A program made the position numbers and the translations under genes. From the NCBI RefSeq assembly GCF_000299365.1, contig NC_018655.1, forward strand, positions 1,140,001 through 1,172,000: a DNA stretch of 32,000 bases, read 5' to 3'. This document shows, in pieces, positions 1-32,000 of this stretch (the first letter of the stretch is position 1; each line of letters opens with the position of its first letter). Source of the stretch: Candidatus Nitrosopumilus koreensis AR1 (GTDB lineage Archaea > Thermoproteota > Nitrososphaeria > Nitrososphaerales > Nitrosopumilaceae). A model generated the notes under the pieces. It did no database searches. It was not told the origin of the DNA and saw nothing but the letters and a program-made list of their open reading frames with translations.

Positions 1-841
1 CTCAAACAGATTTTCACCATCGCTAAAAGCCGCACTCAGAGACTGGTTGAAGATAAATGACTGATATGCTTGGATGTAAAATCTTCTCAAAGATAATGGG
101 ATTGAACGTATTGCATGAAAGGCATCATCATGCTCAATCATTTCTTTTATAACAATTCTTTCAATATCCATTTGACGTGGAATCTGATCAAAATATTGTT
201 GGAAATTTTGTTTATCAGCAAGTTTTTGACGAATCTCACTGTTTTCTTTTGAATCATATGATGATGTAAAAGATAAAATCAATTCAATTGCTTTCTCAAA
301 ATTTCTTTGAACAATCGCTTTTCCTATAAGATGTGTTACAGGTCTTTTAGAGCCAAATCGTTGATACCCATAAAAATTCAAGACTTTATCAAACTCTTCA
401 AAAGAAGATAATCCATCAGAACACTCAGAAATTTTAATTCTAAAATGATTTCCAACCATGTCTTTTTTTGATAGAGGTTTTTTTACAAAACCTATTTTTT
501 TCAGAGAATATTTTTCAGTTGAGAAATCTTCAATTGCTTTTCCCTTGTTTCCAGAACAGACAAATTGTTCAGTAACTGCAGATGCATCCTTTAATCCAAG
601 AGATTTTAATCTGATTCCTTTTTTTCTAAAAACATCAGATAATACATGATTAGTGTCAATTTTTTCTTTTTAGTTTGTAAACTGCATATCCATCTTCCTG
701 ATTAATTGTATGTTGTGTTTTCTCTGAAATTTTTTCAAACACTTCAAAATCTTCAGCAGTTGCACGAATTTTTCCACCAATGCCACCGAACTTTGTGCTA
801 TAAACAGAAATCCCTATTTTATAATCTAAATCAGGAATCAC
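1..841 (-). CDS. truD: tRNA pseudouridine synthase TruD. The 3' end runs off the window and the frame is broken at a poly-A run (plus-strand T run 660-665).
   Basis: ORF 656..841 (GTG start; YSTKFGGIGGKIR..EDFEVFE) is a TruD N-terminus. My translation of the minus strand of 1..655 in the adjacent frame is open throughout and continues TruD: IDTNHVLSDVF..LGLKDASAVTEQ..GNHFRIKI..NFYGYQRFGSKRPVTHLIGKAIV..QAYQSFIFNQ. Confidence 0.8.
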
Positions 842-2445
842 TCTATTGTCACTGTAACATATTTGCTAACTGCAATGTCTGATGATTGAGTTCCAATCAG
901 AATTTTGTATTCTCCTGTAATTGCATCATCAGATGCTGAAATCATTGTATGAATTGTTTGAGCAGAACCAGTAACCAGTTGGAAAGATTCAGAGTCATTT
1001 TCTGCTAGTTCTACATTCAAAAAGTCACGTGTAGGAGACAAGATCAAAGTTCCTCCCAACACCTTATCGGATGATTTTGAAGATAAAATAAAACTGAATT
1101 CTTTAGAATCACCAGGACTAAGAGACATTGTTTCAGAGTCTAATTGAATTTCAAAAGGCAAAGGAACAGACGTGTCAACTACCCCAATATTGTTTTCCAC
1201 CCATTCAGTAAACCAAATTTTCTTCCCATCTACAGCAAAATCAAAGATTTGAGCAAGACCGCAATCAGATACCATCAGACCAGTTCCAGGATCACAATCA
1301 CCCCAGTAAGGATTCTTGGAAGGTATATGGTATTCTACAAGGGATTGAGATTTTGGATCAAATACAGATATGTTATTTGCATTTTGTTCATTGAAAATAA
1401 TTCTGCCTTGATCATCAGAGTCAATCCAATACGGTCTGGATATAGGGGTCTTGATAACACCCGTTTGGTTTCCATAAGTACTAAGCAACGGAGTGGCAGT
1501 TACATATTGAGTAAATTCTTCAGTTACTGGATTAAAACTAAAAAAAGATGATGACGTGGTGTCTGCTAACCAAATCATTCCATCATCAGACACAACGGCT
1601 CCATTTGGAGTTAGTAATTGTACGGGTAATTGATAGATTTCAATAAAGTCAAGTAAAGGTAAGAGTTGTTCATTTGAATTTGCTACAGAGTCAAAATATC
1701 CATTTTGGTTAAATTTTACCAAGACACCTCCCTGCTGGAACAACCAATTTGTAAACCAGACATTGTTTTCTGCATCTACTGTAAAATCAGCAGTAACAGA
1801 ATCATCAACAGGGGAAGGGATGCTAAGATAATTTACATCATCACTTGATTGGTTTGGATCCAAAAAGGTGAGTTTGTTCCCTGTAAAATCATTAATTATG
1901 ATTTTAGAGCCATCAACTTGTAACCTTTGAGGTAAAGAATCACCTTCAGAAGGATATCCAAGTCGATCATACCTTTCATCAATGGTTGAAAATTTCCATA
2001 CAGAGTCAAATGTCTCATCAGTAAACCATACAGAACCATCAGGAGCATAATCAATTCCCCACATCATTGAACGGCCATTTTGTGGCCATGTAGGATTGTC
2101 ATATTCAGTAAATGTTTCAGTTTTAGGATCAAATTTTGCTAGTTTACCAGTATTTGTTTGTGCAAACCAAACATTTCCATCATAATCAGTAACTATTGCA
2201 AGAGGATTTGTGCATTCTGTTGGAATTGAATACTCTGTTACAAAATCAGTCGATTGTGCATTTCCAGAACCACAAAATCTAGGACGATCTGCATCAGGAA
2301 AATTGTCTGCAGGAGTTCCAGTAATTGTTAGTTCAGGATTATCTTCATCAGGTGCAAGTCCAGGAATCGCAATAACAACTCCCGAAGTCACCATAATACC
2401 TCCTAAAAATGCAAAAGCCAAAATTCCTTTGGTCTGTTTTTTCAC
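838..2445 (-). CDS. Secreted or membrane-anchored beta-propeller repeat protein (NHL / Vgb-lyase-like repeats) with a C-terminal Ig-like region
   Basis: 535-aa ORF with an N-terminal hydrophobic anchor (ILAFAFLGGIMVTSGVVIAI). Short blades recur, containing G.VWF(T/A) and D..G.IW motifs. Its stop overlaps the truD GTG start (GTGA). Confidence 0.6.
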   Translation of the reverse strand: MKKQTKGILAFAFLGGIMVTSGVVIAIPGLAPDEDNPELTITGTPADNFPDADRPRFCGSGNAQSTDFVTEYSIPTECTNPLAIVTDYDGNVWFAQTNTGKLAKFDPKTETFTEYDNPTWPQNGRSMMWGIDYAPDGSVWFTDETFDSVWKFSTIDERYDRLGYPSEGDSLPQRLQVDGSKIIINDFTGNKLTFLDPNQSSDDVNYLSIPSPVDDSVTADFTVDAENNVWFTNWLFQQGGVLVKFNQNGYFDSVANSNEQLLPLLDFIEIYQLPVQLLTPNGAVVSDDGMIWLADTTSSSFFSFNPVTEEFTQYVTATPLLSTYGNQTGVIKTPISRPYWIDSDDQGRIIFNEQNANNISVFDPKSQSLVEYHIPSKNPYWGDCDPGTGLMVSDCGLAQIFDFAVDGKKIWFTEWVENNIGVVDTSVPLPFEIQLDSETMSLSPGDSKEFSFILSSKSSDKVLGGTLILSPTRDFLNVELAENDSESFQLVTGSAQTIHTMISASDDAITGEYKILIGTQSSDIAVSKYVTVTIE

Positions 2446-2490
2446 AAATAAAAAAGCGTATTTTCCTTGTTATATCTTATTCCAAAATAT

Positions 2491-2865
2491 CTAAAGTAAT
2501 TTCAAATCTCCAGTTACTTTATCAATCAAGTTTTCAGGTGCAGGACCAATAGATATGCATGTAGTAGTTCCAGGAGCAATTTGAGTATGACCAGCATCTG
2601 TAACCTCAGACCAGGGCAAATTCAAATCAATTGCATGTTTCTTTACTTCTTGTAAATCCTTAATGCCAGACACTTTGACCACTACTTTTTCTTGTCCACC
2701 CCACCACTGTTCATACCATTCAGGATGAGATTTTCGCACATGTTCTGCACCAAGAACACAAGCATGTCCCACTTGTGCAGCAATCTTTCCTTTTCCCATT
2801 TCAAGATCAGTTCTAACAACTATTACTTGTTTGATTTCTCCCATAACATTATCTAAAGTAGGCAT
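2491..2865 (-). CDS. pth2: Peptidyl-tRNA hydrolase, archaeal Pth2 type
   Basis: 124 aa. VVRTDLEMGKGKIAAQVGHA and the C-terminal ISIGP..KVTG.LKLL are typical of the Pth2 family. Confidence 0.88.
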   Translation of the reverse strand: MPTLDNVMGEIKQVIVVRTDLEMGKGKIAAQVGHACVLGAEHVRKSHPEWYEQWWGGQEKVVVKVSGIKDLQEVKKHAIDLNLPWSEVTDAGHTQIAPGTTTCISIGPAPENLIDKVTGDLKLL

Positions 2866-2910
2866 AATGAAAAACTTTTGAATTAAATAATTGACAAAGA
2901 AACAAAAACT

Positions 2911-4047
2911 GTGTACTTTGATGTAGTGATTGCAGGCGGAAGTGTTGCAGGATTATTATGTGCAAGAGAAATATCTGCAGAGGGTTTTTCAGTACTAGTA
3001 ATTGAAGAGGATTACGAGATTGGGACCCCCGAGCATTGTGGAGGGCTTGTAAGCATTTCAGGGCTAGAAGAACTTGGAATAATTCCATTTAGAAAAACTT
3101 TTGATCACATGATAGAATCAGCTAAAATCACTGCCCCAAACGGCAAAAGTTTTTCGATAAATTCAAAAAATCAAAAAGTCATCGAAATTAGCAGAAGGGA
3201 ATTAGACAAACAGATAGCTTTTCAAGCTCAAAAAAATGGGGCCGTGATCAAAGTTAGAACCAGTTTTCAAGAAATCACAGATACTGGAATCAGAACCAAA
3301 GACGAAAATATTGATTGTAAAATTTTTGTCGATGCAAGAGGTGTATCATCTTTGATTCACAAAGACAGAACAGGAATTTTATCATCTGCGCAGTATGAAA
3401 TCTATGCAGATTGGATAAAAAAAGGCAAGGTCGAGGTAATTTTTGATCAAGAAAAATATCCAAGATTTTTTGCATGGATAATTCCATCAGGTGATGGAAA
3501 AGGTAAAGTCGGAGTTGCAGGAAAAGGAATCAGCGTTACTGAAACACTAGACAAAATTCTTGAAGAAAGAGGAAATTACTCTACAATTAGAAAAATTTTT
3601 GCGCCAATTTGGATAAAGGGACCAATTGAAAAATTTGTAGTGGATAATACCGTGATTGTAGGAGATGCAGCAGGTCAGGCAAAACCAACAACTGCAGGGG
3701 GCATATTTACTAGTGGAATGGGAGGAGTTTATGCAGGACAAGCGATTTCAAGGTTTCTAAAAACAAATGACAAATCCAAACTAGAAGAATATCAAAGTAA
3801 ATGGATGGACAGATTTGGAAAGGAATTTGAAAAACAAATTTTTGCAAGGAAAATTTTAGAGAGACTTGATAACAACACAATCAACAAATTGTTTGAATCA
3901 ATCACACCAGAGATACTCAAAGACATATCAGAAAAAGATGACTTTGATTTTCATACGGGTTCTATTGTAAAGTTATTAGGATTGAAAGGATCAATCAAAA
4001 CAGCCCAGACACTTATTGGCGGAGAATTTAAAAAATTACTCCGGTAA
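2911..4047 (+). CDS. Geranylgeranyl reductase family FAD-dependent oxidoreductase
   Basis: 378 aa with a GTG start. N-terminal dinucleotide fold DVVIAGGSVAGLLCAREISAEGFSVLVIEE, and a later GDAAGQAKPTTAGGI motif typical of GGR-family flavoproteins. Confidence 0.78.
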   Translation: MYFDVVIAGGSVAGLLCAREISAEGFSVLVIEEDYEIGTPEHCGGLVSISGLEELGIIPFRKTFDHMIESAKITAPNGKSFSINSKNQKVIEISRRELDKQIAFQAQKNGAVIKVRTSFQEITDTGIRTKDENIDCKIFVDARGVSSLIHKDRTGILSSAQYEIYADWIKKGKVEVIFDQEKYPRFFAWIIPSGDGKGKVGVAGKGISVTETLDKILEERGNYSTIRKIFAPIWIKGPIEKFVVDNTVIVGDAAGQAKPTTAGGIFTSGMGGVYAGQAISRFLKTNDKSKLEEYQSKWMDRFGKEFEKQIFARKILERLDNNTINKLFESITPEILKDISEKDDFDFHTGSIVKLLGLKGSIKTAQTLIGGEFKKLLR

Positions 4048-4076
4048 AACATGCCTAAATTTCAAGGAAGGTATAA

Positions 4077-4569
<493 letters not shown>

Positions 4570-4577
4570 GTGGTTTT

Positions 4578-6746
4578 TTGGTACGCAAAGAAGAACCTTT
4601 GCAAATGCGAATAGGAGAAGCAAAACAAAGAGACGTAGGTAAAAAGCGAGCTCGAATTGGTCCCGAGGCAATGGACTTTCTTAAAGTTACTCCAGGAGAT
4701 ATTGTGGAAGTCATGGGTTCTAGGACTAGTTGTGCAGTAATTTGGCCAGTTGACGAAGATGAGAAATTTCCAGACATCATAAGAGTTGACGGACAAACAA
4801 GAAAGAATGTGGGTGCATCTCTAAACGACATTGTAAAGATTAGAAAAGTTACATCAAAGATGGCAAAAACAGTTTCATTAACTCCAGTAAATGACACAGT
4901 CACAGTAGACAAAGAGTTTACAGATTTTGTGAAAAACAGATTGAAAGGATTGCCAATTACACATGGTGATGAAATATCAGTAATGATTTTAGGAAATTCC
5001 ATGGATTTTAAAATTACAAAGACTACACCAAAAGGAGTAGTAAAGATTGACCGCTCCACCACATTAAACATTTCAACTGAAACTGCAGTGGACAGAAAGG
5101 TCAGAGTAACCTATGAAGAAGTTGGTGGATTAAGAGAAAAAGTAAAAGCAATGAGAGAGATAGTAGAGCTCCCATTAAAACACCCAGAACTATTTGCCAG
5201 ATTAGGAATTGAACCTCACAGTGGAATCTTACTTTATGGACCACCTGGTTGTGGAAAGACTTTGCTTGCAAAAGTATTGGCAAGTGAATCAGAAGCTAAC
5301 ATGTTTCCAATCAACGGTCCAGAAATTATGAACAAGTATTATGGTGAGACAGAAGCAAAGCTAAGAGATATTTTCAAAGAAGCAAAAGACAACTCTCCAA
5401 GCATTATTTTCATTGATGAAATTGATGCAATTGCTCCAAAAAGAGAAGAAGCTTATGGAGATGTTGAAAAAAGAGTTGTCGCACAACTTTTGGCATTAAT
5501 GGATGGTCTAAATGACAGGGGAAATGTCATTGTTCTTGGAGCAACAAACAGACCAGACAGTGTAGATCCCGCACTTCGAAGACCAGGCAGATTTGACAGA
5601 GAGTTTGAGATCTCAGTTCCAAACGAGGATGGAAGAATAGAGATTCTTCAAATCCACACACGAGGCATGCCAATTGATGAGGATGTAGATCTAAAAGATT
5701 TAGCATCAGAATTACATGGATACACAGGAGCAGACATCAAATCATTATGCAGAGAAGCTGCGATGAAATCAATTAGAAGGTATTTGCCTGAAATAGATCT
5801 TGAGACAGAAAAGATACCTTCAGAAGTATTACAATCAATGAAGATAAAATTAATCGATTTTTACGATGCAATGCACGAGGTTGTCCCAACTGCAATGAGG
5901 GAGTTCTATGTCGAACGACCCAAAGTTTGGTGGCAAGACGTTGGCGGACTAGATGAAATCAAAAAAGCATTAACAGATAATCTGATTTTAGCTATGAATG
6001 AACCAAATAAATTTACAAAGATGGGAATCAAACCGCCAAAAGGTGCATTAATTTACGGACCACCAGGATGTGGGAAAACTCTGCTTGGCAGAGCTCTTGC
6101 AACTGAAACTGGTGCAAACATGATTTTGGTTAGAGGACCAGAAATTCTTTCAAAATGGGTTGGAGAATCTGAAAAAGCAGTTAGAGAAATTTTCAGAAAG
6201 GCGAAAGCATCATCTCCATGTGTAGTCATTTTTGACGAGTTAGACTCACTTGCACGCAATAAATCAGGAGAAGGAGGAGTGGGTGAAAACATCCTAAGCC
6301 AACTACTTACAGAGATTGAAGAAGGAATTTCTTCACGTGTTGTAGTTATTGGAATTACAAATAGACCAGATGTGGTAGATAATTCATTGTTAAGAACTGG
6401 AAGATTAGATTTAGTTCTGTATGTTTCCCCTCCAGATGAGAAAGGAAGATTAGAGATCATTAAAATTTTGACAAAAAAAATGCCACTAACAAATGATGTA
6501 AAATTACAAGAGATTGCAGTTGCAACTCAAAATTATACGGGTGCAGATTTGGCAGCATTATGTAGAGAAGCAGCAGTTCAGGCCATGCAAAACAATGCAA
6601 CAAAAATATCCAGTCAAGACTTTGCAAATAGTTTGAAACGTGTAAGACCATCAATTACAAAAGAAGTTGATCAATGGTATAATTCAGTGAAGGAAAGTAT
6701 ATCTAACGTGGTACCAAAGACAGGAGATAAAACATTCTACGGATAA
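4578..6746 (+). CDS. cdc48: Cdc48/VCP-type AAA+ ATPase (two ATPase domains)
   Basis: 722 aa with an N-domain. Two Walker A motifs GPPGCGKT, and Walker B motifs IIFIDEID and VVIFDELD. The ORF track begins at TTG 4578; ATG 4605 (MRIGEAK) is a plausible true start. Confidence 0.95.
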
Positions 6747-6748
6747 AA

Positions 6749-7045
6749 ATGACAATACCAATCAGAAATACAGTGTTTGACAAAATTAAAGAAGCAGGTT
6801 CATTAACAGATGTTGAGCTTTACAAAATTTTAACAAAAGAGGGCTTTGCCATTACAGAAGCCAGATTCAACAAGATACTTTTAGATTTAGAAATTCTTGG
6901 ACTCATCAAAGTATCTTGGATTACAAAAGATGAGCGCAGAATTGAGGTTTTCTTAGAAGAAATTGAAGTCGATGAAGTCGATGAACAAAATAAAGAAATG
7001 ATGGAAAAAGACTACGAAGCAAGTTTTCCAGGTTTTGAAAAATAA
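6749..7045 (+). CDS. Hypothetical small protein, possibly a winged-helix fold, with an acidic C-terminus
   Basis: 98-aa ORF starting 2 nt after the cdc48 stop. I recognise no family. Confidence 0.5.
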   Translation: MTIPIRNTVFDKIKEAGSLTDVELYKILTKEGFAITEARFNKILLDLEILGLIKVSWITKDERRIEVFLEEIEVDEVDEQNKEMMEKDYEASFPGFEK

Positions 7046-7047
7046 TT

Positions 7048-7941
7048 CTAAAACAAAGGAATATGAAATGCTGCATCTAGTGCAACTGCTACAAAAATTA
7101 TTGTAAGATACGGAGCAGTAACTTTGTATGCTTTCCAAGCAAATTCAGATGTAGGAGTCTTTGTAAGTTTGTAATGATATGCCAACATCAATCCACCAGA
7201 CACAGCTGCAATTACAGTATAAACAACACCCAATCCATCAGGGATAAACGAGAGAATTAAAGAATAAGGAAGCAAGATTATCGTGTTTCCCAAAATATAC
7301 TTTGATGTTTTTTGCATCCCAATTACAACAGGCAACATTGGAACCTTAGCTTGTGCATATTCGTCTTTGATCTTCATTGCAAGACACCAAAAATGCGAAG
7401 GTGTCCAAACAAATACAAGAAATCCAACTAAGAATCCCAAAAGATCCATGCTTCCAGTAGCTGCAGACCAGCCAGCCCATGCAGCTGCACTGCCAGCAAT
7501 TCCACCAATTACAATGTTTGAAGTGTTTAGACGTTTTAGCCAAGCAGTATAGATAATAACGTAAGAGAAAATTCCAACTGCAATAAAGAATGCAGAAACA
7601 GCATTTAATGCAAAGAATCCGTAAATTACAGAGACGCAACTAACAACCAATCCATATATCAAAACATGAGACGCTGTCATTCGTCCTGAAGGAATAGGCC
7701 GTTTGCTTGTTCGCTCCATTTTAGGATCAATGTCTCTATCATAATAGTGATTTAGGGCACTAGAACCAGCAGATGCCAATGCACCAGCAATAATGATATG
7801 CATATATGACCAATAATCAAGTTCAGGAGCACCTGGAACAAGCTTGCTTGCGGCATACATCGAAGTAACCGCAGTAATTACTAGAAGAACAACTATCCTT
7901 GGTTTGGATATTTCCATTATCTCATTGAATCCCAATCTCAC
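7048..7941 (-). CDS. ctaB: Protoheme IX farnesyltransferase (heme O synthase), UbiA family
   Basis: 297 aa, polytopic. Contains the UbiA motif NHYYDRDIDPKMERTSKRPIPSGR. Confidence 0.9.
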   Translation of the reverse strand: MRLGFNEIMEISKPRIVVLLVITAVTSMYAASKLVPGAPELDYWSYMHIIIAGALASAGSSALNHYYDRDIDPKMERTSKRPIPSGRMTASHVLIYGLVVSCVSVIYGFFALNAVSAFFIAVGIFSYVIIYTAWLKRLNTSNIVIGGIAGSAAAWAGWSAATGSMDLLGFLVGFLVFVWTPSHFWCLAMKIKDEYAQAKVPMLPVVIGMQKTSKYILGNTIILLPYSLILSFIPDGLGVVYTVIAAVSGGLMLAYHYKLTKTPTSEFAWKAYKVTAPYLTIIFVAVALDAAFHIPLF

Positions 7942-8033
7942 TCTATCCTAGTCCAAAGCCATTTAATTTCTTCGTCCATTGATCCATAACATTTCAAAAG
8001 GAATAAGTATCTCAGCCCTACCAGCTACGTTAA

Positions 8034-9128
8034 ATGAGTAATTGGGACCTCATGATGCCGGGAATGGGACTCACATCCATAGGATTGGCTGGAGTCGTCT
8101 TATCATATGCAGGAATAGCACATACATTCATTGATGGAATGCATGCCTTGACTGGTCTTACCATGTTTGTAGGGCTAATCTTCTTATCTGCAGGCATCTT
8201 AGATGGAGGAATCTCAACTAGCAATAGAGCAAAAGCAACAGTGTTGGTAATTGCATCTATTGCATTAGGATTTGGAGCATTTGCATTTACAATGAATACT
8301 TCTGCATATACAGTCACTATAGCGGGAATTTTAATGGGAATTGCATTTCCAGCAATCATCATAGCGTATCTTGCAATGAAGCATCCACCATACTTGAAGC
8401 CAGTAGGCTCTATTGTAGCAATGGCATCAGCCGTAGGAATCATTGCATGGGTCGCATTTGGATTTGTTAGTCCAGACACATATATGATTCCTCAAGAAAT
8501 TACAGTTGAAGAACCAAGTGCCAAAGAAGTTGCACCAACAGGACCCATCTTTGCAATTGAAATTCTTGAAGGTTCATCCCAAGAAGGAAATCCTGATTTC
8601 GATCCTGATGCAGCAGTTGTTCAACAAGGACATGTAGTTAAATGGACAAATACAGACTCTGTTGCACATACTGCAACTAGTGCTGCAGACTTTGGAGAAA
8701 CATTTGATACAGGGTTGTTAGGAGCAGGCGAATCATTTACACTTGATACTACTAATTTAGAAACTGGCGAGTATGAATATTTCTGTATTGTACATCCTTG
8801 GATGGTTGCAACATTAACAATTGAAGCAGCAAAGGAACCAATCAAAGTTGTAATACCAGAAGGTGCAGCAATTCCAGAAGAGGGTAAAATCTATTATGAT
8901 CCCGAAGTAATTACAGTATCGGTAGGAGATACTGTTCAATGGGAGAATGCAGACAATACAGTACACACAGCAACATCAGGGCAACCACCTACAGATGCAA
9001 CAGGAGTTTTTGATTCTGAGATGATGTCAGCAGGAGATAGTTTTGAATTTACGTTTACAGAAGCAGGAAGTTATGATTATTACTGTACATTCCATCCATG
9101 GATGGTAGGAACTGTTAACGTAGAATAG
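8034..9128 (+). CDS. Membrane protein with a polytopic N-terminal domain and two C-terminal cupredoxin (type-1 blue copper) domains
   Basis: 364 aa. The first ~150 aa are hydrophobic helices. Two repeats of the ligand pattern H..(AHTATS / VHTATS) ... C-x2-H-x2-M (CIVHPWM, CTFHPWM). Confidence 0.85.
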   Translation: MSNWDLMMPGMGLTSIGLAGVVLSYAGIAHTFIDGMHALTGLTMFVGLIFLSAGILDGGISTSNRAKATVLVIASIALGFGAFAFTMNTSAYTVTIAGILMGIAFPAIIIAYLAMKHPPYLKPVGSIVAMASAVGIIAWVAFGFVSPDTYMIPQEITVEEPSAKEVAPTGPIFAIEILEGSSQEGNPDFDPDAAVVQQGHVVKWTNTDSVAHTATSAADFGETFDTGLLGAGESFTLDTTNLETGEYEYFCIVHPWMVATLTIEAAKEPIKVVIPEGAAIPEEGKIYYDPEVITVSVGDTVQWENADNTVHTATSGQPPTDATGVFDSEMMSAGDSFEFTFTEAGSYDYYCTFHPWMVGTVNVE

Positions 9129-9130
9129 AT

Positions 9131-9523
9131 TTGCAGAAAATCATCTTATCAAGTTCAGACAAGAAAATTCTTACAGAACATGCTGAAAATGAAAAACCAA
9201 ACGAATCATGCGCCATACTATTTGGTAAAAATGAAACAGTATCAGAGATATTTTTGACAAAAAATATTGAAGAATCACCAGTAAATTTTACCATTTCAAA
9301 TGAGCAGCTTATTGAAGGATACAAGACTGCCGAAGAAAAAAACGTGGATGTGATAGGCATTTTTCATTCGCATCCAAATTCAGAGGCATATCCATCAAGT
9401 ACAGACAAGAAATTCATGCAGAGCAATCCTGTTGCATGGATAATTTACTCTGGCGAAAACAAGGATTTTAGAGCATATAGGTTAGAATCAGAAATTATAG
9501 AAATTCCAATTGAGGAAAAATAG
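9131..9523 (+). CDS. JAB/MPN (JAMM) metalloprotease domain protein
   Basis: 130 aa with a TTG start. JAMM signature: E (ESCAILFG) followed by HSHPNSEAYPSSTD. Confidence 0.8.
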   Translation: MQKIILSSSDKKILTEHAENEKPNESCAILFGKNETVSEIFLTKNIEESPVNFTISNEQLIEGYKTAEEKNVDVIGIFHSHPNSEAYPSSTDKKFMQSNPVAWIIYSGENKDFRAYRLESEIIEIPIEEK

Positions 9524-9931
9524 TTAGGCCCGTCTAAACGTGGCTCTTGTTCCATCAGCCACATCAAGAATTGATTTGTCAGGAGAAATTATTTTTCCAA
9601 TAATGTTAACTGGAGATGCAGGAGTTATCTCCCCAGGATTACCAATAGGAGTAGAACCATAAAACAAGCAGATAGCCTTTCCCGTAGGCCAATAGGCCAC
9701 ATCATTTAATTGAACAGGAGACTGGGCATTTTCTTCAGGTTGATTAATTGGAGAATTTGATGAATAGATTTCATCACCCCAAACATTAAGATCCACGGTA
9801 AATTGTAATTTTTCAACAAACTCGTTTACTGTTTTTGGGGAATTAGAATCATCTAACTCTAAGATTATTTTTGAGGATTCTATATCAACATGAATTGTGT
9901 GTTTCATTATTTTGTAAAGGGTTTGACACAC
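9524..9931 (-). CDS. Cyclophilin-like superfamily protein (TM1367/DUF3830-like)
   Basis: 135-aa ORF. The likely real start is ATG at 9907 (MKHTIHVD). The pattern ..LDDSNSPKTV.EF...L......WGDEIY.......E.....V...DVAYWP.G.A.CLF resembles that family from memory only. Confidence 0.5.
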   Translation of the reverse strand: MCQTLYKIMKHTIHVDIESSKIILELDDSNSPKTVNEFVEKLQFTVDLNVWGDEIYSSNSPINQPEENAQSPVQLNDVAYWPTGKAICLFYGSTPIGNPGEITPASPVNIIGKIISPDKSILDVADGTRATFRRA

Positions 9932-9941
9932 ATAAGAATAC

Positions 9942-10052
9942 TTAGTTTATGCGGTCTCGCAACTGATGACAATCACATATGCAACCTTTTTGACATTTCA
10001 TTCGTTTACAATCAGAACATACATGTCTATCCCAATACGGTGCGGTGTTCAT
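9942..10052 (-). CDS. Candidate 36-aa Cys-rich micro-protein (MNTAPYWDRHVCSDCKRMKCQKGCICDCHQLRDRIN)
   Basis: Translated by hand and below the ORF-track cutoff. The ATG lies 1 nt after the stop of the upstream 73-aa ORF (TGATATG). Six Cys in 18 residues. Confidence 0.3.
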   Translation of the reverse strand: MNTAPYWDRHVCSDCKRMKCQKGCICDCHQLRDRIN

Positions 10053-10053
10053 A

Positions 10054-10275
10054 TCAATATCTCTGAGTAATTTTGTATGTTCCTCTTTTCATCAATATAA
10101 TGATCCTCAACAAAAATACAATCCAAATTCCCATTAATAGAAAATAAAGTATGTCTATGCCAGAAGATTCTGGGATTGGTGGTTCATTAGGTTCTTCAGG
10201 CAGATCAAACGTAGGCACATAAGTGATTCCTAAAAAAACAGGAATTGCAATCAAGATTACGATTGGGAGAACCAT
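10054..10275 (-). CDS. Small hypothetical membrane protein (two predicted TM helices)
   Basis: 73-aa ORF with two hydrophobic stretches (VLPIVILIAIPVFLGI and ILYFLLMGIWIVFLLRIIIL). Confidence 0.45.
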   Translation of the reverse strand: MVLPIVILIAIPVFLGITYVPTFDLPEEPNEPPIPESSGIDILYFLLMGIWIVFLLRIIILMKRGTYKITQRY

Positions 10276-10281
10276 ATCTAT

Positions 10282-10743
10282 CTAATTATATGGACTGTAA
10301 TTTGTAAAAATCTTTGCCACAGAATGAAAGTAAATGTCTTTTATGTCATCCTCAGTAGATACTGCAAGTAAATTAACAATATCTGAGGCAGTTATGATTC
10401 CGACTACAACATCATTATCAATTACAGGCAGTTTTCTGATTCCTCTTTCATGCATTAAATCAGCAGCAGATCTTATGGATTCATCTGAACTTACTGAAAA
10501 CATTGGAGAAGACATTATTTGTTTTACAGGAGTTGTGATAGGGTAAGCATGGGCAACTATTTTAGCTGAAAAATCTCTATCAGTGACAATTCCTACAGGG
10601 GTGTTATTTTCCATAACAATAATTGCGCCAACCTTTGCATCTTCCATCATTTTTGCAGCTTCATTTACATTCATAGATGAATCTACAGATATGACAGATT
10701 TTGTCATGACATCTGCAATAGTCATTGTTTTTCCACCAGACAT
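10282..10743 (-). CDS. CBS domain pair protein
   Basis: 153 aa with two CBS repeats (VMTKSVISV...GAIIVMENNTPVGIVTDRD and IMSSPMFSV...IRKLPVIDNDVVVGIITASD). Confidence 0.85.
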   Translation of the reverse strand: MSGGKTMTIADVMTKSVISVDSSMNVNEAAKMMEDAKVGAIIVMENNTPVGIVTDRDFSAKIVAHAYPITTPVKQIMSSPMFSVSSDESIRSAADLMHERGIRKLPVIDNDVVVGIITASDIVNLLAVSTEDDIKDIYFHSVAKIFTNYSPYN

Positions 10744-10857
10744 TTTACAATTTTATTACAATAATTCGTTATTTTAGACTCTTCTAGAATATCATGAGTG
10801 AAAATCATAAAAGATAATCACAAATTCTTTTAAATTAAAAATTATCTATAGTGCATC

Positions 10858-11283
10858 ATGGTAAGAAAAATTTCAAGCATACTTGTTCCATTAGATGGAT
10901 CTTCAAATTCTTTCAGAGGACTAGATATGGCAATTCACATGGCAAGAGAAAATCATGCTACAATTACAGGTCTATACGTGCTTGGAATTACAAAACCTAG
11001 AACTAATGATCCAATAACACCCGTAGAAAAAATTCTGTTAAAGCATGCACAAAAAATTATGAAAAAAGCAAAGACAACTGCAGCAAAGAAAGGAATATTG
11101 TTTTTTGAAAGAGTCTCATACGGAGACGAGAAAAAAAGAATTGTTGAGATTGCTGAAAAGAAAAACTTTGATCTTATCGTTATCGGTTCAAGAGGCATGG
11201 GAGCTGCAAAAGAAATATTCCTAGGAAGTACGTCAAATTATGTACTGCATAAATCAAAGAAACCAGTATTAATTGCAAAATGA
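10858..11283 (+). CDS. Universal stress protein (UspA family)
   Basis: 141 aa. ILVPLDGSSNS...DLIVIGSRGMGAAKEIFLGSTSNYVLHKSKKPVLI is a classic USP pattern. Confidence 0.85.
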   Translation: MVRKISSILVPLDGSSNSFRGLDMAIHMARENHATITGLYVLGITKPRTNDPITPVEKILLKHAQKIMKKAKTTAAKKGILFFERVSYGDEKKRIVEIAEKKNFDLIVIGSRGMGAAKEIFLGSTSNYVLHKSKKPVLIAK

Positions 11284-11305
11284 TTGAATTTTTGAAGGGC
11301 AATAT

Positions 11306-12025
11306 TTGAAAATGATAAAACCAAACACTCAAGAAAATACATTGCTTGTGGGATTTCCAAGTAACGGGCTTGTAGGAACATTTGCAATTTCATATCTAAT
11401 TCATTCCCTAAAGATGAGACAAATTGGAGAGATAGAAGTGCCGGACTTGCCATCAACACTGTTTGTAGAAAACGGAGAAATTCTGGCTCCAATTAGAGTA
11501 TACAATAAAAGAAATATTTTTGTAATAATTTCAGATGTTCCATTTAATCAGTACTTGGCAGAAGGTTTTGCACATGCAATACATGAATTTTGTAGGAAAA
11601 ACACCATAAAGAAAATAATTATTGTTAGCGGCATGGAAACAGCAAACAAAGAAAAAAATGCACCAAAAATTTTTGGCCTAGTCACCCATTCGATACTAGA
11701 AAATACATTATACAAAAATCAAATTCCAAAATTCTTAGATGGTTCGATTTTTGGAACAGACGCTTCAATAATTTCAGTTTTTAGGAAAACCAAGATTCCA
11801 GTACTTGTACTATATGCTGAATGTCATCCATTTTTTCCAGATCCTGAAGCTTCAATTGTTGCAATTGAGACACTTGCAAAGATTTTAGATGTCAAAGTGG
11901 ATATTCAAGATATTAAAAATAAGATAGACAAATTACGAATTCAACATAGGAATCTCATGGAAGAAACAATTCGCACATTACAACAACAAGAGAAACAAGG
12001 GAGTACTCCCCAGATATACAGGTGA
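11306..12025 (+). CDS. PAC2-family (proteasome assembly chaperone-like) protein
   Basis: 239-aa ORF; the probable start is ATG 11312. The N-terminus LLVGFPSNGLVGTFAISYLI resembles archaeal PAC2/PbaA-B proteins. This is family recall, not a search. Confidence 0.6.
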   Translation: MKMIKPNTQENTLLVGFPSNGLVGTFAISYLIHSLKMRQIGEIEVPDLPSTLFVENGEILAPIRVYNKRNIFVIISDVPFNQYLAEGFAHAIHEFCRKNTIKKIIIVSGMETANKEKNAPKIFGLVTHSILENTLYKNQIPKFLDGSIFGTDASIISVFRKTKIPVLVLYAECHPFFPDPEASIVAIETLAKILDVKVDIQDIKNKIDKLRIQHRNLMEETIRTLQQQEKQGSTPQIYR

Positions 12026-12029
12026 TAAA

Positions 12030-12410
12030 ATGAAAGAAAGTTTTGAGATAAGAACAGTATTCCCATCTATTAGTTCATTAATTGACGATATTGAGCATAG
12101 AATTCTATCTCCATTATCATATCTAAAAGAATTTGATAATCATTGGATATTGGAATTAGATCTACCAATGGTAAACAAGAAAGATATCAAGATTACTTTT
12201 GATGGAAATGCGATTAATGTGGAGGCAAAACTCAAAGAAGAATACTCGGAAGAAAAACTAGGAAAAATTTCAAAATTTGAATATTTTAAAAAATCAATAT
12301 CACTTTCAGGTAAAATTGAGATAAAAAAGACAACTGCAAAATTTCAGAAAGGCAGGTTAGTAATTAAAATTCCAAAAAAAACATCAGGTCATTCCATAAA
12401 GATCAACTAA
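12030..12410 (+). CDS. Small heat-shock protein (Hsp20/alpha-crystallin domain)
   Basis: 126 aa. WILELDLPMVNKKDIKITFDGNAINVEAK...F.KSISL......K..AKFQKGRLVIKIPKK matches the ACD pattern. Confidence 0.78.
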   Translation: MKESFEIRTVFPSISSLIDDIEHRILSPLSYLKEFDNHWILELDLPMVNKKDIKITFDGNAINVEAKLKEEYSEEKLGKISKFEYFKKSISLSGKIEIKKTTAKFQKGRLVIKIPKKTSGHSIKIN

Positions 12411-12460
12411 CGATTGAGACATTCATTTTGAATTAAATATGCCTTTTTTTAATTAAATTT

Positions 12461-12718
12461 ATGGAAATTCACGTATACGACACTTATGTCAAAGCAGCAG
12501 ATGGTCATACCATGCACTTTGATGTAATCACGGGTGAAAAAGATCACGATAAAGCCATTACATATGGTAAAGAGTGGTTAAAATCAATTGGAGAGGAAAA
12601 TGCAGTAATGACTCAAAATGAATGTCAGTTCTGCCACTCCCAAGGTGCACCAGAGCCTGTTGAACAGGCAATTAAGGAAAACGGCTACTTTATCCAAAAA
12701 ATGGAAGGCTGTCCTTAA
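12461..12718 (+). CDS. DUF2024-like small protein
   Basis: 85 aa. HVYDTYVKAADGHTMHFDVI...CQFCHSQ...GYFIQKMEGC resembles DUF2024 from memory. Confidence 0.55.
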   Translation: MEIHVYDTYVKAADGHTMHFDVITGEKDHDKAITYGKEWLKSIGEENAVMTQNECQFCHSQGAPEPVEQAIKENGYFIQKMEGCP

Positions 12719-12766
12719 ACACTTTTTCCTTTTTCTATAAGACACATTTTTTAGATTAACAGATAT

Positions 12767-12970
12767 TTGTCACATATGGATGAACAAAAATATTCAAAGT
12801 GGACAGTAGAAGGAGACAAAAAAACAAGATGGATTTGTGGTTGCTTTCAGACAGCAGATGATTACTTCAAATTCTGTGATGCACATAATGAAACTTTGAA
12901 AAAAGCAATTCAAGCTCAGGTTGACGAATTAGATATGACCTTGATTATTGAAGAAACTAAAGTGCAATGA
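12767..12970 (+). CDS. Hypothetical small protein
   Basis: 67-aa ORF; the likely start is ATG 12776. Its 3' end overlaps the convergent hppA 3' end by 14 nt. No family recognised. Confidence 0.35.
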   Translation: MSHMDEQKYSKWTVEGDKKTRWICGCFQTADDYFKFCDAHNETLKKAIQAQVDELDMTLIIEETKVQ

Positions 12971-15035
12971 TTGCAACAAATGCAGATACAAACACGATTG
13001 CAATTGTATTTAGCAATTTGATTACAGTGTTAAGTGCAGGACCTGCAGTGTCTTTGTAAGGATCACCTATAATATCACCAACAACTGCCACCTTGTGAAC
13101 TTCAGAACCTTTTTCGCCTTTCATCTCAACTAGTTTCTTTGCATTATCCCATGCGCCACCAGTATTTGCCAAGTGATATGCAAGGAGTATTCCAGTAACC
13201 ACAGCACCCATTAACAATCCAGCTACTGCAGTTGGACCTAACAAAACACCTAGAATAATTGGAGCAAGGATTGCAACTAATGCAGGTTTGTAAAGTTCTC
13301 TAATAGAAGCAACAGTTGCAATATCTACACATTTAGCATAATCTGGTTTTGATTTACCAGTAAGAATTCCTGGATCTGACTTGAATTGTCTTCTTACCTC
13401 ATCTACCATCTTTCCGGCAGCACGAGATACACCATTGATTAGTTGGCCTGTGATGATAAATGGAATCAGTCCACCAATCAAAAGACCTACAATAATTGCA
13501 GGGTTCGTTAAACTATAATCTAAATCTAAAACTCCTTCAAAGATATGAGCTGCCTCAAATTGGAATGCCTGAATCATGGCCAATGCAGCTAGTGCAGCAC
13601 TTGCAATAGCAAATCCCTTCGTAACTGCCTTGGTAGTATTTCCAACTGCATCAATTTCATCTGTGACTTTACGGTTTTCTTCACCCATGCCAGTCATCTC
13701 AACAATACCTCCTGCATTATCTGCAATTGGGCCAAATGCATCAATACTTAGAACAATTCCTGCAAGACTCAACATTGCCATTGCAGTTAGAGCAGTTCCA
13801 AAGATTCCATACAATACAGGATCTGCGCCTTCAGGAGCTGCTGCAGATGCAATACTGTAAGAGATAATGATTGCAACAACTAGTGCAATCATGAAAGGGC
13901 CTGTTGATTGCATACCTTTGATAATGCCCATTAATGTTAATGATGCATATCCCCACTTTGCAGAATCTGCAATTTCATTTACAGGACCATGCTTGTAACT
14001 AGTATAGTTATCAGTAATTTTTTGAATCACAGGTACTAGAATAACACCAATTACGGTTGTCCCAAACAATGCAATTCCTGCAGCGGATTGTTCAATGAAT
14101 TGTGTGATGAATACATAGTTTAATGCAATTGCAATCCCAGCTGAAACATAGAATGAACGATTAAGCGGTTTCATTACATCAGTTACTCCTTTAGAGCCAA
14201 CAATGACAACACCAATAATTGATGCAATCATTCCAGATGAGCCGATTAGAATTGGGTAAAGGAAATAGTTTGGAGCACCAATTAGTGCCGCAATTAGTAA
14301 TGCTGCTAAAATTGTAACAATATAAGACTCATAAACATCAGAACCCATTCCTGCTGCATCTCCAACATTATCTCCTACGTTATCTGCGATAGTTGCAGGG
14401 TTTCTAGGATCATCCTCAGGAATATTTGCTTCAACCTTTCCTACCAAGTCTGCACCCATATCTGCAGCCTTTGTGAAAATACCACCACCAATTCTAATGA
14501 ATAATGCAATTAAACTTGCGCCAATTCCCACACCAGCAATTGTGATGGGGTCAGGGAAAATGACATACAATCCTGCAATTGCCATTAATGCCATTGCAGG
14601 TACTGCAAGACCGACAGTTGCACCACCTCTAAAGGCCATAGCAAAAGTCTTTCCAAGACCATCATTGCTAAGATGAGCAGCTCTTACTGCTGCTTTTACT
14701 GTAATTTTTAATGAGATAATTCCTGCAACTGCAGACAATGCTGCGCCAACTGCAAACGCAAGACCGTTTGAGGGAGTAAGAAATGCGCCAATAATCACTG
14801 TTAATGCAATTGCAACAGGAATGATAATTTTCATCTCTCTTTTTAGAAATGCTGCAGCGCCAACTTTGACAGCATTTGAGATATCCATCATCTCTTTTGT
14901 TCCAGAAGGCTGCTTTGAAATCCAAGCAACCAATCCGCCAGCGACTAAAAATGATGCAATTCCTGCGATAAATGGCAGAATCTCAGCGATTTCCATGTTA
15001 TACTCGCTTGCCCTAGTCTGGGAAATATAAATCAA
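12957..15035 (-). CDS. hppA: Membrane-bound H+-translocating pyrophosphatase, K+-independent type
   Basis: 692-aa polytopic ORF with GGG.FTKAADMGADLVGKVE, DNVGDNVGD and GNTTKAVTKGFAI. Lys in GNTTKA is the published K+-independence signature. The probable start is ATG 14996 (MEIAEILPF). Confidence 0.95.
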   Translation of the reverse strand: MIYISQTRASEYNMEIAEILPFIAGIASFLVAGGLVAWISKQPSGTKEMMDISNAVKVGAAAFLKREMKIIIPVAIALTVIIGAFLTPSNGLAFAVGAALSAVAGIISLKITVKAAVRAAHLSNDGLGKTFAMAFRGGATVGLAVPAMALMAIAGLYVIFPDPITIAGVGIGASLIALFIRIGGGIFTKAADMGADLVGKVEANIPEDDPRNPATIADNVGDNVGDAAGMGSDVYESYIVTILAALLIAALIGAPNYFLYPILIGSSGMIASIIGVVIVGSKGVTDVMKPLNRSFYVSAGIAIALNYVFITQFIEQSAAGIALFGTTVIGVILVPVIQKITDNYTSYKHGPVNEIADSAKWGYASLTLMGIIKGMQSTGPFMIALVVAIIISYSIASAAAPEGADPVLYGIFGTALTAMAMLSLAGIVLSIDAFGPIADNAGGIVEMTGMGEENRKVTDEIDAVGNTTKAVTKGFAIASAALAALAMIQAFQFEAAHIFEGVLDLDYSLTNPAIIVGLLIGGLIPFIITGQLINGVSRAAGKMVDEVRRQFKSDPGILTGKSKPDYAKCVDIATVASIRELYKPALVAILAPIILGVLLGPTAVAGLLMGAVVTGILLAYHLANTGGAWDNAKKLVEMKGEKGSEVHKVAVVGDIIGDPYKDTAGPALNTVIKLLNTIAIVFVSAFVAIIAL

Positions 15036-15418
15036 ATAGCGGAGACTCTGATTCTTTTTCTGTATGGCAGAAATGATTTGCCACGCAAACCCTGCCTTAC
15101 GAGTTTGTTGAATCTCTTTCCATGTGCAAGATATGGGAATCGCATATGGATCAATTCATGAACAATTGTGTTTTCAAGAGTTTTCTCATCAGGAATTTTT
15201 CTCACATTAATGAAAACTAAATTGTGTTGAAGATAAGATACTCCATAGTACTTGTAAGCAGATGTACGTCTTCCTTCAGTCATCTCCTTTGGCGCATCTA
15301 GAACTTCTTTTGTAGTTAGTAAGATTGTAGGTTCAGGAATAGAGAATCGATTAGCATAGATCCCAACTTTTTCTAAAATTTGCAATTTCAATTCAGGATC
15401 AAGCTTCACATAATCCAA
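15032..15418 (-). CDS. Small HExxH zinc-metallopeptidase-like protein (SprT/DUF45-like)
   Basis: 128-aa ORF with a TTG start. Contains the motif IVHELIHMRFPYLAHGKRF. An in-frame TGA lies directly upstream of the TTG. Confidence 0.55.
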   Translation of the reverse strand: MDYVKLDPELKLQILEKVGIYANRFSIPEPTILLTTKEVLDAPKEMTEGRRTSAYKYYGVSYLQHNLVFINVRKIPDEKTLENTIVHELIHMRFPYLAHGKRFNKLVRQGLRGKSFLPYRKRIRVSAI

Positions 15419-15431
15419 TCATACAATCTAT

Positions 15432-15449
15432 GTTTATCTTGGAATGTCA
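15432..15449 (+). repeat. Left copy of the 18-bp direct repeat (candidate attL or target duplication)
   Basis: Identical to 21239-21256. Confidence 0.85.
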
Positions 15450-15456
15450 GTATTTT

Positions 15457-15476
15457 GTATCGGTAAAATAAAACGC
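15457..15476 (+). repeat. Left subterminal inverted repeat (20 nt)
   Basis: Its reverse complement matches 21208-21227 at 19/20. It contains a TATA-like TTTTATTTTA. Confidence 0.75.
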
Positions 15477-15542
15477 ATTTGACAGATTTTGTGACTAAAA
15501 TAAGAGCTTTGAAAGTACGAAATATGTCTAAAATAAGGTCAA

Positions 15543-16754
15543 TTATCCATAAAGAATTGCCATATGGACTGGACCGCCATATTTCATTCCCTTACTCCCC
15601 ACCATATTTCCAGCAGAAACAAAAATTTCAGCTGTGAATTTAGTAGAAAAATGTTCAATTCCAAACAGAGTCTTTAGTATTTTTAACAAATATCCTCTTG
15701 CAACTCTTTCAGCATCCCATAATCGATTTTTAATTTTCTCTCTTTCGGATTCGGTAATGGTGTAACTATTACCATGAGCAATCTTATGCCTAAGATTATA
15801 GAGGGACATATCTTCAGATTGTTTTTCAAACAATAGTTTGTAAGTTTCAGAATCTTTACCATGTAATTTTTCGATATGAGATTTTAGTGTTTGAGTAGAG
15901 CCAGTTTCTATACAATTCAGATATGCATTTTTTATGGATTCTATTGGATTCTTTCCAAGTTCACTTAAAGATTGTTCAATGCAATTTTTCATATTTTCTT
16001 TACGTTCACTCTTGGTCCTATTGTCTGCTCTAAATTGAATTAATGAAGAATTTTCTTTTGCCTCTTTTTCTATATAATATGCAAGAGATTCAATAGTTAA
16101 AATAAAAAATAAAAATTTCGCAGAGGGATCATTCAATCTAAATGATTGAGATAACCAACCAATACTACGATATATAGCATAATGATCTTCTTGTGGAATA
16201 TTTTCTAATTTTGATGTGATATTTTCTAATTCTTGTAAATGTTCTTCAGTAAATTGATAGGATGAACCATGATCATGAGATTCGTATTTTGGCAACCATT
16301 CAAAATAAGTTCCAGTTTTTAAAGAAAATGAAGAAAGGGCCTTGTCTATTTCTTTTAATGATTTTCGAACATTGTCTTCAGACCAATCAGATATTGGCAA
16401 CCATCCATCATACACAAATCTAGAACGCCTATCCATATCCATAGTTTTTAATCCAATTGGATCATCTTTACTAATTCTATTTCCTAGTGTAAAACATGGA
16501 ACAAGAGTGATGTTCCCATTAAGAGTTATAGGATTTGTTAATTTTGAGCTTGAAAAAGCAACAAACTCAAACCCATCACAATTTGTTAATTCATGTAAGA
16601 AGAACGCTGAACCTTCAGCAGTAGTGAGATCTTTTCTGGCAGCGTATCGAAATGCTTTTTGTGTCTTTAAATCGCTTTCAGAAATTACTATTTTCCGTTC
16701 ACACCAATTATTGAATTTATTACCTTCAATTTGAGGAAAAATCGAATCAGACAT
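15543..16754 (-). CDS. Uncharacterised 403-aa protein with a C-terminal HEPN-like domain (Rx4H: LRHKIAHG)
   Basis: Long ORF. R322-H-K-I-A-H327-G is encoded at 15774-15791, which I checked against the nucleotides. The motif sits about 75 aa from the C-terminus, after a helical segment with a conserved-looking Glu (FILTIESLAYYIEKE). I do not recognise the N-terminal ~200 aa. Confidence 0.6.
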   Translation of the reverse strand: MSDSIFPQIEGNKFNNWCERKIVISESDLKTQKAFRYAARKDLTTAEGSAFFLHELTNCDGFEFVAFSSSKLTNPITLNGNITLVPCFTLGNRISKDDPIGLKTMDMDRRSRFVYDGWLPISDWSEDNVRKSLKEIDKALSSFSLKTGTYFEWLPKYESHDHGSSYQFTEEHLQELENITSKLENIPQEDHYAIYRSIGWLSQSFRLNDPSAKFLFFILTIESLAYYIEKEAKENSSLIQFRADNRTKSERKENMKNCIEQSLSELGKNPIESIKNAYLNCIETGSTQTLKSHIEKLHGKDSETYKLLFEKQSEDMSLYNLRHKIAHGNSYTITESEREKIKNRLWDAERVARGYLLKILKTLFGIEHFSTKFTAEIFVSAGNMVGSKGMKYGGPVHMAILYG

Positions 16755-16906
16755 AAAACAAAGTGCTAGTAAGAGTGTAAAAAATGATCAGAGGTATTTG
16801 TATTTAAAACTCCTATTTGGGATATTCTAAATTATTTAATACGTAAAATCAGTACAGGATCCTATTTTTCCAAACTTATTTTATAGAAATATTCTGCAAT
16901 AAAATA
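16755..16906. promoter_or_regulatory. Divergent promoter region between the two HEPN-like genes
   Basis: TATA-like TTATTTTATAGA at 16876-16887 lies 20 nt before ATG 16907. A T-rich CATTTTTTACA on the minus strand (16776-16786) lies 22 nt before ATG 16754. This geometry fits leaderless archaeal mRNAs. Confidence 0.35.
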
Positions 16907-18010
16907 ATGGCTTCAATAATACTATCTTTTCAAGTAATAATAGAAGATTATGAAACAAAATTTAGACTTCATGGACCATTATTTCATAGATGGATTCCAG
17001 ATGGTGAGAAAGATGCGCTAATTTTGGATACACGATTTCCACATACGATGCTGAAAATATGGTTTGAAAGAAGAGGATATGTAGAAAGAGGAATGATTGA
17101 ATTTGATTCTAAACGTAAAGAGGTGGATGAATCAATTATGGAAAAACAAGGAGTATTAGAAGGAGGCAGATTATTTGGCTCATTACAGATAGATGAAGTT
17201 ACAAAAGAGCAATTTGACGCTCTAAAACAGAATAAAATTGGAGATGAACACTATAAAGAACTAGGAACAAAATTTGCAAAGACAATTTACGAACCAATCT
17301 CTCAGTTCTTAGATCTTCTACGGATAAGATATGGACAGTATTGGGTTAGAGACATAAGAAAATGGGATTCATCAAAGGAATCAATTGGTAATTATTGTGA
17401 ATTATTTTTTGTCAAGTGGTCTGAGGATGAAGGAAAGAGTTGGAATGAGTTTAAACCAGATAATGAACCAAGATCAGCAATAATATATTCATCATCAATA
17501 AAAGAAATGAAATCTTTTTTGAGTAAAGAAGATTGGAGAAATACCCCAGAAATATTAAAAAATTATCATCGTAGTTCAGTGGCAGAAAGAACTCTTGTAC
17601 GAGTACATCAATATTTAGATCAGGGAGATTTTCGTCATGCAATTATTGAGGGAGCAACAGCTGTAGAGCTAGCTACCAGTGAATTTTTTAACATGAAATT
17701 AGATTCAGATTCAAAAATAAAAGATGAACTTAATGGGTTTTGGGGAATTTCAGTATCTGGACAATTAGTAGCAATAGGAACAACATTAGGAATACCTGAA
17801 CAGAAATTACAAGATACAATAGAAGTCATAAAAACAAGACATAAAGTTGTACATGAAGGATTAGATCCAGATGCACAAATTATACAAAAAATTAGAACTT
17901 TACTTGAAACCACATCCATGATTCTAGGAGAACCAAAATTCAGATTTCCATCATCAAATCCAGGGAATATGATACAGGAAAATGAAGATTGGGAAAAAGA
18001 AAATGGATGA
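16907..18010 (+). CDS. Uncharacterised 367-aa protein with a C-terminal HEPN-like domain (Rx4H: TRHKVVHEG)
   Basis: Long ORF. R311-H-K-V-V-H316 is encoded at 17837-17854, verified in the nucleotides. It is preceded by a helix AIIEGATAVELATSEFF and followed by a terminal helix IIQKIRTLLETTSMIL. The N-terminal ~220 aa are unrecognised. Confidence 0.6.
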   Translation: MASIILSFQVIIEDYETKFRLHGPLFHRWIPDGEKDALILDTRFPHTMLKIWFERRGYVERGMIEFDSKRKEVDESIMEKQGVLEGGRLFGSLQIDEVTKEQFDALKQNKIGDEHYKELGTKFAKTIYEPISQFLDLLRIRYGQYWVRDIRKWDSSKESIGNYCELFFVKWSEDEGKSWNEFKPDNEPRSAIIYSSSIKEMKSFLSKEDWRNTPEILKNYHRSSVAERTLVRVHQYLDQGDFRHAIIEGATAVELATSEFFNMKLDSDSKIKDELNGFWGISVSGQLVAIGTTLGIPEQKLQDTIEVIKTRHKVVHEGLDPDAQIIQKIRTLLETTSMILGEPKFRFPSSNPGNMIQENEDWEKENG

Positions 18011-18127
18011 CATATTTATTTTGAAAATTTCATGCCTGAATCCCTGTTTTAGAGATAGGTTCTGAGGCTTTGTATGGTTTAACAAAGATATTTTATTGAT
18101 TTACAAATATCACAAATAAGGAACAAG

Positions 18128-18709
18128 TCATCTAAACAATCCATTGTTTATAATTATCACATGAATTGATCCAAAAATAAATGTCAATGTAGAAAATGTC
18201 ACTAATGTAAATGGGTAATCCTTCCATGATTTAGTAAATACAATGCCATGTTTTGCAAGTTGTATTTTTGCATTATATCCGAAAACAGAGGTTGCAAAAG
18301 GGAGAAAAAAAGTTGAAAGGATAGATACAATAACAGACAAATTGGAAAACCTATCTGAATCAAGAACGATTTCATTGTGTTGTTCAGCAATCAATTCAAA
18401 TAACTCTATCATGAAAAAAATTCCATCAATAAAAAAAGACATACCAATTCCCAGAATTGTAAAACCAATTATTGATGCCTGTTTGCGAGAAATTCGAATA
18501 TTCCAAAATGGACTGAAAAAACGCAACAACGTCAAAATCATCAACATCCAAAAAACTACAAAAGGGATCATGCTTGTCCATAAAAATTCCCGAAAGTCAT
18601 ACATTGTTTGTTCAAAAACAAGTAAACTGGTAATAGAAAGGAAAATACTCCACCATGTGAAAAGATTGTGATAATATTCAGATAGAAGAAAATGTAAGAA
18701 TTGTTTCAT
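18128..18709 (-). CDS. Hypothetical multi-pass membrane protein (about 5 TM helices)
   Basis: 193-aa ORF with hydrophobic segments WWSIFLSITSLLVF, MIPFVVFWMLMILTLL, IIGFTILGIGMSFFIDGIFFMI, LSVIVSILSTFFLPFATSVF and FTLVTFSTLTFIFGSIHVIII. Confidence 0.6.
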   Translation of the reverse strand: MKQFLHFLLSEYYHNLFTWWSIFLSITSLLVFEQTMYDFREFLWTSMIPFVVFWMLMILTLLRFFSPFWNIRISRKQASIIGFTILGIGMSFFIDGIFFMIELFELIAEQHNEIVLDSDRFSNLSVIVSILSTFFLPFATSVFGYNAKIQLAKHGIVFTKSWKDYPFTLVTFSTLTFIFGSIHVIIINNGLFR

Positions 18710-18970
18710 TAGTTAGTCTTAATCTAATTTCTAATTAATTGAAGATATAGATATCTGTGGGATTTACTAGACATCAGTCTTCAAATTCTACTAATCCTTC
18801 AAACATTTTCTCCGGCCGGACTATAGAATCATAGTTTTTACAGTAAATTTCAACAAATTCATCCCGGGAGTTGATATTTGAGTAATGTCTCTTGCAATAA
18901 TTTTTGAAATATGATTTTGTTCAAAAAGGAACGGATTGTATGGTTAAAAATTATTTTTTGGAATTGTTTT

Positions 18971-20887
18971 TTATCTCAGATTACGAAATTGATCTGGATT
19001 TGTGGTAGTTATAGTTATGAAGCTAGTTCCCTGACGCGGTTCACGATCACAAATAACATGTTCCCAGTGATTTTCAGGGATCCAATTTTTTAGTTCTGGA
19101 TCATAAACGAAATGAATTTTTGCCAAGTTTTTTTCATAGAAAAAATCTATTTTTTCTCTATCAGGTCCTGCAGGATTTCCTTCCGAAACTATTTCGATTG
19201 CAAAAGGTTTCAGATTTGTATAATTTGAGTAAAATTTGGGGACGTCCATTCTGTATAGTTTGGATTCATTCCTTTCAATGACTTCTTCTTTATAAAATGC
19301 CTCACGTACAAGTTTTACTCTGTCTTGAAGATAATAGTTAGAATTATCAACATTACAGAGTTCTTCATTTAGATACCATGAAGATTTTACAAGGGAATCA
19401 TATTTCCCAATATTCGTTACTTTAAGATCCCAATAGGTTCCTCCAAGGTCACCATCACGTTTGAATGGATGGATTTCATACTCAAGTTCCAGTTCAAAAT
19501 CCTGATACAGACTAGCTAACATCAAACCATTACTTCTTTCCAAGGCTTCCAAAATTTTTGACGTAGATTCACTTTCTCCAAGCATTTCTTCAGTTAATGA
19601 AACTAATGTTCCAGTAAGACTAAGAATAACAACTGTTGCTATAGCTGTCAATATAGCAGAGCCAACAAGAATTCTTTGAGTCCAAATGTTAGTGTTTTCT
19701 AAGGATTGGCTGGATTTTGTTTGAGCAAAACTTACAAGTTCTTTAAGATGTTCAGAAAGAATTTTGTATTGATTATTTAGAACGCCGTATTCTTCATCAA
19801 TAATTTTTGTATTTTTGTTAACATAATCTAATATATTGAAAAAAAATCCATAGTTTTTGGTAACAATATTTCCTCCAGTTATTGAGATTTCTGGACGTGG
19901 GAGTAAATCATGTTCAAGTGCACCTTCAACAAATTTTGAAATGTATCTTGTTTCATCAATAATACTAGAGAATTCTAAGAGAAAAGAGCTTTTTTCAATT
20001 AAAGGTGTGGGTCCAAAATCTTTTTTGGACAAAGTAATTTTTTCTTGAAATGTACTAATTTCTTTATTAAAAACATCTAGTTTCGTTTTCCATTTATGTA
20101 TCTGAGAAATTCTAAAATTTGTCCACAACCACAATAGTTGAGTTTCTAAGCTGTTTTCCATAGAAGATGAAAAAAACAGGTCTCCATCAAACAATTTTGA
20201 TTCTTGAGAAAACTCTAATTTTATAATCCATGAAAAATCATACCCATAATTAGAAAAAATTGATGCACCCTGAGCAATGACAGATATCTTATTAGCAAAA
20301 TATTCAGAAATTGAAATTAATCCACCGTAATTGACACCATATTTTCTCATGAAGGGTTTTTCTCGAAATTCTTTTGAAAATTCATCAGAAGTTTTATCAT
20401 GTTCAAGTTTACAGATTTCATCAAAATCAGGTGCTTCAAAATAGAAATTTACAAATCCACAGCCAGAATCAAACCTAAAATTATCTTTTGAATCAGAAAC
20501 AGCGCCAATTCCCATCCCTTTCCAAAATGACCAAAATCTCTTTCTCAAGGTTTCAATTTTTGTTCTGCTTTCATTAATTTCGCCAGATTCAATTTCTTCA
20601 ATAGTTTCTGAGGATAGAAATCCACTCATTTGGATAGTATGCATAAAGGAAAAACGTGCATAATTAATTACACGAATTTTTACTTCACTCATAAAAGAAA
20701 TGGATTCTGGGATTTCTGTTAGAGACCATTCTTGAAATGAGCCTCCACCCATAGGTCCGGTTTGAATCCAATTTGAGGATTTTGGGACTTCCCCATCAAT
20801 AATTTGTTTAATAGAATTATCGAGTTTGTTTTTTTCATTTTTGGTAACAAAATCTAAAATTGTGATTTTTCCTTTGCTTAATTTCAT
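18971..20887 (-). CDS. Uncharacterised 638-aa protein: ~400-aa N-terminal domain, single central TM helix, ~205-aa C-terminal domain
   Basis: Long uninterrupted ORF in AT-rich DNA. The only strongly hydrophobic stretch is ILVGSAILTAIATVVILSLTGTLVSL (about aa 405-431, nt 19595-19675). I see no P-loop or other catalytic motif. Confidence 0.65.
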   Translation of the reverse strand: MKLSKGKITILDFVTKNEKNKLDNSIKQIIDGEVPKSSNWIQTGPMGGGSFQEWSLTEIPESISFMSEVKIRVINYARFSFMHTIQMSGFLSSETIEEIESGEINESRTKIETLRKRFWSFWKGMGIGAVSDSKDNFRFDSGCGFVNFYFEAPDFDEICKLEHDKTSDEFSKEFREKPFMRKYGVNYGGLISISEYFANKISVIAQGASIFSNYGYDFSWIIKLEFSQESKLFDGDLFFSSSMENSLETQLLWLWTNFRISQIHKWKTKLDVFNKEISTFQEKITLSKKDFGPTPLIEKSSFLLEFSSIIDETRYISKFVEGALEHDLLPRPEISITGGNIVTKNYGFFFNILDYVNKNTKIIDEEYGVLNNQYKILSEHLKELVSFAQTKSSQSLENTNIWTQRILVGSAILTAIATVVILSLTGTLVSLTEEMLGESESTSKILEALERSNGLMLASLYQDFELELEYEIHPFKRDGDLGGTYWDLKVTNIGKYDSLVKSSWYLNEELCNVDNSNYYLQDRVKLVREAFYKEEVIERNESKLYRMDVPKFYSNYTNLKPFAIEIVSEGNPAGPDREKIDFFYEKNLAKIHFVYDPELKNWIPENHWEHVICDREPRQGTSFITITTTNPDQFRNLR

Positions 20888-20950
20888 ATTTGTATGAAAA
20901 TAATAATAGATTTAACTATTTTTTAAAAATTCAAATTTTCAGTAAAAATG

Positions 20951-21190
20951 TTAATTTTTTAGTCGCCTAAGAGATTCCCAAACCCCATAATGCTCCAATG
21001 TTTCAGTGTCATAGTTTTCTACAATTTTGGTCGAGCCAGTTCTCATATAATCCCCTAAAGATTCGGTGAATTGGATTTGATTTTTCAATAAATGTTGAAG
21101 ATCAGATACATGGATTTTCAATTCTTCCATTTCAGATTTTTCTACTCGCAGTTGTTGTATGAAGATTTCTTGTATTTGAGAAAAGATCAT
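20951..21190 (-). CDS. Hypothetical 79-aa helical protein at the island's right end
   Basis: ORF with heptad-like helical composition (IQEIFIQQLRVEKSEMEELKIHVSDLQHLLKNQIQ). A TATA-like AAATTAAAA inside the right inverted repeat lies about 25-30 nt upstream of its ATG. Confidence 0.45.
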   Translation of the reverse strand: MIFSQIQEIFIQQLRVEKSEMEELKIHVSDLQHLLKNQIQFTESLGDYMRTGSTKIVENYDTETLEHYGVWESLRRLKN

Positions 21191-21207
21191 AGTTAATTAT
21201 TCAATTT

Positions 21208-21227
21208 GCGTTTTAATTTACCGATAC
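21208..21227 (+). repeat. Right subterminal inverted repeat (20 nt)
   Basis: gcgttttaatttaccgatac matches the reverse complement of 15457-15476 at 19/20. Confidence 0.75.
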
Positions 21228-21238
21228 TTCTGGTATGC

Positions 21239-21256
21239 GTTTATCTTGGAATGTCA
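21239..21256 (+). repeat. Right copy of the 18-bp direct repeat (candidate attR or target duplication)
   Basis: Identical to 15432-15449. Confidence 0.85.
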
Positions 21257-21307
21257 ATTGTTGTAAGAAATTTGGTTGATTTTCATTCTTCAGAATTATG
21301 AATTAAT

Positions 21308-21367
21308 AGGGTCAGAGGTTTTAGTAGTGTAATCACGAGTCATACAGCCACCGTCTCATCATACCCC
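21308..21367 (-). ncRNA. Candidate C/D-box sRNA (about 60 nt)
   Basis: Minus strand reads GGGGU-AUGAUGA(C box)-GACGGUGGCUGU-AUGA(D'-like)-CUC-GUGAUUA(C'-like)-CACUACUAAAACCU-CUGA(D box)-CCCU. The 5' GGGG can pair with the 3' CCCU. It starts 1 nt after the stop of the upstream gene. Confidence 0.5.
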
Positions 21368-21368
21368 G

Positions 21369-21863
21369 TTATTCCATTAAATCAAGTAGACTTTGTACTT
21401 TATTTCTAATTTCTGAGTTAATTTTGACTACCACGAGTCCTTCATTTGGTTGACCGTACAATACAACAGAATTTTCAGGAGCATGAATACAAACGGGCAA
21501 TACCAAAAGGTCTTCTTCACCAGTTACAAGAATTCGTATTGGAGTTTTCATCAAAAATGCCTTTTTGATTACATCAATACTTTGAGAAGTGATTTCGGCA
21601 GGAGGGTTATCAACAGTTATCTCAGTTGCGTTTGCAAGTTTTGGCGGTTCTCGTTTTTCTCTTTTTTCGATACCATCTACAATCTGTAATGATGGAATTA
21701 AATCAAAACCAATCATCTTTTCAGTGGTTCTATCACCAACTGTAATGATGTAGGAATTTTGCTCAATATGTTTGAGAATATTTTCTTTGTTTGATTGACT
21801 TTCAGGTATAAGAGTACCCAAAGGGATTTTCATTTGTTCTCTTAGAGAGTCAGGTAACTTCAC
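21369..21863 (-). CDS. DUF359 family protein (archaeal GTP-dependent dephospho-CoA kinase family)
   Basis: 164 aa. ITVGDRTTEKMI...LQIVDGIEKR...ILVTGEEDLLVLPVCIHAPENSVVLYGQPNEGLVVVKI matches the DUF359 pattern. Confidence 0.8.
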   Translation of the reverse strand: MKLPDSLREQMKIPLGTLIPESQSNKENILKHIEQNSYIITVGDRTTEKMIGFDLIPSLQIVDGIEKREKREPPKLANATEITVDNPPAEITSQSIDVIKKAFLMKTPIRILVTGEEDLLVLPVCIHAPENSVVLYGQPNEGLVVVKINSEIRNKVQSLLDLME

Positions 21864-21874
21864 AAAAATCGATT

Positions 21875-23032
21875 CTAGTTTGTACTTGCCTCTGGAGCAG
21901 ATTCTTCATTAGAGCCTTCAGACTCTACCTCTTCTTGGAGTTTTGCTGCAAGTATACTGCATTGTGCTGCAATATTCTTTGCGGCAATTCTAAATGCAAC
22001 AGAACTTGGAGAATCAGGGTTTGTAATCATGATTGGTTTTCCAACATCAGAACCAGACATAATTCCAGAGTTTAATGGAATTTCACCTAAGAAAGGCATG
22101 TTAAACTGTTCACTAATTTTCTTTGCACCACCATCACCAAAGATGTAATGTTTTTCATCACAATTAGGACAGATAAAATGACTCATGTTTTCAACAACAC
22201 CGATAATTGGAACATTTAGTTTTTCAAACATTCCAATTGCTTTTACTGCAACATTACTTGCAACATCTTGGGGTGTAGTGACTACTAAAATTCCGGTAAT
22301 AGGAATTGTTTGTGCAAGAGTTAATGGAATATCACCAGTTCCAGGAGGAAGGTCCACAATAAGATAGTCCAAGTCAGACCAGTTTGTATCAACTAGAAAT
22401 TGTTTGAGAATGCCTGAAATAATTGGGCCACGATAAATTGCTGCTTGATGAGCTTGTTCGGCAAAGAAACCAAAGGAAACAACTTTGAGACCATTTGATT
22501 CTGCTGGTTGAAGTTTGTTATCTTCAACTTCCATAAAGCCATCTTTCATTCCGAGCATCAGAGGGATACTTGGACCATAAATGTCAGCATCTAGCAATCC
22601 AACTTTAGCACCTGTTTGTTGTAATGCCAAAGCTAAGTTCAGTGATACTGTTGATTTTCCTACGCCGCCTTTTCCACTTGCAACACCGATAATGTTTTTG
22701 ACGGTAGCCATTCCAGTGTCGGCATCAAGTGAGCGTCCTTCCATTACTTTTGCAGTCACGTTCATGTCAAAATTTTTCACGCCAAGTTCATCAATTGCTT
22801 TTCTTACATCCTCTTCAATTTCGGCGTTAAATGGACATGCAGGGGTAGTTAATTCTAAGGTAAATTTCAAATTTCCGTCGTTAAGTTCCAAGTCTTTAAT
22901 CATCCCCATTGATACAATGTCTTTTTTCAAATCAGGATCAATGACAGTACTGAGTTTTTCAAGGACTTGATCTATTCCAACCATTGCGTCAAAAAACCCG
23001 TTTACTTTATTTAAACATAAGTCGATGACCAA
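21875..23032 (-). CDS. mrp: Mrp/NBP35/ApbC-family Fe-S cluster carrier ATPase with an N-terminal DUF59 domain
   Basis: Deviant Walker A SGKGGVGKST, a CPNC cysteine pair, and DUF59-like IDPDLKKDIVSMGMI. The likely start is ATG 22984 (MVGIDQV). Confidence 0.9.
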   Translation of the reverse strand: MVIDLCLNKVNGFFDAMVGIDQVLEKLSTVIDPDLKKDIVSMGMIKDLELNDGNLKFTLELTTPACPFNAEIEEDVRKAIDELGVKNFDMNVTAKVMEGRSLDADTGMATVKNIIGVASGKGGVGKSTVSLNLALALQQTGAKVGLLDADIYGPSIPLMLGMKDGFMEVEDNKLQPAESNGLKVVSFGFFAEQAHQAAIYRGPIISGILKQFLVDTNWSDLDYLIVDLPPGTGDIPLTLAQTIPITGILVVTTPQDVASNVAVKAIGMFEKLNVPIIGVVENMSHFICPNCDEKHYIFGDGGAKKISEQFNMPFLGEIPLNSGIMSGSDVGKPIMITNPDSPSSVAFRIAAKNIAAQCSILAAKLQEEVESEGSNEESAPEASTN

Positions 23033-23133
23033 AAGAAATTGTCAATATTTTTCGAAAATTAGCAAAATCTTTGGAAAAACATGCCCAAATTACCCAAAGA
23101 TTCATAAATTGAAATTCAAGAAAAACAGCACAG

Positions 23134-23730
23134 TTGTTTTCTATATCTACCCTAGTTGATGTTGTCAGGATTCCTCCAAGCTTATTTGGAACCACACTCA
23201 AAAAGGCAGCTGTAAACATTCTCAAAGAAAAATACGAGAGTATGATTAACGCCGATTTAGGATACATCATCATGATTTTAGATGCCAAAGTCGATGAAAT
23301 GGGAAAGATGATTGCAGGCGATGGCGGAACATTCCATAGAGTTCAATTTGAAGCATTAACATTTTATCCAAAATTACAAGAAATTGTACAAGGAGAGATT
23401 GTAGACATTACAGACTTTGGTGCATTTGTCAGAATTGGTCCAACAGATGCATTACTTCATTTATCACAAGTTATGGATGATTATCTCAAGAGTGATGTGA
23501 AATCTGGAATGATTTTAGCTAATCAAAGTGGAAGAACATTAAAAGTTGGTTCTACACTTCGCGCAAGAATTACTGCAGTATCATTAGGCAAAGCAGCCGC
23601 AATGGGAAAGATCGGAATCACATGCAGACAACCATTCCTTGGCGCAGACGAATGGATTGAAGAAGAGATTAAGAAATCTTCTGGCGATGCAGAAGAACCA
23701 GCAAAAGAAGCTAAAGTAGAGGCAAGTTAA
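23134..23730 (+). CDS. rpo7: DNA-directed RNA polymerase subunit Rpo7 (E')
   Basis: 198 aa with a TTG start. N-terminal Rpb7-like fold (LVDVVRIPPSLFG) plus an S1 domain (GEIVDITDFGAFVRIGPTDALLHLSQV). Confidence 0.88.
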   Translation: MFSISTLVDVVRIPPSLFGTTLKKAAVNILKEKYESMINADLGYIIMILDAKVDEMGKMIAGDGGTFHRVQFEALTFYPKLQEIVQGEIVDITDFGAFVRIGPTDALLHLSQVMDDYLKSDVKSGMILANQSGRTLKVGSTLRARITAVSLGKAAAMGKIGITCRQPFLGADEWIEEEIKKSSGDAEEPAKEAKVEAS

Positions 23731-23731
23731 G

Positions 23732-23920
23732 ATGGCACGAGAAATGGCATGTAGAAAATGCAAGTATGTGACAGTGGGTAAAGTTTGTCCAGTATGCAAA
23801 TCATCAGATTTGACGCCAGATTGGAGTGGGGTTGTACTAGTAGTAGACCCAACAAATTCTGAAATCTCAAAAACTCTAGGCATTACTCAAAAAGGCAAGT
23901 ATGCAATCAAAGTAACATAA
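23732..23920 (+). CDS. spt4: Transcription elongation factor Spt4 (RpoE'')
   Basis: 62 aa. Zn ribbon CRKC...CPVC, then DWSGVVLVVDP..S.I. It starts 1 nt after the rpo7 stop, which is the canonical archaeal pairing. Confidence 0.88.
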   Translation: MAREMACRKCKYVTVGKVCPVCKSSDLTPDWSGVVLVVDPTNSEISKTLGITQKGKYAIKVT

Positions 23921-23960
23921 AACTTCTAAATCTTTAAAATCAAACTTACATTTTATCATA

Positions 23961-24776
23961 ATGTTGTCATTTAATTCAAAAAAACAATTATCACAATTTT
24001 TAGCAGAAGACATCGGTAAAGGAGATATTACTAGTGCACTTTTACCAAAGAAAAAAGTCACAGTTAGAATAATTTCACGAGAATCCGCAATTGTGGGAGG
24101 GGCAACATACGCAAAAACTATTTTCAAAATTAAAGGATGTAATGTAAAAATTTTGAAAAAGGATGGCTCAAAAATACGACCAAATCAAACAGTTATGATC
24201 ATTTCAGGAGATGCTGGAAAAATTTTGATGTGTGAGAGAACAGCACTTAATCTTTTAACAAGAATGAGTGGAATTGCAACTCAGACAAATGAACTTGTAA
24301 AAAAAATTCCAAAAAAAACAAAAATCTATGCCACAAGAAAGACAGCCCCAGGACTACGATACTTTGACAAAGAAGCAGTAGAGATAGGAGGAGGTAAAAA
24401 ACATAGATTAAGATTAGACGAAATGGTTATGATTAAAGACAATCACATCGCAGTTGATTCTCTAGAGTCACTAATTAAAAAAGCCAAGAAAAAACACAAA
24501 AAATTTGAGGTCGAGGTTGAAAACACTACAGATGCAGTACTTGCTGCAAAAGAAGGGGCAACAATAATCATGTTAGACAACTTCTCTCCAAAACAAATCA
24601 AAAAGACAATACAGGTTCTCAAAAATCATAAATTACGAAAAAATATCCTGCTTGAAGCATCTGGAGGAATTAATTCAAAAAATATTTCCACATATGGACA
24701 AACAGGAGTAGACATCATTTCAGTTGGAAGTATTACAAACTCTGTTAAAGGAATTGATATGAGTTTGGAAGTCTAA
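23961..24776 (+). CDS. nadC: Nicotinate-nucleotide pyrophosphorylase (quinolinate phosphoribosyltransferase)
   Basis: 271 aa. ERTALNLL.RMSGIAT, TRKT.PGLR, MIKDNH, IMLDNF and EASGGI motifs. Confidence 0.9.
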   Translation: MLSFNSKKQLSQFLAEDIGKGDITSALLPKKKVTVRIISRESAIVGGATYAKTIFKIKGCNVKILKKDGSKIRPNQTVMIISGDAGKILMCERTALNLLTRMSGIATQTNELVKKIPKKTKIYATRKTAPGLRYFDKEAVEIGGGKKHRLRLDEMVMIKDNHIAVDSLESLIKKAKKKHKKFEVEVENTTDAVLAAKEGATIIMLDNFSPKQIKKTIQVLKNHKLRKNILLEASGGINSKNISTYGQTGVDIISVGSITNSVKGIDMSLEV

Positions 24777-25393
24777 TCATATCTAGGGAGTTTTCCGAAG
24801 TCATCAAAACTGTTCTGAACATTAGAATCTGCAAACCCATATTTGATGTTAAGATCTTCATTAATCTGAATCATCTCAACGCGCGTAAGTGATGCATATT
24901 TAACAAATTCTTTTAATGCATCATGATAAGTTCCGCCATTATCAAGAACCATTTGCTTTGCAGCACGTGCAATCTGCACTTTGTTATCAACATAGTTGAA
25001 TTGATCCCAATAGATTCCATGGTGAGTGGCATTTATGCCACCAAGAAAAGTAGCAAATGCATTTCTTGGCGTATAAGACTCATAATCTTTATTCATCCTA
25101 TCAAGTTGTTTTCGAAGAATTTCTTGAGAAAGTTTTCGCTGTTCATCAATTGCCAACTGTTCGGGCGTCTTTGTCAGAATCTTTCCTGCTTGAAGTTCTT
25201 TTAGAATTTGTTTTGATTGTTTTATTTTTTCTAACATTTGTTTTGCAACAGAACTATTGTTAATCTCGTCACCTGAAATTGATGTATACTCAAACTCAGA
25301 GGGATTAGTTTGTGCAAATGCATAGCTACTTGAAAATACCATTAAAGAAAATATTGCAGCAACTGCTAACTGCATTGTAATCTTTTGCCCCAC
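24773..25393 (-). CDS. Hypothetical secreted protein
   Basis: 206-aa ORF; the probable start is ATG 25375. Signal-peptide-like MQLAVAAIFSLMVFSSSYAFA. No family recognised. Confidence 0.55.
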   Translation of the reverse strand: MGQKITMQLAVAAIFSLMVFSSSYAFAQTNPSEFEYTSISGDEINNSSVAKQMLEKIKQSKQILKELQAGKILTKTPEQLAIDEQRKLSQEILRKQLDRMNKDYESYTPRNAFATFLGGINATHHGIYWDQFNYVDNKVQIARAAKQMVLDNGGTYHDALKEFVKYASLTRVEMIQINEDLNIKYGFADSNVQNSFDDFGKLPRYD

Positions 25394-25468
25394 AGATAAA
25401 AAAAATTAGAACTTATTTACCAGATACTTGTGATTTCATAGTAAATCTTATTACCTATAATTCAATAA

Positions 25469-25873
25469 TCATGAGATCTTTAACTCAGATAAAAGGGCTG
25501 AAACTGACTTGTTTTTTGGATCAACTTCTTGTATTTTTTCACAGCATTGAATTGCTCTTTTGTTTTCACCTAATTTTTGATGCGAATATGCTTTCAAAAG
25601 TAGGACATCCACATCATAAGAAGCAATTTCAAGTGCCTTATCGAAATAAGATACGGCAGTTTTGTACTTTTTTTTCAGATAATAAATTCCACCTACAGTA
25701 AACAATGCGTCATGATTATTTGGCACCATTCTCAGATATTCTGTACCGGATTTTAGAGCTTCGTCATATTTTTTTTGTTTTGCAAGTTTTTTAAATTCTT
25801 TAAATTTTTCAGCATTTCTTTTTTGATTAGGATCCTTAGGAGTTCTACTGAATAATCCAACCAAAATAATCAC
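25469..25873 (-). CDS. TPR repeat protein
   Basis: 134 aa with a GTG start. Repeated A..YF.KAL / A...Y.KAL-type TPR helices (YDEALKSGTEYL, YKTAVSYFDKALEI, NKRAIQCCEKIQEVDP). Confidence 0.7.
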   Translation of the reverse strand: MIILVGLFSRTPKDPNQKRNAEKFKEFKKLAKQKKYDEALKSGTEYLRMVPNNHDALFTVGGIYYLKKKYKTAVSYFDKALEIASYDVDVLLLKAYSHQKLGENKRAIQCCEKIQEVDPKNKSVSALLSELKIS

Positions 25874-25878
25874 ACAGT

Positions 25879-26834
25879 TTAGCTTATTGCAAGCATTCTA
25901 TCAATTGCTAAACGAGCCTTGTCTGCAATTTCTTTTGGAACAGTAACAATATTTTTTTCATTTACAAGTGCATCATACACTTTTTCAAGTGTGATCATTT
26001 TCATGTACTGGCATTCAGCTTTTTCTGAGGCAGGAATGAATTTTTTATCTGGATTTTGTTGTCTCATTTTATATAAAATTCCAGTTTCAGTTGCAACAAC
26101 AAAGTTTTTAGCTTTTGATTCTTTCACATGATTTAACATTCCCTCAGTAGAAAGAATGGAAACTTTTTGATCATCAAAACTTCCATCTGCAACATCATAC
26201 ATCATAGGAGTTGTACAACTACATTCAGGATGAATTACAAATTCAGCATCTTTCATTGAATTTAATTTTTTGTTACATCTTCAGGGGTAATACCGGCATG
26301 AACATGACATTCTCCTGCCCATATGTGCATATTTTTTCTACCAGTCATCTTTGCAACATAAGAACCCAAAAACATATCAGGCAAAAATAGAATTTCTTTG
26401 TCTTCAGGAATTGCTTTAACTACATTTACTGCATTAGAAGATGTACAACAATAATCAAGTTCTGCTTTAATCTCTGCAGTAGTGTTAACATATCCAACTG
26501 CAATTGCGCCAGGATGTTGTTTTTTCCAATCTCTTAATTCATCCACAGTAATTGAATCAGATAGGGAACATCCTGCTTCTAAATCAGGCAAGATTACTTT
26601 TTTTTGAGGGCTGATAATTGCAGCAGTTTCAGCCATAAAGTTTACACCACAAAAGAGAATTGTCTTTTGGGAAACATTTGCTGCTTGTCTTGATAAACCT
26701 AAAGAGTCACCTGTAAAATCTGCCACATCTTGAACTTCAGGGATTTGATAATTATGAGCAAGAATTACTACATCCTTTTCATTTTTGAGACGTTCAATCT
26801 CTTCTTTTATTTTGGAGGTTTGTTGTACGAGCAT
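25879..26834 (-). CDS. nadA: Quinolinate synthase NadA, split into two ORFs (26262..26834 and 25879..26256) by a frameshift in a poly-A run
   Basis: The N-terminal part has [18 protein letters not shown] and [14 protein letters not shown]. The C-terminal part has [13 protein letters not shown] and VATETGILY. The frames join as ..[21 protein letters not shown] if the A6 run (plus-strand T run 26266-26271) is A7. Confidence 0.88.
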
Positions 26835-26927
26835 AAACCATTGAAAATTTGAGCAGTAGGGATTTAAAGAATGGGATCGCGCCCAGAATTCTCATGTATG
26901 TTGACAATAGTGGCAATAATTGCCATG

Positions 26928-27746
26928 TTATGTGCCAATCTGAATATCATTAGAACAGTATGTTTTCAGAGTTTGAATAGCAGATAGAATTGCCAATCTA
27001 CTAGTTTTGGGATTATTTACATCGGGAATATTTTCTATAGTAAAAGTCATCTTTCCAAATTTTCCTGTAGCCTCGATATGATGAGTATTCTTGTCAGTGT
27101 TTGGATCTGCAACGATTTTTACATTTGTTTTTGCGCTACCTAGTCCAATCAAGGATAAAAGTGCTGCAACATTGATGTTTGCAGGGAACAAGGATACTGC
27201 TGCTTTTGCAGTTCCTTCAAAAATAGTTGTAGCAGAATTAATTTCATCCAAATTGATGTTAGAAGTTTCAAAGAATTTTGCACCTTTTAGTGAGCGTGGA
27301 TGTTTTGATGTTGTGATAGATAGAGATTCTAATTCATCTTTAACAGATTTAATTCCATCCAGTCCTGCAATAGCACCTGAAGGAAGATAAATTGTTTTTT
27401 TAAAATCTTTGCATGCATCTGACAAAATATCATAGATTGATTCATCAAGTAATGCACCAACACTCATGATCATCAGATCTTTTTTGTTTTGTAAAACACT
27501 TAGTGCTACATCTTTTACTGCATCTTGAGATGCAGCTTCTACAACAATATCTATTGGCTGAGAGGACAAAAGGTGAGGATTTTCAACAATTTCAGGTTTG
27601 TTTGTTAATTTTTGAACAAGTGATGCAGAAGCATCTTTAGACGCATCATAAACATGAGTAAGAGTTGCAGGAAAAGTCCCAGATTCTATTGCTAATGCTA
27701 TTTGAGTTCCCATTGAACCACACCCTAGAAGAGCTATTCGTTTCAA
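26928..27746 (-). CDS. nadX: L-aspartate dehydrogenase
   Basis: 272 aa with a TTG start. IALLGCGSMG, SVGALLD, PSGAIAGLDG, FPANINVAA and NPKTSRLAILS are typical of NadX. Confidence 0.85.
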   Translation of the reverse strand: MKRIALLGCGSMGTQIALAIESGTFPATLTHVYDASKDASASLVQKLTNKPEIVENPHLLSSQPIDIVVEAASQDAVKDVALSVLQNKKDLMIMSVGALLDESIYDILSDACKDFKKTIYLPSGAIAGLDGIKSVKDELESLSITTSKHPRSLKGAKFFETSNINLDEINSATTIFEGTAKAAVSLFPANINVAALLSLIGLGSAKTNVKIVADPNTDKNTHHIEATGKFGKMTFTIENIPDVNNPKTSRLAILSAIQTLKTYCSNDIQIGT

Positions 27747-27905
27747 TCAAAATATCTAGAAAACATCGGTTAATTAATCTAGAATAATCAGGTATTATTT
27801 TCCAAACAAATTGTAATGTAGGCACAAAACTACCAAAATCTATCTAATCCAGAATCATCTTTTAGAAATTTTCAGAGGTTATTAAAAAAATAGAAAAAAA
27901 TAGTG

Positions 27906-28448
27906 TTAAGATAGTTCTGCACTACCAAACAACACACTAAATGCTTGACACCAAATCAAGACCTTGTTGTATTTTGTCAGATCAGTATCAACAGGGATTT
28001 CATAGTTTTGATTTCCCTTGTTTGCTTTGAGTTCACCTAGATTCACAAACTCTGAGGCATCATCATCAGTTGCTAAGTAGACATACAAATCAGGACCATT
28101 AGTGGATTTGAAATTCTCTAATCGTAAGACGTTGCCACCATCTGCAAGAGGAATAGTGTATGCATCACCTTGTGCATCATGAATTCCATCACCTACACCG
28201 ATAAAAGTTCCAGAATAAGAAACAGGAATTGTTTCTTCCATCATAGTTTCTTCCATCATAGTTTCTTCCATCATAGTTTCTTCCATCATAGTTTCTTCCA
28301 TCATAGTTTCTTCCATCATAGGTTGAACAACTGCATCAGTAGGCAATGCCTCATCAATACTAGATTCTGTAAAATAAGGAGATATTGCAAATACAGATAC
28401 AGAGCCAATAATTGCTATTGCAATAATTGGTATCAGATATTTGTTCAT
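27906..28448 (-). CDS. Secreted or anchored DM13 domain protein with a Met/Glu-rich (MMEET)x6 linker
   Basis: 180 aa with an N-terminal anchor IPIIAIAIIGSVSVFAI. C-terminal DM13-like G.FIGVGDGIHDAQGDAYTI...LRLENFKSTNGPDLYVYL... Confidence 0.75.
   Translation of the reverse strand: MNKYLIPIIAIAIIGSVSVFAISPYFTESSIDEALPTDAVVQPMMEETMMEETMMEETMMEETMMEETMMEETIPVSYSGTFIGVGDGIHDAQGDAYTIPLADGGNVLRLENFKSTNGPDLYVYLATDDDASEFVNLGELKANKGNQNYEIPVDTDLTKYNKVLIWCQAFSVLFGSAELS
28231..28320. repeat. Perfect tandem repeat, 6 x 15 bp (gtttcttccatcata), inside the DM13 gene
   Basis: Counted directly: six identical units. On the minus strand it encodes MMEET x6. Confidence 0.95.
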
Positions 28449-28485
28449 ATAGAAAAGATTGAGTTTTTACTATAAAGGGGGTTTT

Positions 28486-28513
28486 CCAAATGTGTACCAA
28501 ATGTGTACCAAAT
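28486..28513. repeat. About 2.5 copies of an 11-bp tandem repeat (ccaaatgtgta) upstream of the DM13 gene
   Basis: ccaaatgtgta ccaaatgtgta ccaaat lies 38-65 nt upstream of start 28448, distal to a TATA-like TTTATAG (28470-28476, minus strand). Confidence 0.8.
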
Positions 28514-28607
28514 CTTCAAACAACGATTACAATCGAACCTAGCATATTTTTAATAATATTATTTATTTTCAAAATAAATTAATTCGAGAAAATGAGATTG
28601 TTATCAG

Positions 28608-29198
28608 TTAGTCAATTCTAGGGAAATTATTTCCTAAAGAGAATTTTTTAGCAAAAAACACCAATCCTATAATAGAAATTGCCAAAATCAGAGTCACATA
28701 TGCACCAAATTCAGGAATTACGTTTGTGCCAATGATTTCTACATGTTTTGTATTTTCAGAAATTATCATTCCAATTACATAACCATCAGGCATTTTCATT
28801 ATATCATATCCAGTGTCCACGCCATCAATCAACACTTGATATTTTTCCTTCTCAGCAGTTAGAACTTCAAAAGGTACCCTTACCCAAAAATCTGTTTTTT
28901 CTGGAACTTCTTTAAAAGCAACCTCTATGGATTTGTTTTCTTGATTGATAGTCATTTCTTTGACAGTTGGATCACCTAAGCCCTCAGTCATAGAGTCATC
29001 CATGCTTCCATGATAACCATAGTAAACATCATAAGAAATTTCATCAAATTCAAAGACAAATTTTTCAGCTTCTAATTGAGAGATATCAAGATACTGTGCA
29101 AATGCTTCAACGCCTAAAACATGTTCAGCATACACATTTGTTGGAAATATGATTAACAGAGAAAACATCATTACAAAAAGAAAAATTTGATTTTTCAT
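28608..29198 (-). CDS. Secreted protein with a PEFG-type C-terminal sorting/anchor signal
   Basis: 196 aa. N-terminal signal (IFLFVMMFSLLIIFPTNVYA). C-terminus is VIPEFG followed by the TM helix AYVTLILAISIIGLVFF and then KK. Confidence 0.65.
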   Translation of the reverse strand: MKNQIFLFVMMFSLLIIFPTNVYAEHVLGVEAFAQYLDISQLEAEKFVFEFDEISYDVYYGYHGSMDDSMTEGLGDPTVKEMTINQENKSIEVAFKEVPEKTDFWVRVPFEVLTAEKEKYQVLIDGVDTGYDIMKMPDGYVIGMIISENTKHVEIIGTNVIPEFGAYVTLILAISIIGLVFFAKKFSLGNNFPRID

Positions 29199-29321
29199 AA
29201 TATTGCTAAAAGATTATCAAATATAATGAATTAGTAAATTTTCATACTTGATTTTCTGAATTGAGGTAAGTAGAATGATTTATCATTAAGTTATTTATGT
29301 AAAGAAATTCAAAAATATCCA

Positions 29322-30269
29322 TTGAAAGTTTTGCAGATTTTTTTAATTTGCACAGTATTTTGTATCATTTTCAGTCAACCATCATTTGCAGATCTAGAAT
29401 CACCAAGAAAACAAATCAAATTTGGTATTGCGCCAGAAAAAATAACATGTAATGAAGGATTGGTTTTGGTGTTAAGAACATCAGGAATGCCAGCCTGTGT
29501 AAAGCCAACTACTGCAGAGAGATTAGAAGATAGAGGATGGAAACAAATTATTCAAAAGTTTGAGACGGCAGGAAGAGAAATTGAGACAATCCCTGCATCA
29601 CAGGGTTCTATTGTAAATTTCTATATCACAGATGATGATCTAAACACAAGTCACAGTGGGATAGACACAATTAGTACAGAGGATCTGTTTGAATTTACAA
29701 TTAACGGAATTCCGATTAACGGTCCGCCAACAATGATTGAGACAGGACCAGATACAGGAAAATTCTATTTGAAATTAGATTTGCCTAGCGAAATTAATGG
29801 AAAGGCAATTACACAAAATGATGTAGTTCTGATTCGTTATCTGGACCAAACAGACGCTGCAGGTGAAAAAAGAGTGGTTACAAAATCAGTTGTACTCAGT
29901 CAAACATTTGCCAAAGTTGAGACATCAGGAGGAGGTTCAAGGATTGGACACGAATTTACTTTGAGAATTTACGAGCCGGATGCCAACATAGATTCCAAAG
30001 ATGAAGACAAGATTTCTCTGAGTCTTTTTGAGTATAGAGGAGATGGAGGAATAAGAACAACACTTGCAAATCCAAAATTTGATGCAAACTCTAGATTTTT
30101 GATCGAAACAGGTCCCAACACAAACACATTTGAAGTAAAAATTAAGATCCCAAGAGAGATAGATGGGAAGATAATTCACATAGGAGACAAGTATGAGATT
30201 AGATACATCGATAGAAGTACACCATCTGGAACAGAAGAGAAAATAATTTTCAAAGGAAGGATTGGATAG
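29322..30269 (+). CDS. Secreted protein with two copies of an internal ~95-aa domain
   Basis: 315 aa with a TTG start and a signal peptide (LICTVFCIIFSQPSFA). Two related segments carry ETGPDTGKFYLKLDLPSEINGKAI....D.V.IRYLD and ETGPNTNTFEVKIKIPREIDGKII....D.YEIRYID. Confidence 0.6.
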   Translation: MKVLQIFLICTVFCIIFSQPSFADLESPRKQIKFGIAPEKITCNEGLVLVLRTSGMPACVKPTTAERLEDRGWKQIIQKFETAGREIETIPASQGSIVNFYITDDDLNTSHSGIDTISTEDLFEFTINGIPINGPPTMIETGPDTGKFYLKLDLPSEINGKAITQNDVVLIRYLDQTDAAGEKRVVTKSVVLSQTFAKVETSGGGSRIGHEFTLRIYEPDANIDSKDEDKISLSLFEYRGDGGIRTTLANPKFDANSRFLIETGPNTNTFEVKIKIPREIDGKIIHIGDKYEIRYIDRSTPSGTEEKIIFKGRIG

Positions 30270-30334
30270 ATGGATCAGTTTTGTCAAAGTTCAGTATAAC
30301 CTAAAGATTTTATTCAAACCAACAAACTATTGTT

Positions 30335-31170
30335 GTGCTCAATACCGTATACAAAGATGCAATAATCAACAGGGACAAGATGTTATCTATTCTCAAAGGT
30401 CCAAAATTTGAGCAGATTTTACAAAAAGCAAGAGAAAATTGGGTGGAATTTACGCCTGTGAAAGAAGAAGCAGTTACAGCAGGAATTGATTCTAGTTTTA
30501 ACAATACAAAATTTCAAGGGATTGAGCTTTGGGCAACTACAGCAGTTTCCATTAAAGCAGATGGAGAAATATTAGTAGATTTACATGAGTCAGGATTAGG
30601 ATCAGATACTGATCTTTCAAGAATTGCAAGTAAAATGGAAATTGATGCCTGTGAAAAAACCATAGATCAGGTTGATTTGGTATTGATGGATGGTTCTTTG
30701 CATTCCCAGTTTATGACCAGACAATCAGCTTTAGATGCACAAGTTGTCAGAACAATGAAAAAAAAGACAATGTAATTTTTATTGCAAAAACATCAAACAC
30801 AAAAAAACAATTTGAAAAATTAGGTTCGCTTGCAGGAGATATTTTTTATTATAATCATGTTACAAAAGGTCCAGGATTCAGTAAGTTATTTGTAGAAAAA
30901 AAATATGGAACTGACAAAATCATATCATCAACATTTGTAAGATTAAGTGATTCTACACCAATTATCAAGTTAGAATTTCTTGGAGAACAGCATGATGAAA
31001 AAGAGATAAAATTAGTCATAAACAAACTATACAAAACAAGTATTGGAGGATATCCATACGCATTAAAACTTGCACATAATAACTGTAAAATATCTGATAA
31101 AGAGCTTGCAAAGATGGTTAGTTTGTTAGGTCTAAGTAACGAGATTGGTTCACGTGAGGTACTGGGTTGA
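30335..31170 (+). CDS. nurA: NurA 5'-3' nuclease, frame broken in an A8 run (30758-30765)
   Basis: ORF 30335..30775 (GTG start) has GIDSS and DGSL NurA motifs. My translation of the next frame from 30766 is open to TGA 31168-31170: DNVIFIAKTSNT...GGYPYALKLAHNNCKIS... is a NurA C-terminal half. The frames join if A8 is A9. Confidence 0.8.
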
Positions 31171-32000
31171 GTCTGGGTTTTGTTGTTGGTGAATCCAAAC
31201 CAACATTTGTTACTGCAATTACACAGAGAGCATTATCAGTTGGAGAATACATCAAAATATCTTCAGATGAAGGAGAGATTTTAGGATTAGTTGAAAAATC
31301 AGCAGTGTCTAGTGCTGCCTTTGCAGATGTTAAGAATTTTGATGAAGCATCAGAGAGCACAGAAATTGCAGAGATAAACAAGCGTGACAAAACATTTACT
31401 GCACATATTGGAATTTTGGGTTTTTTAGAAAACTTGAGGAAGGGTCAATCAATAATACCTGCAATACCACCAATCCCAGGCACTGAAATCACCCAACCAA
31501 GCAAGCAAGACCTAGAAGAGATTTTTAGTCCAAAAAATGAAGGATGGGTAAAGATTGGAAATCTTTTGAGAAATAAAACAATCGATGCGAAAGTAAACTT
31601 GGACAAAATTGTTTCAAGACATCTAGGAATTTTAGCGATGACAGGAATGGGGAAAAGTAATCTTGTATCACTAGTTACAAAACAGATTTCAAAACTAAAA
31701 GGCACCGTAATAATTTTTGATTATCATAATGATTACACGGCACTAAACATTCCACTAATCAATGTAATAGATGCAAAGATCAATCCAAGATTACTCGATG
31801 CAGACCAACTCTCAGAAGTTTTAGAAATTAGAGATGGTGCAAATGTTCAACAACGTGTTTTAAGAATGGCATTCACAAAACATGTCAAAGAATCAAAAGA
31901 GTTTTGGAGTAAATTAGAAAACGAGGTAGATTTTATTGTTAATTCAGAAGACAAAAAGCTAAAAGAGATCAGAACGTCAGCATATAGAGTTCAAGACATC
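31167..32000 (+). CDS. herA: HerA-type (DUF87) hexameric ATPase/helicase, N-terminal part (runs off window)
   Basis: Hand translation of the frame open from 31158 to the window end: (TTG)SLGFVVGESKPTF...HLGILAMTGMGKSNLVSLV...IIFDYHNDY, with Walker A GMGKSN. The TTG start overlaps the nurA stop (TTGA). It is missing from the ORF track because it has no stop in the window. Confidence 0.8.
   Translation, partial: MSLGFVVGESKPTFVTAITQRALSVGEYIKISSDEGEILGLVEKSAVSSAAFADVKNFDEASESTEIAEINKRDKTFTAHIGILGFLENLRKGQSIIPAIPPIPGTEITQPSKQDLEEIFSPKNEGWVKIGNLLRNKTIDAKVNLDKIVSRHLGILAMTGMGKSNLVSLVTKQISKLKGTVIIFDYHNDYTALNIPLINVIDAKINPRLLDADQLSEVLEIRDGANVQQRVLRMAFTKHVKESKEFWSKLENEVDFIVNSEDKKLKEIRTSAYRVQDI

Follow-up and report, generated by a model that had tools for sequence, protein, structure and literature searches.

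An accessory-gene island between 18-bp direct repeats at a recurrent insertion site in Candidatus Nitrosopumilus koreensis AR1

Gene content and composition of the island

The window analyzed here (the whole 32,000-nt stretch of the genome of Candidatus Nitrosopumilus koreensis AR1, an ammonia-oxidizing archaeon of marine origin, with positions counted from its first nucleotide) contained a 5.8-kb block of accessory genes, NKOR_06965-06985. The body of this island (15450..21238; 5,789 bp) was seen only in the AR1 group, with the AR and SJ drafts carrying it in identical form. Five ORFs were found inside it, as originally predicted, encoding proteins of 403, 367, 193, 638, and 79 aa. The island had been described as AT rich before any composition was computed; its G+C content was 0.308, versus 0.352 for the remaining window, and was the minimum among 263 sliding 5.8-kb windows. 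It was also the top outlier in the window in tetranucleotide composition.

The flanking genes named in the original prediction, an H+-pyrophosphatase gene and an HExxH/SprT-like gene on the left and DUF359 and Mrp/NUBPL genes on the right, were recovered. The SprT-like HExxH gene, which forms the native left flank (15032..15409, minus strand), had a weak Pfam SprT-like match and a probable GTG start at 15409, giving 125 aa, the same length as the gene call at related locus L165; it was 84 to 95% identical to that of relatives. The native right flank is the DUF359 gene (21369..21863, minus strand; Pfam PF04019, E = 3.5e-37). Between this gene and the island lies native intergenic DNA conserved among relatives (21257..21368, minus strand), comprising a C/D-box sRNA candidate (~21308-21368; weak Rfam sR20 match, 22 bits, E = 0.4) and then a stretch termed type A.

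Two of the island proteins are probably HEPN ribonucleases, that is, RNA-cutting toxins. The 403-aa protein (NKOR_06965; 15543..16754, minus strand) is a probable Apea-like/RiboL-PSP-type HEPN protein on the basis of Pfam, UniRef, and motif evidence: it matched Pfam HEPN_RiboL-PSP at 28.0 bits, just under the cutoff of 28.4, its name in UniRef was "Apea-like HEPN," and residues R322 and H327 were invariant across 42 homologs. Its AF2 model (pLDDT 87) gave no significant PDB fold match, with the HEPN protein HepS weakly present. The 367-aa protein (NKOR_06970; 16907..18010, plus strand) is transcribed divergently with respect to NKOR_06965 and has a probable C-terminal HEPN domain, with R311 and H316 invariant or nearly so in its family. 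PDB fold matches to its AF2 model (pLDDT 82.5) were led by HEPN domains of Csm6, AF_0298, and TM0613 (probability, 0.96 to 1.0; target TM-score, ~0.6; E-values, 0.02 to 0.2). A few members of the 367-aa family matched HEPN Pfam models weakly; the protein itself had no Pfam match, and its sole PADLOC match, PDC-S15 (E = 0.0017, 15.8 bits), was not credible. Neither protein passed curated HEPN thresholds, and fold-search E-values were 0.02 or higher.

In the families of these two larger, soluble proteins, an R-x4-H motif in the C-terminal helical domain was invariant or nearly so, in keeping with the R-x4-6-H motif of HEPN toxins and RNases (Apea-like, RiboL-PSP, Csm6, and HEPN-MNT). Unlike HEPN-MNT toxins, the island has no MNT or other partner gene, and unlike known HEPN defense RNases, the two proteins have uncharacterized N-terminal domains and match no known PADLOC system. 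The presence of two divergently transcribed probable HEPN ribonucleases in the cargo suggests a defense or toxin role.

The 193-aa protein (18128..18709, minus strand) is a putative membrane protein with several hydrophobic segments in its translation and had no family match in Pfam, PADLOC, PHROGs, or NCBIfam. The 638-aa protein (NKOR_06985; 18971..20887, minus strand), with one central hydrophobic segment, likewise had no match in these four databases and matched only itself among 5.8 billion sequences. The 79-aa ORF (20951..21190, minus strand), the first gene past the right 18-mer described below, was also called at L165 and L166 and lacked a credible Pfam family match. The description of these genes as orphans thus fits the 638-aa protein but not the 403-aa protein (54 homolog clusters) or the 367-aa protein (555 clusters in the representative library). 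The island had been predicted to lack genes for an integrase, transposase, casposase, or polymerase, and this was borne out for all five proteins in Pfam, PADLOC, PHROGs, and NCBIfam. No recombinase was found among called genes within 10 kb of the island or in the alternative cargoes of related loci.

Direct repeats and the empty site in relatives

The island lies between two exact copies of GTTTATCTTGGAATGTCA, at 15432..15449 and 21239..21256, the only two in the window. A third copy was absent from the window at ≤2 mismatches, and the predicted exact repetition had a chance expectation of 0.00 (100 shuffles). The left copy, proximal to the SprT-like gene, reads TGACATTCCAAGATAAAC on the minus strand and ends 22 nt ahead of the GTG start of that gene. 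The right copy lies 48 nt ahead of the start codon (ATG) of the 79-aa gene and, in the minus-strand reading, is preceded by native type A sequence.

A total of 80 related metagenome loci were fetched, of which 71 were informative for the spacer between the DUF359 and SprT-like genes. The 18-mer corresponded to a conserved motif of the SprT-like gene, TGACAT-N5-RATAAAC, single at this position in nearly all 80 relatives. In degenerate form, it was single at each relative locus, and only AR1-group loci had two copies, a distribution other than that of a scattered intergenic motif. From its position, the 18-mer would be a BRE/TATA-type core promoter of the SprT-like gene. No dif-like palindrome was found in it, with only CAATTG at its upstream edge being palindromic. 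An integron cassette or an element exploiting Xer/dif was rejected, there being no integrase and no palindrome in the 18-mer.

The DUF359 gene was directly beside the SprT-like gene in ~44 of the 71 informative loci, with a spacer of ~150 nt in which type A precedes the 18-mer. The four closest loci (L082 to L085) carried the exact 18-mer once, at the predicted uninterrupted site, and matched the DUF359 side of the right AR1 copy as far as the repeat edge. A virtual empty site built from AR1 was colinear with these loci over the junction (identity, 87 to 92% toward DUF359 and 88% toward SprT). The proposed reading of the segment as an insertion relative to close relatives, with a single-copy empty site, was thereby upheld, and none of the 80 related loci encoded any of the island proteins.

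In a neighbor-joining tree of SprT and DUF359, built without support values from a region that may recombine, AR1 was placed inside the empty-site clade. Because AR1 nests among empty-site relatives, insertion within the AR1 lineage is most likely. It is highly doubtful that the island and both 18-mers are ancestral to the AR1/L082 clade and that the empty relatives lost the island between the repeats. A deletion of this kind would yield the exact L082-L085 arrangement, the nearest relatives are ~10% divergent in the flanks, and deletions do happen at the locus. However, all four clade members sampled besides AR1 were empty, and the second 18-mer is still 18/18, whereas the adjacent intergenic DNA differs by 6 to 25% from those relatives. 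The deviant composition of the island also argues against ancestral presence, and an earlier duplication event would still be required.

Inverted repeats and a shared end block

Just inside the direct repeats are the 21-nt arms of an inverted repeat, GTATCGGTAAAATAAAACGCA on the left (15457..15477, plus strand) and GTATCGGTAAATTAAAACGCA on the right (21207..21227, minus strand). The arms had been predicted as 19/20 complementary; the pairing is real and extends to 20/21 over 21 nt, and the predicted gaps of 7 nt (left) and 11 nt (right) to the direct repeats were confirmed. No further copies of the arms were present in the window at ≤3 mismatches (0.00 expected by chance). The right arm ends 16 nt short of the 79-aa gene's ATG, a position that would be promoter-like, and in the left arm there is a T-run 66 nt beyond the stop codon of the 403-aa gene.

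The left arm is contained in a block termed type B, GTCAAATGCGTTTTATTTTACCGATACAAAATAC (15450..15485, minus strand), which lies directly upstream of the left 18-mer in the SprT orientation. A homologous 34-nt block adjoined the 18-mer at 23 loci, which belong to at least four other clades and carry unrelated cargo; its homology edge was sharp at GTCAA. An nhmmer profile of the block matched solely at the SprT-adjacent position in ~0.77 Mb scanned. No inverted partner of the block was found at the other type B loci, with only a marginal match at L138. The left inverted repeat is therefore not a terminus peculiar to this element, as had been proposed, but part of this shared block; the right arm would then be an AR1-specific inverted copy of left-arm sequence from it. 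The tips of the island, GTATTTT... and GCATACC..., have only G[T/C]AT in common.

The original prediction read these repeats as the layout of an integrated or transposed element, while noting that inverted repeats not flush with the direct repeats are atypical for a target-site duplication (TSD) plus terminal inverted repeats (TIRs). In that form the reading found no support: because the type B block is shared and the 18-mer is a promoter-like motif of the neighboring gene, a hot spot of recurrent insertion at a promoter fits better than a classical TSD-plus-TIR transposon. MITE-like and other nonautonomous transposons resemble the island in having direct and inverted repeats, no transposase, and possible mobilization in trans. 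Unlike in a MITE or insertion sequence, the direct repeat is 18 bp rather than the usual 2 to 15 bp of a target duplication, and the strong inverted repeat is subterminal (7 and 11 nt inside) rather than flush. In further contrast to a MITE, the left arm is common to loci without the right arm. Across the 32-kb window plus 0.77 Mb from related loci, no extra copies were seen, the 18-mer, the 21-mer, and the type B profile all being confined to this locus.

Recurrent insertion between the DUF359 and SprT-like genes

At ~27 loci, the spacer held 0.06 to 5.5 kb of unrelated DNA. At least six unrelated cargoes were present, including a Cas4-like nuclease, multicopper oxidases, a GNAT acetyltransferase, HTH plus DsbA, and an acyl-CoA dehydrogenase. 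The position between the DUF359 and SprT-like genes was constant and gene content differed among relatives; by sequence comparison, insertions have recurred here within the genus, making the spacer a hot spot. With relatives carrying other insertions at this very position, the island is an ordinary, strain-specific one.

Partial second copies of the motif were located at the far end of other insertions, matching 14/18 at L149-151 and L157 and reading TGAATTTCAAAG at L119 and T-ACATTTCAAG at L138. The far-side junctions varied, falling after 18, 12, or about 0 to 6 nt of the motif, and such differing junction points are not what a single site-specific crossover predicts. In the near-identical pair L102/L119, an indel was bounded by a different repeat of 8 to 9 nt; microhomology-mediated events therefore also operate at the locus. 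A 62-nt insert at L159 lay between 10-nt repeats, and some insertions occupied another part of the spacer, the interval from the sRNA to type A.

Such observations bear on a reading without dedicated mobility, in which a fragile or permissive spacer takes up foreign DNA by illegitimate or microhomology joining and the alleles spread by homologous recombination in the conserved flanks. The 18-bp repeat would have arisen as a side effect of break repair, and the inverted repeat would be a reused promoter or terminator module. This reading is rather unlikely. It accommodates the many unrelated cargoes hosted without a recombinase, the variable junction positions and repeat lengths, the L102/L119 indel, the L159 insert, and the insertions elsewhere in the spacer, and the left-arm T-run and the promoter-like distance of the right arm are as a reused module would have them. 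Yet an exact 18-bp duplication coinciding with the two native/foreign boundaries is longer than expected of repair microhomology, the 20/21 inverted pair is unique in 32 kb and thus unlikely to reflect coincidental module reuse, and homologous recombination leaves unexplained why the boundaries fall within 18 bp on both sides.

In marine prokaryotes, flexible genomic islands sit at conserved hot spots flanked by core genes. The AR1 island resembles them in its constant position, varied accessory or defense-type cargo, low G+C content, and lack of obvious mobility genes. Unlike flexible islands, the inserts here are very small (0.1 to 5.8 kb in a 150-nt spacer), and the exact 18-bp promoter-motif duplication and 34-nt end block hint at a specific mechanism.

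Possible routes of insertion

On balance, the 5.8-kb segment is probably an AR1 lineage-specific accessory island inserted at the genus hot spot between the candidate C/D-box sRNA downstream of the DUF359 gene and the SprT-like gene. The insertion point lies exactly at the 18-bp promoter-like motif of this SprT-like housekeeping gene, a motif that now forms the perfect direct repeat around the island, and the duplication would have been made by the insertion event itself, either as attL/attR from circular DNA recombining at an 18-bp core or by fill-in of staggered breaks. One promoter copy would stay with the SprT-like gene, and the other would now lie upstream of the 79/638/193-aa gene string. 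The left arm would be part of the 34-nt block common to the SprT-proximal end of other insertions here. Recombination between the two 18-mers could delete the island precisely. Because the island encodes no recombinase, either any mobility depends on an enzyme acting in trans or the insertion happened just once; the island may be a mobile element rather than a one-off insertion. Its predicted circular junction was absent from the viral contigs searched.

Cryptic and other integrated mobile elements described from Thaumarchaeota (Krupovic et al. 2019, PMC6563490) offer a close comparison. Four are given for AR1 in the supplement of that study, and the 5.8-kb island is not among them. Like these elements, the island carries mostly uncharacterized genes in Nitrosopumilus, has short direct repeats and low G+C content, and is missing from related genomes at the site. 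The published elements are defined by an integrase or casposase gene, whereas the island has neither, and they target tRNA genes or the 3' ends of protein genes, whereas the island target is an apparent intergenic promoter. Of the features of integrase-type elements, the island shows direct repeats and a single-copy empty site but encodes no integrase.

A sharper version of the lineage-specific insertion, rather than its opposite, is a nonautonomous site-specific integrative element with the 18-mer as att core and a recombinase supplied in trans. The circle would have the order arm, 7 nt, core, 11 nt, arm, the arms being putative recombinase-binding sites, and the type B block would be an attP arm kept by related elements in other lineages. 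Although somewhat unlikely, this version accounts for the perfect core duplication and the empty site in relatives, and for a type B block, sharply bounded in homology, that recurs next to the core in four or more separate clades whose cargo differs. The right arm is a 20/21 copy of the block variant specific to AR1, which points to coupled arms. A homolog of the 403-aa protein adjoins a tyrosine integrase in another organism (L163), and AR1 has three integrase-type elements elsewhere (PMC6563490 supplement).

Several observations weigh against it. No integrase occurs in the island, its 10-kb flanks, or any alternative cargo; the second arm is present at no other locus; and far-side junction positions vary. 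The type B block is locus specific, with no other site in 0.77 Mb, and could be ancestral and repeatedly lost via slippage between the TACAA-AAT repeats that flank it. The att sites given for AR1 elements are unrelated in sequence (PMC6563490 supplement).

Casposon NitAR1-C1, located at 655-663 kb of the AR1 genome and outside the window (PMC6563490 supplement), shares with the island its host, long apparent direct repeats starting (G)TTTAT, and inverted repeats near the ends; the island differs from a casposon in having no casposase (Cas1 homolog) or family B polymerase gene. The family 1 casposase of NitAR1-C1 tolerates foreign substrates, integrating nearly any sequence of up to ~4 kb in vitro (PMC8464041), so that off-target integration of non-casposon DNA was considered. 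The repeat would be parsed as a GTTT leader, a 13-bp TSD (ATCTTGGAATGTC), and A, in the target ...CTATGTTTATCTTGGAATGTCAATTG... The island repeat does have the TTT leader and A1, and the natural target also begins GTTT/AT, with an apparent repeat of 21 to 22 bp that is longer than the true 13-bp TSD. The enzyme, however, requires A11, T13, and an ATAA ruler at TSD positions 5 to 8 (PMC8464041), where the island site has G11, C13, and TGGA, and agreement is limited to 4 of the 13 TSD positions.

The casposon termini were rejected as a model as well: TIRs abutting the TSD and ending TTCTA (AGTAAAAATAGAATCC) would be expected, whereas the island arms are 7 and 11 nt inside and its tips resemble neither this end nor the casposon TIR AGTAAAAATAGAATCCCCCC. 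The island is also 5.8 kb long, whereas longer substrates were integrated less efficiently. Casposase activity is thus an extremely improbable origin.

Returning to the lineage-specific island at a hot spot, a broader and quite speculative extension, which is doubtful at present, is that it belongs to an undescribed class of recombinase-less cargo elements in Nitrosopumilus that share the 34-nt end block, specifically target and duplicate the SprT core promoter, and are mobilized in trans by an enzyme encoded by the host or by another element, with the AR1 island as the best-preserved member. If such a class exists, promoter duplication would let the host gene and the cargo both keep a promoter. 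Among the copies, only the AR1 island has the two arms together with two intact repeats.

Structure and occupancy of the island

The 5.8-kb segment holding NKOR_06965 to NKOR_06985 is a small accessory island that lacks a recombinase, has not been catalogued before, and carries probable HEPN genes. Two exact copies of the 18-mer GTTTATCTTGGAATGTCA (15432-15449 and 21239-21256) bound it; no third copy was found in the window even with two mismatches allowed, and none was expected in shuffled sequence. Inward of these direct repeats, by 7 nt on the left and 11 nt on the right, lie the arms of a 21-nt inverted repeat (15457-15477 and 21207-21227; 20/21 positions complementary) with no further copy in the window at up to three mismatches. 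This arrangement of direct repeats with inverted repeats just inside them, noticed in the original prediction, was borne out, as was the AT richness described there: G+C content was 0.308 in the island versus 0.352 elsewhere in the window, the lowest among 263 sliding 5.8-kb windows, and the island was also the strongest tetranucleotide outlier. Five ORFs are enclosed, of 403 aa (minus strand), 367 aa (plus), 193 aa (minus), 638 aa (minus), and 79 aa (minus). The flanks hold an H+-pyrophosphatase gene and a small HExxH (SprT-like) gene on one side and the DUF359 and Mrp/NUBPL genes on the other. No tRNA gene was present in the window, and the island and its 10-kb flanks contained no recombinase gene.

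The AR and SJ draft assemblies, which have been described as indistinguishable from AR1 (Park et al., PMC4010524), contain the same 21 kb at 99.99 to 100% identity and are grouped with it below (the AR1 group). Four integrated elements have been reported in AR1, namely, NitAR1-C1, NitKor-E1, E2, and E3 (Krupovic et al. 2019, PMC6563490 supplement); the island is not among them, and all four lie at other coordinates. The islands described by Park et al. are over 15 kb, and the 5.8-kb island of AR1 falls below that size (PMC4010524). Small islands lacking recombinases have gone unlisted because published censuses of mobile elements in ammonia-oxidizing archaea took integrase or casposase genes, and islands of >15 kb, as their guide.

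A scan of metagenomes with the SprT-like protein produced 80 loci, with homologues 84 to 95% identical. Based on tblastn with all window proteins, the order mrp, DUF359, SprT, and hppA was kept in essentially all 80 loci, and homologues of the island proteins were found in none. The spacer between the DUF359 and SprT-like genes, where the island is inserted, measured ~150 nt in about 44 loci. The four closest relatives with such an empty site (L082 to L085; identities to AR1 of 95% for SprT, 88 to 90% for DUF359, and 96 to 98% for Mrp) carry the exact 18-mer once and colinearly, the single-copy empty site that had been predicted. Once the island and one of the repeat copies had been taken out, AR1 aligned colinearly to these loci across the junction (identity of 87 to 92% toward DUF359 and 88% toward SprT); therefore, native sequence reaches each repeat copy, and foreign sequence starts immediately inside. 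AR1 was nested within the empty-site clade in a neighbor-joining tree of SprT and DUF359 (constructed without support values), and gain of the island in the AR1 lineage is the simplest reading. The relatives may instead have lost it precisely through recombination between the repeats, a reading left room by flanks that still differ from AR1 by ~10% in the nearest relatives.

A pyrophosphatase-anchored scan of genome contigs returned mostly bacteria; its only useful contigs, from two distant relatives (L001 and L002), have an empty site with no recognizable 18-mer. One of them (L001, CBDBLO010000002.1) is a metagenome-assembled genome labeled Nitrosopumilus sp. with 61% G+C here, unusual for the genus name, and retains the mrp, DUF359, SprT, and hppA order despite that composition. 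The DUF359 protein had no exact match on record, probably owing to a different called start.

The duplicated sequence resembles a promoter

In the orientation of the SprT-like gene, the 18-mer reads TGACATTCCAAGATAAAC. A version of this motif, TGACAT-N5-RATAAAC, occupied the same place in nearly every relative; the degenerate pattern had one match in each relative locus, and two matches were confined to loci of the AR1 group. The variant of AR1, with TCC at its center, is identical in both copies and was otherwise found only in L082 to L085. The conserved start of the SprT-like gene, a GTG or ATG before AAR-YTN-GAY, corresponds to position 15409 and gives a protein of 125 aa. The motif ends 22 nt upstream of this start, with the A/T-rich RATAAAC centered ~26 nt before the start codon, a spacing typical of archaeal BRE/TATA promoters that serve leaderless mRNAs. 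On its position and spacing, the 18-mer is a putative BRE/TATA-type promoter of the SprT-like gene, and what was duplicated would therefore be the promoter-like core element belonging to a housekeeping gene. The start itself is most likely the GTG at 15409 and not the TTG at 15418 of the ORF list (15409-15418, minus strand), as M-K-L-D-P, beginning at that codon, is conserved in relatives and public gene calls give 125 aa.

The family 1 casposase of AR1 is active and combines relaxed substrate specificity with strict target specificity (PMC8464041). [quoted passage not shown] Read as such a target (GTTT-ATCTTGGAATGTC-A), the island repeat agrees with it in the leader, in A1, and in the GTTTAT prefix but has G11, C13, and TGGA at positions 5 to 8; only 4/13 TSD positions match, and the island termini are unlike the casposon terminal inverted repeat (TIR). 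Given these departures at required positions and at the termini, integration of the island by the casposase at a site carrying CTATGTTTATCTTGGAATGTCAATTG is considered very improbable.

One inverted-repeat arm belongs to a block shared with other loci

The left arm is not private to the island. A homologous 34-nt block, GTCAAATGCGTTTAGTTGTnnnnATACAAAATAC (type B), directly precedes the motif in 23 loci that span at least four separate clades (L138/L102/L119, L139/L160, L149-151/157, and L120/L100-108/125). Homology ends sharply at GTCAA, past which the DNA is unrelated, and an nhmmer profile of the block matched at this position only across the ~0.77 Mb of related DNA scanned. Empty-site loci have native intergenic sequence (type A, ...AACCAAATTTCTTACAACAAT) before the motif in place of type B, and in AR1, type A precedes the right repeat copy, whereas type B precedes the left one. 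All type-B loci contain extra spacer DNA, from 40 nt to over 5 kb; in L102, type A is directly followed by type B. No inverted type-B copy was found at the far end of the other type-B loci, the match in L138 being marginal (4/300 shuffles reached the same) and inside a possible ORF. The TSD-plus-TIR geometry in the original prediction is supported in part: the direct repeat is a duplicated promoter-like motif at a hot spot, and one "TIR" arm is a block common to many loci that lack the other arm.

The right arm of AR1 follows not the consensus of the block but the variant peculiar to AR1 (TTTTATTTTACCG), and a specific relationship therefore links the two arms. Between the right arm and the ATG of the 79-aa gene are 16 nt, a promoter-like distance at which the arm may serve that gene. 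The left arm places a T-run 66 nt past the stop codon of the 403-aa gene, where it may act in termination. On the plus strand, the left arm reads the same as the right arm in its promoter-like position and is directed into the 3' end of the gene for the 403-aa HEPN protein (15479-15637, plus strand), where it could drive a putative antisense RNA or small ORF (ATG at 15524). Likeness of the AR1 right end to the small inserts of L149 and L146 was ruled out (shuffle test, z = 0.4); the comparison with L120 gave a z of 3.5.

A recurrently filled spacer

Other DNA fills the same spacer in about 27 loci. The alternative cargoes included a Cas4-like PD-(D/E)XK nuclease (seven loci), multicopper oxidases, a GNAT acetyltransferase within a 5.5-kb insert, an HTH regulator with a DsbA-like protein, an acyl-CoA dehydrogenase, and a histidine-kinase fragment, along with short noncoding inserts; none contained a recombinase. 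The Cas4-like nuclease is 245 aa long with a C-terminal cysteine cluster (L100, L103 to L105, L107, L108, and L125; e.g., L107 9154-9891), and the type-B block comes after its gene in these loci. The oxidase inserts lie between a candidate sRNA and type A (L135 8552-9910, L158 5558-6886, L106, L136, and L147), a different entry point from that of the AR1 island. This candidate C/D-box sRNA (21308-21368, minus strand), immediately past the DUF359 stop codon, combines C (ATGATGA), C' (TGATTA), and D (CTGA) boxes with a terminal stem of GGGG/CCC; every relative that covers the region conserves it, and it matches Rfam sR20 weakly (22 bits, E = 0.4).

Partial second copies of the motif occur at the far end of several inserts, including a 14/18 copy 134 nt upstream in L149-151 and L157, TGAATTTCAAAG after type A in L119, and ATAC-T-ACATTTCAAG in L138; both copies are intact in AR1 only. 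The spacer is rearranged in other ways as well. A 1.1-kb indel with ACAAC[A/T]ATT at its boundaries sets L102 apart from L119, although the two are 97 to 99% identical. Just upstream of the motif in L159 (about 740-805) is a 62-nt insert containing a perfect hairpin (TTTTCGTTAA...TTAACGAAAA) and flanked by 10-nt repeats, CTTACA[GA]AAT. A second variable site lies nearby in L130, in which ~3 kb of extra sequence (5071-8200) separates the mrp and Rpb7-like genes that are adjacent in other loci.

The segment specific to the AR1 group is thus bounded precisely, on both sides, by a motif found as a single copy in all relatives, an arrangement suggesting that the motif was either duplicated during insertion or served as the site of recombination. 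If a circle with one motif copy, in which the arms would flank the core, integrated in the Campbell manner, the result would be precisely the order seen in AR1 (type A, repeat, 11 nt, arm ... arm, 7 nt, repeat, SprT); fill-in at a staggered break would likewise leave two copies of the host-lineage variant. Neither the predicted circular junction (...CCGATACAAAATAC-TGACATTCCAAGATAAAC-GCATACCAG...) nor the 21-mer had a match in viral contigs. The sole 18-mer match in 2.9 million viral contigs (L081 8393-8410), inside a phage coding sequence whose product has an HEVGH motif, was judged to be chance at that database size. The dif/Xer and integron readings were dropped, as no defining feature was present. 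The far-side junctions, which vary elsewhere, and the indels bounded by microhomology speak against one precise crossover as the explanation for the entire hot spot. The reading we favor, with some reserve, is an island without autonomous mobility that was inserted at a promoter hot spot in the AR1 lineage. A sharper version, in which the island belongs to an element family mobilized in trans, appears rather doubtful, and there is a modest chance that the island is the best-preserved example of a promoter-targeting family.

Ammonia-oxidizing archaea are abundant and have compact genomes, and their acquisition of strain-specific genes is poorly understood. The locus is a clean natural example, with an exact empty site, an exact duplication of an 18-bp promoter-like motif, and about 27 alternative fillings of a 150-nt spacer. 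If a specific enzyme targets the promoter, the locus would offer a tractable way to learn how gene flow works in these archaea, and possibly a safe insertion site; otherwise, it is a record of an ordinary small island at a hot spot, with probable HEPN toxins.

Proteins encoded by the island

The 403-aa protein (NKOR_06965) scored 28.0 bits against HEPN_RiboL-PSP (cut-off, 28.4 bits), carries the UniRef name Apea-like HEPN, and belongs to a family in which R322 and H327 are invariant (42 homologues). Its structural model (pLDDT, 87) had no significant PDB neighbor, with the HEPN protein HepS weakly present. The 367-aa protein (NKOR_06970) is a member of an unannotated family of 555 clusters in which R311 and H316 are invariant or nearly so. 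The best PDB matches to its model were the HEPN domains of Csm6, AF_0298, TM0613, and HEPN toxins (probability, 0.96 to 1.0; target TM-score, ~0.6), but with E-values of only 0.02 to 0.2. The two proteins are probable HEPN toxins. Relatedness between the two proteins was not detectable (BLASTP E = 0.8; hhalign probability, 8%), and their reading as a paired two-gene system was rejected because their homologues occur apart in other contigs.

The 638-aa protein (NKOR_06985) is a true orphan and, like the 193-aa protein, contains hydrophobic segments. The island proteins had no credible match in PADLOC, PHROGs, NCBIfam, or viral contigs, the last including both HEPN-like families. In an unrelated metagenome contig (L163 6172-7589), a 55%-identical homologue of the 403-aa protein is encoded beside a DUF5615 gene and a 370-aa tyrosine integrase (Phage_integrase).

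Follow-up and report, generated by a model that had tools for sequence, protein, structure and literature searches.

HEPN RNases that sense a signal and execute the response within one protein have been demonstrated experimentally in HepS (PMC13043305), in ApeA (bioRxiv 10.64898/2026.01.26.701840; family defined in PMC3710099) and in DARNA (bioRxiv 10.64898/2026.02.22.705581). A 2013 survey listed numerous fusions of HEPN domains to N-terminal regions of uncharacterised type and described their active sites as normally composite across a dimer (PMC3710099). HepS, the abortive-infection nuclease of the Gifsy-1 prophage (PDB 9oij/9oik), is an Rx4-6H nuclease on a mobile element, has no partner antitoxin, and combines sensing and execution in a single polypeptide. 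ApeA, a single-gene system, places a large N-terminal domain ahead of a C-terminal HEPN domain, with a listed distribution of Bacteria > Archaea. In Csm6 and Csx1, the C-terminal HEPN domain is likewise under the control of an N-terminal sensor.

Ammonia-oxidising archaea occur in abundance around the globe, and almost nothing is known, to our knowledge, of their antiviral repertoire. We describe a divergent gene pair from the ammonia-oxidising archaeon Candidatus Nitrosopumilus koreensis AR1, located in a 32,000-nucleotide stretch of genomic DNA (the window). With slightly better than even confidence, we read its products as two independent, stand-alone sensor-plus-HEPN RNases of the abortive-infection type, carried together on one mobile insert, and both genes are concrete candidates for single-protein abortive-infection RNases in ammonia-oxidising archaea.

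The gene pair and its HEPN-type domains

A first-pass annotation, made from the letters of the window, had drawn attention to two open reading frames encoding 403 and 367 aa and separated by 152 bp; these calls were confirmed, and the features of the pair are as follows.

15543..16754, minus strand: NKOR_06965 (protein 1), 403 aa, open reading frame call
15543..16199, minus strand: C-terminal all-helical HEPN domain of protein 1, residues ~186-403 (AlphaFold model, Pfam near miss)
15774..15791, minus strand: codons of the protein 1 Rx4H motif, R322-H-K-I-A-H327 (family alignment)
16200..16754, minus strand: N-terminal alpha/beta domain of protein 1, residues 1 to ~185 (AlphaFold model)
16755..16906, no strand: divergent spacer between the two genes, 152 bp, AT-rich
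16907..18010, plus strand: NKOR_06970 (protein 2), 367 aa, open reading frame call
16907..17518, plus strand: N-terminal beta-rich domain of protein 2, residues 1 to ~204 (AlphaFold model)
17519..18010, plus strand: C-terminal helical HEPN domain of protein 2, residues ~205-367 (Foldseek, weak Pfam)
17837..17854, plus strand: codons of the protein 2 Rx4H motif, R311-H-K-V-V-H316 (family alignment)

The spacer contains separate TATA-like elements (e.g., TTTATAG at 16879-16885), which, judged by their letters, may serve as promoters; it holds no notable operator-like repeat, only AT-rich repeats of 8-10 nt, and Rfam returned zero matches in the spacer or the rest of the insert described below. 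The same divergent arrangement is present in two near-identical assemblies.

Both Rx4H motifs reported earlier are present, R322/H327 within LYNLRHKIAHG in protein 1 and R311/H316 within VIKTRHKVVHEG in protein 2, and 76 and 51 residues, respectively, separate them from the C-termini, inside the range of about 50-80 first given. The Glu-bearing helix said to precede each motif was also found, with E222 in protein 1 and E248/E254 in protein 2 invariant or near-invariant. By our rough estimate an R-x4-H string arises by chance in ~7% of proteins of this size, and the motif carries weight because it is conserved within families, not through its mere presence. Both residues are invariant in family 1 (the homologues of protein 1; 42 sequences) and in family 2 (those of protein 2; 118 sequences), in keeping with the HEPN reading: members of the superfamily conserve an Rx4-6H motif, often R-[NHQD]-x3-H, towards the C-terminal side of the domain. 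In family 1, G328 joins R322 and H327 as invariant in 42/42 homologues, and invariant N-terminal residues include Y115-D-G-W118. In family 2 (motif consensus, RNxIVHEG), R311 and H316 are unchanged in samples of 17 and 118 members, and among the 118 representatives (27-46% identity) they make up two of the five invariant columns. The N-terminal domain of protein 2 carries a near-invariant GQYW143-146 and an Asp-box-like motif, S172-x-D174-x-G-x-x-W179.

The Pfam profile HEPN_RiboL-PSP (PF18735) aligned with residues 222-337 of protein 1 (E 2.5e-6; profile positions 47-170 of 191, Rx4H region included) at 28.0 bits, 0.4 bits short of the gathering cutoff of 28.4 bits, leaving protein 1 outside every curated HEPN family at the trusted cutoff; the profile was also matched by 6/42 family-1 members (E <= 0.01). 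UniRef names protein 1 an 'Apea-like HEPN domain-containing protein', a label that our Pfam scan did not reproduce. Foldseek found no significant fold match for the full-length model of protein 1 (pLDDT 87.3, pTM 0.74), and the only HEPN-related structure among its top matches was HepS (probability 0.18-0.20, TM-score <=0.3).

For the protein 2 model (pLDDT 82.5, pTM 0.82), nearly all top Foldseek matches in the PDB were HEPN proteins (Csm6, AF_0298, TM0613, HepT), with probabilities up to 1.0 and a target TM-score of ~0.6 but weak E-values of 0.02-1. Pfam, NCBIfam, and PHROG assigned protein 2 to no family. Within the 118-member sample, HEPN_RiboL-PSP was the sole Pfam family matched by more than one member (5/118, E <= 0.01), accompanied by single matches to HEPN_Apea (E 0.0025) and HEPN_Swt1; in the 17-member sample, HEPN_RiboL-PSP and HEPN_Swt1 were both matched repeatedly. 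The best HEPN match within family 2 reached E 1.4e-4, and no curated HEPN family was matched at a trusted cutoff by protein 2 or any sampled member. Against the curated defence models of PADLOC, the two proteins gave nothing beyond a weak match of protein 2 to PDC-S15 (residues 146-209, E 0.0017). Searches of solved structures with profiles A1, A2, and A6 (A6 being the C-terminal part of protein 1) returned chance matches only (E >=0.37), among them dynamin, sialidase, and PTS enzyme I. A HEPN domain behind a large unassigned N-terminal domain, as originally proposed, is still the best reading of both proteins, and both fit the established pattern of such fusions.

Comparison with described HEPN systems

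By analogy with HepS, ApeA, and DARNA, both proteins are probably defence effectors of the abortive-infection type; RNase activity and a defence function are what we infer for each. The family-specific N-terminal domain would serve as a sensor or regulatory module, and the C-terminal HEPN domain, with its invariant Rx4H site, as a metal-independent RNase. Since HEPN proteins normally build their active site from both halves of a dimer, each protein would act alone as a homo-oligomer. The resting protein would stay inactive until its N-terminal domain detects a signal of infection or stress, whereupon the HEPN domain would cleave cellular RNA (tRNA anticodon loops in characterised analogues) and growth would halt, following the logic of abortive infection.

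HepS resembles this proposal in logic, but at ~190-220 aa it is much shorter than the 403-aa protein 1 and shares no sequence similarity with it, and its trigger is a siphovirus tail-tip protein (PMC13043305), for which archaeal viruses have no known equivalent. ApeA matches the domain order of both proteins, whereas ApeA-NTD1 is a ligand-sensing domain of ~300 aa, mostly beta strands, and the N-terminal domain of protein 1 is an alpha/beta domain of ~185 aa. Protein 1 showed nothing against Pfam HEPN_Apea at E <= 10 and matched no model in PADLOC, a library that may not hold an ApeA model; with neither a profile match nor an ApeA-like N-terminal domain, it is not assigned to the ApeA system. 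HEPN_RiboL-PSP, the best profile match of protein 1, is also the commonest weak match in family 2. Its name presumably refers to an L-PSP-type partner domain, and none was seen here.

HepT of the HEPN-MNT systems (HepT/MntA) shares the Rx4H motif with both proteins, and its fold is probably that of the HEPN domain of protein 2 (weak Foldseek matches 7ae6, 5yep, and 6m6u). HepT-type toxins are, however, ~130-150 aa long and require an adjacent MNT nucleotidyltransferase, whereas the proteins here measure 367 and 403 aa, have large N-terminal domains, and lack an MNT neighbour, which sets them apart from type VII toxin-antitoxin systems. The absence of an MNT partner had been recognised at the outset and is correct for the window; neither the insert nor its flanks encode a nucleotidyltransferase. 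Csm6 and Csx1 gave the top structural matches to the protein 2 HEPN domain (5yjc, 6tug, and 8pe3). They possess a CARF domain and usually accompany type III CRISPR-Cas, whereas the N-terminal domain of protein 2 is beta-rich and not Rossmann-like; Pfam showed no CARF match, and neither cas genes nor a CRISPR-like array were found in the window, so that CARF-HEPN membership is not supported.

The 5,807-bp insert

Both genes lie in an insert of 5,807 bp with five open reading frames, three others besides the pair, all three without assignment, and a GC content of 30.8% against ~35% in the flanks. Its ends, its remaining cargo, and the flanking genes are listed below.

15032..15418, minus strand: SprT-like/HExxH small metalloprotease-like gene, conserved core flank, outside the insert
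15432..15449, plus strand: left direct repeat, perfect, 18 nt, GTTTATCTTGGAATGTCA, insert boundary
15457..15477, plus strand: left inverted repeat, 21 nt, GTATCGGTAAAATAAAACGCA, 7 nt inside the direct repeat
18128..18709, minus strand: 193-aa hydrophobic protein, insert cargo, no family
18971..20887, minus strand: NKOR_06985, 638 aa, insert cargo, one predicted membrane helix, no family
20951..21190, minus strand: 79-aa open reading frame at the DUF359-side end of the insert, also called in L100/L101
21207..21227, minus strand: right inverted repeat, 21 nt, 20/21 complementary, 11 nt inside the direct repeat
21239..21256, plus strand: right direct repeat, 18 nt, perfect copy of the left
21369..21863, minus strand: DUF359 gene, conserved core flank, outside the insert

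Shuffled sequence gave an expectation of 0 chance matches for the direct and inverted repeats. In other Nitrosopumilus strains (L105, L106) the site is empty: the DUF359 gene directly adjoins the SprT-like gene, and one copy of the 18-mer is present (L105:8961-8978). Nitrosopumilus contains >1,280 homologues of the SprT-like gene, 86-97% identical to it. Occupied and empty sites together mark a strain-variable integration hotspot in this genus. The 193-aa protein is probably a multi-pass membrane protein, to judge from its sequence. The 79-aa open reading frame had no match in PHROG, and a search of all five insert proteins against PADLOC, NCBIfam, and PHROGs produced nothing credible, the PDC-S15 match of protein 2 being the sole lead.

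Homologues, their neighbourhoods, and rival explanations

The description of the two proteins as orphans does not hold, as family 1 contains at least 54 homologous clusters in bacteria and archaea and a search at E <= 1e-3 gave 1,398 cluster representatives for family 2, figures that come from searches of different depth. Family 1 occurs in metagenome-assembled genomes of Methanotrichaceae, Methanoregula, Chthonomonadaceae, Dehalococcoidia, Holophagaceae, and Rikenellaceae. When the families were compared with hhalign, at full length and domain-wise, only the 19 columns of the Rx4H motif aligned (probability, 5-9%), and a common origin of the two proteins was rejected on this motif-only alignment.

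Of 99 homologue loci (13 of family 1 and 84 of family 2 scanned with tblastn, and two more from the closest relatives), none held both families, a result that concerns physical adjacency and not presence at different loci of the same genome. Sequence of at least 1.5 kb was available on the expected partner side at 9/13 family-1 and 37/84 family-2 loci. The closest relatives (73%, 69%, and 61% identity) each lack the partner gene beside them, and none of ~310 flanking open reading frames looked HEPN-like when searched with hidden Markov models built from the HEPN domain of each protein. Neither family has a recurrent neighbour: Pfam families are all singletons around family 1, and each appears at most 3 times around family 2. 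The adjacency of NKOR_06965 and NKOR_06970 is specific to one strain-level insert.

Some neighbours of homologues are defence genes (ThsA, LmuA/B, NucC, Old/GajA/AriA-type ATPases, type I restriction-modification S subunits, and Cas1), and the majority in both families are ordinary metabolic genes; enrichment in defence islands appears modest. Searches of GenBank phages and IMG/VR turned up no member of either family, which speaks neither for nor against a defence role. One family-2 homologue resides on a Priestia plasmid in a divergent layout; as a parallel to the Nitrosopumilus pair this was rejected, its upstream neighbour being a membrane-anchored coiled-coil protein that bears no relation to protein 1, and the layout is coincidental.

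The pair was originally read as a heterodimeric or mutually regulating set of HEPN RNases under a shared 152-bp divergent promoter region, a proposal that draws on the adjacent, divergent genes in N. koreensis and the two near-identical assemblies, on HEPN active sites being normally composite across a dimer (PMC3710099), and on the lack of an antitoxin-like partner that would otherwise explain control of toxicity. Against it stand the 0/99 loci with both families, the 73%, 69%, and 61% identical relatives included, the want of detectable homology outside the motif, an intergenic region free of operator-like repeats, and the fixed solo architecture of both families (~1,400 representatives versus at least 54 clusters, from searches of different depth). 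We consider such a pair highly improbable, and a new two-HEPN system is not supported. Alternatively, the two proteins could be addiction or stabilisation toxins that are self-inhibited by their N-terminal domains and retain the element rather than act against viruses. Both genes do sit on a discrete, repeat-bounded insert, a family-1 homologue sits in an element between an integrase and a Prim-Pol/D5 primase, a family-2 homologue is plasmid-borne, and HEPN toxins are common in mobile-element toxin-antitoxin modules (PMC3710099). This is nevertheless unlikely, given that the proteins lack an antitoxin gene, MNT included, that the neighbourhoods of neither family show a small conserved partner, and that many homologues stand amid ordinary chromosomal genes with no signature of an element.

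Similarly unlikely is a role outside defence (RNA processing, stress RNA turnover, or nucleotide binding), or a coincidental resemblance of the motif in proteins that are not HEPN at all. Both proteins fall under the Pfam cutoffs, protein 1 is without a significant structural match, many neighbours are metabolic, and some HEPN families (MtlR, Swt1) are regulatory or inactive (PMC3710099); yet the exact catalytic dyad is invariant in distant homologues, and no Pfam families other than HEPN ones are matched by more than one member. The patchy spread and the strain-specific Nitrosopumilus site argue against a core cellular role, bearing out the earlier view of both genes as accessory rather than housekeeping; both families are accessory and horizontally moving. 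Under the favoured reading of two independent sensor-plus-HEPN RNases, the genes adjoin in N. koreensis because both travelled as cargo of one insert. No curated domain or defence library describes family 2 (~1,400 representatives) at a trusted threshold, and its conserved N-terminal domain could be a new sensor module.

A further, speculative proposal concerns the insert as a whole, which might be an uncatalogued type of thaumarchaeal element with inverted repeats, an unusually long 18-bp duplication, and no recombinase of its own, mobilised in trans. Its cargo would form one cooperating defence cassette of two sensor-HEPN RNases and two membrane proteins, and the N-terminal domains of the two RNases would represent new sensor folds adapted to the viruses of Nitrosopumilus. 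We hold this combination very unlikely; if true, no defence-carrying non-autonomous transposon would have been described before it in ammonia-oxidising archaea. The insert is not listed in the published catalogue of Thaumarchaeota mobile elements, and its 21-nt terminal repeat is absent from IMG/VR. A casposon or casposon derivative was rejected, as genes for Cas1 and PolB are both missing from the insert. The published N. koreensis casposon, NitAR1-C1, has a 13-bp target duplication, ATTGATAAAGAGT, beside a TTT leader, as well as terminal repeats that end in TTCTA, and the 18-nt repeat and termini of the insert are unlike these motifs. The insertion site neighbours the H+-pyrophosphatase locus.

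The insert and its boundaries

In Candidatus Nitrosopumilus koreensis AR1, NKOR_06965 and NKOR_06970, encoding protein 1 and protein 2, lie on a cleanly delimited, uncatalogued mobile insert (window 15432-21256; 5,807 bp; GC content, 30.8% versus ~35% in the flanks). On one flank, the SprT-like gene (15032-15418) belongs to the Nitrosopumilus core (>1,280 homologues, 86 to 97% identity). Both in Nitrosopumilus sp. S6 (L105) and in L106, an assembly of 1.77 Mb, it directly adjoins the DUF359 gene; N. koreensis synteny (~90% nucleotide identity) ends exactly at this junction. By shuffling, no chance occurrence is expected for either of the terminal repeats listed below, and the 18-mer is present once at the empty site (L105:8961-8978). 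Insert boundaries, empty site and synteny break make both HEPN genes co-passengers on one strain-specific insert, which, with the scattered distribution of family 1 (homologues of protein 1), marks them as accessory rather than housekeeping genes.

Features of the insert (window coordinates)
15432-15449 and 21239-21256, perfect 18-nt direct repeat (GTTTATCTTGGAATGTCA) bounding the insert
15457-15477 and 21207-21227, 21-nt inverted repeat (20/21 complementary), 7 and 11 nt inside the direct-repeat copies
15543-16754, minus strand, NKOR_06965, ORF of 403 aa (protein 1)
16907-18010, plus strand, NKOR_06970, ORF of 367 aa (protein 2)
18128-18709, hydrophobic, probably multi-pass membrane protein of 193 aa
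18971-20887, protein of 638 aa with one predicted membrane helix

A 79-aa ORF brings the total to five. NKOR_06975 is only 104 aa long in GenBank, but sister assemblies have this ORF at its full 193 aa. No library, plasmid or phage collection gave a match to the 193-aa or the 638-aa protein, and the only phage-protein or defence-library match of the five was a weak one in PADLOC (protein 2). No recombinase (integrase or transposase) was recognisable on the insert, and the published catalogue of thaumarchaeal integrated elements does not list it. A casposon was rejected, as the ends are unlike the N. koreensis casposon target or terminal-repeat motifs.

In other strains (L102-L104), the same site holds a different, unrelated ~1.4-kb insert (L102:7535-8926) whose three ORFs are all small (224, 78 and 135 aa). 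Its SprT-side end is common to the N. koreensis insert and includes a degenerate copy of the inverted repeat (TGCATTTAGTTTTACTTATAC) and the 18-mer, the latter with 3 mismatches. The shared end suggests either repeated integration at a hotspot or related elements that differ in cargo.

Strains also vary outside the insert (window 12957-15035 and ~9900-12420, set against L105 and L106): L106 lacks the H+-pyrophosphatase gene between its SprT-like and DUF2024 genes, and the Usp/CBS/PAC2/HSP20 block (window ~9.9-12.4 kb) is missing from L105. Elsewhere, a perfect tandem repeat (window 28231-28321; 15-nt unit GTTTCTTCCATCATA; 6.1 copies) falls where two ORFs overlap (27906-28448, minus; 28170-28475, plus) and, if coding, would be an in-frame pentapeptide repeat.

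Motif conservation and HEPN assignment

The divergent genes are separated by an AT-rich 152-bp spacer with separate TATA-like elements and only short, AT-rich repeats. Both ORFs and their R/H motifs, as first annotated, are real: LYNLRHKIAHG in protein 1 (R322, H327) and VIKTRHKVVHEG in protein 2 (R311, H316). Because the bare R-[NHQD]-x3-H pattern is not rare by chance, conservation is the test. R322, H327 and G328, together with E222 of an upstream helix, are invariant in 42 family-1 homologues (33 to 73% identity); among 118 representatives of family 2 (homologues of protein 2; 27 to 46% identity), only five columns are invariant, R311 and H316 among them, with the consensus RNxIVHEG and a nearly invariant E254. 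The label "orphan" had to be dropped. The homologues of protein 1 form at least 54 clusters, and UniProt already flags it as HEPN (UniRef name, "Apea-like HEPN domain-containing protein"). An exhaustive profile search returned 1,398 cluster representatives for family 2 (nearly all 360 to 380 aa, matching end to end), a fairly large HEPN family without description in curated libraries.

Protein 1 is very probably a HEPN protein. Residues 222-337 match Pfam HEPN_RiboL-PSP (E 2.5e-6; 28.0 bits versus a gathering threshold of 28.4), as do 6 of the 42 family-1 members, and the AlphaFold model is confident (pLDDT, 87.3; pTM, 0.74), residues 1 to ~185 forming an N-terminal alpha/beta domain and the C-terminal domain being helical throughout. 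Full-length Foldseek searches against PDB and BFVD gave no significant match, the only HEPN-related ones being weak matches to HepS, a Gifsy-1 prophage nuclease. For protein 2 the assignment is likely. It has no credible curated family match itself (sole library match, a weak one to PADLOC PDC-S15; E 0.0017; residues 146-209). Its model (pLDDT, 82.5; pTM, 0.82) combines a beta-rich N-terminal domain with a helical C-terminal domain, and its top Foldseek PDB matches are HEPN structures nearly throughout (Csm6, AF_0298, Sulfolobus P95883, TM0613 and HepT toxins of MNT-HEPN systems), at probabilities up to 1.0, target TM-scores of ~0.6 and E-values of only 0.02 to 1. HEPN models are also the sole Pfam families matched more than once in family 2 (RiboL-PSP in 5/118, best E 1.4e-4; Apea and Swt1, single matches). 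HEPN remains the best reading: both proteins fit the superfamily by motif, and protein 2 may also do so by its predicted fold; neither strictly passes a curated sequence threshold.

Two genes without a recurrent partner

The first-pass annotation proposed a heterodimeric or mutually regulating two-HEPN pair, an architecture that does not hold up. The families are unrelated beyond the motif: in profile-profile comparisons (full length or by domain), only 19 columns around Rx4H align (probability, 5 to 9%), and the N-terminal domains are unrelated. Searches with both proteins (tblastn) of 13 family-1 and 84 family-2 genomic and metagenomic loci found none with both families; at least 1.5 kb was covered on the upstream (partner) side in 9/13 and 37/84 loci, and on either side in 13/13 and 54/84. 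The closest relatives have no partner gene either: the gene upstream of the 73%-identical protein 1 homologue is unrelated (227 aa), and protein 1 was found neither in the 553 bp upstream of the 69%-identical protein 2 homologue nor across 10 kb upstream of the 61%-identical one. On a Priestia megaterium plasmid, a family-2 gene has the same divergent layout, its neighbour being a membrane-anchored coiled-coil protein. HMMs of both HEPN domains detected no HEPN-like neighbour (~310 neighbouring ORFs and the rest of the window), and bulk Pfam scans of neighbours yielded no recurrent partner (all singletons for family 1; at most three occurrences each for family 2). Nor does an MNT partner stand next to the two genes, as initially noted. 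We therefore rate a true hetero-pair below two independent genes.

A DUF6602 protein (L098:2537-3319) follows the 73%-identical, closest homologue of protein 1. Its sequence (GGFIFDSD...QIDLIVHND) may be that of a minimal nucleotidyltransferase; this would hint at a HEPN-nucleotidyltransferase pairing at that locus only, the neighbour not being recurrent in family 1.

Proposed mode of action

The analysis shows the conserved motifs, the HEPN similarity, the accessory status and mutual independence of the genes, and the ends of the insert; for both proteins we infer RNase activity, an oligomeric state, a sensor role and a defence function. Each would be an autonomous sensor-effector, its family-specific N-terminal domain keeping the C-terminal HEPN RNase inactive until an infection-associated signal is detected; the HEPN domains, as homo-oligomers, would then cleave cellular RNA, and growth would stop. 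This logic has been shown experimentally for the single-protein HEPN systems HepS (triggered by a phage tail-tip protein; cleaves tRNA anticodon loops; PMC13043305), ApeA (deoxydinucleotides; bioRxiv 10.64898/2026.01.26.701840) and DARNA (single-stranded DNA on viral SSB; bioRxiv 10.64898/2026.02.22.705581), which the two proteins may resemble in working mode while belonging to none of them. ApeA does not fit by profile or by N-terminal domain; unlike HepT/MntA, both proteins lack an MNT partner and are too large, and unlike Csm6/Csx1, they lack a CARF domain and CRISPR context. Many HEPN domains are fused to uncharacterised N-terminal domains (2013 survey; PMC3710099).

Family 1 is found here and there in MAGs of Methanotrichaceae, Methanoregula, Methanomicrobiales, Chthonomonadaceae, Thermodesulfobacteriota, Dehalococcoidia, Holophagaceae and Rikenellaceae. 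One homologue (P0010) lies between a tyrosine integrase and a 779-aa Prim-Pol/PriCT/D5_N primase-helicase (L001:665-8770; also L002-L004), with a second integrase fragment after the primase; this apparent small integrated element recurs in at least 19 metagenome contigs. We rate an addiction toxin for the insert lower than autonomous defence, and likewise a non-defence HEPN role. The genes around both families are mostly ordinary metabolic ones, with some defence genes among them (ThsA/SIR2, Lamassu LmuA/B, NucC, Old/GajA/AriA-type ATPases, type I R-M specificity subunits and Cas1). GenBank phages and IMG/VR contain neither family. Read as autonomous sensor-effectors, the proteins are two testable defence candidates in ammonia-oxidising archaea, beside the insert itself.

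The N-terminal region of family 2 carries an Asp-box-like motif, S-x-D-x-G-x-x-W (protein 2 residues 172-179; window 17420-17443), which is invariant in 17 sequences; in 118, only W179 stays near-invariant. A few members have weak BNR/Asp-box Pfam matches, and the motif, with the PDC-S15 match, could lead to relatives of the putative sensor domain.
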